NCBI GenBank assembly: GCA_938009905.1
Contig: CALLGK010000284.1
Coordinates: 1-62,866, forward strand
Direction: 5' to 3'
Length of the DNA stretch: 62,866 bases
From: an uncultured Acidimicrobiales bacterium
GTDB taxonomy: Bacteria > Actinomycetota > Acidimicrobiia > Acidimicrobiales > SZUA-35
Within the stretch, counting starts at the first letter, position 1. Every line of letters begins with the position of its first letter. The notes beneath the pieces are model-generated. The model made no database searches. It saw nothing but the letters and a program-made list of their open reading frames with translations, and was not told where the DNA came from. Below, in pieces: positions 1 through 62,866 of this stretch. Made by a program: the position numbers and the translations under genes.

Positions 1-739
1 CCTCATGGCGGCGAATCTTCGCGGGGATGTGCGCTCGCCCATACTCCGGCTGCTGCTGAATGACGATGTCGAGCAACTCGTCGTGCTGATCGGTCTCTTT
101 CCACGGCAGCGCGATGTAGAGCGGCAAGTCAAAGACCCGCAACTTTTCCAGGCCTGAGTAGACCTCTTTTTGGTAGTGGTAGCGCTGCTCCCACGGCCAG
201 TTCGATGGAGCAAAGCCGGTGCCGGGGTCGAGCAGACAGCGAGACCGCAATCCGTACGTGTCTGCCACCTTCAATCGGGCCTCGAAGAACTCGACCATGG
301 TGCCGAGCGGGTCACGCTCGACCATCTCCATCTCGCGCGGGTTCGGACCAGAGAGAAACGGCAACACGATCGGCACGTCGTACTCGGCGGCGATCTGCCA
401 GGTGGCATCCAGCTGCATGCCATCCGCGGCATTGATCACGGTCGCGCCAGCATCGAGAGACCGACGGACAACCTCTGGTCGCCACGAGTCGATCGACACA
501 TCAACGCCGAGAGCCGCCAGCGCAGGAATGATCTCGGCGATGCGGTCCCACTCCTCTTCCCATGGCACCACGGTGGCCACATCGGTCGAACCCTGACCGC
601 CGAGGTCGATCGCATCAGCACCGTTCGCCAGTAGGTCGTTGGCTCGCTCCGTGGCGCTCTCGGCCGTCGTGGCGATCGAGAAATCGGCCATCGAATCCGG
701 GCTGGCGTTGATCACTCCGTAGATGAACACGGTGGTCAC
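1..739 (-). CDS. Dihydropteroate synthase-like (pterin-binding domain) protein, partial: N-terminus in window, C-terminus beyond the left edge
   Basis: Own translation of the minus strand from GTG 739-737 (AGGAG 4 nt upstream): VTTVFIYGVINASPDSMADF...GADAIDLGGQGST...SIDSWRPEV...VINAADG...LLDPGTGFAP. This matches the DHPS/pterin-binding layout (INxTPDSF, GADIIDIGGEST, SxDT, DPGxGF). It is absent from the ORF track because no stop is reached in the window. The + ORFs 170-634 are shadow frames. Confidence 0.55.
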   Translation of the reverse strand, partial: MTTVFIYGVINASPDSMADFSIATTAESATERANDLLANGADAIDLGGQGSTDVATVVPWEEEWDRIAEIIPALAALGVDVSIDSWRPEVVRRSLDAGATVINAADGMQLDATWQIAAEYDVPIVLPFLSGPNPREMEMVERDPLGTMVEFFEARLKVADTYGLRSRCLLDPGTGFAPSNWPWEQRYHYQKEVYSGLEKLRVFDLPLYIALPWKETDQHDELLDIVIQQQPEYGRAHIPAKIRRHE

Positions 740-763
740 GGTACTCCTGTGCCACCCTTCGAC

Positions 764-1516
764 ATGGCAAACATTTTGATCACCGGTGCAGGTTCAGGCT
801 TTGGGAAGGGAACGGCACTTGAGCTCGCCGGCCGAGGACACGCTGTCACGGCCGGAACGATCAGCGAAGACGAGGCGTCAACGCTCGCCGCGGCCCACCC
901 AGAGCTCACCACGATGAAGCTTGATGTCACAGACGCCGCCGACGTCGCCAAGGTGCAAGAACTGTCCCTTGACGTATTGGTGAACAACGCCGGCCGGGGT
1001 CTCATGGCTCCCCTCACCAACGTGCCAGTCGACGAAGTTCGCAAGACATTCGACGTCAACGTCTTTGGCATGTTGTCGATGTGCCAGGCCGTGATCCCCG
1101 GCATGAAGGCCCAGGGGTCGGGCCGCATCATCAACGTTTCGTCGATCGCCGGCGTGCTGTCGGGCGCCATGACGGCGCCGTACGCGATGACCAAACATGC
1201 CGTCGAGGCACTCACCGTGTCGCTACGGGAAGAGCTTGCGCCCTACGGCGTCGACGTCACCAAGATCAATCCCGGCCCGTATCTCACCGGATTCAACGAT
1301 GCCATGGTCGACGGCATCGAGCCCTACCTCGAGAGCGGTGACGAGCCGGCAGCAGCGGCGCATCAGTTCATGAAGGCCGTCATGGAGAACCAAGCCGACC
1401 CACAAGAGATCGTGACCGCCATCGCCGACCTGGCCGAAGCGGAAGAGACACCCCTCGAGACGTTCTTGCCTGAAGGCATCAAGCAGATGCTCGAAGAGGT
1501 CATCGCATCGCGCTAG
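764..1516 (+). CDS. Short-chain dehydrogenase/reductase (SDR) family oxidoreductase
   Basis: ORF 749-1516. Rossmann motif ILITGAGSGFGKG, NNAG, and catalytic S...YAMTKHA (YxxxK). ATG 764 (MANILITG) is preferred over GTG 749, which lies 10 nt from the divergent gene start. Confidence 0.8.
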   Translation: MANILITGAGSGFGKGTALELAGRGHAVTAGTISEDEASTLAAAHPELTTMKLDVTDAADVAKVQELSLDVLVNNAGRGLMAPLTNVPVDEVRKTFDVNVFGMLSMCQAVIPGMKAQGSGRIINVSSIAGVLSGAMTAPYAMTKHAVEALTVSLREELAPYGVDVTKINPGPYLTGFNDAMVDGIEPYLESGDEPAAAAHQFMKAVMENQADPQEIVTAIADLAEAEETPLETFLPEGIKQMLEEVIASR

Positions 1517-1587
1517 CGCTCGACGAGTCCCGGCACTGCCTAGGCCCGGCACCGATGTGGACTTTGTCCGGACTATCCTCGACAGCG

Positions 1588-2082
1588 ATGCGCCCGGCAC
1601 TATCTCTCAAAGCGTTTGCTCTTGCGTTTGCGCTCGTGATTGCCGCGTGCGGCGGCACCACCACCGAGCAAGCCGCCGGCCCAAACATGGCCGACCTGTC
1701 CGGCGCGTTTGAGACCATGGACGGTGGTCAGCTCGAGTTTGGCTCGCTGGAAGGCCAAGACGTTGTGCTGTGGTTCTGGGCCCCCTGGTGACCCGTTTGA
1801 AACGCTGAATCCCCCACGGTCGTGGAGGCACAACAAACCTATGGTGACGACGTCACCTTCATCGGCGTTCCAAGCCTCGACGGTGTCGAGGCCATGGAGT
1901 CGTTCGTGAGCCGCAACAGCCTGCAAGGGCTGACGCACATTCCAGACGTCGACGGCGAGCTTTGGACCCGCTTCGGTGTGAGCGAGCACCGCACGTACGT
2001 GCTGATCAACGATGACGGCACATGGAGTCGCACCGGCTACGGCTCACTCGACGCCGACGTTGCCAACCTCATCGCCAGCTAA
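1588..2082 (+). CDS. TlpA/ResA-like thiol:disulfide oxidoreductase lipoprotein with two in-frame TGA codons at the CxxC positions (putative UxxU selenoprotein)
   Basis: ORFs 1555-1791 and 1822-2082 share one frame. They are separated only by TGA(1789-1791) CCC GTT TGA(1798-1800) plus 7 sense codons. Joined product: MRPALSLKAFALAFALVIAAC (lipobox)...GQDVVLWFWAPW-[TGA]-PV-[TGA]-NAESPTVVEAQQTYGDDVTFIGVPSLD...HRTYVLINDDG. This is the canonical redoxin WxxWCxxCxxExP layout followed by a full thioredoxin-fold C-terminal half. Confidence 0.7.
1812..1828 (+). promoter_or_regulatory. Candidate SECIS-like hairpin downstream of the two TGA codons
   Basis: CC-CCAC-[GGUC]-GUGG-(A)-GG gives 6 bp with one bulged A and an apical GGUC loop. 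The loop G/U lie about 29 nt after the first TGA and about 20 nt after the second. The stem is short, so this is only a candidate. Confidence 0.3.
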
Positions 2083-2171
2083 CCGCCGCCTCGGCCTCAC
2101 ACCCCGAAAAGATGTACTGGTTCCAGGCGGACATACGCGACTCTCGGTCGCTCATGGCCTAGACAACTGCC

Positions 2172-3317
2172 ATGGTTTATCGCAGTGTCTTTCGCCGACT
2201 GCTCGCCCTCGTAACCGTCAGCTTGATGATGGGGTTCGTCACCGTTCCCTCTGCCGAGGCAGCAGAACCAACGTCGTTCCAAGAACTCATCCAGGACCCG
2301 ACGCTGCACCGCGGTCACAGCGAAGTGCTGCGCCTCTACTTCGCCGTGCTCGGCCGCACGCCCGAGGTTGAAGGCGCCCAGTTCTGGCTCAATGCGTACG
2401 ACTCTGGCGACTGGTCGACCAGGCGAATCGCCAGCTTCTTCGCCGAGTCTGCCGAGTTCGAAGCGACCTACGGAGCGTCACTGTCAAACGCTGACTTCGT
2501 GCGGGTGGTCTACGAAAACGTTCTGAACCGAGCCGCTGACCAGGAAGGGTTCGATTTCTGGGTAGCCCAGGTCGACGCTGGCATGTCGCGCGGCGAGATG
2601 GTGCTCCTCGTCTCAAATGCACCTGAGTTCATCAACCGGGTTCCGCTTCCAGGAGACACCAGAGCGAGCACCGGTCCGGTGAAACGCACCACCCCAATCG
2701 TGATCTCGTTCTTTGATTCGGTGAGCCGCTACAACAACGCATCACCAAACAAGGCGCTCGCGGCTCCCAACTCTCCGGCGTATCACTTTGCGAGCTACTT
2801 CGAGGTGGCCGATCGATTTGCCCGCGACAACGGGTTCTTCATCGTCACTACCAGTTCCCGCACCATCACAAACACCACGATCGAATACGACAACGACTTG
2901 TTGTTCGACAACATTCGCCTCGAGCAAGGCAAGGTGGCCGACTTCACCTTCGATGGCCAGTACATGAGCGACTCGGTCGGCACCGGCGGCGCCTCGGTGA
3001 CAACCGGTGCACTCACGCTGTCACGCGTCGCGGGGTTTTCGGATGATGCGGATATGGCGGTTACGTACTGGATCACCAACAACGGAACGACATCGGTCAC
3101 GGTGCTTGCAGACAGCGCCCAGTGGACGATTCCCAGCGGCGGCGCCTTCTTCCCGTTCACGGCGACCGGCGAGACCACACTCGCGCCCGGTGCAACGATG
3201 TCGTTCGTCGCCGCCTACGACGGGGTCAGCGACGGCCCCGGATTCCAGCCAGGCGAACTGTTCATCCCCGTCACCGGCAACACAGTCGGCAACGGACTAT
3301 CCATCACGGTGAGTTAG
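2172..3317 (+). CDS. Secreted DUF4214 domain-containing protein
   Basis: Signal peptide ending VTVPSAEA-AE. Two DUF4214-type repeats (LYFAVLGRTPEVEGAQFW..., VYENVLNRAADQEGFDFW...). The C-terminal ~200 aa has no motif I recognise. Confidence 0.7.
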   Translation: MVYRSVFRRLLALVTVSLMMGFVTVPSAEAAEPTSFQELIQDPTLHRGHSEVLRLYFAVLGRTPEVEGAQFWLNAYDSGDWSTRRIASFFAESAEFEATYGASLSNADFVRVVYENVLNRAADQEGFDFWVAQVDAGMSRGEMVLLVSNAPEFINRVPLPGDTRASTGPVKRTTPIVISFFDSVSRYNNASPNKALAAPNSPAYHFASYFEVADRFARDNGFFIVTTSSRTITNTTIEYDNDLLFDNIRLEQGKVADFTFDGQYMSDSVGTGGASVTTGALTLSRVAGFSDDADMAVTYWITNNGTTSVTVLADSAQWTIPSGGAFFPFTATGETTLAPGATMSFVAAYDGVSDGPGFQPGELFIPVTGNTVGNGLSITVS

Positions 3318-3379
3318 CACAACGCCGCCTTGAGCCACATGCCTTTGCGCGCCTGGCCGGTTCAGATGATGCTGGGGCG

Positions 3380-4141
3380 ATGGAACTCAGTGGTGTCAAA
3401 GCAATCCTCATCGGCGGAGCCTCAGGATTCGCCAAAGCAACGGCCGTTCGGATCGCAGCCGGGGGTGGCACGGTTGCCATCCTCGATAGAGAAGAGAGCG
3501 GGGGCGCAGACGTCGCCGCGGAACTCGGTGGGTCGTGGCATCCCTGCGACGTTCTCGACTTTGAAGGCATCGAGGTGGTCATCGATGAAGCTGTCGCAGC
3601 CATGGGCGGCCTTGACGTGGCGGTCAACACGGCAGGCGGCGGCAAGGCCGGGCGAACACTCGGCAAGTCTGGCCCCTTCTCGCTCGACGACTTCCGAGCG
3701 GTCGTTGATCTGAACCTCATCGGCACGTTCAACACCAACCGCCTCTGCGCAGCTCATATGGCGAAGAACGAGCCAAACGAAGAGGAAGAACGAGGCGTGT
3801 TGATCAATACCGCGTCGATCGCCGCGTTCGAGGGACAGGTCGGCCAGGTGGCCTACACCGCTTCGAAGGCTGGCGTTGCTGGTATGACGCTCACGATGGC
3901 TCGCGACCTCGGCATCGTTGGCATCCGGGTCAACACCATCGCCCCAAGCCTGTTTGCCACCGGCCTTACCGCTCGGGTCACCGACGACCAGGCTCACAAC
4001 CTCACCAAGGACAACGCCTTTCCGAAGCGGCTTGGCAAGCCAGACGAGTACGCCAAGCTAGCCATCGCGATCATCGAGAACCCGATGCTCAACGGCGACA
4101 CGATTCGGCTCGACGCGGGCCAACGGTTCGGGCCGAAGTAG
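3380..4141 (+). CDS. SDR family oxidoreductase, 3-hydroxyacyl-CoA dehydrogenase type-2-like
   Basis: ORF 3122-4141 overlaps the previous gene. ATG 3380 gives MELSGVKAILIGGASGFAKATA (Rossmann), NTAG, and S...YTASKAGVAGMT (YxxxK). Confidence 0.8.
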   Translation: MELSGVKAILIGGASGFAKATAVRIAAGGGTVAILDREESGGADVAAELGGSWHPCDVLDFEGIEVVIDEAVAAMGGLDVAVNTAGGGKAGRTLGKSGPFSLDDFRAVVDLNLIGTFNTNRLCAAHMAKNEPNEEEERGVLINTASIAAFEGQVGQVAYTASKAGVAGMTLTMARDLGIVGIRVNTIAPSLFATGLTARVTDDQAHNLTKDNAFPKRLGKPDEYAKLAIAIIENPMLNGDTIRLDAGQRFGPK

Positions 4142-4222
4142 TCGTCCTGAACCTCGACTTGCAGAACCTTCCGATAGTTCGGTCGGCGTGACGGCTGTCG
4201 GCCCACAACCTAGGGTCGGCTC

Positions 4223-5773
4223 ATGGGTTACCCAGGACTGCACGCGTCGAACCGTCCCGACCATCCCGCCATCATCATGGCCGGCTCGGGCGAGACCCTC
4301 ACCTATCGAGAGCTCGACGAACGATCCAACCAGGTTGCCCACCTTTTTCGAGCGCACGGCCTGACGGCTGGCGACCACGTCGCCATCTTCATGGAGAACC
4401 AGATCCGGTTCATGGAGGTGATTTGGGGCGCGTTCCGCAGCGGCCTCTACATCACCGCAGCCAACAGCTTTCTGGCGGCAGACGAAGTGGCGTACATCCT
4501 CGACAACTGCGACGCCGCGATCGTCGTGAGCTCGCGAGCCAAAGCCGAAACGGCAACGGCCATCGACCCGGCGACCACCCCAAACGTCAAGCGTTGGCTC
4601 ATGACAGACGGCATCGCGAGCTCGAACGGCGGTCCGGCCTGGGAATCCTACGAAGACGCGCTCGCCGAGTTCCCGACAACGCCGATCGACGACGAGCGCT
4701 CAGGGCAGCAAATGCTCTACTCGTCTGGCACGACCGGCCAACCCAAAGGCGTGATCCGCCCCCTGCCGGAAAACGCGCTCGACGAGTACGCGCCAACCGT
4801 GGCCGCTATCGGCCAGATCTACCAGTACGGGCCAGAGATGGTCTACCTCTCGCCAGCACCGATGTACCACGCGGCCCCACTCACGTTCTCCAGCATCGTG
4901 CACCGCTACGGCGGAACGCTCGTGATCATGGAGAAGTTCGACGCGGTCTCGTGCCTGGCCTCGATCGAGAAGTATCAGGTGACCCACGCGCAGTTCGTGC
5001 CCACGATGTTCATTCGGATGCTGAAGCTCGACGATGCCGATCGCCTCAAGCACGACATCTCGTCGATGACTGTCGCCTGGCACGCCGCTGCGCCCTGTCC
5101 TGTGCCGGTGAAGCATCAGATGATCGACTGGTGGGGCCCGATCATCCTTGAGTACTACGCCGGTTCGGAAGGCAACGGATCAACGATGATCACGAGCGAA
5201 GAGTGGCTCGAGCACCCCGGTTCGGTTGGCGTTCCGAGAGCGGGCCAGGTGCACATCGTCGATGACCAAGGCAACGATCTACCACGCGGCGAAACCGGCG
5301 GCATCTACTTCTCGGGCGGCGGCACGTACGAGTACTACAAGGCCCCAGAAAAGACAGCTGGTGCCGCGCTGCCCGGTGGCCGAACGACGCTGGGCGATAT
5401 CGGCTACCTCGATGACGACGGCTATCTGTATCTCACCGACCGCAAAGCGCACATGATCATCAGCGGCGGCGTCAACATCTATCCGCAAGAGATCGAAGAC
5501 GCCCTCATCACGCATCCGAAGGTGTCTGACGTTGCGGTGTTCGGAGTGCCAGACCCCGACATGGGCGAGCAAGTGAAAGCCGTGATCCAACCAGCCGATG
5601 GCGTCTCAACCGATGGGCTCGAAGCCGAGCTCATCGCCTTCACCCGCGACCGCATCGCTCACTTCAAGTGCCCGAAGTCGATCGACTTCGAAGACGAACT
5701 CCCACGTCTGCCAACCGGCAAGCTCTACAAGCGGCTCCTTCGCGACCGCTACTGGCCCGAGAAGGCGTCGTAG
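4223..5773 (+). CDS. Acyl-CoA synthetase / AMP-dependent ligase (FadD-like)
   Basis: AMP-binding motif YSSGTTGQPKGV, GYLDDDGYLYLTDRK, and C-terminal PRLPTGKLYKRLLR. Confidence 0.9.
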   Translation: MGYPGLHASNRPDHPAIIMAGSGETLTYRELDERSNQVAHLFRAHGLTAGDHVAIFMENQIRFMEVIWGAFRSGLYITAANSFLAADEVAYILDNCDAAIVVSSRAKAETATAIDPATTPNVKRWLMTDGIASSNGGPAWESYEDALAEFPTTPIDDERSGQQMLYSSGTTGQPKGVIRPLPENALDEYAPTVAAIGQIYQYGPEMVYLSPAPMYHAAPLTFSSIVHRYGGTLVIMEKFDAVSCLASIEKYQVTHAQFVPTMFIRMLKLDDADRLKHDISSMTVAWHAAAPCPVPVKHQMIDWWGPIILEYYAGSEGNGSTMITSEEWLEHPGSVGVPRAGQVHIVDDQGNDLPRGETGGIYFSGGGTYEYYKAPEKTAGAALPGGRTTLGDIGYLDDDGYLYLTDRKAHMIISGGVNIYPQEIEDALITHPKVSDVAVFGVPDPDMGEQVKAVIQPADGVSTDGLEAELIAFTRDRIAHFKCPKSIDFEDELPRLPTGKLYKRLLRDRYWPEKAS

Positions 5774-5781
5774 CGGTTCAG

Positions 5782-7152
5782 CTAGCGCTCAAGCGAATCG
5801 AGGAACTCCGCAAACGACGCGAGATCAGCGGCAAACCGATGTTGAGGCGATCGGCTGTATCCGACCACGATGCCATGCGACCGGGCCGGGCCGATCCAGT
5901 GCGGACCGAGCCCCAACAGACCAATCTCGTGTTCGGCTGCCCGACGACACATGTCGGATTCGGTCAGAAACTCGCGATCGAGGTAGCAGGTGAGGTGCAG
6001 GCCGGCCGCCGACCCCGTGGCCGTAAGCCACGGGCTGGCCGATGCCAACACATCAAGCAGCTCCACCTGGCGGCGCTCGTACAACGGGCGAACGTGGCGC
6101 AAGTGTCGGTCGACGTCACCGCGCTGGAGCACATCGGCGAGCGCGAGCTGGCCAAGCGTTGGTACCTCTGCTGCCGGAGAGAAGCGATCGAGATGGGGTT
6201 GCAGCGCTCGGGGCACCACCAGCCACGACGTTCGGAGGGCAGGGCTGAGCATCTTCGATGCGGTCCCCACGTAGACGACTCGTTCTGGAGCAAGCCCCTG
6301 CAACGAACCGATCGGTTGGCGGTCGTACCGAAACTCGCCGTCGTAGTCGTCTTCAATGATCCAGCCGTCGTAGTCACGAGCCCACGTGACGAGGTCGGTT
6401 CGACGGGCCGCAGACATCGTGACACCCAGCGGGTATTGGTGGGCCGGTGCAACGAGCACCGCATCGACGGCTGCTGCCTGCAACGCGTCAACGCTGAGTC
6501 CCTCGTCGTCAACCGGCACGGGAACAAGCTCAAGCCCCGCAGCCACCAATGGCATCCGAACGAGTGGAAAGCACGGGTCCTCGATGCCAACTCGTTGAAC
6601 GCCCGCATCAACCAGGGCCCGACCAAGTGGGATAAACGAGTTCACCGCACCGCTGAAGATCCGGACACCGTGCTCGTCGGCCGCCACAGACCGAGACCGG
6701 CCGAGGTATTCGGCGAGGGCGTTTCGCAATGCGGCCTCCCCTCGGGGATCGCCGTAGCTGAACACGTCGTCTGGGGCCTCTCGACCCACCCGCCGAACGG
6801 CTCGAAGCCACATCGAGCGTGGGAATAGCGAGCCGTCTGGTTGCCCCGGGAACAGGTCGATTGCCGGCCGGACGTGATGTGGTCGTGGGTCCTCGGCCTG
6901 GGGTTGCGCCACAACATCGGCTACGACGGTGCCTGAACCTCTCTTAGACGACAGGTATCCCTCGACCACCAACTGTTCGTAGGCCCCAACAACGGTGGCC
7001 CTAGCCATGTCGAGATCGGCGGCGAGGGCCCGGGTCGAGGGCAGCGCAGTTCCTGCTGGCAATCGGCCAGCTCGAATGGCGTCGCGAATCGCTCGTTCCA
7101 GCCCGACACGTCGACCGTCTGATTCATCAAAACCTAGAAGCAGATCCCGCAT
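5782..7152 (-). CDS. MocR-family regulator (GntR wHTH fused to a PLP aminotransferase-like domain)
   Basis: N-terminal wHTH LPSTRALAADLDMARATVVGAYEQLVVEGYL plus a class-I aminotransferase-like body (GTASKMLSPALRTSWLV). ATG 7152 (MRDLLLG) is preferred over TTG 7185, which sits inside the intergenic palindrome. Confidence 0.9.
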   Translation of the reverse strand: MRDLLLGFDESDGRRVGLERAIRDAIRAGRLPAGTALPSTRALAADLDMARATVVGAYEQLVVEGYLSSKRGSGTVVADVVAQPQAEDPRPHHVRPAIDLFPGQPDGSLFPRSMWLRAVRRVGREAPDDVFSYGDPRGEAALRNALAEYLGRSRSVAADEHGVRIFSGAVNSFIPLGRALVDAGVQRVGIEDPCFPLVRMPLVAAGLELVPVPVDDEGLSVDALQAAAVDAVLVAPAHQYPLGVTMSAARRTDLVTWARDYDGWIIEDDYDGEFRYDRQPIGSLQGLAPERVVYVGTASKMLSPALRTSWLVVPRALQPHLDRFSPAAEVPTLGQLALADVLQRGDVDRHLRHVRPLYERRQVELLDVLASASPWLTATGSAAGLHLTCYLDREFLTESDMCRRAAEHEIGLLGLGPHWIGPARSHGIVVGYSRSPQHRFAADLASFAEFLDSLER

Positions 7153-7153
7153 T

Positions 7154-7217
7154 GGTCTGAAATATACGTCAATAGTGGACTGCAACAGCAGTCCACTTGA
7201 CTTCTATTCTTCAGACC
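7154..7217. promoter_or_regulatory. Large imperfect palindrome in the divergent MocR promoter region (candidate operator)
   Basis: Perfect core AGTGGACTGC-AACA-GCAGTCCACT (7174-7197). Outer arms GGTCTGAA (7154-7161) and TTCAGACC (7210-7217). Locally AT-richer. It exactly fills the gap between start codons 7152 (-) and 7218 (+). Confidence 0.4.
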
Positions 7218-7676
7218 ATGACCGCACGACTTTGGACCAAAATTGCACTGGTGTACCTGGCGTTCCAGTCCGTTCAGCTTGGCCTGTGGGCGCTCCTCGC
7301 CCCCAAGTCGTTCTACGACGGATTTCCCGGATTTGGACGGGCCTGGATCTCGATCGACGGGCCGTACAACGAGCACATGGTCCGCGACTTTGGCGCACTG
7401 AACCTGGCGCTGTTCGTTGTGCTGGTCGGTGCCATCATCACCATGAGCCGCCAGATGATTACCACGGCTGCTATCGCCTCATTGGTCTGGGGCGTCCCGC
7501 ACGTGATCTACCACCTCGTCAACACCGACGGATACGAAGCGGGTGCCGATACGGCCCTCAGCGTTGGCGGTCTCATCTTCTTTGCGGTCGTGGCCAGCTC
7601 ACTTCTCTTTACGGCGGACCGCCTCGAGCACAACGAACTTGGGGGACGAGCCGACGACGTCGCAGTTGCCAAATAG
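7218..7676 (+). CDS. Hypothetical integral membrane protein
   Basis: ORF 7197-7676 (TTG), with ATG 7218 preferred. Four hydrophobic segments (IALVYLAFQSVQLGLWALL, LNLALFVVLVGAIITM, AAIASLVWGVPHVIY, LSVGGLIFFAVVASSLLF). No family recognised. Confidence 0.55.
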   Translation: MTARLWTKIALVYLAFQSVQLGLWALLAPKSFYDGFPGFGRAWISIDGPYNEHMVRDFGALNLALFVVLVGAIITMSRQMITTAAIASLVWGVPHVIYHLVNTDGYEAGADTALSVGGLIFFAVVASSLLFTADRLEHNELGGRADDVAVAK

Positions 7677-8810
7677 GCGCTTGAGAACCTTGTGGTAACC
7701 GAGGTGACGATTCCCAACCACGCGTAGGCGCCCGCCTGGTACGAGCACCCGATGAGCGTCGCGAAACATAGCGCGAGCAGTGTCATCGGTGCGGCTTTGC
7801 TGGGCATGAAACGGCGGGTTGTTCAGCACCACGTCAACGGAACCGTTGGGCAGAAACGACAGCGTGTGCGCGGCCCGTACGTCTGTGATCGCATCGAGGC
7901 CCCAGCCAAACGCGTTGAGTCGAGCCGACGTTGCTGCGTGGTACGACTCGTCAACCAGCGTGAGGATGCCGACGTCGTGAGCAAGGGCGAGAGATAACCC
8001 CAGCACACCATTGCCACAACCAAGGTCGAGCACCCGGGCACCGGAGTCGACGGCAGGCAGATGATCGAGCATCACTCGCGTACCGATATCGAGCCGCCCT
8101 CGGGAAAACACGTTGGCCAGCTCGATGACCTCTCGCCCGCTCTCGTCGAGATAGCGAGACGGAAAAGGATTCTCGCCAACGTCAAGACCGGGATCGAGCG
8201 AGGCGTGGATGAGGCGGGCCTTCTTCTTGGCGAGCGACGTCGGCGACGGGCCGATGATCGACTCGAACAGTTCGATCGTGGACGTGTGGATCGCCTTCAC
8301 CATTCCGGCCCCAACGACAACCGACTCGGCGTGTAGCAACGGACGAAGAAGTCGAAGCTGGTCTTCGAGCAGGGCCAGCGATCGTGGAATCTTGATGACA
8401 GCAACATCGATTGGACCACCGGGAGCATCCATGCTGGGCACGCGCTCGATAGCTGACGGGTCGAGTCCGTTGCGTTCCAGGTTTGCCACCGTGGCTGTAT
8501 GCGACACGACTGAGTCGCCCCACGAGGCAGGTGTTTTGGCGTGGAGCGCGACGGAGAGTGCACCGAACAGATCGTTGACGACCAGCCACCGACCTGGCTC
8601 GCCTCGGCGTGCCGGAAGGTCCGCGTCGTTGAGGTACTGCAACACATACTCATCGGCGGCATCCCACGCCCGCAGTGGCGAGTCGCCGTGATGCGGCAAG
8701 CGCCGAAGCTCGATTTCGCCGTTCGGTGCCGCCCATCGAGTCTCCGCCCCCATGGGGACGAAGCTATCCCCGCTCGTTCCCATCGTGGTTCGAACCCCGA
8801 GTTGGCGCAC
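7599..8810 (-). CDS. Class I SAM-dependent methyltransferase, RsmC/RlmG-type rRNA (guanine-N2) methyltransferase-like
   Basis: SAM motif I VLDLGCGNGVLGLSLA and motif IV VLNNPPFH. Two-lobed length of about 400 aa. Start codon uncertain. Confidence 0.8.
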   Translation of the reverse strand: MRQLGVRTTMGTSGDSFVPMGAETRWAAPNGEIELRRLPHHGDSPLRAWDAADEYVLQYLNDADLPARRGEPGRWLVVNDLFGALSVALHAKTPASWGDSVVSHTATVANLERNGLDPSAIERVPSMDAPGGPIDVAVIKIPRSLALLEDQLRLLRPLLHAESVVVGAGMVKAIHTSTIELFESIIGPSPTSLAKKKARLIHASLDPGLDVGENPFPSRYLDESGREVIELANVFSRGRLDIGTRVMLDHLPAVDSGARVLDLGCGNGVLGLSLALAHDVGILTLVDESYHAATSARLNAFGWGLDAITDVRAAHTLSFLPNGSVDVVLNNPPFHAQQSRTDDTARAMFRDAHRVLVPGGRLRVVGNRHLGYHKVLKRLFGNCDVVGSSPKFVVLEAVRRKEK

Positions 8811-8842
8811 GTCGCACCACAGAATCGACCAGACTGGTAGCT

Positions 8843-8989
8843 GTGAACCCCGTCATCACCGCAATCATCGTCGGCGCTGTCACCATGTACGTGGCCTTCA
8901 AAGTGCTCAAGTTCGCACTCAAGATGGCGTTCTTTGCCGCAGTGGGCGTTGCCGCCTTTGCGGCCTACGTCACCTACGCCGCCGGTTAG
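8843..8989 (+). CDS. Small hypothetical membrane protein (48 aa)
   Basis: GTG 8843 within ORF 8675-8989 gives VNPVITAIIVGAVTMYVAFKVLKFALKMAFFAAVGVAAFAAYVTYAAG, with two hydrophobic helices. The upstream part of the ORF is antisense to the methyltransferase. Confidence 0.35.
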   Translation: MNPVITAIIVGAVTMYVAFKVLKFALKMAFFAAVGVAAFAAYVTYAAG

Positions 8990-8992
8990 CCG

Positions 8993-9166
8993 CTACTTGC
9001 CCACCTCGTATCGGTAGATCGAGCGTGGTCCAGCCTCGAGCACGAGCTGCTCGAGTCTGCGACGAGCAGCGCGGCGAGTCGCAAAGAACATCGGAAAACC
9101 GCCGTCACCGACAACCTCTGTGTCGTCGACGCGCGAGAAGCATCGGATGGCGTACCGAGTGAACAT
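8993..9166 (-). CDS. Hypothetical small protein (57 aa)
   Basis: Own translation (below the ORF-track length cutoff): MFTRYAIRCFSRVDDTEVVGDGGFPMFFATRRAARRRLEQLVLEAGPRSIYRYEVGK. Coding-like third-position GC. No Shine-Dalgarno and no recognised family. Confidence 0.2.
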   Translation of the reverse strand: MFTRYAIRCFSRVDDTEVVGDGGFPMFFATRRAARRRLEQLVLEAGPRSIYRYEVGK

Positions 9167-9268
9167 GGAGAGGAAGGAGTCGATTGGTGGCTCGGGCGCA
9201 AAACCACCGTTCGCGGGAATGACTCACCCTCAAGCTTGTCAGCTTCTGCCGTTCAGCTGGTGAACTGT

Positions 9269-10129
9269 CTAGCCGCAGGGGCTGATGAGCAGGTCGGGTG
9301 CGCTCAGCCCAGCGGCGTGAATTCGATCGCGCATCGCCACGATGTCGACGTAGCTGCTCATGAAGTTCACACGTGACTTGGCCGACGGCGGCACCGGCAC
9401 AGACAGGATGTAGGCCGCAAACGAGTCAGCGAAGTCCTCGCCGGGATTCGTCGCTGAATACTCGCCGATGAAGCCCGGATCATTCGCGCAACGTCTTGCG
9501 GCCTCACCAGGGTCTCGATACGCAAGCTCAAGCGCGTCGATCTCACGATCAGGCCAGAACTGATAGGTCCACGTCGCCAAGTAGTTGTTCCAGCCGGCGC
9601 AACCATAGAGATTTTCGTCACCCAGGCAATCGATCGTCGGCACCCGTTCGCCGCTCCACGGATTCGACTCGTGGTTCGTAAACACGTGCGCCAACTCGTG
9701 GGCCACCACAAAACGCAACGACTGAGGGTGGGCCCGGGCCGTCGAGCGCTCAATGGCAATCATGAACTCAGATCCTTCAGCATCAATCTGCTGGGTGTAG
9801 CCGGCGTACTGACCGTCGTAGATTGCGAAGGCGGTGATGCTGGCTCGCTCGATTGGCGTTGTGATGTTGGCGAGCGATCGCCATGCCGTGAATAGATCGT
9901 TGTCACTCGTTCCGTGGCACAAATCGGTGATCTCGCCGTCCTCGACCAAGTAGATGGCTGCGATCGGTCCGAACCCTTCACCGAGACTTTGTGGATCGCA
10001 TGGGTCGAGAGCTGCGGTGCTTGTGCCGTTGAATCGAGTCACGATGAAGGCAAACGCCAACAGCGCAATCGTTGCCACGACGACAGGGTTGACCGTTTTC
10101 GGAGAACCCTCCGTTTTGGGCGCAGTCAC
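9269..10129 (-). CDS. Membrane-anchored putative zinc metalloprotease
   Basis: N-terminal TM anchor VVVATIALLAFAFIV and an HExxH motif in VVAHELAHVF. No closer family recognised. Confidence 0.6.
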   Translation of the reverse strand: MTAPKTEGSPKTVNPVVVATIALLAFAFIVTRFNGTSTAALDPCDPQSLGEGFGPIAAIYLVEDGEITDLCHGTSDNDLFTAWRSLANITTPIERASITAFAIYDGQYAGYTQQIDAEGSEFMIAIERSTARAHPQSLRFVVAHELAHVFTNHESNPWSGERVPTIDCLGDENLYGCAGWNNYLATWTYQFWPDREIDALELAYRDPGEAARRCANDPGFIGEYSATNPGEDFADSFAAYILSVPVPPSAKSRVNFMSSYVDIVAMRDRIHAAGLSAPDLLISPCG

Positions 10130-10252
10130 CTTCGTTGGTTCGACCTATTTTTCCGGTGCCTTGAGCCCCGCGTTGGCTCAACGACGGTGTTGGCTCAACG
10201 ACAGCGCTGACACAACGACCGTGATGCCGATGTCGGGTGCTAGAACCGTTCC

Positions 10253-12052
10253 ATGACCAACGACGTGCCTGTCACCCTTCGTTCGAGCGACTGGTTCAAC
10301 AATCCGAACGATCCGGCCATGACCGCGCTCTACCTCGAGCGCTACATCAACTACGGCCTGACTCGCGAGGAGTTGCAATCGGGCAAGCCCATCATCGGTA
10401 TTGCCCAGACGGGGTCAGACCTCTCGCCCTGCAACCGACACCACCTGGATCTTGCGAATCGGGTGAGAGAGGGCATTCGAGAAGCGGGCGGCATTTGTTT
10501 TGAGTTTCCCGTGCATCCCATTCAAGAGACTGGCAAGCGGCCGACCGCGGCGCTCGACCGCAACCTCGCCTACCTCGGGCTCGTCGAGGTCCTGCAGGGC
10601 TATCCACTCGATGGGGTGGTGCTCACCGTTGGCTGCGACAAGACGACGCCGGCATGCCTGATGGCGGCGGCCACCGTGAACGTCCCAGCCATCGCATTGT
10701 CGGTCGGCCCCATGCTCAATGGCTGGCACCAAGGTGAACGAACGGGCTCTGGCACCATCGTGTGGAAGGCCAGAGAATTGCATGCGGCTGGCGAACTCGA
10801 CGACGCAGGCTTCGCCGACCTCGTTGCCACCTCGGTCACATCGACGGGTTACTGCTCGACCATGGGCACCGCGACAACGATGAACTCGTTGAGCGAGGCA
10901 CTCGGCATGCAGTTGCCGGGCTCGGCTGCTATCCCGGCCCCGTACCGCGAGCGGGCTCAGATGGCATACCGCACCGGCCTTCGCATCGTTGATCTTGTGA
11001 AGCAAGACGTGCGCCCGTCAGACGTGATGACCCGCGAAGCTTTTGAGAACGCCATCGTCGTGAACTCGGCCATCGGTGGCTCAACGAATGCGCCGATTCA
11101 CCTCAACGCCATCGCTCGCCACGTCGGCGTCGACCTCACCAACGACGATTGGCAAGACATCGGCCTCGACATCCCGATGATCGTGAACATGCAACCCACC
11201 GGCGAGTACCTCGGCGAGGACTACTTCCACGCCGGCGGTGTTCCCGTTGTGGTCGCTGAGCTGATGAAGAGCGGCCTTCTCCCCCACCCGGATGCCATGA
11301 CGGTCAGCGGCTCGACCATCGGCGAGAACTGCGACGGCGTCGAGAACGCCGACCCAAAGGTGATCAGGCCCGCAACCGATCCGATGATGGAACGAGCGGG
11401 ATTCGTCCACCTCTCTGGCAATCTCTTCGACTCAGCCATCATGAAGACAAGCGGTATCTCTGCCGAGTTTCGAGATCGCTACTTGTCAGACCCCGAGCAT
11501 CCGAACGCCTTTGTCGGGAGGGCGATCGTGTTTGATGGCCCCGAGGACTATCACGACCGCATCGACGACCCCACGCTCGCGATCGACGAGCACTGCATGC
11601 TCATTGTGCGCGGCACGGGCCCCATCGGGTACCCGGGCGGGGCTGAAGTGGTCAACATGCAACCGCCTGCAGCACTGCTGGTGCAGGGCGTGCACTCACT
11701 GCCGTGTATTGGTGACGGCAGGCAATCGGGCACCTCAGGTTCGCCGTCGATCTTGAATGCAGCACCGGAGGCTGCTGCTGGCGGAGGACTCGCACTCCTA
11801 CAAACCGGCGACCAGATCCGCATCGACCTCAACATCGGCACCGCAAACATGCTCGTTTCCGACGACGAGCTCGCCGAGCGAGCGGCCGCGCTCGAGGCAG
11901 CCGGCGGCTACGCCTACCCCGAAAGCCACACACCTTGGCAGGCGATTCAGCGAAGCATGGTGAGCCAGTTCGACGACGGCATGGTGCTCAAACCGGCGGT
12001 CGAGTTTCAAGACACCTCACGCGTGCACGGCACGCCCCGCCACAACCACTAG
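10253..12052 (+). CDS. IlvD/Edd family dehydratase (sugar-acid/dihydroxy-acid dehydratase)
   Basis: 599 aa with family hallmarks [13 protein letters not shown] and [18 protein letters not shown]. The N-terminus ([21 protein letters not shown]) resembles pentonate dehydratases more than IlvD proper (inference). Confidence 0.85.
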
Positions 12053-12079
12053 AACACCGGCACGAGGCAGAACCCGAAA

Positions 12080-13291
12080 CTAGGCAATGACACCGGCATC
12101 AATGTGGGCCTGTATCTGCTCTGGCGTCAGGCCAGCAGAAGCCAACACCTCTGCAGTGTGCTCACCAACTGCTGGCGCCGGACCGCGCGGGCCGATGTCG
12201 GCGTTGGCAATACGCATCGGAACACGAACGGAGCGGTAGGCCCCACGATCAGGGTGCTCGATCGTTGGGAAGAGGCCGATGGCCTCGGCCTGCGGATCAA
12301 CCACCACCTCGTGGAGCGACAGGGCCGGGCCCCAGATCAGCTTGTGCTCATCGAAGATTGAAGCCCACTCATCGCGACTCTTGGTGGCCAAGGCGCCGTC
12401 GATGGCCTCAACCAGCTCAGCCATGTTGTCGAACCGGTCCTTGATGGTCTGCAACCGCGGATCGTCGAGCAGATGCTCGGTCCCAATGGCTCGACACATG
12501 CGACCCCAGGCCGCCTCCTCTGGCATGTTGAAGACAACCCACGAACCATCACCGCAGGGATACCGGTTGGCAGTCGGCACGATCATCTGGTGGCGAGCTC
12601 GGCGCCGCACCGGCGCCCGATCGGTAGCGGTCACGCCATAGTCCGTCGCCTGGCTCCACACGGCGGCCTCGAGCAGCGAGGTCTCGATCACCTGCCCCTT
12701 GCCAGTTCGCTCGGCCAAACGGAGTGAGGCGAGGATGCCGCTCACCAGAGCGAGGCCCGTGGTGTGATCGCCTTGGGCTGGCCGAGCATTTGGCACGATG
12801 CCATCCGCACCTTCGCGCATCGAGTCGTAGAGCCCCGAGCGGCCGAAGAAGGCCGTGACGTCAAACCCCGGTCGCCACGACTCCGGACCTCCCGTGCCAT
12901 ACCCGGTGATGGTGCCGTGCACGAGCTTTGGGTTTGAGCCCCACAGCGTTTCCGGGTCGAGACCGAACTTGGCCTGGCGCTGCGGCAGCAGGTTGCAGAG
13001 GAAGATGTCTGCCCCCTCACACAGCGTCCTCACCAGCGCAGCTCCATCATCCGAGGCCAAGTCGACGGCGATTGAACGCTTACCTCGGTTGTCGACGTCG
13101 AAGGCGAAGTCGTAGCCCTTCAGGGGCCCATCAACCTTGGCCGGCCGGTTGGTACCTCGCATCGGATCGCCGCCAAGCGGTTCGACCTTGATCACCTCGG
13201 CCCCAAGGTCAGCCAAGATGGCTCCGGCACTCGGCGCAGCCATCCAGCTATCGACTTCAATGACACGGAGATCGTCAAGGGGTGCCGTCAT
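12080..13291 (-). CDS. Family III CoA-transferase (CaiB/BaiF)
   Basis: ATG 13291 gives MTAPLDDLRVIEVDSWMAAPSAGAILADLGAEVIKVEPLGGDPMRG, the typical family III N-terminus. The longer ORF to 13507 is an Arg/Ser-rich extension. Confidence 0.85.
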   Translation of the reverse strand: MTAPLDDLRVIEVDSWMAAPSAGAILADLGAEVIKVEPLGGDPMRGTNRPAKVDGPLKGYDFAFDVDNRGKRSIAVDLASDDGAALVRTLCEGADIFLCNLLPQRQAKFGLDPETLWGSNPKLVHGTITGYGTGGPESWRPGFDVTAFFGRSGLYDSMREGADGIVPNARPAQGDHTTGLALVSGILASLRLAERTGKGQVIETSLLEAAVWSQATDYGVTATDRAPVRRRARHQMIVPTANRYPCGDGSWVVFNMPEEAAWGRMCRAIGTEHLLDDPRLQTIKDRFDNMAELVEAIDGALATKSRDEWASIFDEHKLIWGPALSLHEVVVDPQAEAIGLFPTIEHPDRGAYRSVRVPMRIANADIGPRGPAPAVGEHTAEVLASAGLTPEQIQAHIDAGVIA

Positions 13292-13361
13292 AGGAGTCAG
13301 TAGACCGCGCCGGCGGGCCGTCGTCGAGTTCGCCGTTTGGTTTGTGATCCTGCAAACTCCA

Positions 13362-14138
13362 GTGGTGACTACCGATCCGGCCGAATCCCGCACCAACGCC
13401 GATGTGGTGTTCGACGCCGCGCTTCGACAACGACTCGCCACCAATCTGGCCAATCTCGACGTTCGCCAACATCCGCTCGACGGCCGTCGCCACGCGGCCG
13501 TTGGCATCGTGGTGCTCGATAGCGATGCAGACGATCACGGTCACGACGACACCGAGATCGACCGGATCCGCGATCTCTCTGGCATTCCCGGCATCGACGA
13601 TGCAGCCGCCGCCGGGGCCCTCACTGGCAAGGTAACCGGAACCGCGGGCGGCGCCGCCATCTTGCTCACCAGACGAGGATCGAACATGTCGGCCCACGCC
13701 AGACAATGGGCGCTTCCAGGAGGACGCATAGACGACGGTGAGACTCCGCTCGAAGCTGCCCTTCGCGAGATTCACGAAGAAGTCGGACTCGATCTCGACG
13801 AGTCGTCGTTACTCGGCCGACTCGACGACTACCCAACAAGGTCGGGGTACGTGATCTCGCCGTTTGTGTTCTGGGCTGGAGACTCGGCCGAACCCGTCGC
13901 TAATCCGGACGAGGTTGCGTCGATTCACCGCATCTCAATCCGAGAGCTCGCCCGCGACGATTCACCCCGGTTTGTCGATATTCCGGAGAGTTCAAAGCCA
14001 GTGATTCAGGTACCCGTCGGCGGCGACCTGATCCATGCCCCGACGGGCGCAGTGATGTACCAATTCCGAGCGGTTGCCTACGACGGCGACATGATTCGAG
14101 TCGACGAATTCGAACAACCCGTGTTCGCCTGGAAGTAG
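13362..14138 (+). CDS. Nudix hydrolase, CoA pyrophosphatase-like
   Basis: Nudix box GGRIDDGETPLEAALREIHEEVGL. LLTRRGSNMSAHARQWALPGG resembles CoA-pyrophosphatase-type Nudix enzymes. GTG 13362 is chosen because the upstream part of ORF 13137 overlaps the divergent CoA-transferase gene. Start uncertain. Confidence 0.7.
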   Translation: MVTTDPAESRTNADVVFDAALRQRLATNLANLDVRQHPLDGRRHAAVGIVVLDSDADDHGHDDTEIDRIRDLSGIPGIDDAAAAGALTGKVTGTAGGAAILLTRRGSNMSAHARQWALPGGRIDDGETPLEAALREIHEEVGLDLDESSLLGRLDDYPTRSGYVISPFVFWAGDSAEPVANPDEVASIHRISIRELARDDSPRFVDIPESSKPVIQVPVGGDLIHAPTGAVMYQFRAVAYDGDMIRVDEFEQPVFAWK

Positions 14139-14150
14139 CCGATCACTGAT

Positions 14151-15449
14151 GTGAGGGCGATGCGCGCCTTCGCCGCCTGGCCACGCCAAGATAACGAGGT
14201 GGCAACGGGCGTCATGCGTGCCAACTCAATTGCACTACTTGTCGGGCGGCTCATCACGGCCGCCACGACGTTCGCGGTTGCCGTCATGGCGGCCCGTTCA
14301 CTTGGCGAGGAGTTCGGCCGAGTTGCCGCAATCGTCGCCGCCGGGTTCGTTCTGAGCACGTTGCTCGCCTTTGGCAGCGACACGCTCATTGTGCGAGCCA
14401 CTGCTCGAGATCCGCACGGCACGGGCACAGATGTTGCTGGGCCAGTGCTCGCTATGCAACTCGGCATCAGCGCGATTCTCGCTGCGGCAGCCGGCGTTGG
14501 GTATGCCGTCGGTGCTGTGACCGCCGGCGTCGCCATCCAAGCGTTTGTGCTGCTACCGCAAGCTGTCGTGTTTGTCGCCGCAGCCGTGCTTCGAGGACGA
14601 GACGACATGGGCCGGCTCGTCGTTGCGACCGCCGTTGGTGGTGTCGCCGCGGTCGTTGGCACCGCCGTCCTGCTCAACGACGCCAGCGAGGTTTGGGCTC
14701 CCATTGCGGGGCTGGCCATTGGCCATGTGATCACGGCTGCGCTGATGGGCTTCTGGGCTCGCCTACGCCTTCGTCTTCCTGCCTCCATTCACGAGGTCCG
14801 GGCGCTCTTCACGGTTACCTCAGCGTTTGCTGTGATGGTGGCCGCCACCACGGTGTCGACGCATATCGCCGTGGTCATTCTCGGTGGGTTCGGTGTGTTG
14901 GGCGCAGCTGGTTTCGCCGCCGCCACACGATTCGTTGACGCTGCTCGTCTCTTCCCGGCGGCAACCTACAGCGCGGCGTTTCCGTCCATGGCTGATCGCA
15001 TCCATCGACGTCCGACAGCCTTCGATCGGTCTCGACGGCTGCTCTACATCGCCGGTGCGGCCACGATCATCCTCATTGCGGCCGCAGAACCGCTGTCTAC
15101 TGCTGTGTTTGGCGATCTCGACCGAGGCCCCGAGTTGCTACGCATCTTGGCGCTGGGCGTCGTTCCCATTGTCTTACGGCAACGGCTCTCGTTTGAGCTG
15201 ATCGCTGCTGGGCAAGAGAGTCACGTTGCTCGGGCCGCCGCTGGCACCGCCCTCTTCATGGTTGTCGGCTCGCTGCTGACCGTCAGCGCCGGAGCATCAG
15301 GCAACGGCGCTCAGAGCGACGGCACCGTCGTCACGATCGTCGCCTGGCTGCACACCGTGGCGACAATGCTGAACGTCTTGGTGCTTGACCGCTTCAACCG
15401 TCGCCCGGCATCCGCCATGGCGATGAGCCGAGAGCGGGCAAACCGCTAG
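14151..15449 (+). CDS. Polysaccharide-biosynthesis/Wzx-like (MOP superfamily) flippase
   Basis: 432 aa with about 12 hydrophobic segments. Wzx-like N-terminus ANSIALLVGRLITAATTFAVAVMAARSLG. Confidence 0.65.
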   Translation: MRAMRAFAAWPRQDNEVATGVMRANSIALLVGRLITAATTFAVAVMAARSLGEEFGRVAAIVAAGFVLSTLLAFGSDTLIVRATARDPHGTGTDVAGPVLAMQLGISAILAAAAGVGYAVGAVTAGVAIQAFVLLPQAVVFVAAAVLRGRDDMGRLVVATAVGGVAAVVGTAVLLNDASEVWAPIAGLAIGHVITAALMGFWARLRLRLPASIHEVRALFTVTSAFAVMVAATTVSTHIAVVILGGFGVLGAAGFAAATRFVDAARLFPAATYSAAFPSMADRIHRRPTAFDRSRRLLYIAGAATIILIAAAEPLSTAVFGDLDRGPELLRILALGVVPIVLRQRLSFELIAAGQESHVARAAAGTALFMVVGSLLTVSAGASGNGAQSDGTVVTIVAWLHTVATMLNVLVLDRFNRRPASAMAMSRERANR

Positions 15450-16591
15450 AACAAGCGGCGGCCAACCTGAATGATCGACTTGCGCTTCTCGGCGTCTGTC
15501 ACGCTGCGGTGCAGTTGGAACCAGGCAAAGACGGCAGTCGAGCGCAGAAGCTCGGGCACGTCGCCGAGGCGAGGACGTACTTTGTGCTTCTCGAAGCCGG
15601 CGTCGCTCAGGTGTGAGCCGATCAGCTTCTGACTGATCCAGATGTCGGTGTCGGTGAGCTCTTGGGCCTTGGGCTTGGCCATCGAAGAGTTCTTACCGCC
15701 AGCCTGGGTTTTGTTGGCCACGCGGCTGTCGACGAACTTGGCGAGTCGTTCTGCCACTGAATCTGGATCAGTGCGCAGCTCGTCGAAGTCAACGACCTCA
15801 ACCGCTTCGTGCGCCTCAGACTGCTGCACCTCGACGAGCTTGGTGCGGGACGCCTTCCAATAGAGCGAGGTGACCACGGGGTGGAACTGACGAGGATCGC
15901 CGTCACCGCCGCTATGCACCGTGAGGTTCTTGAGCGAGCGCATGATCTCGCGAGGATCACGGATCATCCAGATGAAGCGAGCACCCGGCCACACCGAGCG
16001 GAGCCACTCGACGTGCATGAAGTCTTGGGGAGTCTTGTAGCCCCAGTTGTCGCAGCCGTGGTGCAGGGCCAGCCGAGTCATCCATTCGGCGGTGACTTCG
16101 TGCCACATCGGACCGCGACCACGGAACGTCTCAACCATGGCCGCTTCAAAGAAGTCGATCTCGCTCAACGTGAGGTCGGGGGCCCGGAAGTCGACCTCGA
16201 ACTTCACTCTGGCTCTGGTCTCCCAGGCCAAGCGATCGAGGAACGTCCGAAGCTGTGCATCGCTCAGCGGACCATCAGGATTGATAGCCATCGCCTTTTG
16301 CACGGCGTAGAGATCGTCGAACACATACCAGTTGTCGATCGCCGACAACACATGGGCCAAGAACGACGTTCCGCTGCGGGGAAGTCCAACGACGATCAGG
16401 GGTTGCCCAGCGCCGCGAAGCGCAACGATGGACTCAGTCGCCTCGAGGGGACGTTCAATGTGAGTCGTATCAGCAATAACCACGAACAGCACTCCAAAAC
16501 AGGTTGGTCGCCCCGAGTGCCCGCTCAGAACACTGTAGGTGATGTTGGTATCGGAAAAGCGGACCTCAAGCTGAAGTGTGGATCCACCCAC
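15446..16591 (-). CDS. Sulfotransferase family protein
   Basis: PAPS 5'-phosphosulfate-binding loop IVVGLPRSGTSFLAHVL and downstream RDPREIMRSL. The longest ORF overlaps the divergent NAT gene by 16 nt. The true start is probably internal (for example GTG 16483, VVIADTTHIE...). Confidence 0.7.
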   Translation of the reverse strand: MGGSTLQLEVRFSDTNITYSVLSGHSGRPTCFGVLFVVIADTTHIERPLEATESIVALRGAGQPLIVVGLPRSGTSFLAHVLSAIDNWYVFDDLYAVQKAMAINPDGPLSDAQLRTFLDRLAWETRARVKFEVDFRAPDLTLSEIDFFEAAMVETFRGRGPMWHEVTAEWMTRLALHHGCDNWGYKTPQDFMHVEWLRSVWPGARFIWMIRDPREIMRSLKNLTVHSGGDGDPRQFHPVVTSLYWKASRTKLVEVQQSEAHEAVEVVDFDELRTDPDSVAERLAKFVDSRVANKTQAGGKNSSMAKPKAQELTDTDIWISQKLIGSHLSDAGFEKHKVRPRLGDVPELLRSTAVFAWFQLHRSVTDAEKRKSIIQVGRRLF

Positions 16592-17424
16592 TATTACAGC
16601 TGGGTAACGGACCGCTATCGTTCGCCCACATCGACGTCTCCAGCTATCTGAAGCGAATTCGGTACGAGGGTTCTCTCGAACCAGATCTACGAACCCTCAC
16701 AAGGTTGCAGTTGTGTCACATGCAGACGGTTCCGTTCGAGAACCTCGACGTGGTGGCTGGCATCCATGTTCGGACCGACGTGGCGTGGTCTCTGCCCAAG
16801 GTGGTCGACCGCCATCGAGGAGGATGGTGCTTTGAGCTCAACGGCGCATTCGGCGCACTCCTCAGCGAGTTGGGCTTTGAGGTGCGCCAGTTCGGTGCGG
16901 CGGTGCTGCTTGATGGCCCGTCGGTCGTCGTTGATCACCTTTGCCTCGAAGTGACGGTCGACGGACGTCCGCTGCTGGTCGATGTCGGCTTTGGCGACAG
17001 CTTCACCAACCCTCTCGTCCTCAATGACGGTGACGAACAAGATGGTGGTGCCGGCACCTTCCAGTTCGTCCCGAGCCCGCAAGGCACCACATTGGCCAGG
17101 ATCGTCGATGGTGTGCCAGAGGCTCAGTATCGATTCAAGCGGGTGCACCACGACGTGGCTGAGTTCAGCGCCATCTCCGAACAGCTGAGGACTGATCCGG
17201 ACAAGCACTGGAAGCACAAACCGTTCGCTACCCGCGTGATCGATGAGCCAGGCAGTCGGGTCACGCTTACGCACGACACGCTCAAGGTGGTGCGACCAGA
17301 CGAACGGACCGAGACGCCGGTCAGCGCGGCCGACTGGGCAGACACGTTGCGTGAGTGGTTTGCCATGACCCCGCCAATAGGCGTCAGCGGGTCGAGCTCA
17401 GACCACGAGGAACCGCGCGGATAG
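16576..17424 (+). CDS. Arylamine N-acetyltransferase (NAT)
   Basis: YLKRIRYEG, PFENLDV and RGGWCFELNGAF (catalytic Cys) in the characteristic NAT order. GTG start. Confidence 0.85.
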   Translation: MWIHPLLQLGNGPLSFAHIDVSSYLKRIRYEGSLEPDLRTLTRLQLCHMQTVPFENLDVVAGIHVRTDVAWSLPKVVDRHRGGWCFELNGAFGALLSELGFEVRQFGAAVLLDGPSVVVDHLCLEVTVDGRPLLVDVGFGDSFTNPLVLNDGDEQDGGAGTFQFVPSPQGTTLARIVDGVPEAQYRFKRVHHDVAEFSAISEQLRTDPDKHWKHKPFATRVIDEPGSRVTLTHDTLKVVRPDERTETPVSAADWADTLREWFAMTPPIGVSGSSSDHEEPRG

Positions 17425-17486
17425 TTCCATGAGTTGTTGACTCGCCTCCTTCGTCGGCGAAACAAAACGAAACCATCACATTGGTC

Positions 17487-17506
17487 GGTGCGCCTGTCGG
17501 CGCACC
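17487..17506. terminator. GC-rich hairpin between convergent genes (putative bidirectional terminator)
   Basis: GGTGCGCC-tgtc-GGCGCACC, a perfect 8-bp stem, lies 3 nt beyond the E1 stop. On the minus strand a T-rich run (GGTTTCGTTTTGTTTCG) follows about 12 nt later. There is no tight U-tract. Confidence 0.4.
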
Positions 17507-17509
17507 TCC

Positions 17510-19864
17510 TTAGGGGTAGAGGTCGGCTCCCCCATCGTCGCCGTCGTGTTCGGCGAGGGCGATCAACGCTCCGTTCACGACGTTGGCGGCGGAGATTCCC
17601 GTAACGGCGTGAAGATCAGCAATCGTGCCGGATTCACCGAAACGGTCGACGCCAAGGCTGATCTGTTGGGTTCCGAGCGCTGAGCCAATCCACGCCAGGC
17701 TGTGGCTGGCCGCGTCATGGACGCTCACCACCGGGCGTCGGCGTTCTGTCTTCGGCACAAGACGGTGCAGATGGCTTGGCTTCCGAATTGGCAGGGCAGA
17801 CGACGTCGCTTCGGCATACACCGCACGCCAACTGCGGTAGACCCGGTCGGGGCTTGTCAGGTGCACAACGGTTGCTTGCACACCCTCGTCGTCGAGCGCT
17901 GCCGCCGCGTCGATGGCTTCGGGAGCCATCGCCCCGGTGGTCACGATCGTGACACCCGGGCGGCCGTCGTCAGGACCGTCGATCAAGCGGTAGCCGCCGT
18001 CGAGCACATGCGAACGCAGGCTGACGTCTCCGTAGCGTTCGAGGGCCTCGGCGAACGGAGCCTGGCTGATGGGGCGGGTCGATAATCGCAGATAGCAGCT
18101 CTCGCCGTCTGGCCGCGACAGTTGATCGAGCGCATCGCAGAGCAACCAGTCGACCTCGGTGGCGTACGCCGGCTCTGCGTAGTGCAGATTGGGAAGTTCG
18201 GCACCGACCGATGCTGTGATAGTCGACTGATGAGCGCCACCCTCGGGCGCAAGCGTCACGCCGGACGGCGTACCGGTCACGATGAACTTCGAATCGTTGT
18301 AGATGCCGTAGATCAATGCATCGAGGCCTCGCAGCACGAATGGGTCGTACACCGTGCCGACCGGCAGCAGGTGCTGGCCGTGATGGTCGTGGCTCAGACC
18401 AAGCTGGCCCAGCAGCATGAAGAGGTTCATCTCGCTGATGCCAAGCTCGATGTGACGGCCGCTTGGTGACGGCGCCCACTTCAGCAGCCGGTCTGCCCCT
18501 CCGTGGTCGTCTCGCTCGGTGGGCGCAAATACGCCGGTCTTGTTGATCCACCCGCCGAGGTTGGTCGAAATCGACACGTCCGGCGCCGTGGTAACGATTC
18601 GCTCCCCTACCCCTTCAATGTCAGCGAGGCTTGAGAGCACGCGACCAAAGGCCTCTTGGCTCGATGTCGAACCGGTGGTGGTCGGCGGACGAGATGCCTC
18701 TGGCACCGGGGGCACAGGGCGGGGGTTGGGTCGAGCGTTATTGATGTCGCCACCGACAAGGTCACAGATGCGGCCTTCGGGAGAGTCAGGGTCGAACCGG
18801 TCGAACTCTGTCGCATCGTCGAGACCGAGCGAATCACGAAAGGCGTCGATCTGATCGGGCGTCATGAGTGCGGCGTGATTGAGAGGGTCGCCGGCCATGG
18901 GCAAGCCCCAGCCCTTCACCGTGTAGGCAAACAGCACGCTTGGTCGTTCCGGATCTCGATCGCACGCCGCGAAGCTCTCGCGCAGCAGCCCAAGGTCGTG
19001 ACCGCCGAGGTCGGTGACGAGCGTCTTGAGTTCGTCGTGGTCCATGTTGTCGACGAACCGAGCAACGGCTGGGTCTGCACCGTCGAGGAACTTGGCCCGC
19101 ACATCGGGGCCGTCGAGGGCGAACAGGGCCTGGTAGGCCTCGTTTGGCATCTCGTCGATGCGGGCTCGTAGGGCGTCGCCGTCTGTCTGCTTAAACGCAG
19201 CGGTGAGCTTGGACCCGTACTTGGCGTTCACCACCTGCCAGCCGGCATCAGAGAAGAATCGCTGCATACGCACGGCGGCGATGTCGGGAATGACGCGATC
19301 GAGGCTTTGACGGTTGAGGTCAATCACCATCGTGAAGTTGCCAAGACCCTTGGTGGCCGGATCGACGATGGCCTCCCACACGTTGCCTTCATCGAGCTCG
19401 GCATCTCCTACCAGTGCAATGAATCGAGCTGATGGCTGATCACCGAAGTGGGCGTCGACGTAGCGACGCGTGAGGGCCGAGAACAGCGGGGCAACGGCAC
19501 CGAGACCAACCGATCCGGTCGAGAAGTCGGCGACGTCTGGATCCTTGGTGCGCGACGGATACGCCTGCAGCCCGCCAAGCTCTCGCAACGACGTGAGGTA
19601 GGAACGATCGAGTTCGCCGGTGAGGTATTTGATGGCGTGGTAGACGGGCGAGGCATGCGGCTTTACTGCCACCTTGTCTTCGCCCCCAATGTGGCCGAAC
19701 CACAGGGCCGTCATAATCGACACCATTGAGGCGCACGAGGCCTGATGGCCTCCGACCTTGATGGCACCCTTCTCTCGTCTGTTCGCCACATCGACGATGC
19801 GCGACGCAAGCCAGAGCACGCGCTGCTCGATCGAACGCAACGCGTCGAGATCAACCTCGTTCAT
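17510..19864 (-). CDS. Transketolase-like 2-oxoacid dehydrogenase E1 component (homodimeric AceE-like)
   Basis: 784 aa. N-terminus VGGHQASCASMVSIMTALWF...YPSRTKDPDVADFSTGSVGLG and ThDP motif GDAELDEGNVWEA. Confidence 0.8.
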   Translation of the reverse strand: MNEVDLDALRSIEQRVLWLASRIVDVANRREKGAIKVGGHQASCASMVSIMTALWFGHIGGEDKVAVKPHASPVYHAIKYLTGELDRSYLTSLRELGGLQAYPSRTKDPDVADFSTGSVGLGAVAPLFSALTRRYVDAHFGDQPSARFIALVGDAELDEGNVWEAIVDPATKGLGNFTMVIDLNRQSLDRVIPDIAAVRMQRFFSDAGWQVVNAKYGSKLTAAFKQTDGDALRARIDEMPNEAYQALFALDGPDVRAKFLDGADPAVARFVDNMDHDELKTLVTDLGGHDLGLLRESFAACDRDPERPSVLFAYTVKGWGLPMAGDPLNHAALMTPDQIDAFRDSLGLDDATEFDRFDPDSPEGRICDLVGGDINNARPNPRPVPPVPEASRPPTTTGSTSSQEAFGRVLSSLADIEGVGERIVTTAPDVSISTNLGGWINKTGVFAPTERDDHGGADRLLKWAPSPSGRHIELGISEMNLFMLLGQLGLSHDHHGQHLLPVGTVYDPFVLRGLDALIYGIYNDSKFIVTGTPSGVTLAPEGGAHQSTITASVGAELPNLHYAEPAYATEVDWLLCDALDQLSRPDGESCYLRLSTRPISQAPFAEALERYGDVSLRSHVLDGGYRLIDGPDDGRPGVTIVTTGAMAPEAIDAAAALDDEGVQATVVHLTSPDRVYRSWRAVYAEATSSALPIRKPSHLHRLVPKTERRRPVVSVHDAASHSLAWIGSALGTQQISLGVDRFGESGTIADLHAVTGISAANVVNGALIALAEHDGDDGGADLYP

Positions 19865-19921
19865 GCCGCCACCCTAGAACGGGCCAGGTTCACAACGACG
19901 GGTCTTGCCAGCCGTGAATCG

Positions 19922-21535
19922 TCAGTTGATCTCGCGGGTGGTGATGGTCGAGAAACACATCTCGTCGTTGGTGCCGTCGGCCCACAGGATGTAGCGAGGC
20001 TCCACGTCGTCTGGCAGCAGGGAACGGTCCCACGAGCACTCAACCAGCACGGTGTCGCCTGGCTTCAGAATGATGTCGTCAACGGGCGAATAGTTGAGCT
20101 GCCAATCGAAGTCCCACACGGGGATGTCGAGCAGCACCCGTTCATCGGGCGTGTCGGGATTCAGCGTCATCTTGAACGATGTCCCGATCTCGTGCTCGTG
20201 GCCGAGCACCGAGATCAACTGGCCAAACTCGTAGATCGGCAGTTCGCAACTTGAGCTCACTTGGCCGTCTGTGTCGTCTTGAAATACTGAGTGGTGCGTG
20301 CCGCAGATTGAGTTGAACTGGTTTGACCGCACGCCCTCTTCGCCGAAGCGCTCGACGGCATCTGCATAGGCCGCGTCGCGATCACAGAGCGGCCCGGACT
20401 CGTCGTCAGAACAAGGGATCTCAACCGGTGCGATGTACTCGGCTTGATTCACCTGGTCGAGCTCAGCGCCTGGCTCGGCGAGGTCGATCTCGAGCGTTGA
20501 GTTGTCCGGTGCCGTCTCAACTTCATTGTGATAGTGCACCTGGATCACGATGAAGTCGCCAGCCTTCACCTGAAGACCTGAACCCTCAGGGAACTGGGTT
20601 GGGTCCTGACCGGGTGCCCACCCAAGGAAAATCGGATCGCTGTATGGCAAGCCCGAGCTGCCAAAGCACGACCAGCCGCCCTGTGGGTCTTCAGCGGCGG
20701 CCGCAACGGCATCTTCCATTGCCTTCGCAGGAAGGATGTAGCCGATCGCGTGGTGAACAATCTCGGCCTGATCGGGCACAAACCGATAGCCCTCGATGAA
20801 CACGTCTTCGGTGAACTGAGGGTCGTAGATGTTGCACCGGTAGTCGTCGATGACGCTGAGGTCGCCCTCGTACTGTTCGCGAGGCTCCAACGTTTGATCA
20901 ACCTCGTCGAGCTGCAGCAAGCCCGAAGGAGCAGTCACCACCGTGTCAGCAGCAACGTCGATCTCGCCGCCAGCGTCAGACCACGCAACGATCGCGTCAA
21001 TCTGATCTTGGCGAAGACGACGATCGCCAGCGTGCAGGATGCTGTCGCCACCGGCCGGCCATGGCGGCATGTAGCCGATCTTCACGACTCCTGAGATTGC
21101 GGCATGGTTCGCTTCAATGTCGGCAACGGTCTCGAGCTGCCAGTGGGCCGAGCCAGCCCCGCCTTCGTTGTGGCAGCTGGCGCAGCTCTCGGCGATCAGT
21201 GGCTGAATCGTGGCCCCGAAGTCGTCGTTGAAGACGATGGCGTCGAACGCCGACGCATCGGCGGCTGCATCGACCTGCTCAACGGCCTCGCCAGACGAAT
21301 CTGCGTCGCCAGAATCTGTATCGCCAGACGAACTTGTGTCATCTGACGAGGCGGCATCGCCTGCGGCCTCTGAACTGTCGCCCTCGTCACCGGCGTCGTC
21401 GCCAACGAGCGCGTTCACGTCTGTGTCGCCTCCCGAGTCGTCGGCAGGATCGTTCGCCGAACATGCGCTGACAACGAGGATCAGCAGGGCAACCAGCGCA
21501 GGCAACACTGCCGGGAGAAATCGCTTCATGCTCAC
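19922..21535 (-). CDS. Lipoprotein: acidic linker + CxxCH cytochrome-like module + PHM/DBH-type copper monooxygenase domains
   Basis: Lipobox LILVVSAC-S and a D/S/G-rich linker. CASCHNEGG...GYMPPW resembles a planctomycete-type cytochrome c module. Then YRC, IVHHAIGY, IQVHYHN, LGHEHEIG and GTNDEMCF line up with the PHM ligands H107/H108, H172, H242/H244 and M314. Confidence 0.65.
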   Translation of the reverse strand: MSMKRFLPAVLPALVALLILVVSACSANDPADDSGGDTDVNALVGDDAGDEGDSSEAAGDAASSDDTSSSGDTDSGDADSSGEAVEQVDAAADASAFDAIVFNDDFGATIQPLIAESCASCHNEGGAGSAHWQLETVADIEANHAAISGVVKIGYMPPWPAGGDSILHAGDRRLRQDQIDAIVAWSDAGGEIDVAADTVVTAPSGLLQLDEVDQTLEPREQYEGDLSVIDDYRCNIYDPQFTEDVFIEGYRFVPDQAEIVHHAIGYILPAKAMEDAVAAAAEDPQGGWSCFGSSGLPYSDPIFLGWAPGQDPTQFPEGSGLQVKAGDFIVIQVHYHNEVETAPDNSTLEIDLAEPGAELDQVNQAEYIAPVEIPCSDDESGPLCDRDAAYADAVERFGEEGVRSNQFNSICGTHHSVFQDDTDGQVSSSCELPIYEFGQLISVLGHEHEIGTSFKMTLNPDTPDERVLLDIPVWDFDWQLNYSPVDDIILKPGDTVLVECSWDRSLLPDDVEPRYILWADGTNDEMCFSTITTREIN

Positions 21536-21601
21536 AGAGGGTAGATCGGCACGAAGCCGGAGAAGTCGCGGTCTCGGCGTTCCACTCCGGAACTACCGGG
21601 A

Positions 21602-23038
21602 TCACCGAGAGGCGGCAGCCCACAGTTCGCGTTCGGCGCTGAGCGGATCGCTCACGACCGCAGAGGTGTCGTCTGCGCCCGGTTGGTCGAACTCCATGGT
21701 CTGACGACCCGACTCGACGCTGTAGGGCGCCCAACCAGGGCCGCCGGTCTTGATGAAGTCGGCCCACGCGGCGTGCATGCGGCCCGCCAGTGTGGTTGGG
21801 ATCACGCCTTCGCCCAAGAAAAGTTCGACACCTGGTCGATCGAGGGTATTGAACATGAAGGGAATCTCGAGTGCATGGGTTGACCCGAGGCCTTTCACGC
21901 GGGAGGCCCAGCGGAACAGATAGCTGAAGGTCGGCCCGTGGTGGGCTTCGGCCAGACGTGTGGCCGGGGCGCGAAACATCTCATCGGTTCGAGCCGCCGA
22001 TAGCACCTGGGCTGGCGTTGCTTCCGCGCCGAGCCGGGCTCGATACACCGCGGCGGCTGCTGCTCCGTCGCCTGTTGCATCGGCGAGCTTGCGAAGCATG
22101 CGAGCTTCGTCTGCTTTGCCTACACCCCAAAGCGAGGACTCGTCGAGGTTGGTGCCGATCATGAGCGCCACGTCGCTGGCAGCTCCGGCCGAGATTGTCG
22201 CAAGCGGCATCTCTGGCAGGTGGACGCTTCCAACAACGGGTGCAAACGGCATCGTTCCGAGTGCACTGTCTTGGGCCAGCGCAGCTTCCGCCTTGGACTG
22301 CACCGCGATCAGTTCCTGCCAGGTCGCGTCGTATGGATCGGCGTCGAGTTCGGCCAGAAAGGTCTTAGCCACGAGAGCGCCCTTGTCGGCCGGCACGACG
22401 TGTCGGGCGGCGCCAGACTGCGCGATCGCTGCCCGGTACAAACCAGCGCTCGCCGGCATGGACAACAACGTGCCAACGGCCATCGCACCGGCTGATTCGC
22501 CAGCGATCGTTACCTTTGCCGGGTCGCCGCCAAAGTTCGCAATGTTGTCGCGGACCCACTCCAGCGCGGCGATTTGATCGAGGAGCCCGTTGACCCCTGA
22601 GCCGGGCCGGTCATCGAGTTCCATGAAGCCAAGCGCACCCAACCGATAGTTGATGGTGACCGTGACAACGTCGTGGTTCGTAGCAAACGACGCGCCGTCG
22701 TACCACGGGATGGCGCCTGTGCCAGTGCGGAACGCGCCGCCGTGGATCCACACCATCACGGCTCGGGAGCCATCGTCGCATGCTGGCGTGCACACGTTGA
22801 GCGTGAGGCAGTCTTCGTCGACCGACTTTGGACCGGTGCCCATGAGGCTTCCCGGCTCGCCCGTGGGTTGTGGAGCCGCCGGTCCGAACCGCTGGGCCTG
22901 CCGGATGCCGGACCATGGTTCGGGAGCCTCTGGCGGGCCAAACCGACGTGCGCCCGTCGGTGGCGCGGCAAACGGAATGCCAGCGAAGAGCTGAGCTCCC
23001 TTGCGCTCACGGCCCTCGATCTCGCCACCGGTGGTCAT
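21602..23038 (-). CDS. Carboxylesterase type B (para-nitrobenzyl esterase-like)
   Basis: ATG 23038 gives MTTGGEIEG...FAGIPFAAPP, with VWIHGGAF and nucleophile elbow GESAGAMAV. Confidence 0.85.
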   Translation of the reverse strand: MTTGGEIEGRERKGAQLFAGIPFAAPPTGARRFGPPEAPEPWSGIRQAQRFGPAAPQPTGEPGSLMGTGPKSVDEDCLTLNVCTPACDDGSRAVMVWIHGGAFRTGTGAIPWYDGASFATNHDVVTVTINYRLGALGFMELDDRPGSGVNGLLDQIAALEWVRDNIANFGGDPAKVTIAGESAGAMAVGTLLSMPASAGLYRAAIAQSGAARHVVPADKGALVAKTFLAELDADPYDATWQELIAVQSKAEAALAQDSALGTMPFAPVVGSVHLPEMPLATISAGAASDVALMIGTNLDESSLWGVGKADEARMLRKLADATGDGAAAAAVYRARLGAEATPAQVLSAARTDEMFRAPATRLAEAHHGPTFSYLFRWASRVKGLGSTHALEIPFMFNTLDRPGVELFLGEGVIPTTLAGRMHAAWADFIKTGGPGWAPYSVESGRQTMEFDQPGADDTSAVVSDPLSAERELWAAASR

Positions 23039-23114
23039 TGTTCGGGGTCCAATCATGACCCACCAACGTATGGTCGGCTGGGCCAGAGCGCCACCCAACA
23101 GCAGAGCTGCTGCT

Positions 23115-23759
23115 CTATCCCATCAGCCCAGCTTCGTAGGCCATTACGACGGCCTGCACGCGGTCACGAGCTTGCAGCTTCGAAAGCACTCGTTTCACAT
23201 GCGTCTTCACCGTGTTTTCTGCGATGAAGAGCTGCTCGGAGATCTCGCTGTTTGACCAACCTTTGGCGATCGCTACCAGCACTTCTCGCTCCCGTTCGGT
23301 GAGCGATTCGATGCCCGGATGGTCGACGTCTCGGCGTGTCGTTGACGAGAACTGTTCAATCACCTGACGAGTCACCGAAGGTGAGAGCAGGCCCTCTCCT
23401 TCCGCGACTACCCGTATGCCGTCAAGCAGTTGTTCCGGCGGCGTGCGCTTCAACAGGAACCCGCTCGCTCCAGCCTGCAGACCATCAAAGACGTAGTCGG
23501 CCACCTCGAAGGTTGTGAGGATGATCACCGCCGGTCCGTTTGGCAGGGCGGTGATGTACGTGGTTGCTTCGATGCCGTCCATGCCGGGCATACGGATGTC
23601 CATGAGCACGATGTCGATGCCACCGGCTCGAGCCAGCTCCAGGGCTTCTGCGCCATCCGATGCCTCGGCCGCCACCGTGATGTCGTCGGTTTGCTCGATG
23701 ATCATGCGAAGACCCGCACGCATCAGGTCGTCATCGTCGACGAGGAGAACCCGCGTCAT
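23115..23759 (-). CDS. NarL/LuxR-family response regulator
   Basis: REC domain (VLLVDDDDLMRAGL...DIVLMDIRMPGMDG) plus a LuxR HTH (LTEREREVLVAIAKGWSNSEISEQLFIAENTVKTHV). ATGA overlap with the kinase stop. Confidence 0.9.
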   Translation of the reverse strand: MTRVLLVDDDDLMRAGLRMIIEQTDDITVAAEASDGAEALELARAGGIDIVLMDIRMPGMDGIEATTYITALPNGPAVIILTTFEVADYVFDGLQAGASGFLLKRTPPEQLLDGIRVVAEGEGLLSPSVTRQVIEQFSSTTRRDVDHPGIESLTEREREVLVAIAKGWSNSEISEQLFIAENTVKTHVKRVLSKLQARDRVQAVVMAYEAGLMG

Positions 23760-24928
23760 GACGCAACCGGCAAGCTGCAGCGAACCACGGTGCCCCCACT
23801 CGGAGCCGGTTCGACGTCGAAACTGCCGCCCAATGCCTCGGCCCGGGCAGCCATGCCTCGGCGACCTCGGCCTGGCTTGGAGCGGCCAAGGCCCTTGCCG
23901 TCGTCTGTGACGGCAATGGTGACCATCGAGTCGTCGGACGCGACGTCGATGGACACCGCCGTTGCGTCTGCGTGTTTCACCACGTTTGTCATTGCCTCCT
24001 GGGCAACCCGGTAGAGCGCAAGCTGTTGCGAGCGGGGAATGTCGTCTGCCGACACGGCCTGATGCAGTTCGACACGTAATCCGTCGCCTGATGCGTTTGC
24101 AACGAGGGTTGCGAGATCGTCGAGGCCCGGTTGAGGCGCAAGCGGGGCCGCTTCGTCGACGGGTTGAAGCAGGCCAAGCACTCGATCGAGATCATCGAGA
24201 GCGCCCCGACCGGCCGACTCGATGGTGGTGAGTGCCTGTACGGCTTGGGCTGGGTCCTTGGCCAGCGCTCCCCTCGCCGCTCCCGCGTGCACCAGCATCA
24301 CATTGAGGCTGTGCCCGAGAATGTCGTGCACTTCCTGCGCCATCATGCGCCGGTCGGCCTCGTGCTCGAGCTTGGCCTGGCGAGCTTCGGCCAAGGCCAC
24401 GGAGAGATCGCGTTCTTGTCGGAGGTTGCCCCGCTCGTTCGCACCGCCGAAGATACGTCCGACCAGCCAGATCGCCAGCCACAGCAGAAGAATCGCCGCA
24501 ACCGTTGCGTCGGTTTCTGCTTCATCAGGAAACTGCTGGAAGTAGAAGCCGACGGCGATCAGGCTCAGCGGCAACGTGAGCCACGCCCACCAGTGGCGGA
24601 CCAACACGGCCACCATCACCATGCAGATCAGCTGCGTCCACTGATAGAAGTCGCTGGGCTCTGTCAGCGCAATCAGCGGAACAAGGGCGACGAGGTTGAA
24701 CACGAATGCGGCAGTAGGGGCGACGCGAATGAAGACAACGGGAATCACCGCAAGAGCGGCGAGACCCGTTGCCAACAAGGAGGCTCCCGTCGAGCGATCG
24801 GTGAGGTACCACACCTCGATCAGGATCAAGCAGAGCAAGACCAGTGCGGTCAGGGCTTCAGCGATCCCGATGCCCGATCGCAAGCGGCCTATCAACCCCG
24901 ACCGCAAGCGGTGTGTCAGCAGAGTCAC
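23756..24928 (-). CDS. Sensor histidine kinase (HisKA_3 type)
   Basis: Multi-TM N-terminus, H-box AQEVHDILGHSLNVMLVHAG, and HATPase_c (VTDDGKGL...GRRGMAARAEALGG). Confidence 0.9.
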   Translation of the reverse strand: MTLLTHRLRSGLIGRLRSGIGIAEALTALVLLCLILIEVWYLTDRSTGASLLATGLAALAVIPVVFIRVAPTAAFVFNLVALVPLIALTEPSDFYQWTQLICMVMVAVLVRHWWAWLTLPLSLIAVGFYFQQFPDEAETDATVAAILLLWLAIWLVGRIFGGANERGNLRQERDLSVALAEARQAKLEHEADRRMMAQEVHDILGHSLNVMLVHAGAARGALAKDPAQAVQALTTIESAGRGALDDLDRVLGLLQPVDEAAPLAPQPGLDDLATLVANASGDGLRVELHQAVSADDIPRSQQLALYRVAQEAMTNVVKHADATAVSIDVASDDSMVTIAVTDDGKGLGRSKPGRGRRGMAARAEALGGSFDVEPAPSGGTVVRCSLPVAS

Positions 24929-24937
24929 TTCCGAACG

Positions 24938-25936
24938 CTACCTGTTCTCGACGATCGACTTCGAAGGCGAACGGAAGGCCATCACCGTCAGCGCCGCCAT
25001 CGATGCACCCAGTACCGCCAGGCTCGTGCCGGCCAGGCTGCCAGACGTTGCGACCAGATCGCTAGGTGAGCGACCTTCGAACGTTTGCAGCACGCTGAAG
25101 CTCAGCAGGCCGACGTAGGCAGTGACGATGACAGACATCCAGCGCACCTTGGCCGTTCGAGAAGCGCCAGCGACTCCCAGCAGCACAGCGGCGATGGCGA
25201 ACACATGGATGCCGTGAAAGGCAACTCCGTGCGGGAACTTGGGCAGCCCGGCTTCGCCGTAGGTCACCGACTCCGGCACCTGATTGAACTCTTCGGTGTA
25301 GGCCGTGCCGAGGCTCACCAGCCAGCTACCGATGCCAAGGCCGGTCATCATCACGGCCATGCCAGCGATGGCGGCGATTCGAACGGCTGGATCGGTCGGC
25401 CGATCGATGATGGCCCACACCAGCAACGCCACGAGAGCGATCGACAGCACCATCACGGCCTGACCCATGATTCCAAAGATGATCGAGCCCTCGGCTGACG
25501 GATTGAAGTGCGATGGCTCACCTCGCCAGGTCTGCCCTGAGATCAACGTGATTTCGATGAAGCTCGTGGTGGCAACAACCCGGCTGATGATCTTGGCGCC
25601 CCGACGCTCGGGGAGCCGATCGAGCACCCACCCGACGGCCCAGGCCATGAGGGCAAACGATGCAGCAAACACGATGGGTTTGCGCCACGACACGGCGCCA
25701 GCCCATGGGCGATCGTCGGCGAGAAACACGCCGATGTGCACGACGGTCGAAACCAACAGGATGAGCGAGACCCGCCCCATGAGGCGTGATGGGCCTCGCT
25801 GCGGACGGAGCTCGGAGTAGATCCGATCCATGGTGCCGATGTCGGCGGGCTGGCCAGCAAGCTCGTTGCGAGGATCGGTCGGAGCGACGAAGGTTGCGCT
25901 CGATGGGCGGTTGACGATGCGCTGAAACGTTGTCAT
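24938..25936 (-). CDS. Hypothetical integral membrane protein (first gene of the two-component operon)
   Basis: 332 aa with about 8 hydrophobic segments. It lies 9 nt upstream of the kinase gene. No family recognised. Confidence 0.55.
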   Translation of the reverse strand: MTTFQRIVNRPSSATFVAPTDPRNELAGQPADIGTMDRIYSELRPQRGPSRLMGRVSLILLVSTVVHIGVFLADDRPWAGAVSWRKPIVFAASFALMAWAVGWVLDRLPERRGAKIISRVVATTSFIEITLISGQTWRGEPSHFNPSAEGSIIFGIMGQAVMVLSIALVALLVWAIIDRPTDPAVRIAAIAGMAVMMTGLGIGSWLVSLGTAYTEEFNQVPESVTYGEAGLPKFPHGVAFHGIHVFAIAAVLLGVAGASRTAKVRWMSVIVTAYVGLLSFSVLQTFEGRSPSDLVATSGSLAGTSLAVLGASMAALTVMAFRSPSKSIVENR

Positions 25937-25971
25937 GCCTTGAACGTAAAATCAGGCTCACGTTCCGTCGT

Positions 25972-26016
25972 CACCCCGCAGGGGTATCGGACTCACCCCG
26001 TGGGGGTATTCGGCTA
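25972..26016. repeat. Tandem 22/23-bp direct repeat, each unit containing a CCCC-N3-GGGG hairpin
   Basis: CACCCCGCAGGGGTATCGGACT (25972-25993) and CACCCCGTGGGGGTATTCGGCTA (25994-26016). It lies between the stop of gene 26014 and the start of the membrane/kinase/regulator operon. Confidence 0.75.
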
Positions 26017-26448
26017 GGCGTTGGCGAATGAGCGACCGATAAAGAAGGCCATCAGCGCTGAGACGTAGCCAACCACGAGCAGCCCAAACAGAATGCGGCT
26101 GCTGCGGCCGCTATCGCCTCGAGCCACCCAACCAGCAAGCAGGAACGATCCCATCGGGATCAACCCGCCGACGTAGTGGATGTAGAGCTGCACGATGCCC
26201 TGCCCCTGGTCGAGCAGCTTGATGCCCAGAAGAATCTGAGCCACCAGGGCCAGTTGGGCAGTGATCATGACCAGGAACGCCGGCCTCGTGACCGGTTCGT
26301 TGCGCAGGGCGTGACGGCCAATGGCGATGACGGCAGCGGTCATCGTGATGAGCACGATGACGCCCGTCACGAGGTGCGCAGACGAATCGATGATGAAGTT
26401 GTCGATTCGACCATCGCCGAGGTGATTGTCTGCCGGAGCAATCTGCAC
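26014..26448 (-). CDS. Hypothetical small membrane protein
   Basis: C-terminal part of ORF 26014-26712, with 4 hydrophobic segments (VTGVIVLITMTAAVIAIG, AFLVMITAQLALVAQILLGI, LYIHYVGGLIPMGSFLLAGWV, ILFGLLVVGYVSALMAFFIG). GTG 26448 is chosen because the upstream part overlaps the divergent ABM gene. Confidence 0.45.
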   Translation of the reverse strand: MQIAPADNHLGDGRIDNFIIDSSAHLVTGVIVLITMTAAVIAIGRHALRNEPVTRPAFLVMITAQLALVAQILLGIKLLDQGQGIVQLYIHYVGGLIPMGSFLLAGWVARGDSGRSSRILFGLLVVGYVSALMAFFIGRSFANA

Positions 26449-26481
26449 CGCCAAAGTGTGCCCGCCAGATAGACAGGACCC

Positions 26482-26841
26482 ATGTCCATCGTGAAGATCA
26501 ATGCGCTCGAGATTCCACCGCAGGCTGGCGACGAGATCGTCAAGCGGTTCACGGCACGAATGAACAGCCTCGCCGACGTCGAGGGATTCCTCGGTTTCGA
26601 GCTGCTTCGCCCAACCGGCGACGCCGAGACGCGCTGGTTCGTCTACACCCGTTGGGCCGACGACGCCTCGTATGCCGCTTGGCGCGATGGTGACGGAGCC
26701 CAGGCCGCCCACGCCCGACCTTCCGGCGACAGTGACGGTGGCGCCGACGGCGACGAGCCACCAGCTCGCCCGCCCGTCAGCATGGGGGCCACGCTGCTCG
26801 AGTTTGCGGTCGAGGTTGAGGTCGGTCCGTCCGGCGTCTGA
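26482..26841 (+). CDS. Antibiotic-biosynthesis-monooxygenase (ABM) domain protein
   Basis: MSIVKINALEIPPQAGDEIVKRFTARMNSLADVEGFLGFELLRP...WFVYTRWADDASYAAWRDG shows the ferredoxin-like ABM/IsdG-type pattern. Confidence 0.7.
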   Translation: MSIVKINALEIPPQAGDEIVKRFTARMNSLADVEGFLGFELLRPTGDAETRWFVYTRWADDASYAAWRDGDGAQAAHARPSGDSDGGADGDEPPARPPVSMGATLLEFAVEVEVGPSGV

Positions 26842-26856
26842 GCCCGACCGAAGAAC

Positions 26857-27771
26857 TCAGCCCCGTTCGGCAGCCTCATCATCTGCGGCGATCTCAACCA
26901 GCGACTTCATCACGTCCTGGTCGGCCATAACGGCAAGGAAGTCATCGTCGTAGGCCTTTTCGGGACGATCACGCACGAGCATGTCGAGCACGTGGGCATC
27001 TTCGCCAACGAGGATGCGCCAGCGACCTTCGCGCACGCCGTCGAGGATGACGTTGCCAGCTTGGTCGGCGGTCATCGGTGCTTCGTTTCGGAACGAGTTG
27101 CCGCGCTCGACGAGCTCTGGATCGTCGGCAAGGTCAGCGCCGTGCACGGCCGCTGAGTTGATGGCGATGCCGGTGCCGATGTGACCGGGCATCACCACGT
27201 GCGCGCTCAGGTTCGGGGCATTCAGCGCCAGGTCTTGAATGAGCGCCTCGGTGAATCCCTTCACCGCGAATTTTGCGGCCGAGTACGCCGTGTGCGGATG
27301 CGTTGGCCCAAGCGATGCCCAGAAGCCGTTGACGCTGCTGGTGTTCACGATGTGGCCACCGTCTGACTTCATGAGCGCCGGAAGGAACGTTCGGCAGCCG
27401 AGGTAGACACCACTCCAGCAGATCGAGAAGGTGCGCTCCCACGCGTCGCGCTCGTCGAGCACGAACGATCCGCCACCGCCGATGCCGGCATTGTTGAACA
27501 ACAGGTCGACCGTGTCTGTCTGGTGCTCGGCGAGCACTGCGTCACGAAAGGCGATGAGCGAGGCCTCGTCAGACACGTCGCACACGTGTGTGGTGATGCG
27601 AACATCGCCACTGGCCGCTGCCGTTGCGGCCACAAGCGTGTCGGCCATACCGGTCGGTGAGATGTCGCACATCGCGACGTGGCACCCCTCGGCTGCCAAC
27701 TGAACGGCGAGGCTTCTGCCCATTCCGTCGCCGCCACCGGTCACCACAGCAAGTTTGTTCTCGAAGCTCAT
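26857..27771 (-). CDS. SDR family oxidoreductase
   Basis: LAVVTGGGDGMGRSLA, NNAGIGGGG, and S...YSAAKFAVKG (YxxxK). Confidence 0.85.
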   Translation of the reverse strand: MSFENKLAVVTGGGDGMGRSLAVQLAAEGCHVAMCDISPTGMADTLVAATAAASGDVRITTHVCDVSDEASLIAFRDAVLAEHQTDTVDLLFNNAGIGGGGSFVLDERDAWERTFSICWSGVYLGCRTFLPALMKSDGGHIVNTSSVNGFWASLGPTHPHTAYSAAKFAVKGFTEALIQDLALNAPNLSAHVVMPGHIGTGIAINSAAVHGADLADDPELVERGNSFRNEAPMTADQAGNVILDGVREGRWRILVGEDAHVLDMLVRDRPEKAYDDDFLAVMADQDVMKSLVEIAADDEAAERG

Positions 27772-27826
27772 ACCGGGATTGGATCACAGGAAGGAGGAAA
27801 ACGACGAGACGAACTACGGTGCCGCC

Positions 27827-29194
27827 ATGTCGATTCTCGATGAGCTCACTGACCGGCTGCCCGCCGAGTGCATTCAGGCCGATAGCGACGTCATCGCCTC
27901 CTATGGGCAAGACCGGGCCATTTTCGAGGGCGCGGGGACCGCCGCCATCCTGGTGATGCCTCGGTCGACCGACGAAGTGGTGGCCACGGTCGAGGCAGCA
28001 AACGCGGCGAACGTGCCCATCGTGCCCCGGGGTGCTGGCACCGGCCTGACGGGAGCGGCCAATGCCATCGACGGCTGCGTGATGCTCTCGCTGCACCGGA
28101 TGAACAACATCCTCGACATTGACACGACCAACCGGACCGCCCGGGTGCAACCGGGCGTCATCAACTCCGACCTCAAGCAGGCGGTGGCTGCCGAGGGCCT
28201 CTTCTACCCGCCCGATCCGGCGTCTGTCGACATGTCGAGCATCGGCGGCAACGTTTCAACAAACGCTGGCGGCCTGTGCTGCGTGAAGTACGGCGTGACG
28301 CGCGACTACGTGATTGCGCTCGAAGTGGTGATGGCAAGCGGCGAGGTGATGCGCACCGGTCGCGAGACGTTGAAGTCCACCACTGGCTTTGACCTGACCG
28401 GGCTCTTTGTTGGGTCCGAGGGACTTCTCGGTGTGATCACCGAAGTGACCGTCAAGCTTGTCCCTGCTCCCCCACCACCATCGACGGCAGTCGCCTACTT
28501 CGATGAGCTACCCCACGCCGGCACCGCCATCGTCGACATCTTCCAGCAGGGCCATGAGCCAACGCTGATGGAGATCATGGACCAGGCGAGCCTTCAGCAA
28601 ATCGAGTCGGTCTACAAGATGGACATCGACACCTCGGCGGCCTGCCTCATCCTGATTCAGACCGCCGGTGATGAATCGTCAGCCCGCATCGCCGAGATCG
28701 CCCAGATCTGCACAGATCACGGCGCAACCTTCGTGTACCACGTCGATGATCCGCACGAAGGCGACATGCTCATTGAGGTGCGCCGCAAGTGCTGGCCTGC
28801 CTTCGAAACGCTGGGCAAGGCCCTGCTCCCAGAAGACGTCGCCGTGCCCCGTCAGCACTTGCCCGCGCTACTTGCTGGCATCGTCGAGATTGGCGAACGA
28901 CACAACGTTGCGCTGCCCACGATCGGTCACGCGGGCGACGGCAACATGCACCCGCTACTGGTGTTCGACGGTAACGATCCCGATGAGACGGCCAGGGTGA
29001 AGGCCGCCTTCGGCGAGATCGTTCGGCTGGCTCTGTCGTTGGACGGCACGATCGCTGGTGAACATGGTGTTGGCACGCTCAAACGCGAATTCGTCGACGA
29101 AGAACTCGACCCAATTCAGCTCGCCACCATGCGCTCACTGAAGGATTTGCTTGATCCAGCTGGTCGCTTCAACCCGGGAAAGAAGCTGACCTAG
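27827..29194 (+). CDS. FAD-linked oxidase (GlcD/D-lactate dehydrogenase-like)
   Basis: ATG 27827 (MSILDELTDRL...). FAD-binding PCMH-type region VPRGAGTGLTGAA, and C-terminal GTIAGEHGVGTLKREF with LDPAGRFNPGK. Confidence 0.85.
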   Translation: MSILDELTDRLPAECIQADSDVIASYGQDRAIFEGAGTAAILVMPRSTDEVVATVEAANAANVPIVPRGAGTGLTGAANAIDGCVMLSLHRMNNILDIDTTNRTARVQPGVINSDLKQAVAAEGLFYPPDPASVDMSSIGGNVSTNAGGLCCVKYGVTRDYVIALEVVMASGEVMRTGRETLKSTTGFDLTGLFVGSEGLLGVITEVTVKLVPAPPPPSTAVAYFDELPHAGTAIVDIFQQGHEPTLMEIMDQASLQQIESVYKMDIDTSAACLILIQTAGDESSARIAEIAQICTDHGATFVYHVDDPHEGDMLIEVRRKCWPAFETLGKALLPEDVAVPRQHLPALLAGIVEIGERHNVALPTIGHAGDGNMHPLLVFDGNDPDETARVKAAFGEIVRLALSLDGTIAGEHGVGTLKREFVDEELDPIQLATMRSLKDLLDPAGRFNPGKKLT

Positions 29195-29210
29195 CCGTCG
29201 CGAACGCACG

Positions 29211-30311
29211 TCAGACGCCGCAGGCGCTCTCAAGCACCACTGGGACGCCTGGCAGCTGAGTGTCGAACACCTCAGTTCCCCAGCCTTCGTAGATGAAGGG
29301 CTCGACAACGATCTCCATGACCCCGTCGCCATTGAGGTCGGCAAATGCCGTCTCGGGAAGCGACGAGTAGGACACGTACTGGGTGTAGATGCCGCTTTCT
29401 GCGCTGTCGTAGAGGTCTTCTGCGAGCTGGATCCCCGGCTCGTTACCCGTGGTGGCCGAGAAGCGCAACACGATGTTTTCGACGTTGTCGACATCGTCGA
29501 CTCTGCGGAGAATCAACATGGAGTAGTCGCCAACTCGGGAGCCATAGAAGTGGGGCTCACCGCTGCTCGCCACGATGAGCACCTCGTCAACCCCATCGTT
29601 CTGGAGATCAACCCGGCGCACGTCTGTGATGTTGACGGGAACGTCGAGGCCGGCGGCCTGCAGCTGCGTGGCCACAACCTCGACATGGACTGGCGCTGGT
29701 GAGATCGACTGCCCGGCGCTAGCCAGCAGTGCACCGTCAATGCCGGTTGCGGCGATCGGCTCGCCGTAGAGCGTCGACGATTCCAAGGAAAGAGAGCCGT
29801 CGGCGTTGTAACAAAACTCGGCGTCTTGAACGCTGAGTGACGTCAACCCGCTGGGAGATGTCGCCGACAATCCGTCAAGTGCTCCGGGGGCGACAGGGCC
29901 ATCAGCCCACGCGTTTCCGTCCCAGGCTCCGACGTATGCGCCGTTCGCGAAGACGTACCGAGGATTCGTGCCCGGCACCGGTGCCACGTTGTCATCGCTT
30001 CCAGTTTCGCCGGCGGCGTCATCGGCATCACCAGTGACATCACCGTTGTTGCTGCCGTTGCCGTTGGCGTCGCTCGCGCCACCGCCGTCACCCTCACCCT
30101 CGCCGTCGTCGAGGCTCGAGTCAGTGCTGTCGTCTTCAAGCGTCGTGGCAACGGTGTCTGTGGTCGGCGTAGCGGTGCCAATCTGTTCAGCTCCGTCTTG
30201 GCTGAGTGCCACGCCAGCGCCGATGCCCACGGCACCCACAACGGCCAGCCCGCCAAGAAGCCAACGCCGGCCGTTTGCATTCGCGCCACCGCTTGCATTG
30301 TGCTGGTTCAT
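29211..30311 (-). CDS. Secreted hypothetical protein with acidic low-complexity linker and FG-GAP/VCBS-like repeats
   Basis: Tat-like N-terminus NGRRWLLGGLAVVGAVGIGAG, a D/G/N-rich linker, and DLQNDGVDEVLIV and DLNGDGVMEIVV calcium-loop-like repeats. Confidence 0.55.
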   Translation of the reverse strand: MNQHNASGGANANGRRWLLGGLAVVGAVGIGAGVALSQDGAEQIGTATPTTDTVATTLEDDSTDSSLDDGEGEGDGGGASDANGNGSNNGDVTGDADDAAGETGSDDNVAPVPGTNPRYVFANGAYVGAWDGNAWADGPVAPGALDGLSATSPSGLTSLSVQDAEFCYNADGSLSLESSTLYGEPIAATGIDGALLASAGQSISPAPVHVEVVATQLQAAGLDVPVNITDVRRVDLQNDGVDEVLIVASSGEPHFYGSRVGDYSMLILRRVDDVDNVENIVLRFSATTGNEPGIQLAEDLYDSAESGIYTQYVSYSSLPETAFADLNGDGVMEIVVEPFIYEGWGTEVFDTQLPGVPVVLESACGV

Positions 30312-30404
30312 GGTCGTACCCCAATGAGCCCGGCGAGTCGGTATTCATACATGCGGCTCCATCTTTTTCTTCGGACGGAGCCTGTTGGGCTAAAGACCCT
30401 CGCC

Positions 30405-31319
30405 CTATTTCTTCTTGCGTTTGGAGTATTCCTTCAGCTTGCGCTTCTGATCGCTGCTCAGGCTCTCCATGCCAAACGCGTTCACCTGATCGAGGATCTC
30501 ATCGATCCCCATCTGGTCGAAGTCGTCAACACCGTTGTCGACCGGCGGGCCAGGTACGACGCTGAGGTCGGCGCCACCCTTGCGGCCGCGACGAGGACGA
30601 CGAGCTCGTTTGGGTGTCGGCGAAGCTGCTGCACCCGAGGCGCCCTTGCCGCCGCGCAGATCTGGGATGAAGTCGAGTTCTTCTGCGAGACCAAAGGCTT
30701 TGGCCGTCAGCAGCGTGCAGATCAGCGCCATGATCACCAAGATGATCAGCGCGGTGTTGCGAATTTCGATGACCTGCAACAAGCGGATCACAAAGAAGAC
30801 CGCACCAATGACCCAACCCGGTATGCCGAAAAAGAACTGGGCATTCGGGATGTGAGCGATGTAGCTGTAGAACAAGGCGCTCGAGAGCAAGCTGGCCGGA
30901 ATACCGACGATGAGCGGAGTTGGTGTGCCAGAAACTCCGGTGAGGTCGATCAGCTGCGCCAACACCGGCGGGGTCAGGATCAGAATCGCTAGGTATGAGC
31001 CCATGCGTTCCTTGCCACCCAAGGCTGCCTCAAGCTGTGTCCCGAACAGATAGATCATCACTGCGGTGATCACGGTCCACAGCGACGGCTCGTTTGGTAT
31101 CCACCAGGTGAGCATCCGCCAGATCTCGCCGGCCCGGACTGACGGCCCAATGTAGGGAAGCAGTCGTCCGAATGGACCCCCAATGCCTTCGGCGGCACGA
31201 ACGAACATGCTGACCAAAACGACAAGGCTGACGATGCCAGCTGAGCCAATGTCGAAGGTGCCGATGCGGAACCACGGGTCGCCGGTTTCGGCGAATCTGC
31301 TTGGGCGGAAGTTAAACAC
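30405..31319 (-). CDS. Rhomboid-like membrane protein (catalytic motifs not evident) with Lys-rich cytoplasmic tail
   Basis: GEIWRMLTWW...LFGTQLEAALGG resembles the rhomboid WR-motif/TM2 region, with about 6 TM segments. I could not find GxSG or the TM6 His by eye. The tail is an R/K/G/P-rich linker plus DEILDQVNAFGMESLSSDQKRKLKEYSKRKKK. Confidence 0.5.
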   Translation of the reverse strand: MFNFRPSRFAETGDPWFRIGTFDIGSAGIVSLVVLVSMFVRAAEGIGGPFGRLLPYIGPSVRAGEIWRMLTWWIPNEPSLWTVITAVMIYLFGTQLEAALGGKERMGSYLAILILTPPVLAQLIDLTGVSGTPTPLIVGIPASLLSSALFYSYIAHIPNAQFFFGIPGWVIGAVFFVIRLLQVIEIRNTALIILVIMALICTLLTAKAFGLAEELDFIPDLRGGKGASGAAASPTPKRARRPRRGRKGGADLSVVPGPPVDNGVDDFDQMGIDEILDQVNAFGMESLSSDQKRKLKEYSKRKKK

Positions 31320-31465
31320 GAGCCTTCAGTATCGCAGGATCTCGGCGCGATGATGGGTCTCTTGTGTTCTCACGACCTCTCTCCGCGCTCATTGTGCACT
31401 GCGGGCCGCTACGCAGTGGCGTTCTCACCAGCCAAACAAGCCTCCGCGCAGAGGCTGAACAGGCG

Positions 31466-32650
31466 CTAGCTCGTGGAGACGTCGAGGCTCAAGCTGTCCT
31501 CGTCTTGGCCGCTTTCCCGGCGGCGAGCACGCTTTTGCTCGTACATCGCGGCGTCGGCGAGACGGATCATGCGGCCGATGTCGTCACCGTGTTCGCTCCG
31601 TCGGCCACCGATAGATACGCCAAGGCACAACTCGAGGCTTCCAACATGCATCGGACGTTCTAGAGCCTGGCGGATCCGGGGAACCAACTTGCTGTCGTGA
31701 TCCGGGTCGACGACTGCAACGACGGCGAACTCATCGCCGCCAAGTCGGGCTGCGCAGTCGGTGGACCGCACCACGGCATCGAGTCGTTCGCCAACGGCAG
31801 CCAGCACTGCATCACCCACGTCGTGCCCGTGTTCATCGTTTACCGCTTTGAAGCCATCGAGGTCGACGTAGGCCACCTCGACAATTTCATCGGTGCCCGT
31901 GAGACCTTCAACGAATCGACGAAGACCGGCTCGATTGTGAAGCCCGGTGAGTGAATCGGTGTGGACTTGGTGGTCGAGGTTCTTGTTTGCGTGGCGCAGT
32001 TCGTTGACGAGGTTGGCGTTCTTCTCTTCGAATTGGCGAGCGTCTCGGAACATCGCCCCTGCCTCGCGATTGTCGAGCATCAGAATGACGCCGACCAAAA
32101 CGGCGCCAGGCCCGAATGCCAGGCCGAAGATGCCGCCGACGAGGGCCGCACTCACCACGGTTCCGATCACCACGGGAACGGCGAGAGCCAGGAACGTCGT
32201 TGACCGCCCGTACCCGAGCAGCACATTGGCAGCCACGACGGCAACCGCACACACAAGCAAACCAAACCACTGCGGCGTGATGTCGCCTTCGGCCATCGGC
32301 ACGAGGCTCGGTGCAAACCCGCTGAGTGTGCCCATCGGTACGAGGGCGTACTCAAGACGCTTTGTCCACATGAGCTGCTCGTCAAACGTCGTTGCTTTGA
32401 GACCTTCTGATGCTGTCCATGCCGCAACGGTGCGGCTCACAACCATGGCGGTGACCACGACGACTGAGAGGGCCACGGACACGCCGCCGGTGATCAGCAG
32501 TGCTGAGATCACCACGGCTGCGGTCAGCAGGCCAAGGCGAAGCGTCCGCTTGATCGAGGAAAACGACGCTTCCATGGCGGCGCGTGCAACGTAGGCGTCG
32601 CCTCGATCTTGTCGTCCTGCTGGTGCAGGGTGGTCGCCCATGAAGTCCAC
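31466..32650 (-). CDS. Membrane-bound diguanylate cyclase (GGDEF domain)
   Basis: Multi-TM N-terminus, then DSLTGLHNRAGL, VAYVDLDGFKAVNDEHGHDVGD and RLGGDEFAVV. Confidence 0.85.
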   Translation of the reverse strand: MDFMGDHPAPAGRQDRGDAYVARAAMEASFSSIKRTLRLGLLTAAVVISALLITGGVSVALSVVVVTAMVVSRTVAAWTASEGLKATTFDEQLMWTKRLEYALVPMGTLSGFAPSLVPMAEGDITPQWFGLLVCAVAVVAANVLLGYGRSTTFLALAVPVVIGTVVSAALVGGIFGLAFGPGAVLVGVILMLDNREAGAMFRDARQFEEKNANLVNELRHANKNLDHQVHTDSLTGLHNRAGLRRFVEGLTGTDEIVEVAYVDLDGFKAVNDEHGHDVGDAVLAAVGERLDAVVRSTDCAARLGGDEFAVVAVVDPDHDSKLVPRIRQALERPMHVGSLELCLGVSIGGRRSEHGDDIGRMIRLADAAMYEQKRARRRESGQDEDSLSLDVSTS

Positions 32651-32710
32651 GATCTCAATATCGGAGGGGTTTTCGGCCGACTAAAGCGGCCCGGGCTGGA
32701 CTGCGATGGA

Positions 32711-33997
32711 TCAGGCGGGGTCAACGACGAGCCACTCGACACCGTCTTCGGTGTCGCGCACTTCAATGCCAGCAGCCGTCAGCCCATCTCGCAGCGCATC
32801 TGAGACGGCGAATGCCTTCTCGGTGCGAGCCACCGCCCGGGCGTTGAGGGCGGCCTCTACTACCGGGCCGAGCACCTCGCGTTCATCGCGCAAACCGCCC
32901 GTGGCAACAGTGCCGAGCCGCGAAATCATCGACCGGAGCGCGGCTCGAGCCTGGTCGGCTTCGTCGGACTGCAATGTGTCGCGAGACCATTCCACGATGG
33001 CCATCTCGAGGTTGAGAATTGCCGCAACCGCGGCGTCTGCGTCGCCGTTGGCAACCGCCTGATCGAACTCGGCTTCGAGTGATCGAGCTGCGTCTGCGAG
33101 CGAGAGCGCACCATCGGCCGTTGCGGGCTCGGATGCGGCCTCATCAGCGGCTTCGTCGACTGGAGCTGCGGCGGGAGCAGCCGTTGCGCTACCACCGAGC
33201 GAGGCTCCGCCACTGCGGAGCACATCGATCGACACCGTCTCACCTGTTTCGATGCGCACCGACTCGCCGTTTCGGCGCAGCGTGACGGCTCCCTTGCCAA
33301 CGATCTCCGCGGTGTCTGCGTCGAGATCCATGATGACGCCGGTGTGCTCATCGATGCCGAGCACGAACGCGCCATCGGGAAGCTCAGGTTCGAGCATCGC
33401 AAGACGTCGCTCGCCGAGGTAACAGAAGCGGGTGTCGTGATTGCCGCCCTCGGTGTTGTCGTAGTGGGGAATCACGGCGGCGTTGATGCCAAGCGGGGCG
33501 ATGAGGTTGAGGCCATCGATCCAGAACGGATCAACGCCAACCTTGTACACCTCGTAGACGGGCACGGTCACGACGCCAAGTGTCAAGGCCGCGGCGGACG
33601 AAAAGACGACAGCACCACCGCTGGCGAGCTTGTCAGCGAGAGCGCCTGGGATCGGCGTTGGTTCCCACTGCCGGAGGGCGAACGTTGGGCTGCCGGGCCC
33701 GGCGAACACCCACTGTGCGGCCCGGATGTTGGCGACAGCCCGCTCAATACCGGCAACGTCGCCGGTGTCGGTGCGAAACAGCCCTGCCGCCTCGACGGGA
33801 CGACCAACGGTCTCTCGGAAATATTCCGTGCTCTTCTCGGCCAGGATCGGCGCGTTCTCCTGGAACCCGAACGGCGTGTCGAGCATGACGGCATCAACGT
33901 TGTCACCGATGCGATCGAAGATCTGACGGTGCGGCACACGCATCGTTGGTGCGGTCTCGCCGGACCCCATGATGGCAAGAATGCGAGGAAGGCTCAT
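32711..33997 (-). CDS. Hypothetical fusion protein: GATase1/peptidase-S51-like N-domain + Ala/Asp-rich linker + CysRS C-terminal-like helical domain
   Basis: The N-terminus ILAIMGSGETAPTM...VFAGPGSPTFAL...AAVIPHYDNTEGG is weakly S51/cyanophycinase-like. The C-terminus FDQAVANGDADAAVAAILNLEMAI...ARAVARTEKAFAVSDALRDGLTAAGIEVRDTEDGVEW matches the C-terminal pattern of cysteinyl-tRNA synthetases. Confidence 0.5.
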   Translation of the reverse strand: MSLPRILAIMGSGETAPTMRVPHRQIFDRIGDNVDAVMLDTPFGFQENAPILAEKSTEYFRETVGRPVEAAGLFRTDTGDVAGIERAVANIRAAQWVFAGPGSPTFALRQWEPTPIPGALADKLASGGAVVFSSAAALTLGVVTVPVYEVYKVGVDPFWIDGLNLIAPLGINAAVIPHYDNTEGGNHDTRFCYLGERRLAMLEPELPDGAFVLGIDEHTGVIMDLDADTAEIVGKGAVTLRRNGESVRIETGETVSIDVLRSGGASLGGSATAAPAAAPVDEAADEAASEPATADGALSLADAARSLEAEFDQAVANGDADAAVAAILNLEMAIVEWSRDTLQSDEADQARAALRSMISRLGTVATGGLRDEREVLGPVVEAALNARAVARTEKAFAVSDALRDGLTAAGIEVRDTEDGVEWLVVDPA

Positions 33998-34935
33998 GGT
34001 GCGGATGCTCCACTCGTTGGAAAGAAGTCTGGTTCGTTCACGGCTCGATGCAGAAGGCTCGACACCTGGTCGGGATGTTGGGCGTGCACATCATGATGGG
34101 CGGGCCGGAACCACTCGACTCTGCTCGTGGCGAGTCGTTCTGCAGCGACATCAACGGAGGCCTCTTTGCCTTCGGTGTTGTGACCGTCATCGGCCTGGAT
34201 GATGAGCACTGGCATCTCAAGGTCGTTGTATCGGGGAAGCGGGTCGTAGTCCCACATGCCTCGCAACACCAGAAGATGGCGCTCGAAGGTCAACCACGGC
34301 GCGATCGTGCCGTCGGCGCGAACGTCAAAGCTCGCGAGGGTTCCAGCGCGGCCTTCTTCTGGCCAATCTGCCGCGCCTTGCGCCAACCAGTTGTCGATCA
34401 CCGAGCGTGGCTTGCCAAGAAGAGCAGGCGGGGCGAGCTGGTCCGACGCCTCTTCCCACGAAGGCGCTCGTTGCTTCAAGCCACCGAGCACTCCATCAAC
34501 ACAGGCCAGAGTCTTCACGACATCGGGATGCCGCCCACCAAGTTCGAGAACGACGCTGGCTCCCCACGACTGCCCGGCCACGGCTGCTGAACTCCAACCG
34601 AGGTCGTTGATGAGCAGGTGGAGATCGTCGGCGACGGTGGCCATGTCGTAGCCATCGTCTGGCTTTGACGATTGACCGTGGCCCCGCTGATCGATGGCGA
34701 CGACCGGATGGCCAAGCGCAGCAAGCCGTCTGGCCACGCCATCCCAGAGCCGGGCATTGGACGCCAGGCCGTGCACCAGGAGCCACGGCACCGGGCTGCC
34801 CTCGGCAGAACCGGCCGGCACGAGCGCAGGCGGCCAGTGGATGGCGCTCAGTGTTACACCCGACGTGAGCTGATGGTCGACTCGCGATGGGCGAACGTCT
34901 GCTGGCAGATCAGGCCACTCGTTTGCGGTTGTCAC
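33994..34935 (-). CDS. Alpha/beta hydrolase
   Basis: WLLVHGLASNARLWDGV...DQRGHGQS and nucleophile elbow GQSWGA. GTG 34935 forms a GTGA overlap with the upstream stop. ATGA overlap with the downstream gene. Confidence 0.8.
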   Translation of the reverse strand: MTTANEWPDLPADVRPSRVDHQLTSGVTLSAIHWPPALVPAGSAEGSPVPWLLVHGLASNARLWDGVARRLAALGHPVVAIDQRGHGQSSKPDDGYDMATVADDLHLLINDLGWSSAAVAGQSWGASVVLELGGRHPDVVKTLACVDGVLGGLKQRAPSWEEASDQLAPPALLGKPRSVIDNWLAQGAADWPEEGRAGTLASFDVRADGTIAPWLTFERHLLVLRGMWDYDPLPRYNDLEMPVLIIQADDGHNTEGKEASVDVAAERLATSRVEWFRPAHHDVHAQHPDQVSSLLHRAVNEPDFFPTSGASAP

Positions 34936-35912
34936 TCGCTTCCTCGCGACGCGATCTCGTCGAGAAGGGCGAGCATGGCGATCGTGTTGTCTGATGATCG
35001 GGGCCACGGTTCAACGCCTCTGGCCGCCAGCGCAAACGCATCAACCATCCGGCGATAGAGATTGGCCGGTTCGACAGACACGGTGGTCGTTTGGCCATCG
35101 CGCTGCACCAGCGCATCGGTTGCCGCAGCCCCACCGGTGAACGCATTGTCTTCGAGCAGGATCGTGCCAGTGGTTCCGACAAGCTCGAGGCGTTGTTGTT
35201 CATCTTCTACGAACGAACAGCGGATCGAGGCCCGACGTCCGTCAGCCCAATGCAGCTCTGACGCAGTGGTGGCATCGACGGGGCCCGAGGCGCCCTCTTG
35301 GACAGCAGACCACTCGATAGATGTGTCGATGTTGACTGGATGATGCCCCCAAAGTGCCTCGACCGCGCCCAGGCAATAGACGCCAACGTCGGCGAGCGCT
35401 CCCCCACCCTTCTCAGGGTTCCACCGATAGTTGGCGGCTCCGTCCGGCCCAATCGTGAAGGTGAACGACGCCTGGATCGATTGCAGATCACCGATGGCGC
35501 CGTCCCTCACCATGTCGATCACGGCAGACCAGCGAGGATCGAAGGGCGTCATCCACGCCTCGGCGAGCAGCACGCCAGCATCTGCTGCGATCTGAAACAT
35601 CTCGGTGGTTTCGGTGGCGTCTAGCCCGAGTGGTTTCTCGCACAGCACGTGCTTGCCGGCCTGCATTGCGGCTGTGGCCCAGCGCCGATGGAGATTGTTT
35701 GGTAACGGGATGTAGACGGCCTCGACGCGTTCATCGGAGATGAGGTCGTCATAGCTGCCAACGTCGAGATGAGCGACGTGGTCTGGAACCGCGCCCGACG
35801 CCGCCGCCACCGCAACAACCTCGGCATGGCTGCTCTCGGCGATCGCTCCGTAGAGCGCTCGCTCGGCGATCATTGACCGAGCGCCGACGACGCCAATTCG
35901 CAACGGGTCCAT
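34932..35912 (-). CDS. Gfo/Idh/MocA family oxidoreductase
   Basis: MDPLRIGVVGARSMIAERA (Rossmann) and HVLCEKPL (EKP motif). Confidence 0.85.
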   Translation of the reverse strand: MDPLRIGVVGARSMIAERALYGAIAESSHAEVVAVAAASGAVPDHVAHLDVGSYDDLISDERVEAVYIPLPNNLHRRWATAAMQAGKHVLCEKPLGLDATETTEMFQIAADAGVLLAEAWMTPFDPRWSAVIDMVRDGAIGDLQSIQASFTFTIGPDGAANYRWNPEKGGGALADVGVYCLGAVEALWGHHPVNIDTSIEWSAVQEGASGPVDATTASELHWADGRRASIRCSFVEDEQQRLELVGTTGTILLEDNAFTGGAAATDALVQRDGQTTTVSVEPANLYRRMVDAFALAARGVEPWPRSSDNTIAMLALLDEIASRGSE

Positions 35913-37490
35913 TTAGCGAGCGACCTCCATCACGTCGCCACCGTTTTGGCCAGAGGTGTGACCGGCCTCAAGCACCGCAACAACATCGCGGGACTGCTGG
36001 GGTGCGACGGCGAGCGCCTCGCCAAGCAGGAGGTGGTCGGCCAAGTTGCGGTGGAATCCCCATCCGGGGTGAGGTGCGGGGCGGACGACAGATTCTGTGA
36101 GCCCAGCGCCCGATTCGTAGGTGGACACCGTGAGGTCGACGGGAGCTTCGGCATGGTGCGAGACCGTGTCGACGTAGCCACGGCCGGGCTGCACGTCAAC
36201 GGAAGAGATCGGGGCGTAGTGCCCATCGATGGTGCCCGCAGTGCCCTGCACGTAGAACTTCGGCCGGCGAATGGCGGCGATGTCACTTTGGCGGAACGTG
36301 GCCTCTCGCCCGTCCGACCATTGCATCCAGAGCGAGAGCTGATCGACGTTTGTGGTGTCGTGCCAGACTCTTGTGTGCGTGGTGCACATCACTCGAGCGG
36401 GGGCCGAACCGTAGAGCCGCACAATCCAATCGACATGGTGGGAACCCCAGTCGTAGATGGCGCCACCAGAGACCGACTCTTCTGAGTGCCATGCCCGACA
36501 GGGGTGTTCGAAGCCGCCAACGAAGGTCTCGATGTTGAACGTCTCGCCGATCTGGCCCGACTCCATGACGCGACGCAGGGCCAGGAAGTCACGATCCCAC
36601 CGGCGGCTTTGGTGCACGGTGAGTACACGGTTGTGCTCGGCCGCCGTCTGCATCATGAGATCGGCATCTGCTGTCTTCAAGCACATTGGCTTTTCGACGA
36701 CCACGTGCTTGCCGGCCCTGAGCAGTTCGAGGCCAATCTCGGCGTGCAGTACTGGTGGCGTTGCAACGATGGCGATGTCGACGCTGTCGTCTGCCGCGAG
36801 GGCCGACGCAGAGTCGTGCATGTTCAGATCAGGGAAGTCGCCTTGGGCCGCAACGAGCCGATCACGCGATGAATCGGCGGCGGCCACCAGATGCAGCCCC
36901 TCTGTTTCGGTTGCGGCGAGACCGTGCAGGTAACCCATGCCTCCGAACGGGCCATAGCCCACGACGCCAATGCCAAGTGAGGTGGTTCGCACCGGTTGCC
37001 CAACTCGGGCTAGGCGACGGACGAACAGTCCAAGGGTCGGATGGTCAAGGAGGGCTCGAAGGTCGGCGATGCCGGTTCCGACGACAACACCTTCACCGAT
37101 GGCCCGCACCGTGATGGTGGGGTGATGGTTGAACCGAACGCTTGTGGTGGCCGCCACCGAGGTGTCGTCACTGGGAGACAGCGCGCAGAGCTGGCTGACG
37201 ATGGGCACCTCGCCGTCGAGCCGGGCCGCTGCTGGGTCGTCGCTCAGGGTGACGAACCACTCGGTGAGCGGGAGCGACTCGGATACCCGTGCTCCGGCGA
37301 GAATAGACGCCTCGCTGTCTCCTGGCTGGAGGGCCACAAGAGCTGCTCCGCCCTGCTCGACATGACGCTCAAGGGCTTCTCGGCGCTCGGAAGACAGCGG
37401 ACCGCCTTCCTCGCTTGCTACACACAAGAGGTCTGGACCTTCGGCTGCGCCGACGCCCTGCGCAAACTGCGTTTTCCCGTTTTGGATCAT
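35913..37490 (-). CDS. Gfo/Idh/MocA family oxidoreductase with extra ~170-aa N-terminal domain
   Basis: IGVVGYGPFGG..., HVVVEKPMCL, and a C-terminal Gfo/Idh/MocA alpha/beta domain. ATG 37490 (MIQNGK) is preferred over TTG 37508. Confidence 0.8.
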   Translation of the reverse strand: MIQNGKTQFAQGVGAAEGPDLLCVASEEGGPLSSERREALERHVEQGGAALVALQPGDSEASILAGARVSESLPLTEWFVTLSDDPAAARLDGEVPIVSQLCALSPSDDTSVAATTSVRFNHHPTITVRAIGEGVVVGTGIADLRALLDHPTLGLFVRRLARVGQPVRTTSLGIGVVGYGPFGGMGYLHGLAATETEGLHLVAAADSSRDRLVAAQGDFPDLNMHDSASALAADDSVDIAIVATPPVLHAEIGLELLRAGKHVVVEKPMCLKTADADLMMQTAAEHNRVLTVHQSRRWDRDFLALRRVMESGQIGETFNIETFVGGFEHPCRAWHSEESVSGGAIYDWGSHHVDWIVRLYGSAPARVMCTTHTRVWHDTTNVDQLSLWMQWSDGREATFRQSDIAAIRRPKFYVQGTAGTIDGHYAPISSVDVQPGRGYVDTVSHHAEAPVDLTVSTYESGAGLTESVVRPAPHPGWGFHRNLADHLLLGEALAVAPQQSRDVVAVLEAGHTSGQNGGDVMEVAR

Positions 37491-37562
37491 GGTGCGACCG
37501 CCTCTCAAGACGGTTTGACACTAGCGAGGCGCCCAAGGAGGTCATCCGAGAATCACCCGAAT

Positions 37563-37610
37563 TGTCCCTCGGGAACAGCAACTCATCTCCCATGTCCCCC
37601 CCCGGGGACA
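37563..37610. promoter_or_regulatory. Two related TGTCCC...GGGACA palindromes in a divergent promoter region (candidate operator)
   Basis: TGTCCC-tc-GGGAACA (37563-37577) and the perfect TGTCCCC-cccc-GGGGACA (37593-37610). They lie between oxidoreductase start 37490 (-) and ABC-importer start 37675 (+). Confidence 0.3.
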
Positions 37611-37674
37611 GTTTTGCGACCAGCTCGCAAGTAGCGACACTCGCTCGTAGGTTGAGTAGGTGCCCCGCCAACGG

Positions 37675-38679
37675 ATGTCTCGATACGTCGCCCTACTCGT
37701 GGCGCTTGCCATGATCGCTACCGCCTGTGGCGGCGACGACGGTCAAACGACAGAGTTGGGCGCGGCCGAGACCGACATCGTGGTGGTCACGACCGTCGCC
37801 CCCATCACGTCGATTGCGGCGAGCATCATCGGCGATCGGGCCACGATCAGAGGCATCGTGCCCGAGGGGACGAACTCGCATACCTTTGAGCCATCCCCTT
37901 CAGCCGCCGAGGTCCTCAGCGAAGCTGACGTGATCTTCATCAACGGGTTGCAACTCGAAGAACCAACGAAACGCCTAGCGCTGACCAACATGCAGGACGG
38001 CACGCCGCTGATCGAACTTGGCGACCTCACCATCTCGCCAGACCAATACAAATACGACTTTTCGTTTCCCGAAGACGATGGCAAGCCGAATCCGCATCTA
38101 TGGACCGACCCGACACTGGTGACGGTGTACGCCGACCTCATTCTCGAAACGATGATCGAGGTCGACCCTGACGGTGCCGAGACCTACACCGCGAACCATG
38201 CCGACTTCGTGAGCCTCGTCGAGCGATTCGATGTGGCGGTTGGGGAATCTCTCGACACGGTGCCGGCTGAGAATCGCAAGCTGGTCACCTACCACGATGC
38301 CTACGCCTACTTCGCTGACACCTACGGCTGGACCGTCGTCGGCGCCATTCAGCCGGCTGACTTCGGTGAGCCAACACCGGCCGAGGTTGTTCAACTGATC
38401 GAACAGGTCGAGGCAGAGGGTGTGCCCGCAATCTTTGGATCTGAGGTGTTCCCATCTCCGGTCCTCGAACAGATCGCCAACGAAACCGGTGCGACCTACG
38501 TCGACGATCTCCGCGACGACGACCTGCCAGGCGAGACGGGCGACCTTGAGCACTCGTGGCTTGGGTTGATGCGATTCAACTTCATCACGATGACCGAATC
38601 GCTGGGCGGCGACCCATCGGCGCTTGAGGCGTTTGAACTTGTCGAGGTCGACACCAGCACGGCGGAGTTTCCTCAGTGA
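37675..38679 (+). CDS. Metal (Zn/Mn-type) ABC transporter substrate-binding lipoprotein (TroA/ZnuA cluster)
   Basis: Lipobox LAMIATAC-GG, with NSHTFEPSP, NPHLWTDP and YHDAYAYF. No His-rich loop. ATG 37675 (alternative GTG 37660). Confidence 0.85.
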   Translation: MSRYVALLVALAMIATACGGDDGQTTELGAAETDIVVVTTVAPITSIAASIIGDRATIRGIVPEGTNSHTFEPSPSAAEVLSEADVIFINGLQLEEPTKRLALTNMQDGTPLIELGDLTISPDQYKYDFSFPEDDGKPNPHLWTDPTLVTVYADLILETMIEVDPDGAETYTANHADFVSLVERFDVAVGESLDTVPAENRKLVTYHDAYAYFADTYGWTVVGAIQPADFGEPTPAEVVQLIEQVEAEGVPAIFGSEVFPSPVLEQIANETGATYVDDLRDDDLPGETGDLEHSWLGLMRFNFITMTESLGGDPSALEAFELVEVDTSTAEFPQ

Positions 38680-39503
38680 CAAACCCCAACGAGGTTCCGC
38701 CCACAATCGATCTGCGAACCGGTCGTTCACCAGAGCCGACCGAAACCATGATCGAGGCGAGCGGCCTCTCGGTTGACTACGGAGGCCCGGAGGTTTTGAC
38801 CAACGTCGACCTCACGGTCGAACAGGGCGACCTCATTGGCATCGTTGGCCCGTCGGGGTCAGGTAAGTCGACGCTGCTTCGAGCATTGCTCGGCACGGTG
38901 TCACCCAGCCGGGGTGCGGTGACCCGCAAGCCCGGCCTGTCCGTCGGCCTTGTCCCCCAGGTCGAGAACATCGACTGGGATTTTCCCGTCACCGTCACCG
39001 AGTGCGTTGGCATGGCACGAGCCAAGGGTTGGCGCACGCCGTGGATCAACAAGTCCGAGCGCAACGCCATCATGACGGTGCTCGAACGGCTCGGGCTCGA
39101 TGGTCTCGAGCGGCGCCACATTCGCGATCTCTCTGGCGGCCAGCAGCAGCGAATGTTCCTGGCCAGGGCGCTTTACACCGATGCTGCAGTGATCTTCCTC
39201 GACGAACCGACATCTGGTCTCGATGTGAAAACACGCCACGACGTACTGCACCTCCTCGACGATCTCAACGGCGATGGCCTCACCGTGGTGCTCACCACCC
39301 ACGATCTCAACGGCATCGCCGCTCATCTGCCGACCATCGTGTGCTTGAACCAGCACGTGATCGGAGCTGGCAGTCCGGAGGAAGTGCTTGTCCCCCACGT
39401 GCTCGAACAGACCTACGGATCGCCGATGGAAATCCTGGAACACGGGGGTATGCGGGTCGTTGTTGATGCGCCTCGAAGCCCCAAGGCGGTCGAGTCCGCA
39501 TGA
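38676..39503 (+). CDS. Metal ABC transporter ATP-binding protein
   Basis: Walker A GPSGSGKST, signature LSGGQQQR, and Walker B VIFLDEPTSGLD. GTGA overlap with the upstream gene. Confidence 0.9.
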   Translation: MTNPNEVPPTIDLRTGRSPEPTETMIEASGLSVDYGGPEVLTNVDLTVEQGDLIGIVGPSGSGKSTLLRALLGTVSPSRGAVTRKPGLSVGLVPQVENIDWDFPVTVTECVGMARAKGWRTPWINKSERNAIMTVLERLGLDGLERRHIRDLSGGQQQRMFLARALYTDAAVIFLDEPTSGLDVKTRHDVLHLLDDLNGDGLTVVLTTHDLNGIAAHLPTIVCLNQHVIGAGSPEEVLVPHVLEQTYGSPMEILEHGGMRVVVDAPRSPKAVESA

Positions 39504-40360
39504 TGGTTGCGATCACGTGGGCCGAGATCATCAAGCCGTTCGAGTTTGAGTTCTTCCGCAACGGCCTCGTGGTCGCCACAATCGCCGGAGCGCTGTGCGG
39601 CGTGATCGGCTGCTACGTCGTGCTCCGCAACATGAGCTACATCGGCCACGGGCTGGCTCACGCCGTGTTTGGTGGCTACGCAGCCGCTGGGCTGCTCGGC
39701 ATCAACCTTTTTCTGGGCGCCGGCATCTGGGGCGTGATTACTGCGCTGGGCGTGACTTCAATCGTGCGTCGGCGACCGATTGGGTCTGATGCGGCCATTG
39801 GTGTCATCACCACCGCGTCGTTTGCGCTGGGCCTCGCTCTTGTGCAGCTCTACGGATCGCCGGGCCGCAGCGCAGATGCGTTGCTGTTTGGCAACGTGCT
39901 CGGCGTCAACAGAACAGACGTGTGGCTGATCGTCGTGGTTGCTGTCGTGTCGCTTGCCGCGATCCTCACCTTCTACCGCCCACTGTTGTTCACCACATTC
40001 GACGCCGAGGTGGCCGAGGCCACCGGCGTGAAGACTGCATTGGTTGACGGCGTGCTGATGGTGCTGCTGTCGGCGACGGTCCTCGCCACGATGAGCGTCA
40101 TGGGTGTCACCTTGATCGCCGCAAACCTCGTCATCCCCGCGGTGGTGGCCCGCATGCTCACCGACAGCTTCGGTCACATGCTCGGCTTTGCCGCGGTCAT
40201 CGGCGCCATCTGTGGGTTTGGCGGCATGAATGCCAGCTACCACCTCGATGTGGCCTCTGGCCCGACCATCGTGCTCGTCGCCTCCGTGTTCTTCATTGCT
40301 GCATTCGCCACGGGCGGACGGCTTCGGCAACGCGCCGGCGCTGTTGGGCACGCTCACTAG
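39500..40360 (+). CDS. Metal ABC transporter permease (ABC-3 family)
   Basis: 286 aa with about 8 TM segments. ATGA overlap with the ATPase gene. Confidence 0.9.
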   Translation: MMVAITWAEIIKPFEFEFFRNGLVVATIAGALCGVIGCYVVLRNMSYIGHGLAHAVFGGYAAAGLLGINLFLGAGIWGVITALGVTSIVRRRPIGSDAAIGVITTASFALGLALVQLYGSPGRSADALLFGNVLGVNRTDVWLIVVVAVVSLAAILTFYRPLLFTTFDAEVAEATGVKTALVDGVLMVLLSATVLATMSVMGVTLIAANLVIPAVVARMLTDSFGHMLGFAAVIGAICGFGGMNASYHLDVASGPTIVLVASVFFIAAFATGGRLRQRAGAVGHAH

Positions 40361-40362
40361 CG

Positions 40363-40821
40363 ATGCGGCGCGAACCAGCAGCCGACCTCGGGCAGGCCTC
40401 CAACCCGACTGATGCCGAGGCATTGCTGCGCGACTACGGATGCCGTGCCACTCGGTCACGCGTTGCCGTGCTCGAAGCGCTGCTGAGTCACGACGGTCCG
40501 ATTGGGGCGGCCGAACTGACCGAACTTGCCCAAGCTCGCGAACCATCGATCCACGAGGCGACGGTGTATCGAACGATCGGCGTGTTGTCTGAGCTCGGCC
40601 TTGTCAACCACGTGCACGCCGGGCACGGACCCTCGCTCGTTCGGCTGGCCACCAACAACGATCTCGTGGCCGTATGCCAAGACTGCGGCAAGATCGCAGA
40701 TGTGCCGGCAGCTGCGGTCGCTCCCCTCATCGACGCTGTCAAAGAGGATTCCGGCTTCGTGCTCGAACCCGGCCACTTTGCGCTCGAAGCCGTGTGCGCC
40801 ACCTGCCTCAAGCTCCGCTAA
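40363..40821 (+). CDS. Fur-family metalloregulator (Zur-like by context)
   Basis: wHTH ATVYRTIGVLSELGLVNHV and two CxxC pairs (CQDC, CATC). It lies 2 nt after the permease stop. Confidence 0.85.
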   Translation: MRREPAADLGQASNPTDAEALLRDYGCRATRSRVAVLEALLSHDGPIGAAELTELAQAREPSIHEATVYRTIGVLSELGLVNHVHAGHGPSLVRLATNNDLVAVCQDCGKIADVPAAAVAPLIDAVKEDSGFVLEPGHFALEAVCATCLKLR

Positions 40822-40855
40822 ACCCCCGTTCTCCCCCTCCCACTCTCAGAAAAAT

Positions 40856-40910
40856 CCCGTTCTGGAGGCCGTAGACCACGTTTTGGTGCTCTACGGCCTC
40901 CAGAACCGGG
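40856..40910. repeat. Palindromic intergenic element, copy A
   Basis: CCCGTTCTGGAGGCCGTAGA-c-CAC-gttttg-GTG-c-TCTACGGCCTCCAGAACCGGG, a hairpin of about 20 bp, lies 35 nt after the Fur-family stop. Confidence 0.85.
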
Positions 40911-41179
40911 GAAACTCGGGTGACAGAGGGTGCGAGGTGACCTACCGTGCCTCTCGATCGGGTCATGTTGGGCTCGGCTGACTCAGGAGGAACCACTTCG
41001 ATGACTGTCTCTGCGCTTCTCGTCTCCGCCGATCTCGCTACCCGTAGGGCCTGACGCCACCTCCTTTCCGCTGCCACCTCGTTTGAGGCGCCGCAGCGAC
41101 GACAGCGTGGGTGATCGGTTTCCAACCGAGGCTTTGGCGCGCCGCTGGGCGAGTCGAGCCAAACCGATCGCTGAGGCTC

Positions 41180-42034
41180 ATGCCTCACACCAGAGGGAAG
41201 CCACGCGTGTCAACGCACCCATCAACACCACAGAATCCGTCCGGCTCAGCCGGCCTGCCCGGACCGTCTAACCCGGGTCAGCCGGGTCAGCCGGAGTGGC
41301 TCGTCGACGAGCCGTTTGACGACGTCGATCTTGGCCTGTTGCGTTCCGGCAAGGAAGCGCAGATCAACGTTGTCGAACGAACAGGAGTAGACGGCACAAG
41401 CTGCCTGCTCGCGCTCAAGCGCTACCTGCCTAGACAGGTGAAGCACAAAGGACAGCTCGAAGCCATGGGAGTCGAGCGCGCCTCTGCGTTCCGGAATGAC
41501 GTTGCCTATCGAGAGGGTCGGCAGTTTCGCAAGACTCGAGACCGGCGTGCCATCGAACGCATGTCGACCTACGGAAAGCGGTTGATGCAAGACCGTTGGA
41601 CAGGTCACGAACACGACGTCATGTCGAAGCTGTGGGAGGCGGGCTTGCGGGTTCCGTATCCCGTGTCATACGCCGATGATTTGTTCACGCTCGAGTACGT
41701 GGGCGATCGGGCTGGCGCGGCCCCCCAGCTCAACGGAGCTCGGATTGATCGCAGTGATATGAGCGGCGTGTTCGAGCAGCTGCTCGATGGCCTCGCCATC
41801 ATGACCACGGCCGGCATCGCGCATGGCGACCTCTCGGCATACAACATTCTGTGGTGGAACGACGAGCTGTGGTTCATCGATTTCCCGCAGGCCATCGACA
41901 TCGCCACCAACCCGCAGGGGCTCAACTTCTTGCATCGCGATGTGCTCAACATCTGCGACTGGTTCTCGCGCCGCGGCGTCGACTCCGATCCAGAAGAAGT
42001 CTTCGCCGACCTCATCTCCCGCCACTACTCCTAA
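41180..42034 (+). CDS. RIO-type atypical serine protein kinase
   Basis: LRSGKEAQINVV, LALKRY (ATP lysine region), catalytic IAHGDLSAYNILW, and metal-binding FIDFPQA. ATG 41180 (alternative GTG 41111). Confidence 0.8.
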   Translation: MPHTRGKPRVSTHPSTPQNPSGSAGLPGPSNPGQPGQPEWLVDEPFDDVDLGLLRSGKEAQINVVERTGVDGTSCLLALKRYLPRQVKHKGQLEAMGVERASAFRNDVAYREGRQFRKTRDRRAIERMSTYGKRLMQDRWTGHEHDVMSKLWEAGLRVPYPVSYADDLFTLEYVGDRAGAAPQLNGARIDRSDMSGVFEQLLDGLAIMTTAGIAHGDLSAYNILWWNDELWFIDFPQAIDIATNPQGLNFLHRDVLNICDWFSRRGVDSDPEEVFADLISRHYS

Positions 42035-42050
42035 CGCAACCCCCCGCTCC

Positions 42051-42104
42051 CCCCGTTCTGGAGGCCGGAGAGCACCAAAACGTGCCCTACAGCCTCCAGT
42101 TCCC
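42051..42104. repeat. Palindromic intergenic element, copy B1
   Basis: CCCCGTTCTGGAGGCCGGAGAGCACCAAAACGTGCCCTACAGCCTCCAGTTCCC lies 17 nt after the RIO kinase stop. Confidence 0.85.
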
Positions 42105-42113
42105 AAGAGGGTT

Positions 42114-42168
42114 CCGGTTTTGGAGGCCGGAGAGCACCGAAACGTGGTGTACGGCCTCCAGTTCAGGG
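42114..42168. repeat. Palindromic intergenic element, copy B2 (tandem to B1)
   Basis: CCGGTTTTGGAGGCCGGAGAGCACCGAAACGTGGTGTACGGCCTCCAGTTCAGGG. Confidence 0.85.
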
Positions 42169-42267
42169 AAGAGGGGGTTGGTTTGACGGGGTGTGGAGGG
42201 GCCGAGAGACTCGGCGGCACCAGGTCAAGCGACCGCATCAGATTCCGACTGTTCGAAGGACACCATC

Positions 42268-42663
42268 ATGAGCGACCGTCAGCCCATCATCCCCGAAGGC
42301 AGCCAAGGCAGCTACGACCGATTCCACTTCGCCCCCGCCTTCAAGGTCGGCAACACCGTGTACGTCTCCGGCGTCATCGGGAGTGGGGATGACGGCAGCG
42401 TGCCAGAGTCACCAGACGACGAGTTTGCAAACGCCTTTGCCTCGCTCTCAGCAACCCTTGAAGCGGCCGGTGCATCAATGGCCGACATCGTCGACATCAC
42501 GTCATTTCACACCGACATGCCAGACACGCTCGGCAAGTTCATGAAGGCCAAAGACGCTGTGCTGGCCGAGCCGTACCCGGCATGGACCGCCATCGGCTGC
42601 ACCGCACTTGCCATCCCGGGAGCCCGAGCCGAGGTGAAAGCGACCGCAGTCATTCCCGACTAG
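42268..42663 (+). CDS. RidA/YjgF family reactive-intermediate deaminase-like protein
   Basis: ATG 42268 (GAAGGA 8 nt upstream). FAPAFKVGNTVYVSGVIG...AWTAIGCTALAIPGARAEVKATAV. Confidence 0.8.
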   Translation: MSDRQPIIPEGSQGSYDRFHFAPAFKVGNTVYVSGVIGSGDDGSVPESPDDEFANAFASLSATLEAAGASMADIVDITSFHTDMPDTLGKFMKAKDAVLAEPYPAWTAIGCTALAIPGARAEVKATAVIPD

Positions 42664-42709
42664 CTCGCTGACCACCCACAAGCCACCGGCTCGCCCCCTG
42701 AACGGATCC

Positions 42710-42779
42710 GGTGGGCCAGATCAGGTGGGCCAGATCAGGTCGGGCAGGTCAACCAGTCAGATCAGGTGACCCGACATCA
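42710..42779. repeat. Tandem ~14-bp repeat (about 5 units, first two perfect)
   Basis: GGTGGGCCAGATCA x2 (42710-42737), then GGTCGGGCAGGTCA, ACCAGTCAGATCA and GGTGACCCGACATCA. It sits between convergent genes, and the last unit contains the stop of gene 42777. Confidence 0.8.
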
Positions 42780-43418
42780 GAGCGGGGTGATCTCGGTGAT
42801 CACGACCGGGGAACTGTCAGCCCACGAGGCGGTCAATCCAACCTCGGGTTGAGAGCCCGCGACAGGCTGGCGATGCACGGCCATCTCGAAACGCTCATTG
42901 CGAAACACGTCGGTCGACGTGTCGGAACCAGCCGACTGCACCCGCTCAAAGCCGTTGACGACCGTTCGCTCGTTCGGCCATCCCCCACCGAGAATCCGGA
43001 TGTTGGAGGGAGCGACAATCCAGGCGCCCTCGTGCATCACCATGCCAAGCGCCTCGCCCTGTCCGGTGAGCGAGACGGCGGCCAGCATGGTGACGTACAG
43101 ATCCTCCGTCATGCCGTCGTACACCCAACGCTGACCGAGGGCCGAGTGATGGAAGTCAGCAACGAGCCCGTCGGCGTTGGACTCGACAGGCTCAGCCCGG
43201 TACGTCATCGGCACGTTCAGTACGACGCCATCGTTCAATACGAGCGCCGTTTCCATTCCGACCTGACCTTCTGGGTCGTCGAATCGGTAGCCACCGATCA
43301 TCTCAACGGGTGCCTCAGGGTGAGGACACCACGACTGCGTCGGCACCCATGCGGCGAGCACCTCCTGCTTGGAAGGCGTGATCGTGGCTTTGTGAAACAG
43401 ACCCATGCGCCTATTCAA
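42777..43418 (-). CDS. CG0192-related / maltokinase N-terminal-cap-like domain protein
   Basis: The N-terminus MGLFHKATITPSKQEVLAAWVPTQSWC...GGYRFDDPEGQVGMETALV...PMTYRAEP matches my recollection of this actinobacterial family. Confidence 0.55.
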   Translation of the reverse strand: MNRRMGLFHKATITPSKQEVLAAWVPTQSWCPHPEAPVEMIGGYRFDDPEGQVGMETALVLNDGVVLNVPMTYRAEPVESNADGLVADFHHSALGQRWVYDGMTEDLYVTMLAAVSLTGQGEALGMVMHEGAWIVAPSNIRILGGGWPNERTVVNGFERVQSAGSDTSTDVFRNERFEMAVHRQPVAGSQPEVGLTASWADSSPVVITEITPL

Positions 43419-43453
43419 ACGCGTTCTTGGTCGCTACGAGAGAACGTGGCCCT

Positions 43454-44644
43454 CTAGGGAAGCAATGGTGCGATCCGGGCGTCGTCCCAACCAAGCTCAG
43501 CCAACACTTCAGCGGTGTCTTGCCCTGGCCGAGGCGCATGGCGACGCAGCCTGGTTGGTGTGGCGTCGTAACGAATGGCGTCGCGCACCGCTCGGTACGA
43601 ACCTTCGGTTGGATGCTCCAGCACGGGCATGAGGTCGACGGCCGCGATGTGTTCGTCGTCGGCCAACTCGGCGAGATCAAGCACAGGGTTGGCCGGAATG
43701 GAGTTGGCATGGCAGAACTCCATCCACTCCGCAACGGTGCGGCTCGGAGCGACCTCGTCAAGAATGGCGTACAGGGCTTCTGAGTTGGCGATGCGGGCCG
43801 GGTGCGTGGCAAAGCGCGGATCGTCGAGCAGTTCGGTGCGACCCACGAAGTCGAAGAACACCTCCCAATTGGCCTGGGTGTACGGAAGCAGGGCCGCCCA
43901 TCCGTCAGCACACCGGTAGGGCTTGCGGTTGGGGTTGAGCACCCGGGGATAGCCGACGTCGCCCTCGGGCGGTTCGAAGATCTGGCCACCGTGATGTTCG
44001 ATGAGGTTGAACGCGGCGATCGTCTCGAACATCGGGACTTCAATGGCCTGGCCCGTTCCACCCCGCTCCCGGTGAATCACCGCAGCCATCACTGCCTGCA
44101 CGATGTGCAGTGAGCACACCTTGTCGGCCAGCACGGCCGGCGCGTACTGAGGCTCTCCGGTGATTCGCTGTTGCAAGGCTGCGAGTCCAGATATGGCTTG
44201 GATGGCATCGTCGTACGCTGCTCGGTCGGCATAGGGACCATCGGATCCGTAGCCATTGGCTACGCAATGAATGAGGTTGGGATGGCGAGCTCGCAGCGTG
44301 GCGGCATCAAGCCCAAGTCGGGTCAGGGCGGCGGCCCGCATGTTGGAGACGAACACATCGGCCGATGCGATCAGCTCAGCCATCGCCGCCGCGCCCTCTT
44401 CACTCTTGAGGTCGAGAGCGACACTTCGCTTGTTGCGATGGGCGTTGAGCGCGATGGCGTTCATGCTCTGGCTTTTCGCCGGTGGCGAGTTGAGGAACGT
44501 CTCACCACCTGGCGCTTCCACCCGGATGACGTCCGCGCCGTGGTCGGCAAGCATGCGAGTTGCCAGTGGCCCCATCAAGATGGTGGTCAGGTCAACGACC
44601 CGCAAACCGCAGAGTGCGCCGTTCGGTTCGGTGTCACCGTTCAC
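43454..44644 (-). CDS. Family III CoA-transferase (CaiB/BaiF), second copy
   Basis: LCGLRVVDLTTILMGPLATRMLADHGADVIRVEAPGGE. Confidence 0.85.
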   Translation of the reverse strand: MNGDTEPNGALCGLRVVDLTTILMGPLATRMLADHGADVIRVEAPGGETFLNSPPAKSQSMNAIALNAHRNKRSVALDLKSEEGAAAMAELIASADVFVSNMRAAALTRLGLDAATLRARHPNLIHCVANGYGSDGPYADRAAYDDAIQAISGLAALQQRITGEPQYAPAVLADKVCSLHIVQAVMAAVIHRERGGTGQAIEVPMFETIAAFNLIEHHGGQIFEPPEGDVGYPRVLNPNRKPYRCADGWAALLPYTQANWEVFFDFVGRTELLDDPRFATHPARIANSEALYAILDEVAPSRTVAEWMEFCHANSIPANPVLDLAELADDEHIAAVDLMPVLEHPTEGSYRAVRDAIRYDATPTRLRRHAPRPGQDTAEVLAELGWDDARIAPLLP

Positions 44645-44694
44645 GCCTGAACCCTAGAACTCCTGAGCCGGCGGGCCGCAACTAGATCGAAGCG

Positions 44695-45885
44695 CTACCG
44701 CTGTCGTTGTTCGATGTCGGCGAGGTAAAGCGCCCGGACGGCAAGCACATTGCGCACGTCGTCTGCGGCATCTGCGAAGAACTCGTCTCGATAGGTGCTG
44801 TCTGTGATGAGCGAGACGGCGAACTGCAGGGCGGAGAACGCGGCGATGAATCCCGACACGGCGAGCAGCTCCCACGTGAGCGCCACCTGCGATCCGAAAA
44901 TTGTGGCTTCCCACACGACACTCTCAGCGAACGTGGCGGGTGTGAGCGCGGTCCATGTTTCGATCGTTTCCTGTCGGACGGTGAACAGCCCGAAGATCAC
45001 GTAGAACACACCGATCACCGCCGCAACGAGCACGACCTGGACGGCCTGCCGCATAAACAGCAGAACCCCGATGTTGAGTCGGTCGACAGCGGTCAGCGGC
45101 TCGATCGCGGGCGGCTCGGCCAGCTCCCGTTCACGCTCGACGTCAATCGGCGCATCACAACGCCCGGCTACCTCGCAGATCTCCTTCCAGTTGGCAAAGC
45201 CTGAGAGCGACGATGTCTCGGCCGGAATCCGAAGGGCCAGAAACACCAGCGCGGTCACGGCAACAATGCCGACTGCGATGGCGTAGAAGGGCCCGGTGAA
45301 ATCGTGGGCCACCTGCCACATTTCGGCATTGAGAAAGAGGAAGGTGGCAAACAGCAAGAGGAGCGGGAGCGATCGCATCATGAGACGACCGACGCCGCTC
45401 ACCTCCTTCACCATGTGCACTGCGCCAGATCGGAGCATCGGGATCATGCCGAAACTCACCACGAAGTAGGTAAGGCCAAGCAGCACGATGTTGAAGGCGA
45501 TGAGCATGAGGAAGCCCGATGTGCGGTCGCCGCTGAACAACACGGGCAAGATCGCAGGACCAATGATGAAGAGGGCGATCTCGAGAATCCCGATGTCTTC
45601 GGGCAGCGCGAATCGGCGTCGCCCTCGAATGGTGTTCAGCACGGCGACGGCCCCGAGCAACAAGCCAACGGCGAGCAAAAACACACCGAACTGCGACCAT
45701 CCGGTGAAGCGGTCGCCGAAGCTCGCCGTTGCTTCCAACAGAAACACCATGCTCAGAAACGGCGCCGCTCTTGTGAGCACGTCCGTGCTGGCGGAATAGT
45801 CGTGGATCGCGTGGGGCAGCCCTTGGCGGACGAACCAGCTCTCGACGTCGTCGAAGTAGGAGTCGCTGTCGGCGTGCTTCACCAT
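44695..45885 (-). CDS. Hypothetical integral membrane protein
   Basis: About 9 hydrophobic segments. ATG 45885 (MVKHADSDSYFDD) forms an ATGGTGA overlap with the upstream SDR stop. No family recognised. Confidence 0.55.
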   Translation of the reverse strand: MVKHADSDSYFDDVESWFVRQGLPHAIHDYSASTDVLTRAAPFLSMVFLLEATASFGDRFTGWSQFGVFLLAVGLLLGAVAVLNTIRGRRRFALPEDIGILEIALFIIGPAILPVLFSGDRTSGFLMLIAFNIVLLGLTYFVVSFGMIPMLRSGAVHMVKEVSGVGRLMMRSLPLLLLFATFLFLNAEMWQVAHDFTGPFYAIAVGIVAVTALVFLALRIPAETSSLSGFANWKEICEVAGRCDAPIDVERERELAEPPAIEPLTAVDRLNIGVLLFMRQAVQVVLVAAVIGVFYVIFGLFTVRQETIETWTALTPATFAESVVWEATIFGSQVALTWELLAVSGFIAAFSALQFAVSLITDSTYRDEFFADAADDVRNVLAVRALYLADIEQRQR

Positions 45886-46586
45886 GGGTGGGGCGAACCG
45901 TCCCATTGGATGAATGAACCGGTGTGTTCAAGCGAGAGACCGTCGAGCGTCTGCACGATTGCGCTGGCCGATTCGTCTGGCGACAGCGCTGCTGAGGCGC
46001 CTCCCATGTCGGTGGCTACCCAGCCGGGATGCATTGCCACCACCGCGACTCCGTCGTCTCGAAGCGCAGCCGCGCTCTTGACGGTCAACATGTTGAGGCC
46101 AGCCTTCGAGATGCAGTACGACGTGTCGTTGCCGATCCGTGCCGCAACCTCCATCGAGCCGAGCTGCGACGAGATGTTCAGCACGACAGGGTTCGTCCCG
46201 GCTGCGATCAGAGGCCGCAATTCGCGGGTGAGCACCATCGGTCCACCGACATTGACGGCAAACACCTGTTGCGTCGTCTCGATATCGAGATCCAACGGCC
46301 CCCGATCGTTCGCTCCAGCGCCAAACGCCCGCGCATCAACGCCGGCACAGTTGATCAACACATCGAGCTGATCGATCTGCGACGTGAGCGCCGCCGCTCC
46401 AGCGACGATGCTCGCCTCGTCGCTCATGTCGATCTGCACGGCACCGGCCGGGTTGAGGGCCAACAGTTCGGTCGGATCGGCCTGTCGAGCCGATCCCCAT
46501 ACGGCGTCGCCACGGGCGATCAGCCGGCGAACCAGGTGGAGACCGAGACCTCGGTTAGCGCCAGTGACCAAGACGGTGCGAGCCAT
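45879..46586 (-). CDS. SDR family oxidoreductase
   Basis: VLVTGANRGLGLHL, NCAG, and S...YCISKAG. Confidence 0.85.
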   Translation of the reverse strand: MARTVLVTGANRGLGLHLVRRLIARGDAVWGSARQADPTELLALNPAGAVQIDMSDEASIVAGAAALTSQIDQLDVLINCAGVDARAFGAGANDRGPLDLDIETTQQVFAVNVGGPMVLTRELRPLIAAGTNPVVLNISSQLGSMEVAARIGNDTSYCISKAGLNMLTVKSAAALRDDGVAVVAMHPGWVATDMGGASAALSPDESASAIVQTLDGLSLEHTGSFIQWDGSPHPW

Positions 46587-46597
46587 ACGGCGTCACC

Positions 46598-47221
46598 CTA
46601 GTGCTGGGGCCCCTCTTGATCGTTCCGCAGCACCGCAACGGTGCCGACCACACGCTGGCCAACGGTGAACCACACTGCGGCGCCCCAGATCCACAGGAGC
46701 AGTTCGAGTTGGCCGGGGAAGACCAAGAACGCGATGTAGGCAACGATCGTTTCGGTTCCTTCCGCCAGACCAGAGGGAAACAGCAGGCTGCGGCCGTCTC
46801 CTTCTGCCCCTCGGTTGCTCTCCAAGCCAGACCACGCCAGAAACGCCGCACCGTTGACGTAGTAGGCGACAAGCACGACAAGGGCCGCAAAGCGAGCCTC
46901 CGGTACGGCGTACCCCAGGGCCGCGATCATGGCTCCATAGATGGCAAAGTCGGCGACGATGTCGAGAAAGCCACCGAGCTCGGTTGGTCCGCCCTCTTGC
47001 GCCCTCGCCATCGGCCCGTCGAGACCATCCCCGGCTCGATTCGCGAGCCACAGGGCGAGGGCGAGCCACCACATTGATTGGCTGGCGGCCGCCACGGCAC
47101 CGAGCCCGACGACAAATCCAACGGCTGTCACCGCGTTCGGACGCACCCCGAAACGGATCAGCTCGCGCCCCAACAGGTCGAGCGGGTCTCGCAGGTAACG
47201 GCGGAGGGACTGGTCCAGCAT
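46598..47221 (-). CDS. CDP-alcohol phosphatidyltransferase family protein
   Basis: Signature D-G-x2-A-R...G-x3-D-x3-D in NRAGDGLDGPMARAQEGGPTELGGFLDIVADFAIYG. ATG 47221 (MLDQSLRRYL) is preferred over the longer ORF. Confidence 0.8.
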   Translation of the reverse strand: MLDQSLRRYLRDPLDLLGRELIRFGVRPNAVTAVGFVVGLGAVAAASQSMWWLALALWLANRAGDGLDGPMARAQEGGPTELGGFLDIVADFAIYGAMIAALGYAVPEARFAALVVLVAYYVNGAAFLAWSGLESNRGAEGDGRSLLFPSGLAEGTETIVAYIAFLVFPGQLELLLWIWGAAVWFTVGQRVVGTVAVLRNDQEGPQH

Positions 47222-47342
47222 GGGCGGTTGAACCGTACCTGCGTGGACCGACGCAAACCATGAGACGACTCGGGGTCGGCTCAGGGTGAGTTCAGGGTCC
47301 TCACTGATTCCCGTCGAGGCCGACGAGATCAACACTGGAGGT

Positions 47343-47735
47343 ATGCAGAATCAGTCGTTCGCCTCCACCCCATCATCCAAGATGCGCCGCCACGACGGCC
47401 CTGTCGGTGGCGTTGCCGCCGGACTGGCCCGGACGTTCGGCATCGAAGCCGGCTTCGTTCGGCTCGTGTTCGTCGCAGCCGCCATTCTCATGGGCCCGAT
47501 CGTCGTCGCCGCCTACATCGGCCTCTGGTACGTGATGCCCGTCGACGAGTCGGTGCCGCTTGAGCACCGCCCAGACGCACCACCGATCGCCCTTGTAGTC
47601 ATCCTTGCTCTCATCTTCGGGCTTGGCTTCGCCTTCGACCTCGCCTTTGGCTTGGCCTCGCTGGTGTCATCCATTCCTGGCTGGCTCATTGTTGGTGCCC
47701 TCGTCTACTTCATCGTGAAGCGGGCCAAGAAGTAG
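47343..47735 (+). CDS. PspC domain-containing membrane protein
   Basis: GGVAAGLARTFGIEAGFVRLVFVAAAIL (PspC domain) plus C-terminal TM helices. The start is ATG 47343 or ATG 47382 (MRRHDGPVGGV). Confidence 0.75.
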   Translation: MQNQSFASTPSSKMRRHDGPVGGVAAGLARTFGIEAGFVRLVFVAAAILMGPIVVAAYIGLWYVMPVDESVPLEHRPDAPPIALVVILALIFGLGFAFDLAFGLASLVSSIPGWLIVGALVYFIVKRAKK

Positions 47736-47767
47736 TCAACACGTACTCCCTCGTTCCCTCCCAAGGT

Positions 47768-47807
47768 CCCGGCTCCTCCTCGACATCTGCTCGGGTGAGG
47801 AGCCGGG
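47768..47807 (+). terminator. Long-stem hairpin after the PspC gene (possible terminator)
   Basis: CCCGGCTCCTC-18 nt-GAGGAGCCGGG has a perfect 11-bp stem. There is no U-tract and the loop is large. Confidence 0.3.
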
Positions 47808-47831
47808 CCGCGCCGCTGCGAGAGTGACTGG

Positions 47832-48770
47832 ATGCCCAGCCGAAAGTTCTTGGTCGACACCGACACAGCGTCCGATGATGCCGTTGCCATGATCATGGCG
47901 TTGCGCGATCCCGAGGTCGACGTTCTCGCGTTCACGGTTGTGGCGGGCAACGTTCCGCTCGACCAAGCCGTGCAGAACGCCCTCTACACGGTCGAGCTGT
48001 GTGGCGACGACACACCGGTGTACGTGGGTGCCGCCACTCCCCTTCTACGTGATCTCGGCACGGCGCAAGACGTGCACGGCGACGACGGATTCGGCGACAT
48101 TGGGCTCGATCTCCAAGGGCGCACACCAGCCGACGGGTGGGCTCCGCAGGTACTTGTCGACACCATCCGAGCGCACCCCGGTGAGATCACCCTCGTCACG
48201 CTCGGACCGATGACCAACATCGCAACCGCGTTGCTCTGGGACCCTGGCATCGCATCGCTGGTCGATCGCTGTGTTGTGATGGGCGGCACCGGCCTCAACG
48301 GGCCGGGCAACGTTTCGCCAAACGCCGAGTTCAACTTCTGGGTTGATCCTGAGGCGGTGCGGGTCGTGCTCCGCTCCGGCCTACCGCTCGAGTTCGTGGG
48401 CTGGGATATCTCCATTGCCTCCGCCGTGGTCACAGACGAGCGGCGGGCAGCCATTCGAGCGATCGACACGCCCGTTGCCCACTTCTCGCTCGACATCCAG
48501 AGCGTGCTGGCCGACTACGCCCTCGCTGAAACCAAGCTTGAAGGCCCCGACTTTCCTGACCCCATCGCCATGGCCCACGCCATCGACCCGTCTGCTGCCA
48601 CCGCAGAGAAGGTGGCCGTCGACATCGCGATCGGACCGGACCCAATGCGGGGCACGATGATCGTTGATCAGTTCGGCTTTCAAGGCTCAACGCCAAACGT
48701 TGACGTGGTGACCCACTACCCGTCAGATCACTTCTTTGCGTTGCTCCACGAGCGGCTCGCTACACGATGA
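47832..48770 (+). CDS. Nucleoside hydrolase (IU-NH family)
   Basis: N-terminal VDTDTASDDAVAM (DxDxxxDD motif), 312 aa. Confidence 0.85.
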   Translation: MPSRKFLVDTDTASDDAVAMIMALRDPEVDVLAFTVVAGNVPLDQAVQNALYTVELCGDDTPVYVGAATPLLRDLGTAQDVHGDDGFGDIGLDLQGRTPADGWAPQVLVDTIRAHPGEITLVTLGPMTNIATALLWDPGIASLVDRCVVMGGTGLNGPGNVSPNAEFNFWVDPEAVRVVLRSGLPLEFVGWDISIASAVVTDERRAAIRAIDTPVAHFSLDIQSVLADYALAETKLEGPDFPDPIAMAHAIDPSAATAEKVAVDIAIGPDPMRGTMIVDQFGFQGSTPNVDVVTHYPSDHFFALLHERLATR

Positions 48771-49443
48771 AGCGGCCACGGCCACGAGCGAACAGCGTGG
48801 CGAAGTAGGCCAAGCTCGTTGCGGCGGCAGCCACATAGGTGAGCGCGGCAGCCGTCAACACCTTCTTGACTCCTTCACGCTGCATCGGATCAGACAGTCC
48901 AAGGCGTTCGAGACTCTCGAGCGCTCGTCGGCTGGCGTTGATCTCAACCGGCAAGGTCGCGAGTTGAAAGACCGTCATGCCGAAAAGAAGCAACGCACCG
49001 ATCTTGATAATGCCGTCGTTGCCCGTCATGAAGCCGGCAATCACCACCATCGGGCCGAAACGCGATCCGAGGGCAGCCATCGGCACGAGGAAGTGACGGA
49101 GACGCAACCGAAAGTCGTTGTGTGCATCTTGGAGGGCGTGACCCGCCTCGTGCGCAGACACGGCCATAGCGGCCACGCTTGTGACGCCGAAGTTGGTGGA
49201 TGACAAGCGCAGGATGTCGCGCTGGGAGTCGTAGTGATCGGTGAGCGCGCCCTTCACCTGTTGGATCTGCACGGTCGTGACGCCCTGGTCTTTCAGGATC
49301 GCCGCGGCCGTTTGGGCACCAGTGACGCCGTATTGATTCGGCACCTGACTCCACGTCCGGTACGTCTTTTTCAACCACCACTTGACCAGGAAGGAACCGC
49401 CAAAGGCGATGCCTGCCAGAAGATACGCCAGCCCTGTACTCAT
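48760..49443 (-). CDS. Putative neutral zinc metallopeptidase (YugP-like membrane protein)
   Basis: ATG 49443 (MSTGLAYLLAGIAF...), LTDHYDSQRDILRLS, HExxH in SAHEAGHALQD, and C-terminal TM helices. 11-nt convergent overlap with the hydrolase gene. Confidence 0.8.
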   Translation of the reverse strand: MSTGLAYLLAGIAFGGSFLVKWWLKKTYRTWSQVPNQYGVTGAQTAAAILKDQGVTTVQIQQVKGALTDHYDSQRDILRLSSTNFGVTSVAAMAVSAHEAGHALQDAHNDFRLRLRHFLVPMAALGSRFGPMVVIAGFMTGNDGIIKIGALLLFGMTVFQLATLPVEINASRRALESLERLGLSDPMQREGVKKVLTAAALTYVAAAATSLAYFATLFARGRGRFIV

Positions 49444-49582
49444 GAATCCGACGATATGCGCTGGTGCACTCTTGTGCTCCCTCCATGAGATTCGCGATGC
49501 TGGAGCCTTCACAACTGCGCGGGGCATCTTGGCCCCGTTGCGCCAAGGGCTGTTCGTGAGCGAAGCGAACGGCGGGAGCACC

Positions 49583-51292
49583 ATGAAAGCCACAAAGCTG
49601 ATTCCAACAAGCGCTGGCCCAACGGTTCAGACGACTGCCGGCGAACTGTCCGGCGCGTTGAAGGCCAAGGGCACGATGCTGCGCTTCCAAGGCATCCCGT
49701 ATGCCGCGCCAGCTTCGGGCGACGACCGGTGGCGAGCTCCGCAACCGGTTTCGCCCTGGACCGGCACCCGTAAAGCGGTTCGACCTGGCCCCATCGCCCA
49801 TCAGCGGGCCCAGGCGATGGAGCTGTTCGCCACCGTCCTGAGTGAGTCGCTCGGCATCTCGAAGGCAAAGCAGACGGTGCTCAAGAAGGCCATGCTGCTT
49901 CCGCGCAAGCAGAGCGAAGATTGCCTCACGCTCAACGTTCGAGCCCCGTCGCACGCCAGGGATCTGCCCGTGATGGTGTGGATCCACGGCGGCGACCACA
50001 CAGACGGCAGCAGCATCGAGCCCTTCTACACAAGCGACGCATTGCCCGAACGGGGCTGCGTGCTTGTCACAATCAACTACCGCCTCGGCCTCTTCGGCTT
50101 CTTCGCTCACCCCGAGCTTGCAGACGAGAACCCAGACGGTGTCGCGGGCAACTACGGCTTGCTCGACCAGATCGCCGCTCTTGAATGGGTGCGAGACAAC
50201 GTCTCGGCGTTTGGTGGCGATCCGAACAACGTCACCATCTTTGGCGAGTCAGCCGGCGGCGAAGCGGTGCTCAACTTGATGACGTCGCCGAAGGCTCGCG
50301 GTCTCTTCCACAAAGCGATTGCGCAAAGTCCGAGCGACAGTGGGCGCTGGCTTCACCTCAAGCAACCCATGCTCGACTTCGATTCAGCCCTCGACGCTGG
50401 CAAGCGTTTTGCCGACGCAGTTGTCGGGCCCCAGCCAGGACAGCTCGCTCGCCTTCGAGCGCTGCCCGCCAAGGAACTCAGCGAGGCGTACCGAGCCCAC
50501 CCAGAAATGGGCCGCCACTTCTATCCGTGCGTCGACGGAGTCGTGCTGCCCGAGACACCGATGACGGCGTTCTCACGTGGCGTCCAGGCTCCCGTGCCTC
50601 TCATGATCGGATACAACTCCGACGAGGGCTCGCTCCTGGCTCCGTTCATGCATCCTGTTGGCGGCGAGTTCTACCGAGAACTCGACGACCCAACGCCGCT
50701 GAACGCTAGGCAGATCCGGGAAACGTTCGAGAAGTCATACGGCTCAGCTGATCGAGTCGACCGGCTGTTCGCGGCATACCCAGGGCTTGATCGACAGGAG
50801 ATCGAAGCGGCCACCGAGCACGCCGGCGATCACATGTTTGGCGTGCACGTTGAGCATGCAAGCGTGCGTCATGCAGAGATCGGACAGCCCACGTATCGGT
50901 ATCACTTCCGGTCGGTGCCACCGTCGCCGACGCAGACCGCCGGGGCGTTCCACGCAGCCGAGCTTCCCCACGTGTTTGGCACAACCGTGCCGATCTTGCC
51001 TGTGGCCGACGACGGCCACCTGCTTACCCGGGCCATGGGCGACCACTGGTTTGCCTTCGCAGCGCAGGGATCGCCCAACACACCAGGGCGTCCTGATTGG
51101 CCGGCGTTCGATCCAAACGATCGGCATCAGATGGTGTTTGACCGACCAGCGTCTGGCCCAGAGCCATGCCCGACCCAGCCTGGCCTCGACGTCATGCGCG
51201 AACGTATCGCCTACCTCAACGGGCTCTCGGCCGGCGCCACGGGCGACGTCGATCTACGAGCCGAAGACCCCGTCGCAACCCCCGGCGCCTAG
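49583..51292 (+). CDS. Carboxylesterase type B, second copy
   Basis: ATG 49583 (MKATKLIP...). FQGIPYAAP, VWIHGGD, and nucleophile elbow GESAGGEAV. Confidence 0.85.
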   Translation: MKATKLIPTSAGPTVQTTAGELSGALKAKGTMLRFQGIPYAAPASGDDRWRAPQPVSPWTGTRKAVRPGPIAHQRAQAMELFATVLSESLGISKAKQTVLKKAMLLPRKQSEDCLTLNVRAPSHARDLPVMVWIHGGDHTDGSSIEPFYTSDALPERGCVLVTINYRLGLFGFFAHPELADENPDGVAGNYGLLDQIAALEWVRDNVSAFGGDPNNVTIFGESAGGEAVLNLMTSPKARGLFHKAIAQSPSDSGRWLHLKQPMLDFDSALDAGKRFADAVVGPQPGQLARLRALPAKELSEAYRAHPEMGRHFYPCVDGVVLPETPMTAFSRGVQAPVPLMIGYNSDEGSLLAPFMHPVGGEFYRELDDPTPLNARQIRETFEKSYGSADRVDRLFAAYPGLDRQEIEAATEHAGDHMFGVHVEHASVRHAEIGQPTYRYHFRSVPPSPTQTAGAFHAAELPHVFGTTVPILPVADDGHLLTRAMGDHWFAFAAQGSPNTPGRPDWPAFDPNDRHQMVFDRPASGPEPCPTQPGLDVMRERIAYLNGLSAGATGDVDLRAEDPVATPGA

Positions 51293-51304
51293 ACGGCTCC
51301 AGCC

Positions 51305-51880
51305 TTACTTCTTCTTCCGCAACTGTTCGTAGCCCTGCTGCACGTCGTGGATGTGGTGCTCGATGTCGTGCAGGAGATAGCGACCAAAGCTCTCAACCGT
51401 GAACGAGGCGCCATCGCTGCGCTCAGCTGTTCTGGCCCACCCATCGTCGCTGACCTTGTCGAACCGATCGGCCATAGCGCCGGCGGCAACCGCAAGGCCG
51501 TAGGCGACTTGGTCGGGGTCTTGCTTGTGATACTTCCCCTTCACCGCAGCCTTGTTCTGGTCCCAGTCGCGGAACTTCGGGTTCTTCTTCTTGAGCATCT
51601 TGTCGAACCGATCGGCAAAGAGCTCGTACACATCTCGGACGTGTGCTCCGTATTCGAGCGCCGACCACACCGGTGAGTTTGGGTCGCCGTCCGGCGGCCG
51701 CTTCGACACGATGTCGCCACCGCTCAGGAGGCCGCGCCACGTTGCAGCGGAGGCGCGAATCTTCGCCCCAATCTCACTTCGGTCGTAGTTGTTGGCCTCG
51801 TAGCCGCACTCTGAACATGAACGATCAAGCGTCCACGTCCAGTCCTTGTGATCGGGCTCGGGAACTACCGGGTCTGCCAT
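51305..51880 (-). CDS. DinB-family (DinB_2-like) protein
   Basis: N-terminal CSECGYE motif, a four-helix-bundle-length body, and C-terminal YLLHDIEHHIHDV His cluster. Confidence 0.6.
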   Translation of the reverse strand: MADPVVPEPDHKDWTWTLDRSCSECGYEANNYDRSEIGAKIRASAATWRGLLSGGDIVSKRPPDGDPNSPVWSALEYGAHVRDVYELFADRFDKMLKKKNPKFRDWDQNKAAVKGKYHKQDPDQVAYGLAVAAGAMADRFDKVSDDGWARTAERSDGASFTVESFGRYLLHDIEHHIHDVQQGYEQLRKKK

Positions 51881-51932
51881 CAGCCCAACCTAGCCCTCAA
51901 GGCTCAACGCCGTTCGCTCCGCGAACGCCAAC

Positions 51933-53654
51933 CTACGAGCGCAGCCTGTCCGTACCTGCTGAGTCGACGGTGCCGTCGCTGTTCAGCACGACGCCGTATT
52001 CGTCGCGAGCCGATTCCTCGGTGATGTAGCCATCGGCCACGTCGCTCGCGACAAGGTCGGCGGGGCGATCATGGGGAGACCCAAAGCCGCCGCCGCCTGG
52101 CATCTGCAACACGAGACGATCGTAGGCCGGGATCGACTGCTGACCCTTCGAGCGCATTGGGTCACCCTTTGCCCTGGCCACAATGCCGGTTGAACCGTCA
52201 AGGCCGCCGTGGCGACCCTTTGGCGCATTGTTGACACGTTCAAACATGGCGAGCACATCAAATGGCGCTCCGCCGTCGCCGCCAAGCTCCATGGCTTGCC
52301 CCAGCCCACCCCGGTAGCGACCGGCGCCACCAGAGTCAGCTCGCAGTTCCTTGCGCCAAAACACGATCGGAGCAATCGACTCTGTGGCCTCAACAGGCAC
52401 GCCCTTCACACCGCTTGGGAAGCCGGTGGCCGACAGGCCGTCGAGCGTTGGTCGAGCGCCCGCGCCACCGGAGTTGAAGTGCATCATTTCGAACTCGGGG
52501 ATATCGCCCTCGTAGTCGGTGTTGGTCGACACGGACGGACCGCTTCGCAGCTGAATGTTCCACAGCGAGGCCGAACCTTCCGCCTGGATACCGTCGTCGA
52601 GCATCTGATCGACACAGCCAAGAATGGTGTCTGGAAGCAGGTGGCCGATGATGTGGCGAGCGGCCACGGCAAACGGTCGAGGCGCATTCAAGATGCAGCC
52701 CTCTGGGGCAGCAAACGTGAACGGCTCCATCGACCCGAAGTTGTTCGGGATGTCGGGCGCAACAGCAACCTTGATGCCGTAGGTCGTGTAGGCCTTGGTG
52801 TAGTTGAGCACCACGTTGATGCCGTGGCTCGACGCAGGCGACGTGCCTTCGTAGTCGATGTGAATGTTGTCCTTCGACACCGTGACCGCAGCCTTGAGCG
52901 TGACGGGGGCGTCGTAGCCGTCCATCGTCAGCTCGTTTTCGTACGTGCCGTGCGGCAACTCGTTGATGCGATCGAGGGTGGCTGCTCGCGAGCTGTCGAT
53001 GATGAAGTCACTCAGCCCTTCGAGATCGGAGATGTTGAACTCTTCCATCATCTCGATGAGTCGGTTGGCCGCAATGTCGTTGGCGGCGGTGAAGGAGTAG
53101 ATGTCGCCAACAACCTGCTTGGACTCACGCACGTTCATCCGCACGATGTCGAACAGCGTCTCGTTGGGCTCCCCCTCACGGAAGAGGTGCAGGATCGGGA
53201 TGTTGAGGCCCTCTTCGTAGACCTGACGACCGTCTGGCGTGAACCCTCGGCCACCGATGTCGACCACGTGGCAGGTGTTGGCCACCATGCCGATGGCAAC
53301 GTCGTTGAAGAACACGGGAGTGGCGACGGTGATGTCGTGTTGGTGACCTGACGCAAGCCACGGGTCGTTCGTGATGAACACGTCGCCCGGCTTCATGGTC
53401 TCCATGGGGTGCGCCTCGATGAAGTGCACAACACACGACGCCAACGCGTTGATGTGCCCCGGCGTACCGGTAACAGCCTGGGCCAGCATGCGGCCCCGCT
53501 GATCGAAGACGGCAGCTGCGAGGTCGCCTGCTTCTCGCACGCTGGTAGAGAACGCGGTGCGAATCAGCGTCTGAGCTTGCTCTTCAACCACCGCGATCAG
53601 GCGGTTCCACATCACATGTTGATGGATCTGAGCGAGAGGGTTTGCCGCTGTCAT
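51933..53654 (-). CDS. hyuB: Hydantoinase B/oxoprolinase family protein
   Basis: 573 aa with ITNDPWLASGHQHDITV and GGGGFGSPHDRP near the C-terminus. ATGA overlap with the hyuA stop. Confidence 0.9.
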   Translation of the reverse strand: MTAANPLAQIHQHVMWNRLIAVVEEQAQTLIRTAFSTSVREAGDLAAAVFDQRGRMLAQAVTGTPGHINALASCVVHFIEAHPMETMKPGDVFITNDPWLASGHQHDITVATPVFFNDVAIGMVANTCHVVDIGGRGFTPDGRQVYEEGLNIPILHLFREGEPNETLFDIVRMNVRESKQVVGDIYSFTAANDIAANRLIEMMEEFNISDLEGLSDFIIDSSRAATLDRINELPHGTYENELTMDGYDAPVTLKAAVTVSKDNIHIDYEGTSPASSHGINVVLNYTKAYTTYGIKVAVAPDIPNNFGSMEPFTFAAPEGCILNAPRPFAVAARHIIGHLLPDTILGCVDQMLDDGIQAEGSASLWNIQLRSGPSVSTNTDYEGDIPEFEMMHFNSGGAGARPTLDGLSATGFPSGVKGVPVEATESIAPIVFWRKELRADSGGAGRYRGGLGQAMELGGDGGAPFDVLAMFERVNNAPKGRHGGLDGSTGIVARAKGDPMRSKGQQSIPAYDRLVLQMPGGGGFGSPHDRPADLVASDVADGYITEESARDEYGVVLNSDGTVDSAGTDRLRS

Positions 53655-55765
53655 GATGCGCTCCGTTCGAGAATGATGTGGCCGTCTTGGTGGATCATGG
53701 CGTCGTATCGCGAGGTCACAACCGTTGCGGTGTTTGTTTCGACAATGACGGCTGGGCCGTCGATGCGTTGGCCCGCGGCCAGCTTCTCCCGTTCGAAGAC
53801 GGGGGCTTCGACCGATTCACCTGTGGCTGACTCGACCATGGTTCGGGTGCCGTCTGGCGTTGGCCTGTCGGCGTCCGGACCGTCGTTGATGGACTGGGCT
53901 TCGACGGCGTCTGGTTCGGTGCCGATGGTGAGCACCCAGCTGAGAATCTCGACGTCGAGGTTGGGGATCGACCGCTCGTAGAGGCGGTTGTATTCAGACT
54001 CGAAGGCGCTCATGAGTGAGTTGCCACTCTCGTCGTCGAGCTTGACCTGTTCGATTCGAATCGGAATCTCAACGCCGACCTCGTGACCCTGACCGACGTA
54101 GCGCATGTAGGCGTAGCGAGCCTCCGTGAGTGGCTTGTCGCCAGCACCTGCACTGACGACGCCAAGCGCTTCGGTCCGCATCTCTTCCAGCAGGTCGTTG
54201 CATGCGACCGCATCAAGCGTGCTGAGTCGCTGGTGGAAGCTGCGCGTTACCTCGTAGGCCACAGGAGCTCGCAGGAACCCGATGGCAGAACCAACGCCAG
54301 CTCCGGGAGGAATCACGACCCGAGGCATGTTGAGCTTCTCGGCGATACGACAGGCGTGCAGCGGAGCGGCACCGCCAAAGGCGATGAGGGTGCGCTTCTC
54401 GATGATCTCGCCCGATTCGATGGCGTGCACTCGAGCGGCGTTCGACATGTTCTCGTCGACCATCTCGGACACGCCGAGCGCAGCGTTGCCGGCATCGAGC
54501 CCAAGCTTCTCGCCAACGTGGTTGACCATGGCCGCTTCGGCCGCAGGCTTGTCGAGCTGCATCGTGCCGCCCGCGAAGTTGTCTGGGTCGATACGACCGA
54601 GCACCACGTCTGCGTCTGTGACAGCCGGCTTCTCGCCACCAAGGCCATAGGCCGCTGGCCCCGGCTCGGAGCCTGCACTCTCTGGCCCAACCGCAATGCG
54701 GCCGAGGGCATCAACGTGGGCCAGTGAGCCACCGCCGGCACCAATCTCGACCATCTCGATTACGGGGATACGAAGCGGCAAACCGCTGCCCTTCATGAAT
54801 CGATAGATGCGAGCAACCTCGAAGGTGCGAGACGTGTGGGGCTGGCCGTCGTCGATCAAGCAGAGCTTGGCCGTTGTGCCGCCCATGTCGTAGGACACCA
54901 CGTCGTCGAGGCCGAGTGAGCGGGCAATGTGACCGGCGAAGATGGCGCCGCCGGCGGGGCCGGACTCGACAAGGCGAACGGGGAAGCGACGAGCCGTTTC
55001 GAGTGTGGTGATGCCACCGCCAGACAGCATGAGATACAGCGGGCAGTCGATGCCGATGCGCTGAAGTTCGGCCTCGAGGCGAGAGAGGTGCGAGCTGATC
55101 AGCGGCTGCACGTATGCGTTGGCGCAGGCAGTGCTGAGCCGCTCGTATTCGCGCATCTCGGGCGAGACTTCACTTGAGATGGAAATCTCAACGTCTGGCA
55201 TGAGTCCAGCGAGGATGTCGCGGGCTCGCTGTTCGTGATCCGGGTTGACGTAGCTGTGAAGGAAGCCGATGGCGAGGCTTTGCACGCCAGCTTCTTGCAG
55301 CGTCGGAACGGTGTCGGCAACAGCCTGTTCGTCGAGCGGGATGAGCACTTCGCCGCGCACGTTGACTCGCTCAGGAATCGGCAGGCGAAGTCGGCGCGCA
55401 ACAAGCGGCTCGGGGAGTTCGATGTTGAGGTCGTACTGCTCGTAGCGACTCTCGTTGCGCATCTCGATCGAGTCGCGGAAACCCTCGGTGGTGAGCAAGG
55501 CCGTTGGCGAACCCTTGCGTTCAATCAGCAAGTTGGTGGCCAGCGTCGTGCCGTACACCATCATCGTGACGTCTGAGGCGGCAACCCGTGCCTCGTCGAG
55601 CACCTTCTTCGCACCGGTAATCACGCCCCGTTCAGGAGCGTCGTGCGTGGTGAGCGTTTTGGTGACCGTCCGAACAGTGTCGGCCCCTCTCCCCTGCTCG
55701 AGAGCCACGTCGGTGAACGTGCCTCCGATGTCAACTGCGAGACGAATCTCCGAAGCGATCTGCAT
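53651..55765 (-). CDS. hyuA: Hydantoinase A/oxoprolinase family protein
   Basis: ATG 55765 gives MQIASEIRLAVDIGGTFTDV, with SYDMGGTTAKL. The 24 upstream codons of ORF 53651-55837 lie inside the repeat element. Confidence 0.9.
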   Translation of the reverse strand: MQIASEIRLAVDIGGTFTDVALEQGRGADTVRTVTKTLTTHDAPERGVITGAKKVLDEARVAASDVTMMVYGTTLATNLLIERKGSPTALLTTEGFRDSIEMRNESRYEQYDLNIELPEPLVARRLRLPIPERVNVRGEVLIPLDEQAVADTVPTLQEAGVQSLAIGFLHSYVNPDHEQRARDILAGLMPDVEISISSEVSPEMREYERLSTACANAYVQPLISSHLSRLEAELQRIGIDCPLYLMLSGGGITTLETARRFPVRLVESGPAGGAIFAGHIARSLGLDDVVSYDMGGTTAKLCLIDDGQPHTSRTFEVARIYRFMKGSGLPLRIPVIEMVEIGAGGGSLAHVDALGRIAVGPESAGSEPGPAAYGLGGEKPAVTDADVVLGRIDPDNFAGGTMQLDKPAAEAAMVNHVGEKLGLDAGNAALGVSEMVDENMSNAARVHAIESGEIIEKRTLIAFGGAAPLHACRIAEKLNMPRVVIPPGAGVGSAIGFLRAPVAYEVTRSFHQRLSTLDAVACNDLLEEMRTEALGVVSAGAGDKPLTEARYAYMRYVGQGHEVGVEIPIRIEQVKLDDESGNSLMSAFESEYNRLYERSIPNLDVEILSWVLTIGTEPDAVEAQSINDGPDADRPTPDGTRTMVESATGESVEAPVFEREKLAAGQRIDGPAVIVETNTATVVTSRYDAMIHQDGHIILERSAS

Positions 55766-55791
55766 AACAAAGATGTTATCTCGTTCGATCG

Positions 55792-55839
55792 CGAACTGGC
55801 ACCGATCTGCGCGCACCTCGCGCAGAAACCGTGCCAATT
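55792..55839. repeat. 48-bp hairpin element, copy 1
   Basis: CGAACTGGCACCGATCTGCGCGCACCTCGCGCAGAAACCGTGCCAATT has inner stem CTGCGCG/CGCGCAG and outer stem TGGCAC/GTGCCA. It lies 26 nt upstream of the hyuA ATG. Confidence 0.85.
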
Positions 55840-55862
55840 AGGAGATCCCACACCACGAACTA

Positions 55863-55910
55863 CGAACTGGCACCGATCTGCGCGCACGCCGCGCAGAAAC
55901 CGTGCCAATT
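55863..55910. repeat. 48-bp hairpin element, copy 2
   Basis: Identical to copy 1 except for 2 nt in the apical loop (CACGCCG vs CACCTCG). Period 71 bp. It lies 17 nt downstream of the panE-like stop. Confidence 0.85.
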
Positions 55911-55927
55911 GGCCGAGCGGTAGCCAT

Positions 55928-56827
55928 TCACCAGGGCGTCGGTTCTCCCATACGAATGATGGTGGTCAGCATGTCGTTCAGGGGAACGGCTACGCCGTGA
56001 CGAGCAGCGAGGCGACCGACAACGCCGTTGCGGGCCTCCCACTCGGTGGCAACGCCATTGATGCGATCGACAACGATCGAACTCATGTGCCCGCTGGCTT
56101 GCTTCGCCAAGCCGTCCATGATGCGAACTGGCAGATCGGTTGAGAGGCGAGCACCACACGCCCGACCCACCTCGGCCACCTCTTCCATCAGACGAATCGC
56201 AAGGTCTCGTGCGTCGTCGTCAGCAAAGACACGGTTGTCTGTGCGAGCCAGGGTGCAGAGTCCGCCGGATGCAGCATTCATCATCAGCTTGATCCACGCA
56301 TCGGTCGTCCAGTCGTCCGAGAGCTTCACGTTGACAAACGACGAGGCAAGCAGATCGGCCACGGCCTGCCCCGCTGGCTCGTCGGGAATCGTGATGCGGG
56401 CTCGACCGGTGACCGCAATGTCGCCGGGCGCATCTCGCCGGGCTGGCAGAGCGACCACTGCTGGCACGAGCGCCGTCTCGGGTGGAACCAGCGGGCGAAG
56501 TCGATCAATGTGCTCGATGCCGTTCTGAAGAATCACCAGCGTTGTCGCGGGACCTACGAGGGCGGTCAACCACTCGGCTGCATCGGCGGTTTGGTGGGCC
56601 TTGACGGCGAGAAAGGCAACGTCAACCGGGCCTCGACTTCCTACGTCGGCCGGCGAGGCAATACATGCCGCGCCGACGTCGGCCGCGACGACGCCCTCAA
56701 GATGATTGACCCGAAGCTGCGTGAACGGGGTTCGAACCGCCAGGAGTGGTGGACTGCCCGCATCGATGAGAGCGCCGGCGACCGTGCCGCCGATGGCTCC
56801 TGGCCCAATAACTGCCGTGCTGGTCAC
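55928..56827 (-). CDS. 2-dehydropantoate 2-reductase (ApbA/PanE) family oxidoreductase
   Basis: [14 protein letters not shown] Rossmann motif, 299 aa. GTGA overlap with the udp stop. Confidence 0.8.
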
Positions 56828-57624
56828 GAGTCGGCCGTCATCCGGCGGGCCGCCTCGACCACGACGGCGATTGAGTTCTCTTCAACCAGAGCCGCCGATT
56901 CGGGTGACGGCAACTCGGCATCGGCCCGGTTCATCAACACGCCGGCCACACAGCCAGCCCGCCAGCCGTTGGCAGCACACATCGTGAGCAGCGTGGCCGA
57001 CTCCATCTCGTAGTTGAGAACGTGCAGTCGCTGCCACTCTTCGAGCGACCCTCGGAACCGCTCGACGACAGTGCCGGCCACGGTGTCGTAGCGCTCCTGG
57101 CCGGGGTAGAAGGTGTCCGACGAGGCGGTGATGCCAACGTGATGCGTGAGGCCAAGTGCTGTGGCGGCATCGACGAGCGTGCGGGTGCACTCGAACGAAC
57201 TGGCCGCCGGATACTCGAGCGGGGCGAAGTGCTGACTGGCACCGTCGAGGCGCACCGACGCCTGGGTCACGATCAGATGACCCGATTCGATACCGGGCTG
57301 AATGCCACCGGTGGTGCCCACCCGCAGAAATGTTCGGATACCAAGCTGAGCCAGTTCTTCGACGGCGATCGACGTCGACGGACCACCGATGCCGGTCGAA
57401 CACACCACCACAGGGGTGCCGTCGAGCCGTCCAAGGGCAGTGGTGAACTCTCGCTCGGCGGCGATGACGGAGGCGCCGGGATCGAGACGTTCGGCGATGC
57501 GCTCGACGCGGCCCGGATCACCAGGCACGATGGCCAGTGTTGCCCCTTCGAGTTGGCGTTTGACAAGGCCGAGATGGAAGACGTCACTCACACGCGGCAC
57601 GGTAGTTCCCGCAGTGCTCATCAC
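56824..57624 (-). CDS. udp: Uridine phosphorylase
   Basis: Long collinear identity with E. coli Udp as I recall it: [82 protein letters not shown] and [14 protein letters not shown]. Confidence 0.9.
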
Positions 57625-57741
57625 CCAAGGCCCACCAACGAAGACTCACAGCATGCACAACCGTATTGTTGGAATTTGAACTACCTTGCTACAGGTTACC
57701 TACCAGCCAGCACAAGCTCACCACACGAACAGGACCACGCC

Positions 57742-58254
57742 ATGGCCGACGACGCAGCTACCAAAGACGACGCAGCCAACCGAACAGACGAGTGGGCCGA
57801 GCTTCGAGCCAAGCACCTCAAACCCGCCGGTGAGCGGCCCACCTCTACCGCTCGCGGGATCCATCACATGGCGCTGCTGTCGAGCGACGTCGAGCGGACG
57901 ATCGACTTCTACCAGGGCATCCTCGAGTTCCCGCTGACCGAGTTGTTCGAGAACCGCGACTACGAGGGCTCGACACACTTCTTCTTCGATCTTGGCAATG
58001 GCAACGCCCTCGCCTTCTTCGACTTTCCTGGCCTTGGGCTCGAGAAGTACGCCGAAGTGCTTGGCGGCTTCCACCACGTCGCCATTTCGGTGTCCCCCGA
58101 GACGCAAGCCCGACTGAAGCAGCGCCTTATCGACGCCGGCATCGAGATTCACTTCGAACACGAGACGTCGATCTATTTCAACGGCCCAGACGGCGAACGA
58201 CTCGAACTGCTCGCCGACGATCTCGGCGAGATGTACGGCAACACCGTCTTGTAG
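57742..58254 (+). CDS. VOC (glyoxalase/bleomycin resistance/dioxygenase) family protein
   Basis: ATG 57742. GIHHMALLSSDVERTIDFYQGILEF...HHVAISV...GPDGERLEL. The upstream 240 codons of ORF 57022-58254 are antisense to udp. Confidence 0.8.
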   Translation: MADDAATKDDAANRTDEWAELRAKHLKPAGERPTSTARGIHHMALLSSDVERTIDFYQGILEFPLTELFENRDYEGSTHFFFDLGNGNALAFFDFPGLGLEKYAEVLGGFHHVAISVSPETQARLKQRLIDAGIEIHFEHETSIYFNGPDGERLELLADDLGEMYGNTVL

Positions 58255-58280
58255 CCAGCCGCTATCGCCCCTTGCATCTT

Positions 58281-58332
58281 CGTTCTGGAGGCCGGAGAGT
58301 ACGTTTTCGTGCCCTACGGCCTCCAGAACGGG
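58281..58332. repeat. Palindromic intergenic element, copy C
   Basis: CGTTCTGGAGGCCGGAGAGTACGTTTTCGTGCCCTACGGCCTCCAGAACGGG lies between the convergent VOC (+) and M20 (-) genes. Confidence 0.85.
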
Positions 58333-58352
58333 AGAAGTTCTGAGCTGATGTC

Positions 58353-59552
58353 TTAACGAGCCATTGCCATGGCTGCGTAGAGACCGACGCCGTAGTGAAG
58401 CTTCGACTCGGAGATTCGCATCAGGTTTGAGTGGTTGGGAGCAGCCTGCTCGATCGGAAGATCGTCTGGACACACGCCCATGAACGCCATCGACCCTGGC
58501 ACCTTCTGCAGCACATAGCTCCAGTCCTCTGCACCCATCACGGCCGTGGGCATCTCGAGGAAGTTGTCGCCACCAAGAAGTGAGCTGGCAACCTCGCCCG
58601 CAGCCTTGGCCTGCTCAACGTCGTTGACGGTCACTGGGTAGCCCGGGACGATCTCGAAGCTGCAACCGCACCCATGGGCGTGAGCTGTTCCGGTCGCCAC
58701 CCGCTCGACGCCGGCCCGCAGCTTGTTGCGGGTCTCTTCGTCGAGCGTCCGGATCGTGCCTTCGACAAAGGCAGAAGGCGGAATCACATTGTTGGTCGTT
58801 CCGGCTTCGATGTGGGCAACCGTGACAACGCCCGACTTGCTGGCATCGACTTCGCGGCTCACCAGCGTGCTCAACGCGCTCACGGAAGCTGCAGCAGCAG
58901 GGATGGGGTCGACGGTGTAGTGCGGCATCGAGGCGTGGCCGCCCTTGCCTTCGATCGTGTACTGGAACACGTCGGCCGAGGCCATCAGGGGTCCGCCCTT
59001 ACACATGATCAATCCGTTGGGCGCATTCGAGAGCACGTGAATGGCAAACGCCCGATCGACGCCGTCGAGCACGCCTTCTTCGATCATGTAGCGGGCCCCG
59101 TGAAAGCCCTCTTCTCCCGGCTGGAACATAAAGCGAACCTTGCCCGTGAGTTCGTCGGAGTTCTCCGACAGCAGTTGGGCTGCGCTCACCAACATCGCGA
59201 CGTGGGCGTCGTGTCCACACGCATGCATGCGGTCTTCGTGCTGGCTCTGGAAATCCGAGACGTAGTCCTCAGTCATCGGCAGCGCATCCATGTCGCCTCG
59301 AAGCAACACCGTTGGGCCGGGCCGACCGGTGTCGAGGTCGGCAACGACCGACGTTGTCGACTCGCCAAGGGTGATGTCGAGGCCAAGGCCCGTGAGCGCA
59401 TCGACAATTCGCTTCTGCGTATTGGGCAGTTGCAACCCGAGCTCTGGATCGTGGTGGATGGCACGGCGCAGCTCAATGGTGAGCGGGTCGAGAGCTTGGG
59501 CGGTATCGAGAAGATCCTGGGAGGCGGTGGCGTCGAAGGTCAGCGTTGACAT
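58353..59552 (-). CDS. M20-family amidohydrolase (aminoacylase/hippurate hydrolase-like)
   Basis: MHACGHDAHVAML and FMFQPGEEG. ATG 59552 (MSTLTFDA...). Confidence 0.85.
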   Translation of the reverse strand: MSTLTFDATASQDLLDTAQALDPLTIELRRAIHHDPELGLQLPNTQKRIVDALTGLGLDITLGESTTSVVADLDTGRPGPTVLLRGDMDALPMTEDYVSDFQSQHEDRMHACGHDAHVAMLVSAAQLLSENSDELTGKVRFMFQPGEEGFHGARYMIEEGVLDGVDRAFAIHVLSNAPNGLIMCKGGPLMASADVFQYTIEGKGGHASMPHYTVDPIPAAAASVSALSTLVSREVDASKSGVVTVAHIEAGTTNNVIPPSAFVEGTIRTLDEETRNKLRAGVERVATGTAHAHGCGCSFEIVPGYPVTVNDVEQAKAAGEVASSLLGGDNFLEMPTAVMGAEDWSYVLQKVPGSMAFMGVCPDDLPIEQAAPNHSNLMRISESKLHYGVGLYAAMAMAR

Positions 59553-59706
59553 GCCGCCCACTGTTGCCGATCACTCGTCGAGAATCCACTGCGGACCGCA
59601 GGGGCGAGCAGCCGAGCCAGACGTCACCCCCACTGTGTCGGCCTCGCGACAGAGCCAGCGTCCGTTCGTAGCGACGATGAGAAAACACATCACCCTTGGA
59701 GGAATT

Positions 59707-60312
59707 ATGAAACACCTACGCACCGCAATCATGGCACTCATCGTCATCACACTGGCCGCAGGTCTTGTTGGCCAGCCGGCAAGCGCCGTACCACTCCCGC
59801 GAGACGGAGAAAGGGACTTGCTAGACGAACAAAGAGAAGGAAGTGGAATCCTGCGTGTCGATCTTGTCTACAGCGACGATCCGGGGACAGGCCGAACCGT
59901 CAGCTTGCAGCTTGACGACGACTACCAAGTGCTCGAAGACGCCCCGAGGACGTGGTCGGTCTACGGCATACTCGCCTGGGATAGCCCGAACTTCCGCATC
60001 AGCATCAATGGGTCGGGGCAGTATCGGAACTTCAGCGATTCACAAGGAATCACACCATTCGAAACTTCTGGCGTCGATTTCACCGCCACAACGCAGCTCG
60101 AACCCGGAACCTACGAGATCCTGATCGAATCGTTCGACAGCGATCGGGTCTTGACCGACACCGAAACGGCGACGCTCGTCGTACGCGAGCGACTCCCTGA
60201 GCTCGAAGACGGCGGAGGGTCCCTGCCGACGAATCCCATCCCGGATCCGCTCACCATTCCCAGTGAGCCGTCTGCACCCCAGCTTCCGATCGGTACCAGC
60301 TGGCCGTTCTGA
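59707..60312 (+). CDS. Secreted hypothetical protein
   Basis: GGAGG at 59698-59702, 4 nt before ATG 59707. Signal peptide MKHLRTAIMALIVITLAAGLVGQPASA-V and a Pro-rich C-terminus. No domain recognised. Confidence 0.6.
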   Translation: MKHLRTAIMALIVITLAAGLVGQPASAVPLPRDGERDLLDEQREGSGILRVDLVYSDDPGTGRTVSLQLDDDYQVLEDAPRTWSVYGILAWDSPNFRISINGSGQYRNFSDSQGITPFETSGVDFTATTQLEPGTYEILIESFDSDRVLTDTETATLVVRERLPELEDGGGSLPTNPIPDPLTIPSEPSAPQLPIGTSWPF

Positions 60313-60387
60313 GATCACCCTCACCCGAGGCGTGGGATGGCCGGGCTCGGATTCCCCAACCCCTCGCCTCGGGTGTAGACAATCGGA

Positions 60388-61551
60388 ATGGATTACTCGC
60401 CGAACCCAGATCACGAGGCGATCGTCGAAGCCGTCGACAAAGTATGCGCCCAGTTCGATGATGCCTACTGGTCTCGTTGCGACACCGAGCACGAGTTTCC
60501 CTGGGACTTCTATGCAGCCATGGCCGAGGGCGGCTGGGTCGGCATTGCCATCCCGGAAGAATACGGCGGTGGTGGCCAAGGAATCATGGAAGGCGCCCTT
60601 GTTCTGAACCGCATTGCGGCCTCTGGCGCCGCGATGAACGGCTCGACGGCTGTGCACCTCACCATGTTCGGCCTCAACCCCGTGGTGAAGTTTGGCAACG
60701 ACCAACTGAAGGAGACGTTCCTTCCTCGCGCCGCGGCTGGTGATCTCCACGTGGCCTTCGGCGTGACCGAGCCTGACGCTGGCACCGACACCAGTCGCAT
60801 CACCACTCGAGCCATCGAAGACGGGATGGGCGGGTGGATCGTGAGCGGTCGAAAGATCTGGAGCTCAAAGGCGCTCGAATCAGAGGTGTGCCTCCTCCTC
60901 GCCCGCACCGATGGCGAACCGGGCGAGGGCTTCGGCGGGCTGACGCTCTTCCTGGTTGACCTCGACGAGGAGTATTGCGACATCGCCGCCATCCCGAAGG
61001 TGGGACGCAACGCCGTTGCCTCGTGCGAGGTGGCATATGACGAGCTGCCCGTTGAGGGCTGGCGCATGGTGGGCGAACGAGGCCGCGGCTTCCATCACAT
61101 CCTGCATGGCCTCAACCCGGAACGAATTCTGCTGGCTGGCATGGCCTGCGGCATCGGCGAGGCGGCGCTCCGCAAGGCCGTTGGCTATGCGACCGAACGC
61201 GAAGTGTTTGGTCGGCTCATCGGCGCCAACCAGGCCATCAGCCATCCTCTGGCCAAGGCCCACATCGAGCTCAACGCGGCATGGCAAGTGATGAAAGAAG
61301 CGGCCTGGCGCTACGACAACGGCCTGGAATGCGGCGAGCAGGCCAACTCCGCGAAGTACTTGGCAGCCGAGGCGTCCTACTTCGCCGCAGACGCAGCCAT
61401 GCAGACGCACGGTGGGCTCGGCTACGCATCGGAGTACCACGTCGAGCGCTACTGGCGAGAAGCCCGCCTCCAGCGCATCGCCCCCGTCAGCCAAGAGATG
61501 ACCCTCAACTACATCGCCCAAAATGTCCTTCGCCTCCCCCGCAGCTACTGA
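60388..61551 (+). CDS. Acyl-CoA dehydrogenase
   Basis: GVTEPDAGTD, three-domain length of 387 aa, and C-terminal QTHGGLGYASEYHVERYWREARL. Confidence 0.9.
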   Translation: MDYSPNPDHEAIVEAVDKVCAQFDDAYWSRCDTEHEFPWDFYAAMAEGGWVGIAIPEEYGGGGQGIMEGALVLNRIAASGAAMNGSTAVHLTMFGLNPVVKFGNDQLKETFLPRAAAGDLHVAFGVTEPDAGTDTSRITTRAIEDGMGGWIVSGRKIWSSKALESEVCLLLARTDGEPGEGFGGLTLFLVDLDEEYCDIAAIPKVGRNAVASCEVAYDELPVEGWRMVGERGRGFHHILHGLNPERILLAGMACGIGEAALRKAVGYATEREVFGRLIGANQAISHPLAKAHIELNAAWQVMKEAAWRYDNGLECGEQANSAKYLAAEASYFAADAAMQTHGGLGYASEYHVERYWREARLQRIAPVSQEMTLNYIAQNVLRLPRSY

Positions 61552-61626
61552 ACGCTCTTAGGGGTCAAGTACAAAACGTCACGCTGCCCCTTTGCAATTG
61601 CCGCCTCAACCCACCTCGGAGATCTC

Positions 61627-62370
61627 ATGCGCATCGTTCCCCTCGAGATTGGCCGGCTTGAATCATCGGCCCGCACGCTCACCCAACGGGAAGGCCGCAT
61701 TACGCTGCCCATCCCGAGCTGGCTGATTGAACACAACGGCCAGACCGCGTTGTTCGACACGGGCCAGCATGCCGAACTGCAGCACAGCAAGGATCGCCTC
61801 GGCCCGCTTGCCCCGCACTTCAATCCCGACCTGCCAGCGGACGAAACCCTGACGGCACGGCTCGAGGCAGCGCAGATTGATCCTGCGTCCATCGACGTGA
61901 TCGTGTTCTCACACCTCCACTTCGACCATTCGGGTGGCACCGCCGAGATCCCAAACGCTCGCATTGTGGTGCAGCGTGACGAGTGGGACGTCGGCCATCG
62001 AGACGACCTCGTCGAACGAGGCGAGTACTTTCCACACGAGTTCGACTTGGGCCACGACCTCGAACTGATCGACGGTGAACACGATGTGTTCGGCGACGGA
62101 CGAGTGCGATGCCTGCCTACACCGGGCCACACGGCGGGCCATCAGTCGCTACGGGTCGAGCTCGACTCTGGGCCTGTCGTGCTCACCGGCGACTGCATCT
62201 ACCTCGAGTGGATGCTGGAACAGATGGCTCTCCCCCGCTTCAGCTACGACGCCGAACAGCAACTTGCGTCCATGCGCTTACTACAGGAGCACCGCGACAC
62301 CCACGGCTGTCAGTTGCTGTTTGGGCACGACGCTGCGCAGTTCGGTGCTCTTCCCGCTGAGCTCAGCTGA
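61627..62370 (+). CDS. MBL-fold hydrolase, N-acyl-homoserine-lactonase-like
   Basis: HLHFDHSGG (HxHxDH), TPGHTAGH, and C-terminal GHD. GGAG 6 nt upstream of the ATG. Confidence 0.8.
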   Translation: MRIVPLEIGRLESSARTLTQREGRITLPIPSWLIEHNGQTALFDTGQHAELQHSKDRLGPLAPHFNPDLPADETLTARLEAAQIDPASIDVIVFSHLHFDHSGGTAEIPNARIVVQRDEWDVGHRDDLVERGEYFPHEFDLGHDLELIDGEHDVFGDGRVRCLPTPGHTAGHQSLRVELDSGPVVLTGDCIYLEWMLEQMALPRFSYDAEQQLASMRLLQEHRDTHGCQLLFGHDAAQFGALPAELS

Positions 62371-62866
62371 AGTTCGCTCGACGCAGCGTCTCAAGCACCG
62401 TTGGCGCAAGCTCGGGGTCGAGCGGGCCTCGCTTGGCGAAGGCCACCGAGTCGAGCCAGGCCTGGGCGATGGCAGGGGTGAGCTCGTACGTGGAAGCCAG
62501 TTCGTCGACGATGCCGTCTTTGCCGTGAAGCTGCCCTGCTTGGGCGACGACGGCGTCGACGATGCGGCCAACCTCGGTTGTGCGCCCGGTGAGGATCTCG
62601 TTGCGAGCGGCAAACACAAATGATGGCCACGGCGTCTTCTGCACGCCGACCTGCTGAAACTCGCCGGCTTCCACGAGCGGCCGGGTCATGAACTGGTCCC
62701 AGAGAAAGAGATCGGACTCGCCGTTGGCAAACGACTCCCGAGCTCCGGCCAATCCACCGGTCAGCACGAACTGCTCCTCATTGATGGTCCAGCCATGACG
62801 CTCGGCCTGGATGAACGCCATGAGGTGTGAACCAGAACGGAAACGGCTGATGGCGATGCGGGTGCC
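62363..62866 (-). CDS. ABC-type substrate-binding protein (NMT1/SsuA-like), partial: C-terminal part in window
   Basis: ORF 62363-62821 stays open to the right edge (upstream residues GTRIAISRFRSGSHLMAFIQAER...). The pattern resembles aliphatic-sulfonate/nitrate-type periplasmic binding proteins. This is a weak call. Confidence 0.5.
   Translation of the reverse strand, partial: GTRIAISRFRSGSHLMAFIQAERHGWTINEEQFVLTGGLAGARESFANGESDLFLWDQFMTRPLVEAGEFQQVGVQKTPWPSFVFAARNEILTGRTTEVGRIVDAVVAQAGQLHGKDGIVDELASTYELTPAIAQAWLDSVAFAKRGPLDPELAPTVLETLRRANFS

Follow-up and report, generated by a model that had tools for sequence, protein, structure and literature searches.

To our knowledge, natural proteins with two adjacent selenocysteines (Sec, U) capable of forming a diselenide are very few, the examples being SelL, a few predicted families in bacteria and perhaps SelP. 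Shchedrina et al. reportedly demonstrated the diselenide of SelL in 2007, and are said to have described in bacterial SelL-like genes one SECIS element inside the open reading frame, positioned for both UGAs. Natural UxxU motifs are rare, yet they have already been described in other protein families and are listed for several families of bacterial selenoproteins (PMC9312934, PMC13188914). SelL appears as the UxxU selenoprotein of Shchedrina et al. 2007 in PMC2397514, and PMC2398784 contains bacterial UxxU sequences of the GOS 'Prx-like 2' group. In the latter the motif is U-A-G-U or U-G-G-U, set in ..HYFxxxxU.., and matches to Pfam are marginal, unlike in the clade described here.

The described proteins that matched our sequence best are DsbF (Rv1677, 3ios) and DsbE/MPT53 (Rv2878c, 1lu4), extracytoplasmic TlpA-like oxidoreductases of Actinobacteria with a CxxC motif and a cis-proline; DsbF, like the protein predicted here, is a lipoprotein. 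The UxxC redoxins of Acidimicrobiia form sister groups with the same lipoprotein architecture, the same first UGA and a GGUC-loop SECIS at the same offset, and they are probably the entries 'Redoxin family protein PF08534 UxxC', 'Thiol-disulfide isomerase-like cd02966 UxxC' or 'Prx-like' (PMC13188914, PMC2398784). A related UxxC sequence, ...VVLWFWAPYUTTC (JCVI_READ_1091141091063), is listed among the GOS selenoproteins.

The window, that is the whole stretch of 62,866 nucleotides that was analysed, was assigned to Acidimicrobiales by means of an IlvD/Edd-family dehydratase gene. Direct reading revealed one frame running from ATG 1588 (or ATG 1555) to TAA 2080-2082, whose sole interruptions are TGA 1789-1791 and TGA 1798-1800. 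The joined translation across both TGAs reads ...VVLWFWAPW-U-P-V-U-NAESPTVVE..., and 93 open codons follow the second TGA. Judged by sequence comparison, this region is very probably a functional gene from a marine member of the Acidimicrobiales, encoding a membrane-anchored, extracytoplasmic lipoprotein of the TlpA/DsbE/DsbF type in which both active-site cysteines are replaced by Sec (W-U-P-V-U). The features of the locus are as follows.

1588 to 2082, plus strand: complete predicted selenoprotein gene, coding for a lipoprotein precursor of 164 residues, Sec68 and Sec71 among them; orthologues have the same architecture
1555, plus strand: alternative start ATG, adding 11 residues
1588 to 1650, plus strand: predicted signal peptide and lipobox V-I-A-A-C, read from the sequence; the lipidated Cys21 would be TGC 1648-1650
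1771 to 1788, plus strand: WFWAPW strand-loop before the active site, invariant family-wide
1789 to 1791, plus strand: UGA1, predicted Sec68, in the place of the N-terminal nucleophilic Cys of CxxC; aligns with the first Cys of DsbF/DsbE
1798 to 1800, plus strand: UGA2, predicted Sec71, in the place of the C-terminal resolving Cys of CxxC; aligns with the second Cys
1811 to 1828 (loop 1818-1821), plus strand: SECIS-type hairpin CCCCCAC-GGUC-GUGGAGG, inside the coding sequence
1990 to 1992, plus strand: Arg135 codon CGC, aligned with the cis-proline of the thioredoxin fold; hallmark of the UxxU clade
2080 to 2082, plus strand: true stop TAA; orthologues terminate at the same C-terminal column

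The lipoprotein signal proposed in the initial annotation (VIAAC) was found at the N-terminus, where by inspection MRPALSLKAFALAFALVIAAC matches the lipobox pattern [LVI][ASTVI][GAS]C. The N-termini of the orthologues are otherwise divergent, and all that is kept is a hydrophobic stretch followed by A/S-C-G-G, the equivalent of the lipobox, with the Cys and the two following glycines conserved. Since TGA ends 15 of the 40 other genes of the window that are supported by Pfam, including those with the ATGA and GTGA overlaps pointed out initially, the standard code is used in the window. A global change of code was ruled out by the same count and by the G+C content of 62%. A read-through scan of the intergenic gaps found no second selenoprotein in the window.

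Comparison of the protein, with U written as C, to Pfam gave AhpC-TSA as the best match (48.9 bits, cut-off 26), followed by Redoxin (42.2, cut-off 26.6) and Thioredoxin_8 (35.1, cut-off 27). AhpC-TSA is also the family of the peroxiredoxins, including their TxxU Sec forms (PF00578), but the closest relatives of the window protein are by far the redoxins of the DsbE/F type. Residues 35-145 align to DsbF (3ios, E 5e-26) and DsbE/MPT53 (1lu4, E 3e-23) of M. tuberculosis, and both TGAs coincide with the cysteines of WCPTC/WCPFC, which together with the direct reading bears out the proposal that two TGAs of one frame sit on the catalytic CxxC pair. The active-site context WFWAPW[C/U]Px[C/U], the domain length and export (predicted for the window protein) are common to the three proteins. 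The W-C-x-x-C redox motif of TlpA/ResA/DsbE-like redoxins is thus present as W-U-P-V-U, while their conserved cis-proline is absent and Arg135 occupies its column; DsbF and DsbE combine CxxC with cis-Pro, whereas the window protein combines UxxU with Arg.

Arg was found in the cis-Pro column of all 13 UxxU sequences of the family set, while 93 of the 106 UxxC sequences have Pro there; the larger 23-sequence alignment of the clade showed 22 Arg and one His (L142). Loss of the proline is not unique to the UxxU clade, since CxxC relatives also have His, Ser or Asp in this column. In an hhalign comparison with PRDX2, Arg135, which aligns with the Pro of DsbF/DsbE, fell on Arg127 and Sec71 on Cys51; by this weak alignment (probability 11%, E 0.0027) the clade-specific Arg and Sec71 would correspond to the catalytic Arg and the peroxidatic Cys of peroxiredoxins. 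The peroxiredoxin motif PxxxTxxC is not found in the window protein, in which Sec68 or Pro69 stands where Thr would be and the Pro is out of register.

SelL, which had been cited initially as a precedent for UxxU, shares with the window protein, as does GOS Prx-like 2, a thioredoxin fold in which UxxU stands for CxxC and a single SECIS can reach both UGAs. The precedent holds for the kind of motif, but as an analogue and not as a relative: the motif context differs, and no homology was detectable by BLASTP (E 16) in a comparison made with a GOS Prx-like 2 UxxU member. The exact motif strings of our clade are absent from the accessible part of the GOS supplement. As far as sequence similarity tells, the clade is not a member of SelL or of GOS Prx-like 2, and because of this lack of a sequence relationship its UxxU would be of independent origin.

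A pattern scan, in which TGA was required at the first position and TGA, TGC or TGT was allowed at the second, found WFWAPW-TGA at the first Cys in at least 118 loci of the GTDB species-representative genomes (106 UxxC and 12 UxxU), the majority from Acidimicrobiia and nearly all from these or other Actinomycetota. Whether relatives carry Cys or TGA in the two columns had been posed initially as a check. The first position was TGA in 130 of 130 collected family loci, as the search pattern demanded, while the second was TGA in all 13 members of the clade with Arg and TGY in the 106 other loci. The neighbour-joining tree of 120 domains placed the UxxU sequences in a single exclusive clade, which with metagenome contigs comprises 23 distinct members of 36-77% identity. 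The protein had also been described as rare; UxxU is indeed a minority, with a share of about 10% of the family loci in GTDB species representatives, but it is no one-off, being a conserved clade with UxxU already on record for several bacterial families. UxxU has been retained in many marine and sponge-associated Acidimicrobiia, and UxxU and UxxC paralogues occur in the same genome in three pairs (L036/L079, L030/L063 and L059/L078). An isolated U-S-T-U case, L067, was seen in another subfamily, and one relative, P0074, has its active-site segment deleted.

The UxxC sister groups differ from the UxxU clade in having one Sec only and in usually keeping the cis-Pro, while the clade has two Sec and Arg. 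Some of the UxxC redoxins lie in a cluster with MerR, P-type ATPase and HMA-cupin genes, whereas no conserved neighbour genes were found for the UxxU clade, in which only antisense artefacts appeared. A search for syntenic relatives of the window through its IlvD/Edd-family dehydratase gave contigs at 84-88% identity, with neither synteny nor a redoxin gene.

The two TGA columns of the window are also present in 22 further distinct sequences, each taken from an independent assembly, and because of this recurrence the pattern is far beyond chance, in line with the initial argument that two independent nonsense hits on the redox residues are improbable. A redoxin gene killed by two nonsense mutations, with the downstream frame open by chance or through a recent event, might be suspected from the way gene callers split the gene and from the relative that lacks the active-site segment. 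It is nevertheless highly improbable, as all 23 distinct members, down to 36% identity, keep both TGAs, and the complete copies retain the downstream frame, the C-terminus, the fold residues and a covarying RNA hairpin. The decay of orthologues that was to be looked for was thus not seen: in all complete copies of the clade the frame is open for 92-94 codons past UGA2, which is expected of about 6% of random frames at the same G+C. The dN/dS ratio (NG86) within the clade had a median of 0.42 and a maximum of 0.64, with dS saturated. A sequencing or assembly error that made TGA from TGC or TGT at one or both sites, which could account for the isolated U-S-T-U case in the other subfamily, is scarcely credible for the window, as assemblies made independently from a wide range of samples and sources (ENA, JGI, Logan, GTDB MAGs, complete chromosomes) show the double TGA too. 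Read error is in this way excluded indirectly, because TGA-NNN-NNN-TGA occurs in so many of them.

Downstream of both TGAs lies a hairpin with a GGUC loop and an upper stem of 4 bp, followed by a mismatch and 2 more bp. [quoted passage not shown] The window hairpin agrees with this model in loop, stem and both spacings, its loop being 26 nt downstream of UGA1 and 17 nt downstream of UGA2. The MFE of the isolated hairpin was -6.6 to -7.0 kcal/mol (limit -7.5), not distinguishable from shuffles; the fold of 1789-1840 reached -7.9 kcal/mol and retained only the four-pair upper stem, and the MFE folds of 75- and 141-nt stretches were no better than shuffles.

Alignment of 87 distinct sequences revealed that the GGUC loop and the closing C-G pair are invariant, while the next stem positions vary with pairing kept. 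Pair 27-36 was UA in 60, CG in 23 and GC in 4 sequences, with none unpaired, and pair 28-35 was GC in 63, AU in 15, UA in 6 and GU in 2. The covariation score was 0.400 against 0.131 +/- 0.013 for shuffles (0/500) and at most 0.146 with the partners slid, and 85 cells were changed on both sides. Only sequences with three or all four of the upper pairs had been admitted to the set, a choice that inflates the share of paired positions without affecting how many kinds of pair occur. In the UxxU clade taken by itself, the stem reads CCAC/GUGG, CUAC/GUAG or CGAC/GUCG. Since single-sequence folding was no better than shuffles, the hairpin is convincing only through comparison. The SECIS that the initial annotation suggested looking for after the TGAs was therefore found as a covarying GGUC hairpin within the model spacing, but not as an Rfam match: scans at gathering and relaxed thresholds gave no SECIS or other family. 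Rfam covers the SECIS elements of bacteria only thinly.

That only UGA1 is efficiently read as Sec, with UGA2 mostly terminating or taking near-cognate Cys or Trp to give a low yield of UxxC or UxxW, is improbable. In its favour, all of the family has its Sec at UGA1, a second SelB-dependent insertion three codons after the first, served by one hairpin, is kinetically demanding, and the hairpin is thermodynamically weak. Against this, every member of the clade has the second TGA, although one transversion would restore TGC or TGT and dS is saturated, and the Pro codon beside UGA1 wobbles freely in the clade (CCC, CCG, CCA); UGA2 also lies inside the range of the SECIS model. The 10 nt between UGA2 and the foot of the hairpin closely resemble the spacing found in fdhF of E. 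coli. Double Sec recoding, put forward initially as the best explanation, is thus supported by the column match, the intact frames of the clade and the covarying SECIS-type hairpin.

In searches for the Sec machinery, ARAGORN gave no tRNA-Sec for the window or for any of the 149 related loci, the Pfam annotation of the approximately 50 window genes contained no selA, selB or selD, and tblastn with the E. coli proteins SelA, SelB and SelD recovered none of the three genes from the 1.2 Mb that these loci span. Three weak tblastn matches to SelB in related loci proved to be TypA/BipA. Because no Sec gene was found in the window or in these loci, we infer the Sec capacity of the window organism; complete genomes of Actinomarinales, of the same class, carry selA, selB, selC and selD (bioRxiv 10.64898/2026.04.03.716425). 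That neither selA nor selD turned up in these sequences would also suit a SECIS-dependent recoding with cysteine, in which a SelB-like factor and a tRNA-Cys with a UCA anticodon act without selenium. Such systems were reportedly described by Mukai et al. in some bacteria by bioinformatics. This alternative is very improbable, as there is no sign of such a system in Acidimicrobiia, the complete genomes of the same class have the standard genes, and the related UxxC sequence (...WFWAPYUTTC) stands among the GOS selenoproteins.

For the double Sec reading, the gene anatomy and the comparison suggest that the single in-frame SECIS would recruit SelB and Sec-tRNA(Sec) and serve UGA1 first and, three codons later, UGA2. 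The ancestral family was presumably UxxC, and one Cys-to-Sec change at the second position would have founded the clade, both TGAs having been kept since. Sec68 and Sec71, at the N-terminus of helix 1, may cycle between diselenide and selenolates. The clade would have exchanged the substrate-binding cis-Pro for an Arg that aligns with the catalytic Arg of peroxiredoxins. Sec71 might then attack peroxide, or O2 might react with the selenols, and Sec68 might resolve the product to the diselenide, which would oxidise thiols or be re-reduced.

From these comparisons we tentatively prefer, at somewhat less than even confidence, an oxidant-facing catalyst at the cell surface, a functional proposal that draws on the weak profile alignment to PRDX2 (hhalign probability 11%, E 0.0027). 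A reductase role fed by CcdA/DsbD is possible but rather doubtful, and a role in binding metal or metalloid is unlikely. With somewhat more reserve, the clade could be an independently evolved cell-surface diselenide enzyme, a lipoprotein of the DsbE/F type in which Sec has taken the place of the resolving Cys, and an Arg like that of peroxiredoxins the place of the cis-Pro. It might be a self-contained selenoperoxidase acting outside the cytoplasm, or a thiol oxidase driven by O2 that dispenses with a partner of the DsbB/VKOR type.

In the public gene calls these genes are systematically cut into two 'hypothetical proteins', the calls of the closest database relatives all being split at the same column, and therefore annotation pipelines miss the whole family. 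The family provides a well-populated and evolutionarily clean case, in which UxxC appears to have become UxxU once, among proteins with solved structures (DsbE, DsbF) and often beside UxxC paralogues. As this single switch has been kept in many Acidimicrobiia, three questions become directly testable: what advantage a second Sec brings compared with a selenenylsulfide, how a single SECIS in bacteria can act on two UGAs at a distance of three codons, and whether the coupled change of cis-Pro to Arg moves the chemistry toward peroxide or O2. Should the clade prove to be a cell-surface diselenide enzyme, it would be the first natural diselenide catalyst of the bacterial cell envelope and would offer a living example of how a thioredoxin turns into a peroxiredoxin.

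Analysis of the window gene showed that one frame runs from the ATG at 1588 to the TAA at 2080-2082 and is interrupted only by the TGA codons at 1789-1791 and 1798-1800. The gene is intact; an alternative in-frame ATG lies at 1555. The translation reads MRPALSLKAFALAFALVIAAC GG...GQDVVLWFWAPW-U-P-V-U-NAESPTVVEAQQ...EHRTYVLINDDGTW...LIAS. The 164-residue protein, with U written as C, scored above the Pfam cut-offs for AhpC-TSA, Redoxin, Thioredoxin_8 and Thioredoxin, and no NCBIfam model reached its cut-off. Residues 35-145 aligned with Mycobacterium tuberculosis DsbF (3ios, E 5e-26) and DsbE/MPT53 (1lu4, E 3e-23), and the cysteines of the WCPTC/WCPFC motifs of DsbF/DsbE occupied the positions of both TGAs. 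The product is predicted to be exported and lipidated. Two features are referred to in the following:

1648-1650, plus strand: Cys codon of the lipobox VIAAC, lipoprotein signal at the N-terminus of the window protein
1811-1828, plus strand: hairpin CCCCCAC-GGUC-GUGGAGG, ten nucleotides 3' of the second TGA

The window has a G+C content of 62%, and TGA terminates 15 of its 40 Pfam-supported genes, which indicates a standard genetic code. GTGA and ATGA start-stop overlaps in the ZnuA/ABC ATPase/ABC-3 permease operon (37660-40360) likewise confirmed that TGA is a working stop in this genome. The initial annotation had described a single frame, two TGAs on the CxxC cysteines, the lipobox and TGA as a stop elsewhere, and each of these observations was borne out as written. 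No further selenoprotein candidate was found in the window; an ORF on the minus strand (about 56300-56830) which ends in TGA, resembles a nucleoside phosphorylase and was missed by GC3-based gene calling is not a selenoprotein. The IlvD/Edd-family dehydratase at 10253-12052 was nearest to marine proteins from Acidimicrobiales MAGs and TARA (84-90% identity), followed by Ca. Poriferisodalis (80%), while Stappia and Roseibium (Alphaproteobacteria) showed 76-78% identity, unusually high for different phyla, which hints at lateral transfer of this gene.

A protein search recovered full-length CxxC homologues with about 45% identity to the window protein, together with eleven proteins of 90-115 residues whose N-termini were quite unlike but which had the common end ...GSLEGQDVVLWFWAPW, indicating that the gene calls terminate at one shared column. 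The DNA of these relatives was retrieved and translated through stops, which revealed a UxxC group (e.g. TGA CCG AGC TGT and TGA CCC ACG TGC) and a UxxU group, the latter with TGA CCG TTT TGA, seen in five assemblies that amount to two distinct genes. Scanning one genome per GTDB species with the pattern WFWAPW-TGA-NNNNNN-TG[A/C/T] gave at least 118 loci; among the matches listed, 106 were UxxC and 12 UxxU, nearly all from Acidimicrobiia (Acidimicrobiales, Ca. Poriferisodalis, Aldehydirespiratoraceae, Ilumatobacter and Microthrix) and a few from Nitriliruptoria-type Actinomycetota. The neighbour-joining tree constructed from 120 distinct domains showed that 13 UxxU sequences, window included, formed a single exclusive clade. 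Scanning metagenomes for W-U-P-x-U contributed another 18 contigs with about ten further distinct members, bringing the clade to 23 distinct sequences.

One locus outside this clade, L067 (CAVYTE010000016.1, minus strand, motif at oriented position 7607), reads U-S-T-U (TGA AGC ACC TGA). It was a lone singleton in the tree, its subfamily keeps the cis-Pro and has the other hairpin type, and either a further independent origin of UxxU or a base error in one MAG could explain it.

Members of the UxxU clade were 36-77% identical 3' of the second TGA, and every complete copy kept an open frame of 92-94 codons with a common C-terminus. Median dN/dS by NG86 was 0.42 and no value exceeded 0.64; dS was saturated. 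Both TGAs were invariant, while the Pro codon that separates them varied (CCC, CCG, CCA). When the C-terminal 93 residues were used in an exhaustive HMMER search, all relatives above about 48% identity proved to be fragments of 62-86 residues starting at the GTG within the hairpin (MEVQQ...), and full-length CxxC proteins reached at most 46%. Pseudogene decay of the window gene and read error at the TGAs would each account for two stops in a redoxin frame; both are ruled out by the presence of UxxU and UxxC copies, or of two UxxU copies, in one genome (loci L036/L079, L030/L063 and L059/L078). The comparison shows selection for TGA at both positions. One relative of the clade, the 260-residue protein P0074, carries an in-frame deletion of the whole WFWAPW-U-x-x-U-SECIS segment with ...QQRTYILINDDG... 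retained, and represents a decayed copy or else an artefact of assembly.

Selenoprotein genes of this family are systematically split by public gene calls (database proteins P0047-P0057, P0001 and P0058-P0065). The N-terminal pieces terminate at ...WFWAPW and the C-terminal pieces take the GTG within the SECIS stem as their start (MEVQQ...); where named (P0001, P0052), they are called 'hypothetical protein'.

PMC13188914 quotes a consensus model for bacterial SECIS elements, which has a loop of 3-9 nt with G within its first two positions, a UGA-loop distance of 16-37 nt and an energy of -7.5 kcal/mol or below. The loop composition and both spacings of the window hairpin (26 nt from UGA1, 17 nt from UGA2) agree with this model, while its energy in isolation, -6.6 to -7.0 kcal/mol, is borderline and longer folds had no advantage over shuffles. 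The hairpin is thus unimpressive alone, and it is the comparison across the family that makes it convincing. A GGUC-loop hairpin was present at the equivalent position in 85 of 123 distinct family sequences, with an invariant loop and ten stem versions, including CUGC/GCAG, CCAC/GUGG, GUGC/GCAU, CCUC/GAGG and CGGC/GCCG. Covariation was tested on an ungapped alignment of 88 sequences, admitted with at least three of the four upper pairs able to form, a rule which raises the percentage paired but leaves the diversity of pair types unaffected. Pair 27-36 was UA in 60, CG in 23 and GC in 4, and unpaired in none; pair 28-35 was GC in 63, AU in 15, UA in 6 and GU in 2. The covariation score was 0.400 against 0.131 +/- 0.013 in 500 shuffles, none of which reached 0.400, and it was at most 0.146 when pairing partners were slid by 1-3 columns. 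The residues encoded at the hairpin varied in step (P-A-V-A-E, P-T-V-V-E, P-S-V-E-E), indicating that the constraint is on the RNA. A covarying SECIS-type hairpin therefore lies at a distance compatible with each UGA.

A different arrangement with two hairpins was found in 32 sequences of other subfamilies. About a quarter of the family had no GGUC hairpin at the usual offset and carried two consecutive hairpins instead (loci L015, L025, L027, L029, L043, L046, L055, L081, L090, L099 and others, from Nitriliruptorales, Euzebyaceae, Egibacteraceae and unclassified Actinomycetota bins); the second of these, e.g. GUCGCGC-AGGUG-GCGCGGC, probably represents another type of SECIS.

The genes for tRNA-Sec, SelA, SelB and SelD were found neither in the window nor in 1.2 Mb of related loci. 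Three weak SelB-like matches in the related loci were TypA/BipA; typA/bipA GTPase genes lie near the redoxin selenoprotein gene in L044 (3074-5287), L094 and L101 (minus strand), all of the alternative-hairpin subfamily, and at first resembled SelB in tblastn. All complete genomes of Actinomarinales, which belong to the same class as the window organism, carry selA, selB, selC and selD (bioRxiv 10.64898/2026.04.03.716425). The family-wide UGA and SECIS signature and this class-level precedent suggest that the window organism would be capable of decoding Sec.

Alignment of the thioredoxin-fold cis-proline column revealed that DsbF (..TQQPAY..) and DsbE (..PWQPAF..) have Pro whereas the window protein has Arg135 (CGC 1990-1992, ..EHRTYV..). 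Among the matches listed, Arg occupied this column in 13/13 UxxU sequences and Pro in 93/106 UxxC sequences; in the enlarged UxxU clade 22 of 23 had Arg and one His. The column was unusually variable across loci, with Pro (ancestral), Ser (QSSF group of CxxC proteins), Asp (P0042), Arg (UxxU clade) and His (P0071, P0078, L142, P0090). Loss of Pro is not unique to the UxxU clade, since CxxC relatives have Ser, Asp or His, while Arg is. When a UxxU-clade profile was aligned with human PRDX2, Sec71 paired with the peroxidatic Cys51 and Arg135 with the catalytic Arg127, the match being weak (E 0.0027, probability 11%). Fomenko and Gladyshev in 2003 and Copley and colleagues in 2004 reportedly equated CxxC with TxxC, and cis-Pro with Arg, between thioredoxin-like proteins and peroxiredoxins, and the placement agrees with these textbook correspondences.

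The UxxU motif is not new in principle. SelL, which is known from fish, invertebrates and marine bacteria, carries UxxU and is reported in citing papers to form a diselenide (PMC2397514); recent inventories list UxxU in a 'Prx-like thiol:disulfide oxidoreductase (PF00578)', a mercuric-reductase-like metal-binding protein and an FmdB-family protein (PMC9312934, PMC13188914). The GOS survey (PMC2398784) places UxxU sequences in its 'Prx-like 2' family; these are ..HYFATQG-U-A-G-U.. and ..WE(N/T)-U-G-G-U.. proteins, which Pfam barely recognises and which do not detectably resemble the window protein (BLASTP E 16). One UxxC read of the window family (…VVLWFWAPYUTTC) is filed in the same section, so the UxxC family had already been seen, while the exact UxxU strings of the window clade were absent from the examined portion of the GOS supplement. 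As UxxU already occurs in SelL and others and the GOS members are dissimilar, the window gene belongs to a known kind, thioredoxin-fold selenoproteins with UxxU and an in-ORF SECIS, and the UxxU of its clade is of independent origin within the DsbE/DsbF lineage.

The double-Sec reading first proposed for this gene is supported by TGAs on the Cys pair, intact orthologues with conserved TGAs and the covarying SECIS-type hairpin, and the window gene is very probably a genuine two-Sec selenoprotein gene. Both UGAs are under selection; SelB-dependent insertion would place Sec at each, and at the N-terminal end of helix 1 the two Sec would act as a diselenide/selenolate redox couple. Diselenides are said, from work by Besse and colleagues in 1997 and by Beld, Woycechowsky and Hilvert in 2007-2010, to have very low redox potentials, with selenols quickly re-oxidised by O2 or peroxide. 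Because of this re-oxidation, and because the positions of the second Sec and of the Arg correspond to the two catalytic residues of peroxiredoxins, we tentatively favour an oxidant-facing catalyst (peroxidase or O2-driven thiol oxidase), which is speculative; a CcdA/DsbD-fed reductase is a somewhat less likely candidate and a metal or metalloid binder a less likely one still, both also speculative. No conserved neighbour gene was found in the UxxU clade, so that context is uninformative on the substrate. UxxC paralogues lie directly 3' of a heavy-metal P-type ATPase (HMA domain) and an HMA/cupin gene in L001 (7348-10603), L005 (6730-10588), L011 (6257-9745) and L012 (7094-10582), preceded in L001 and L005 by a MerR regulator, which points to a connection of these paralogues with copper or heavy metals; in the UxxU clade such a context is absent. 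Demonstration of diselenide chemistry and of a role for the Arg would raise the interest of the window gene, which stands as an independently evolved case of a known, rare kind, the UxxU thioredoxin-fold selenoprotein.
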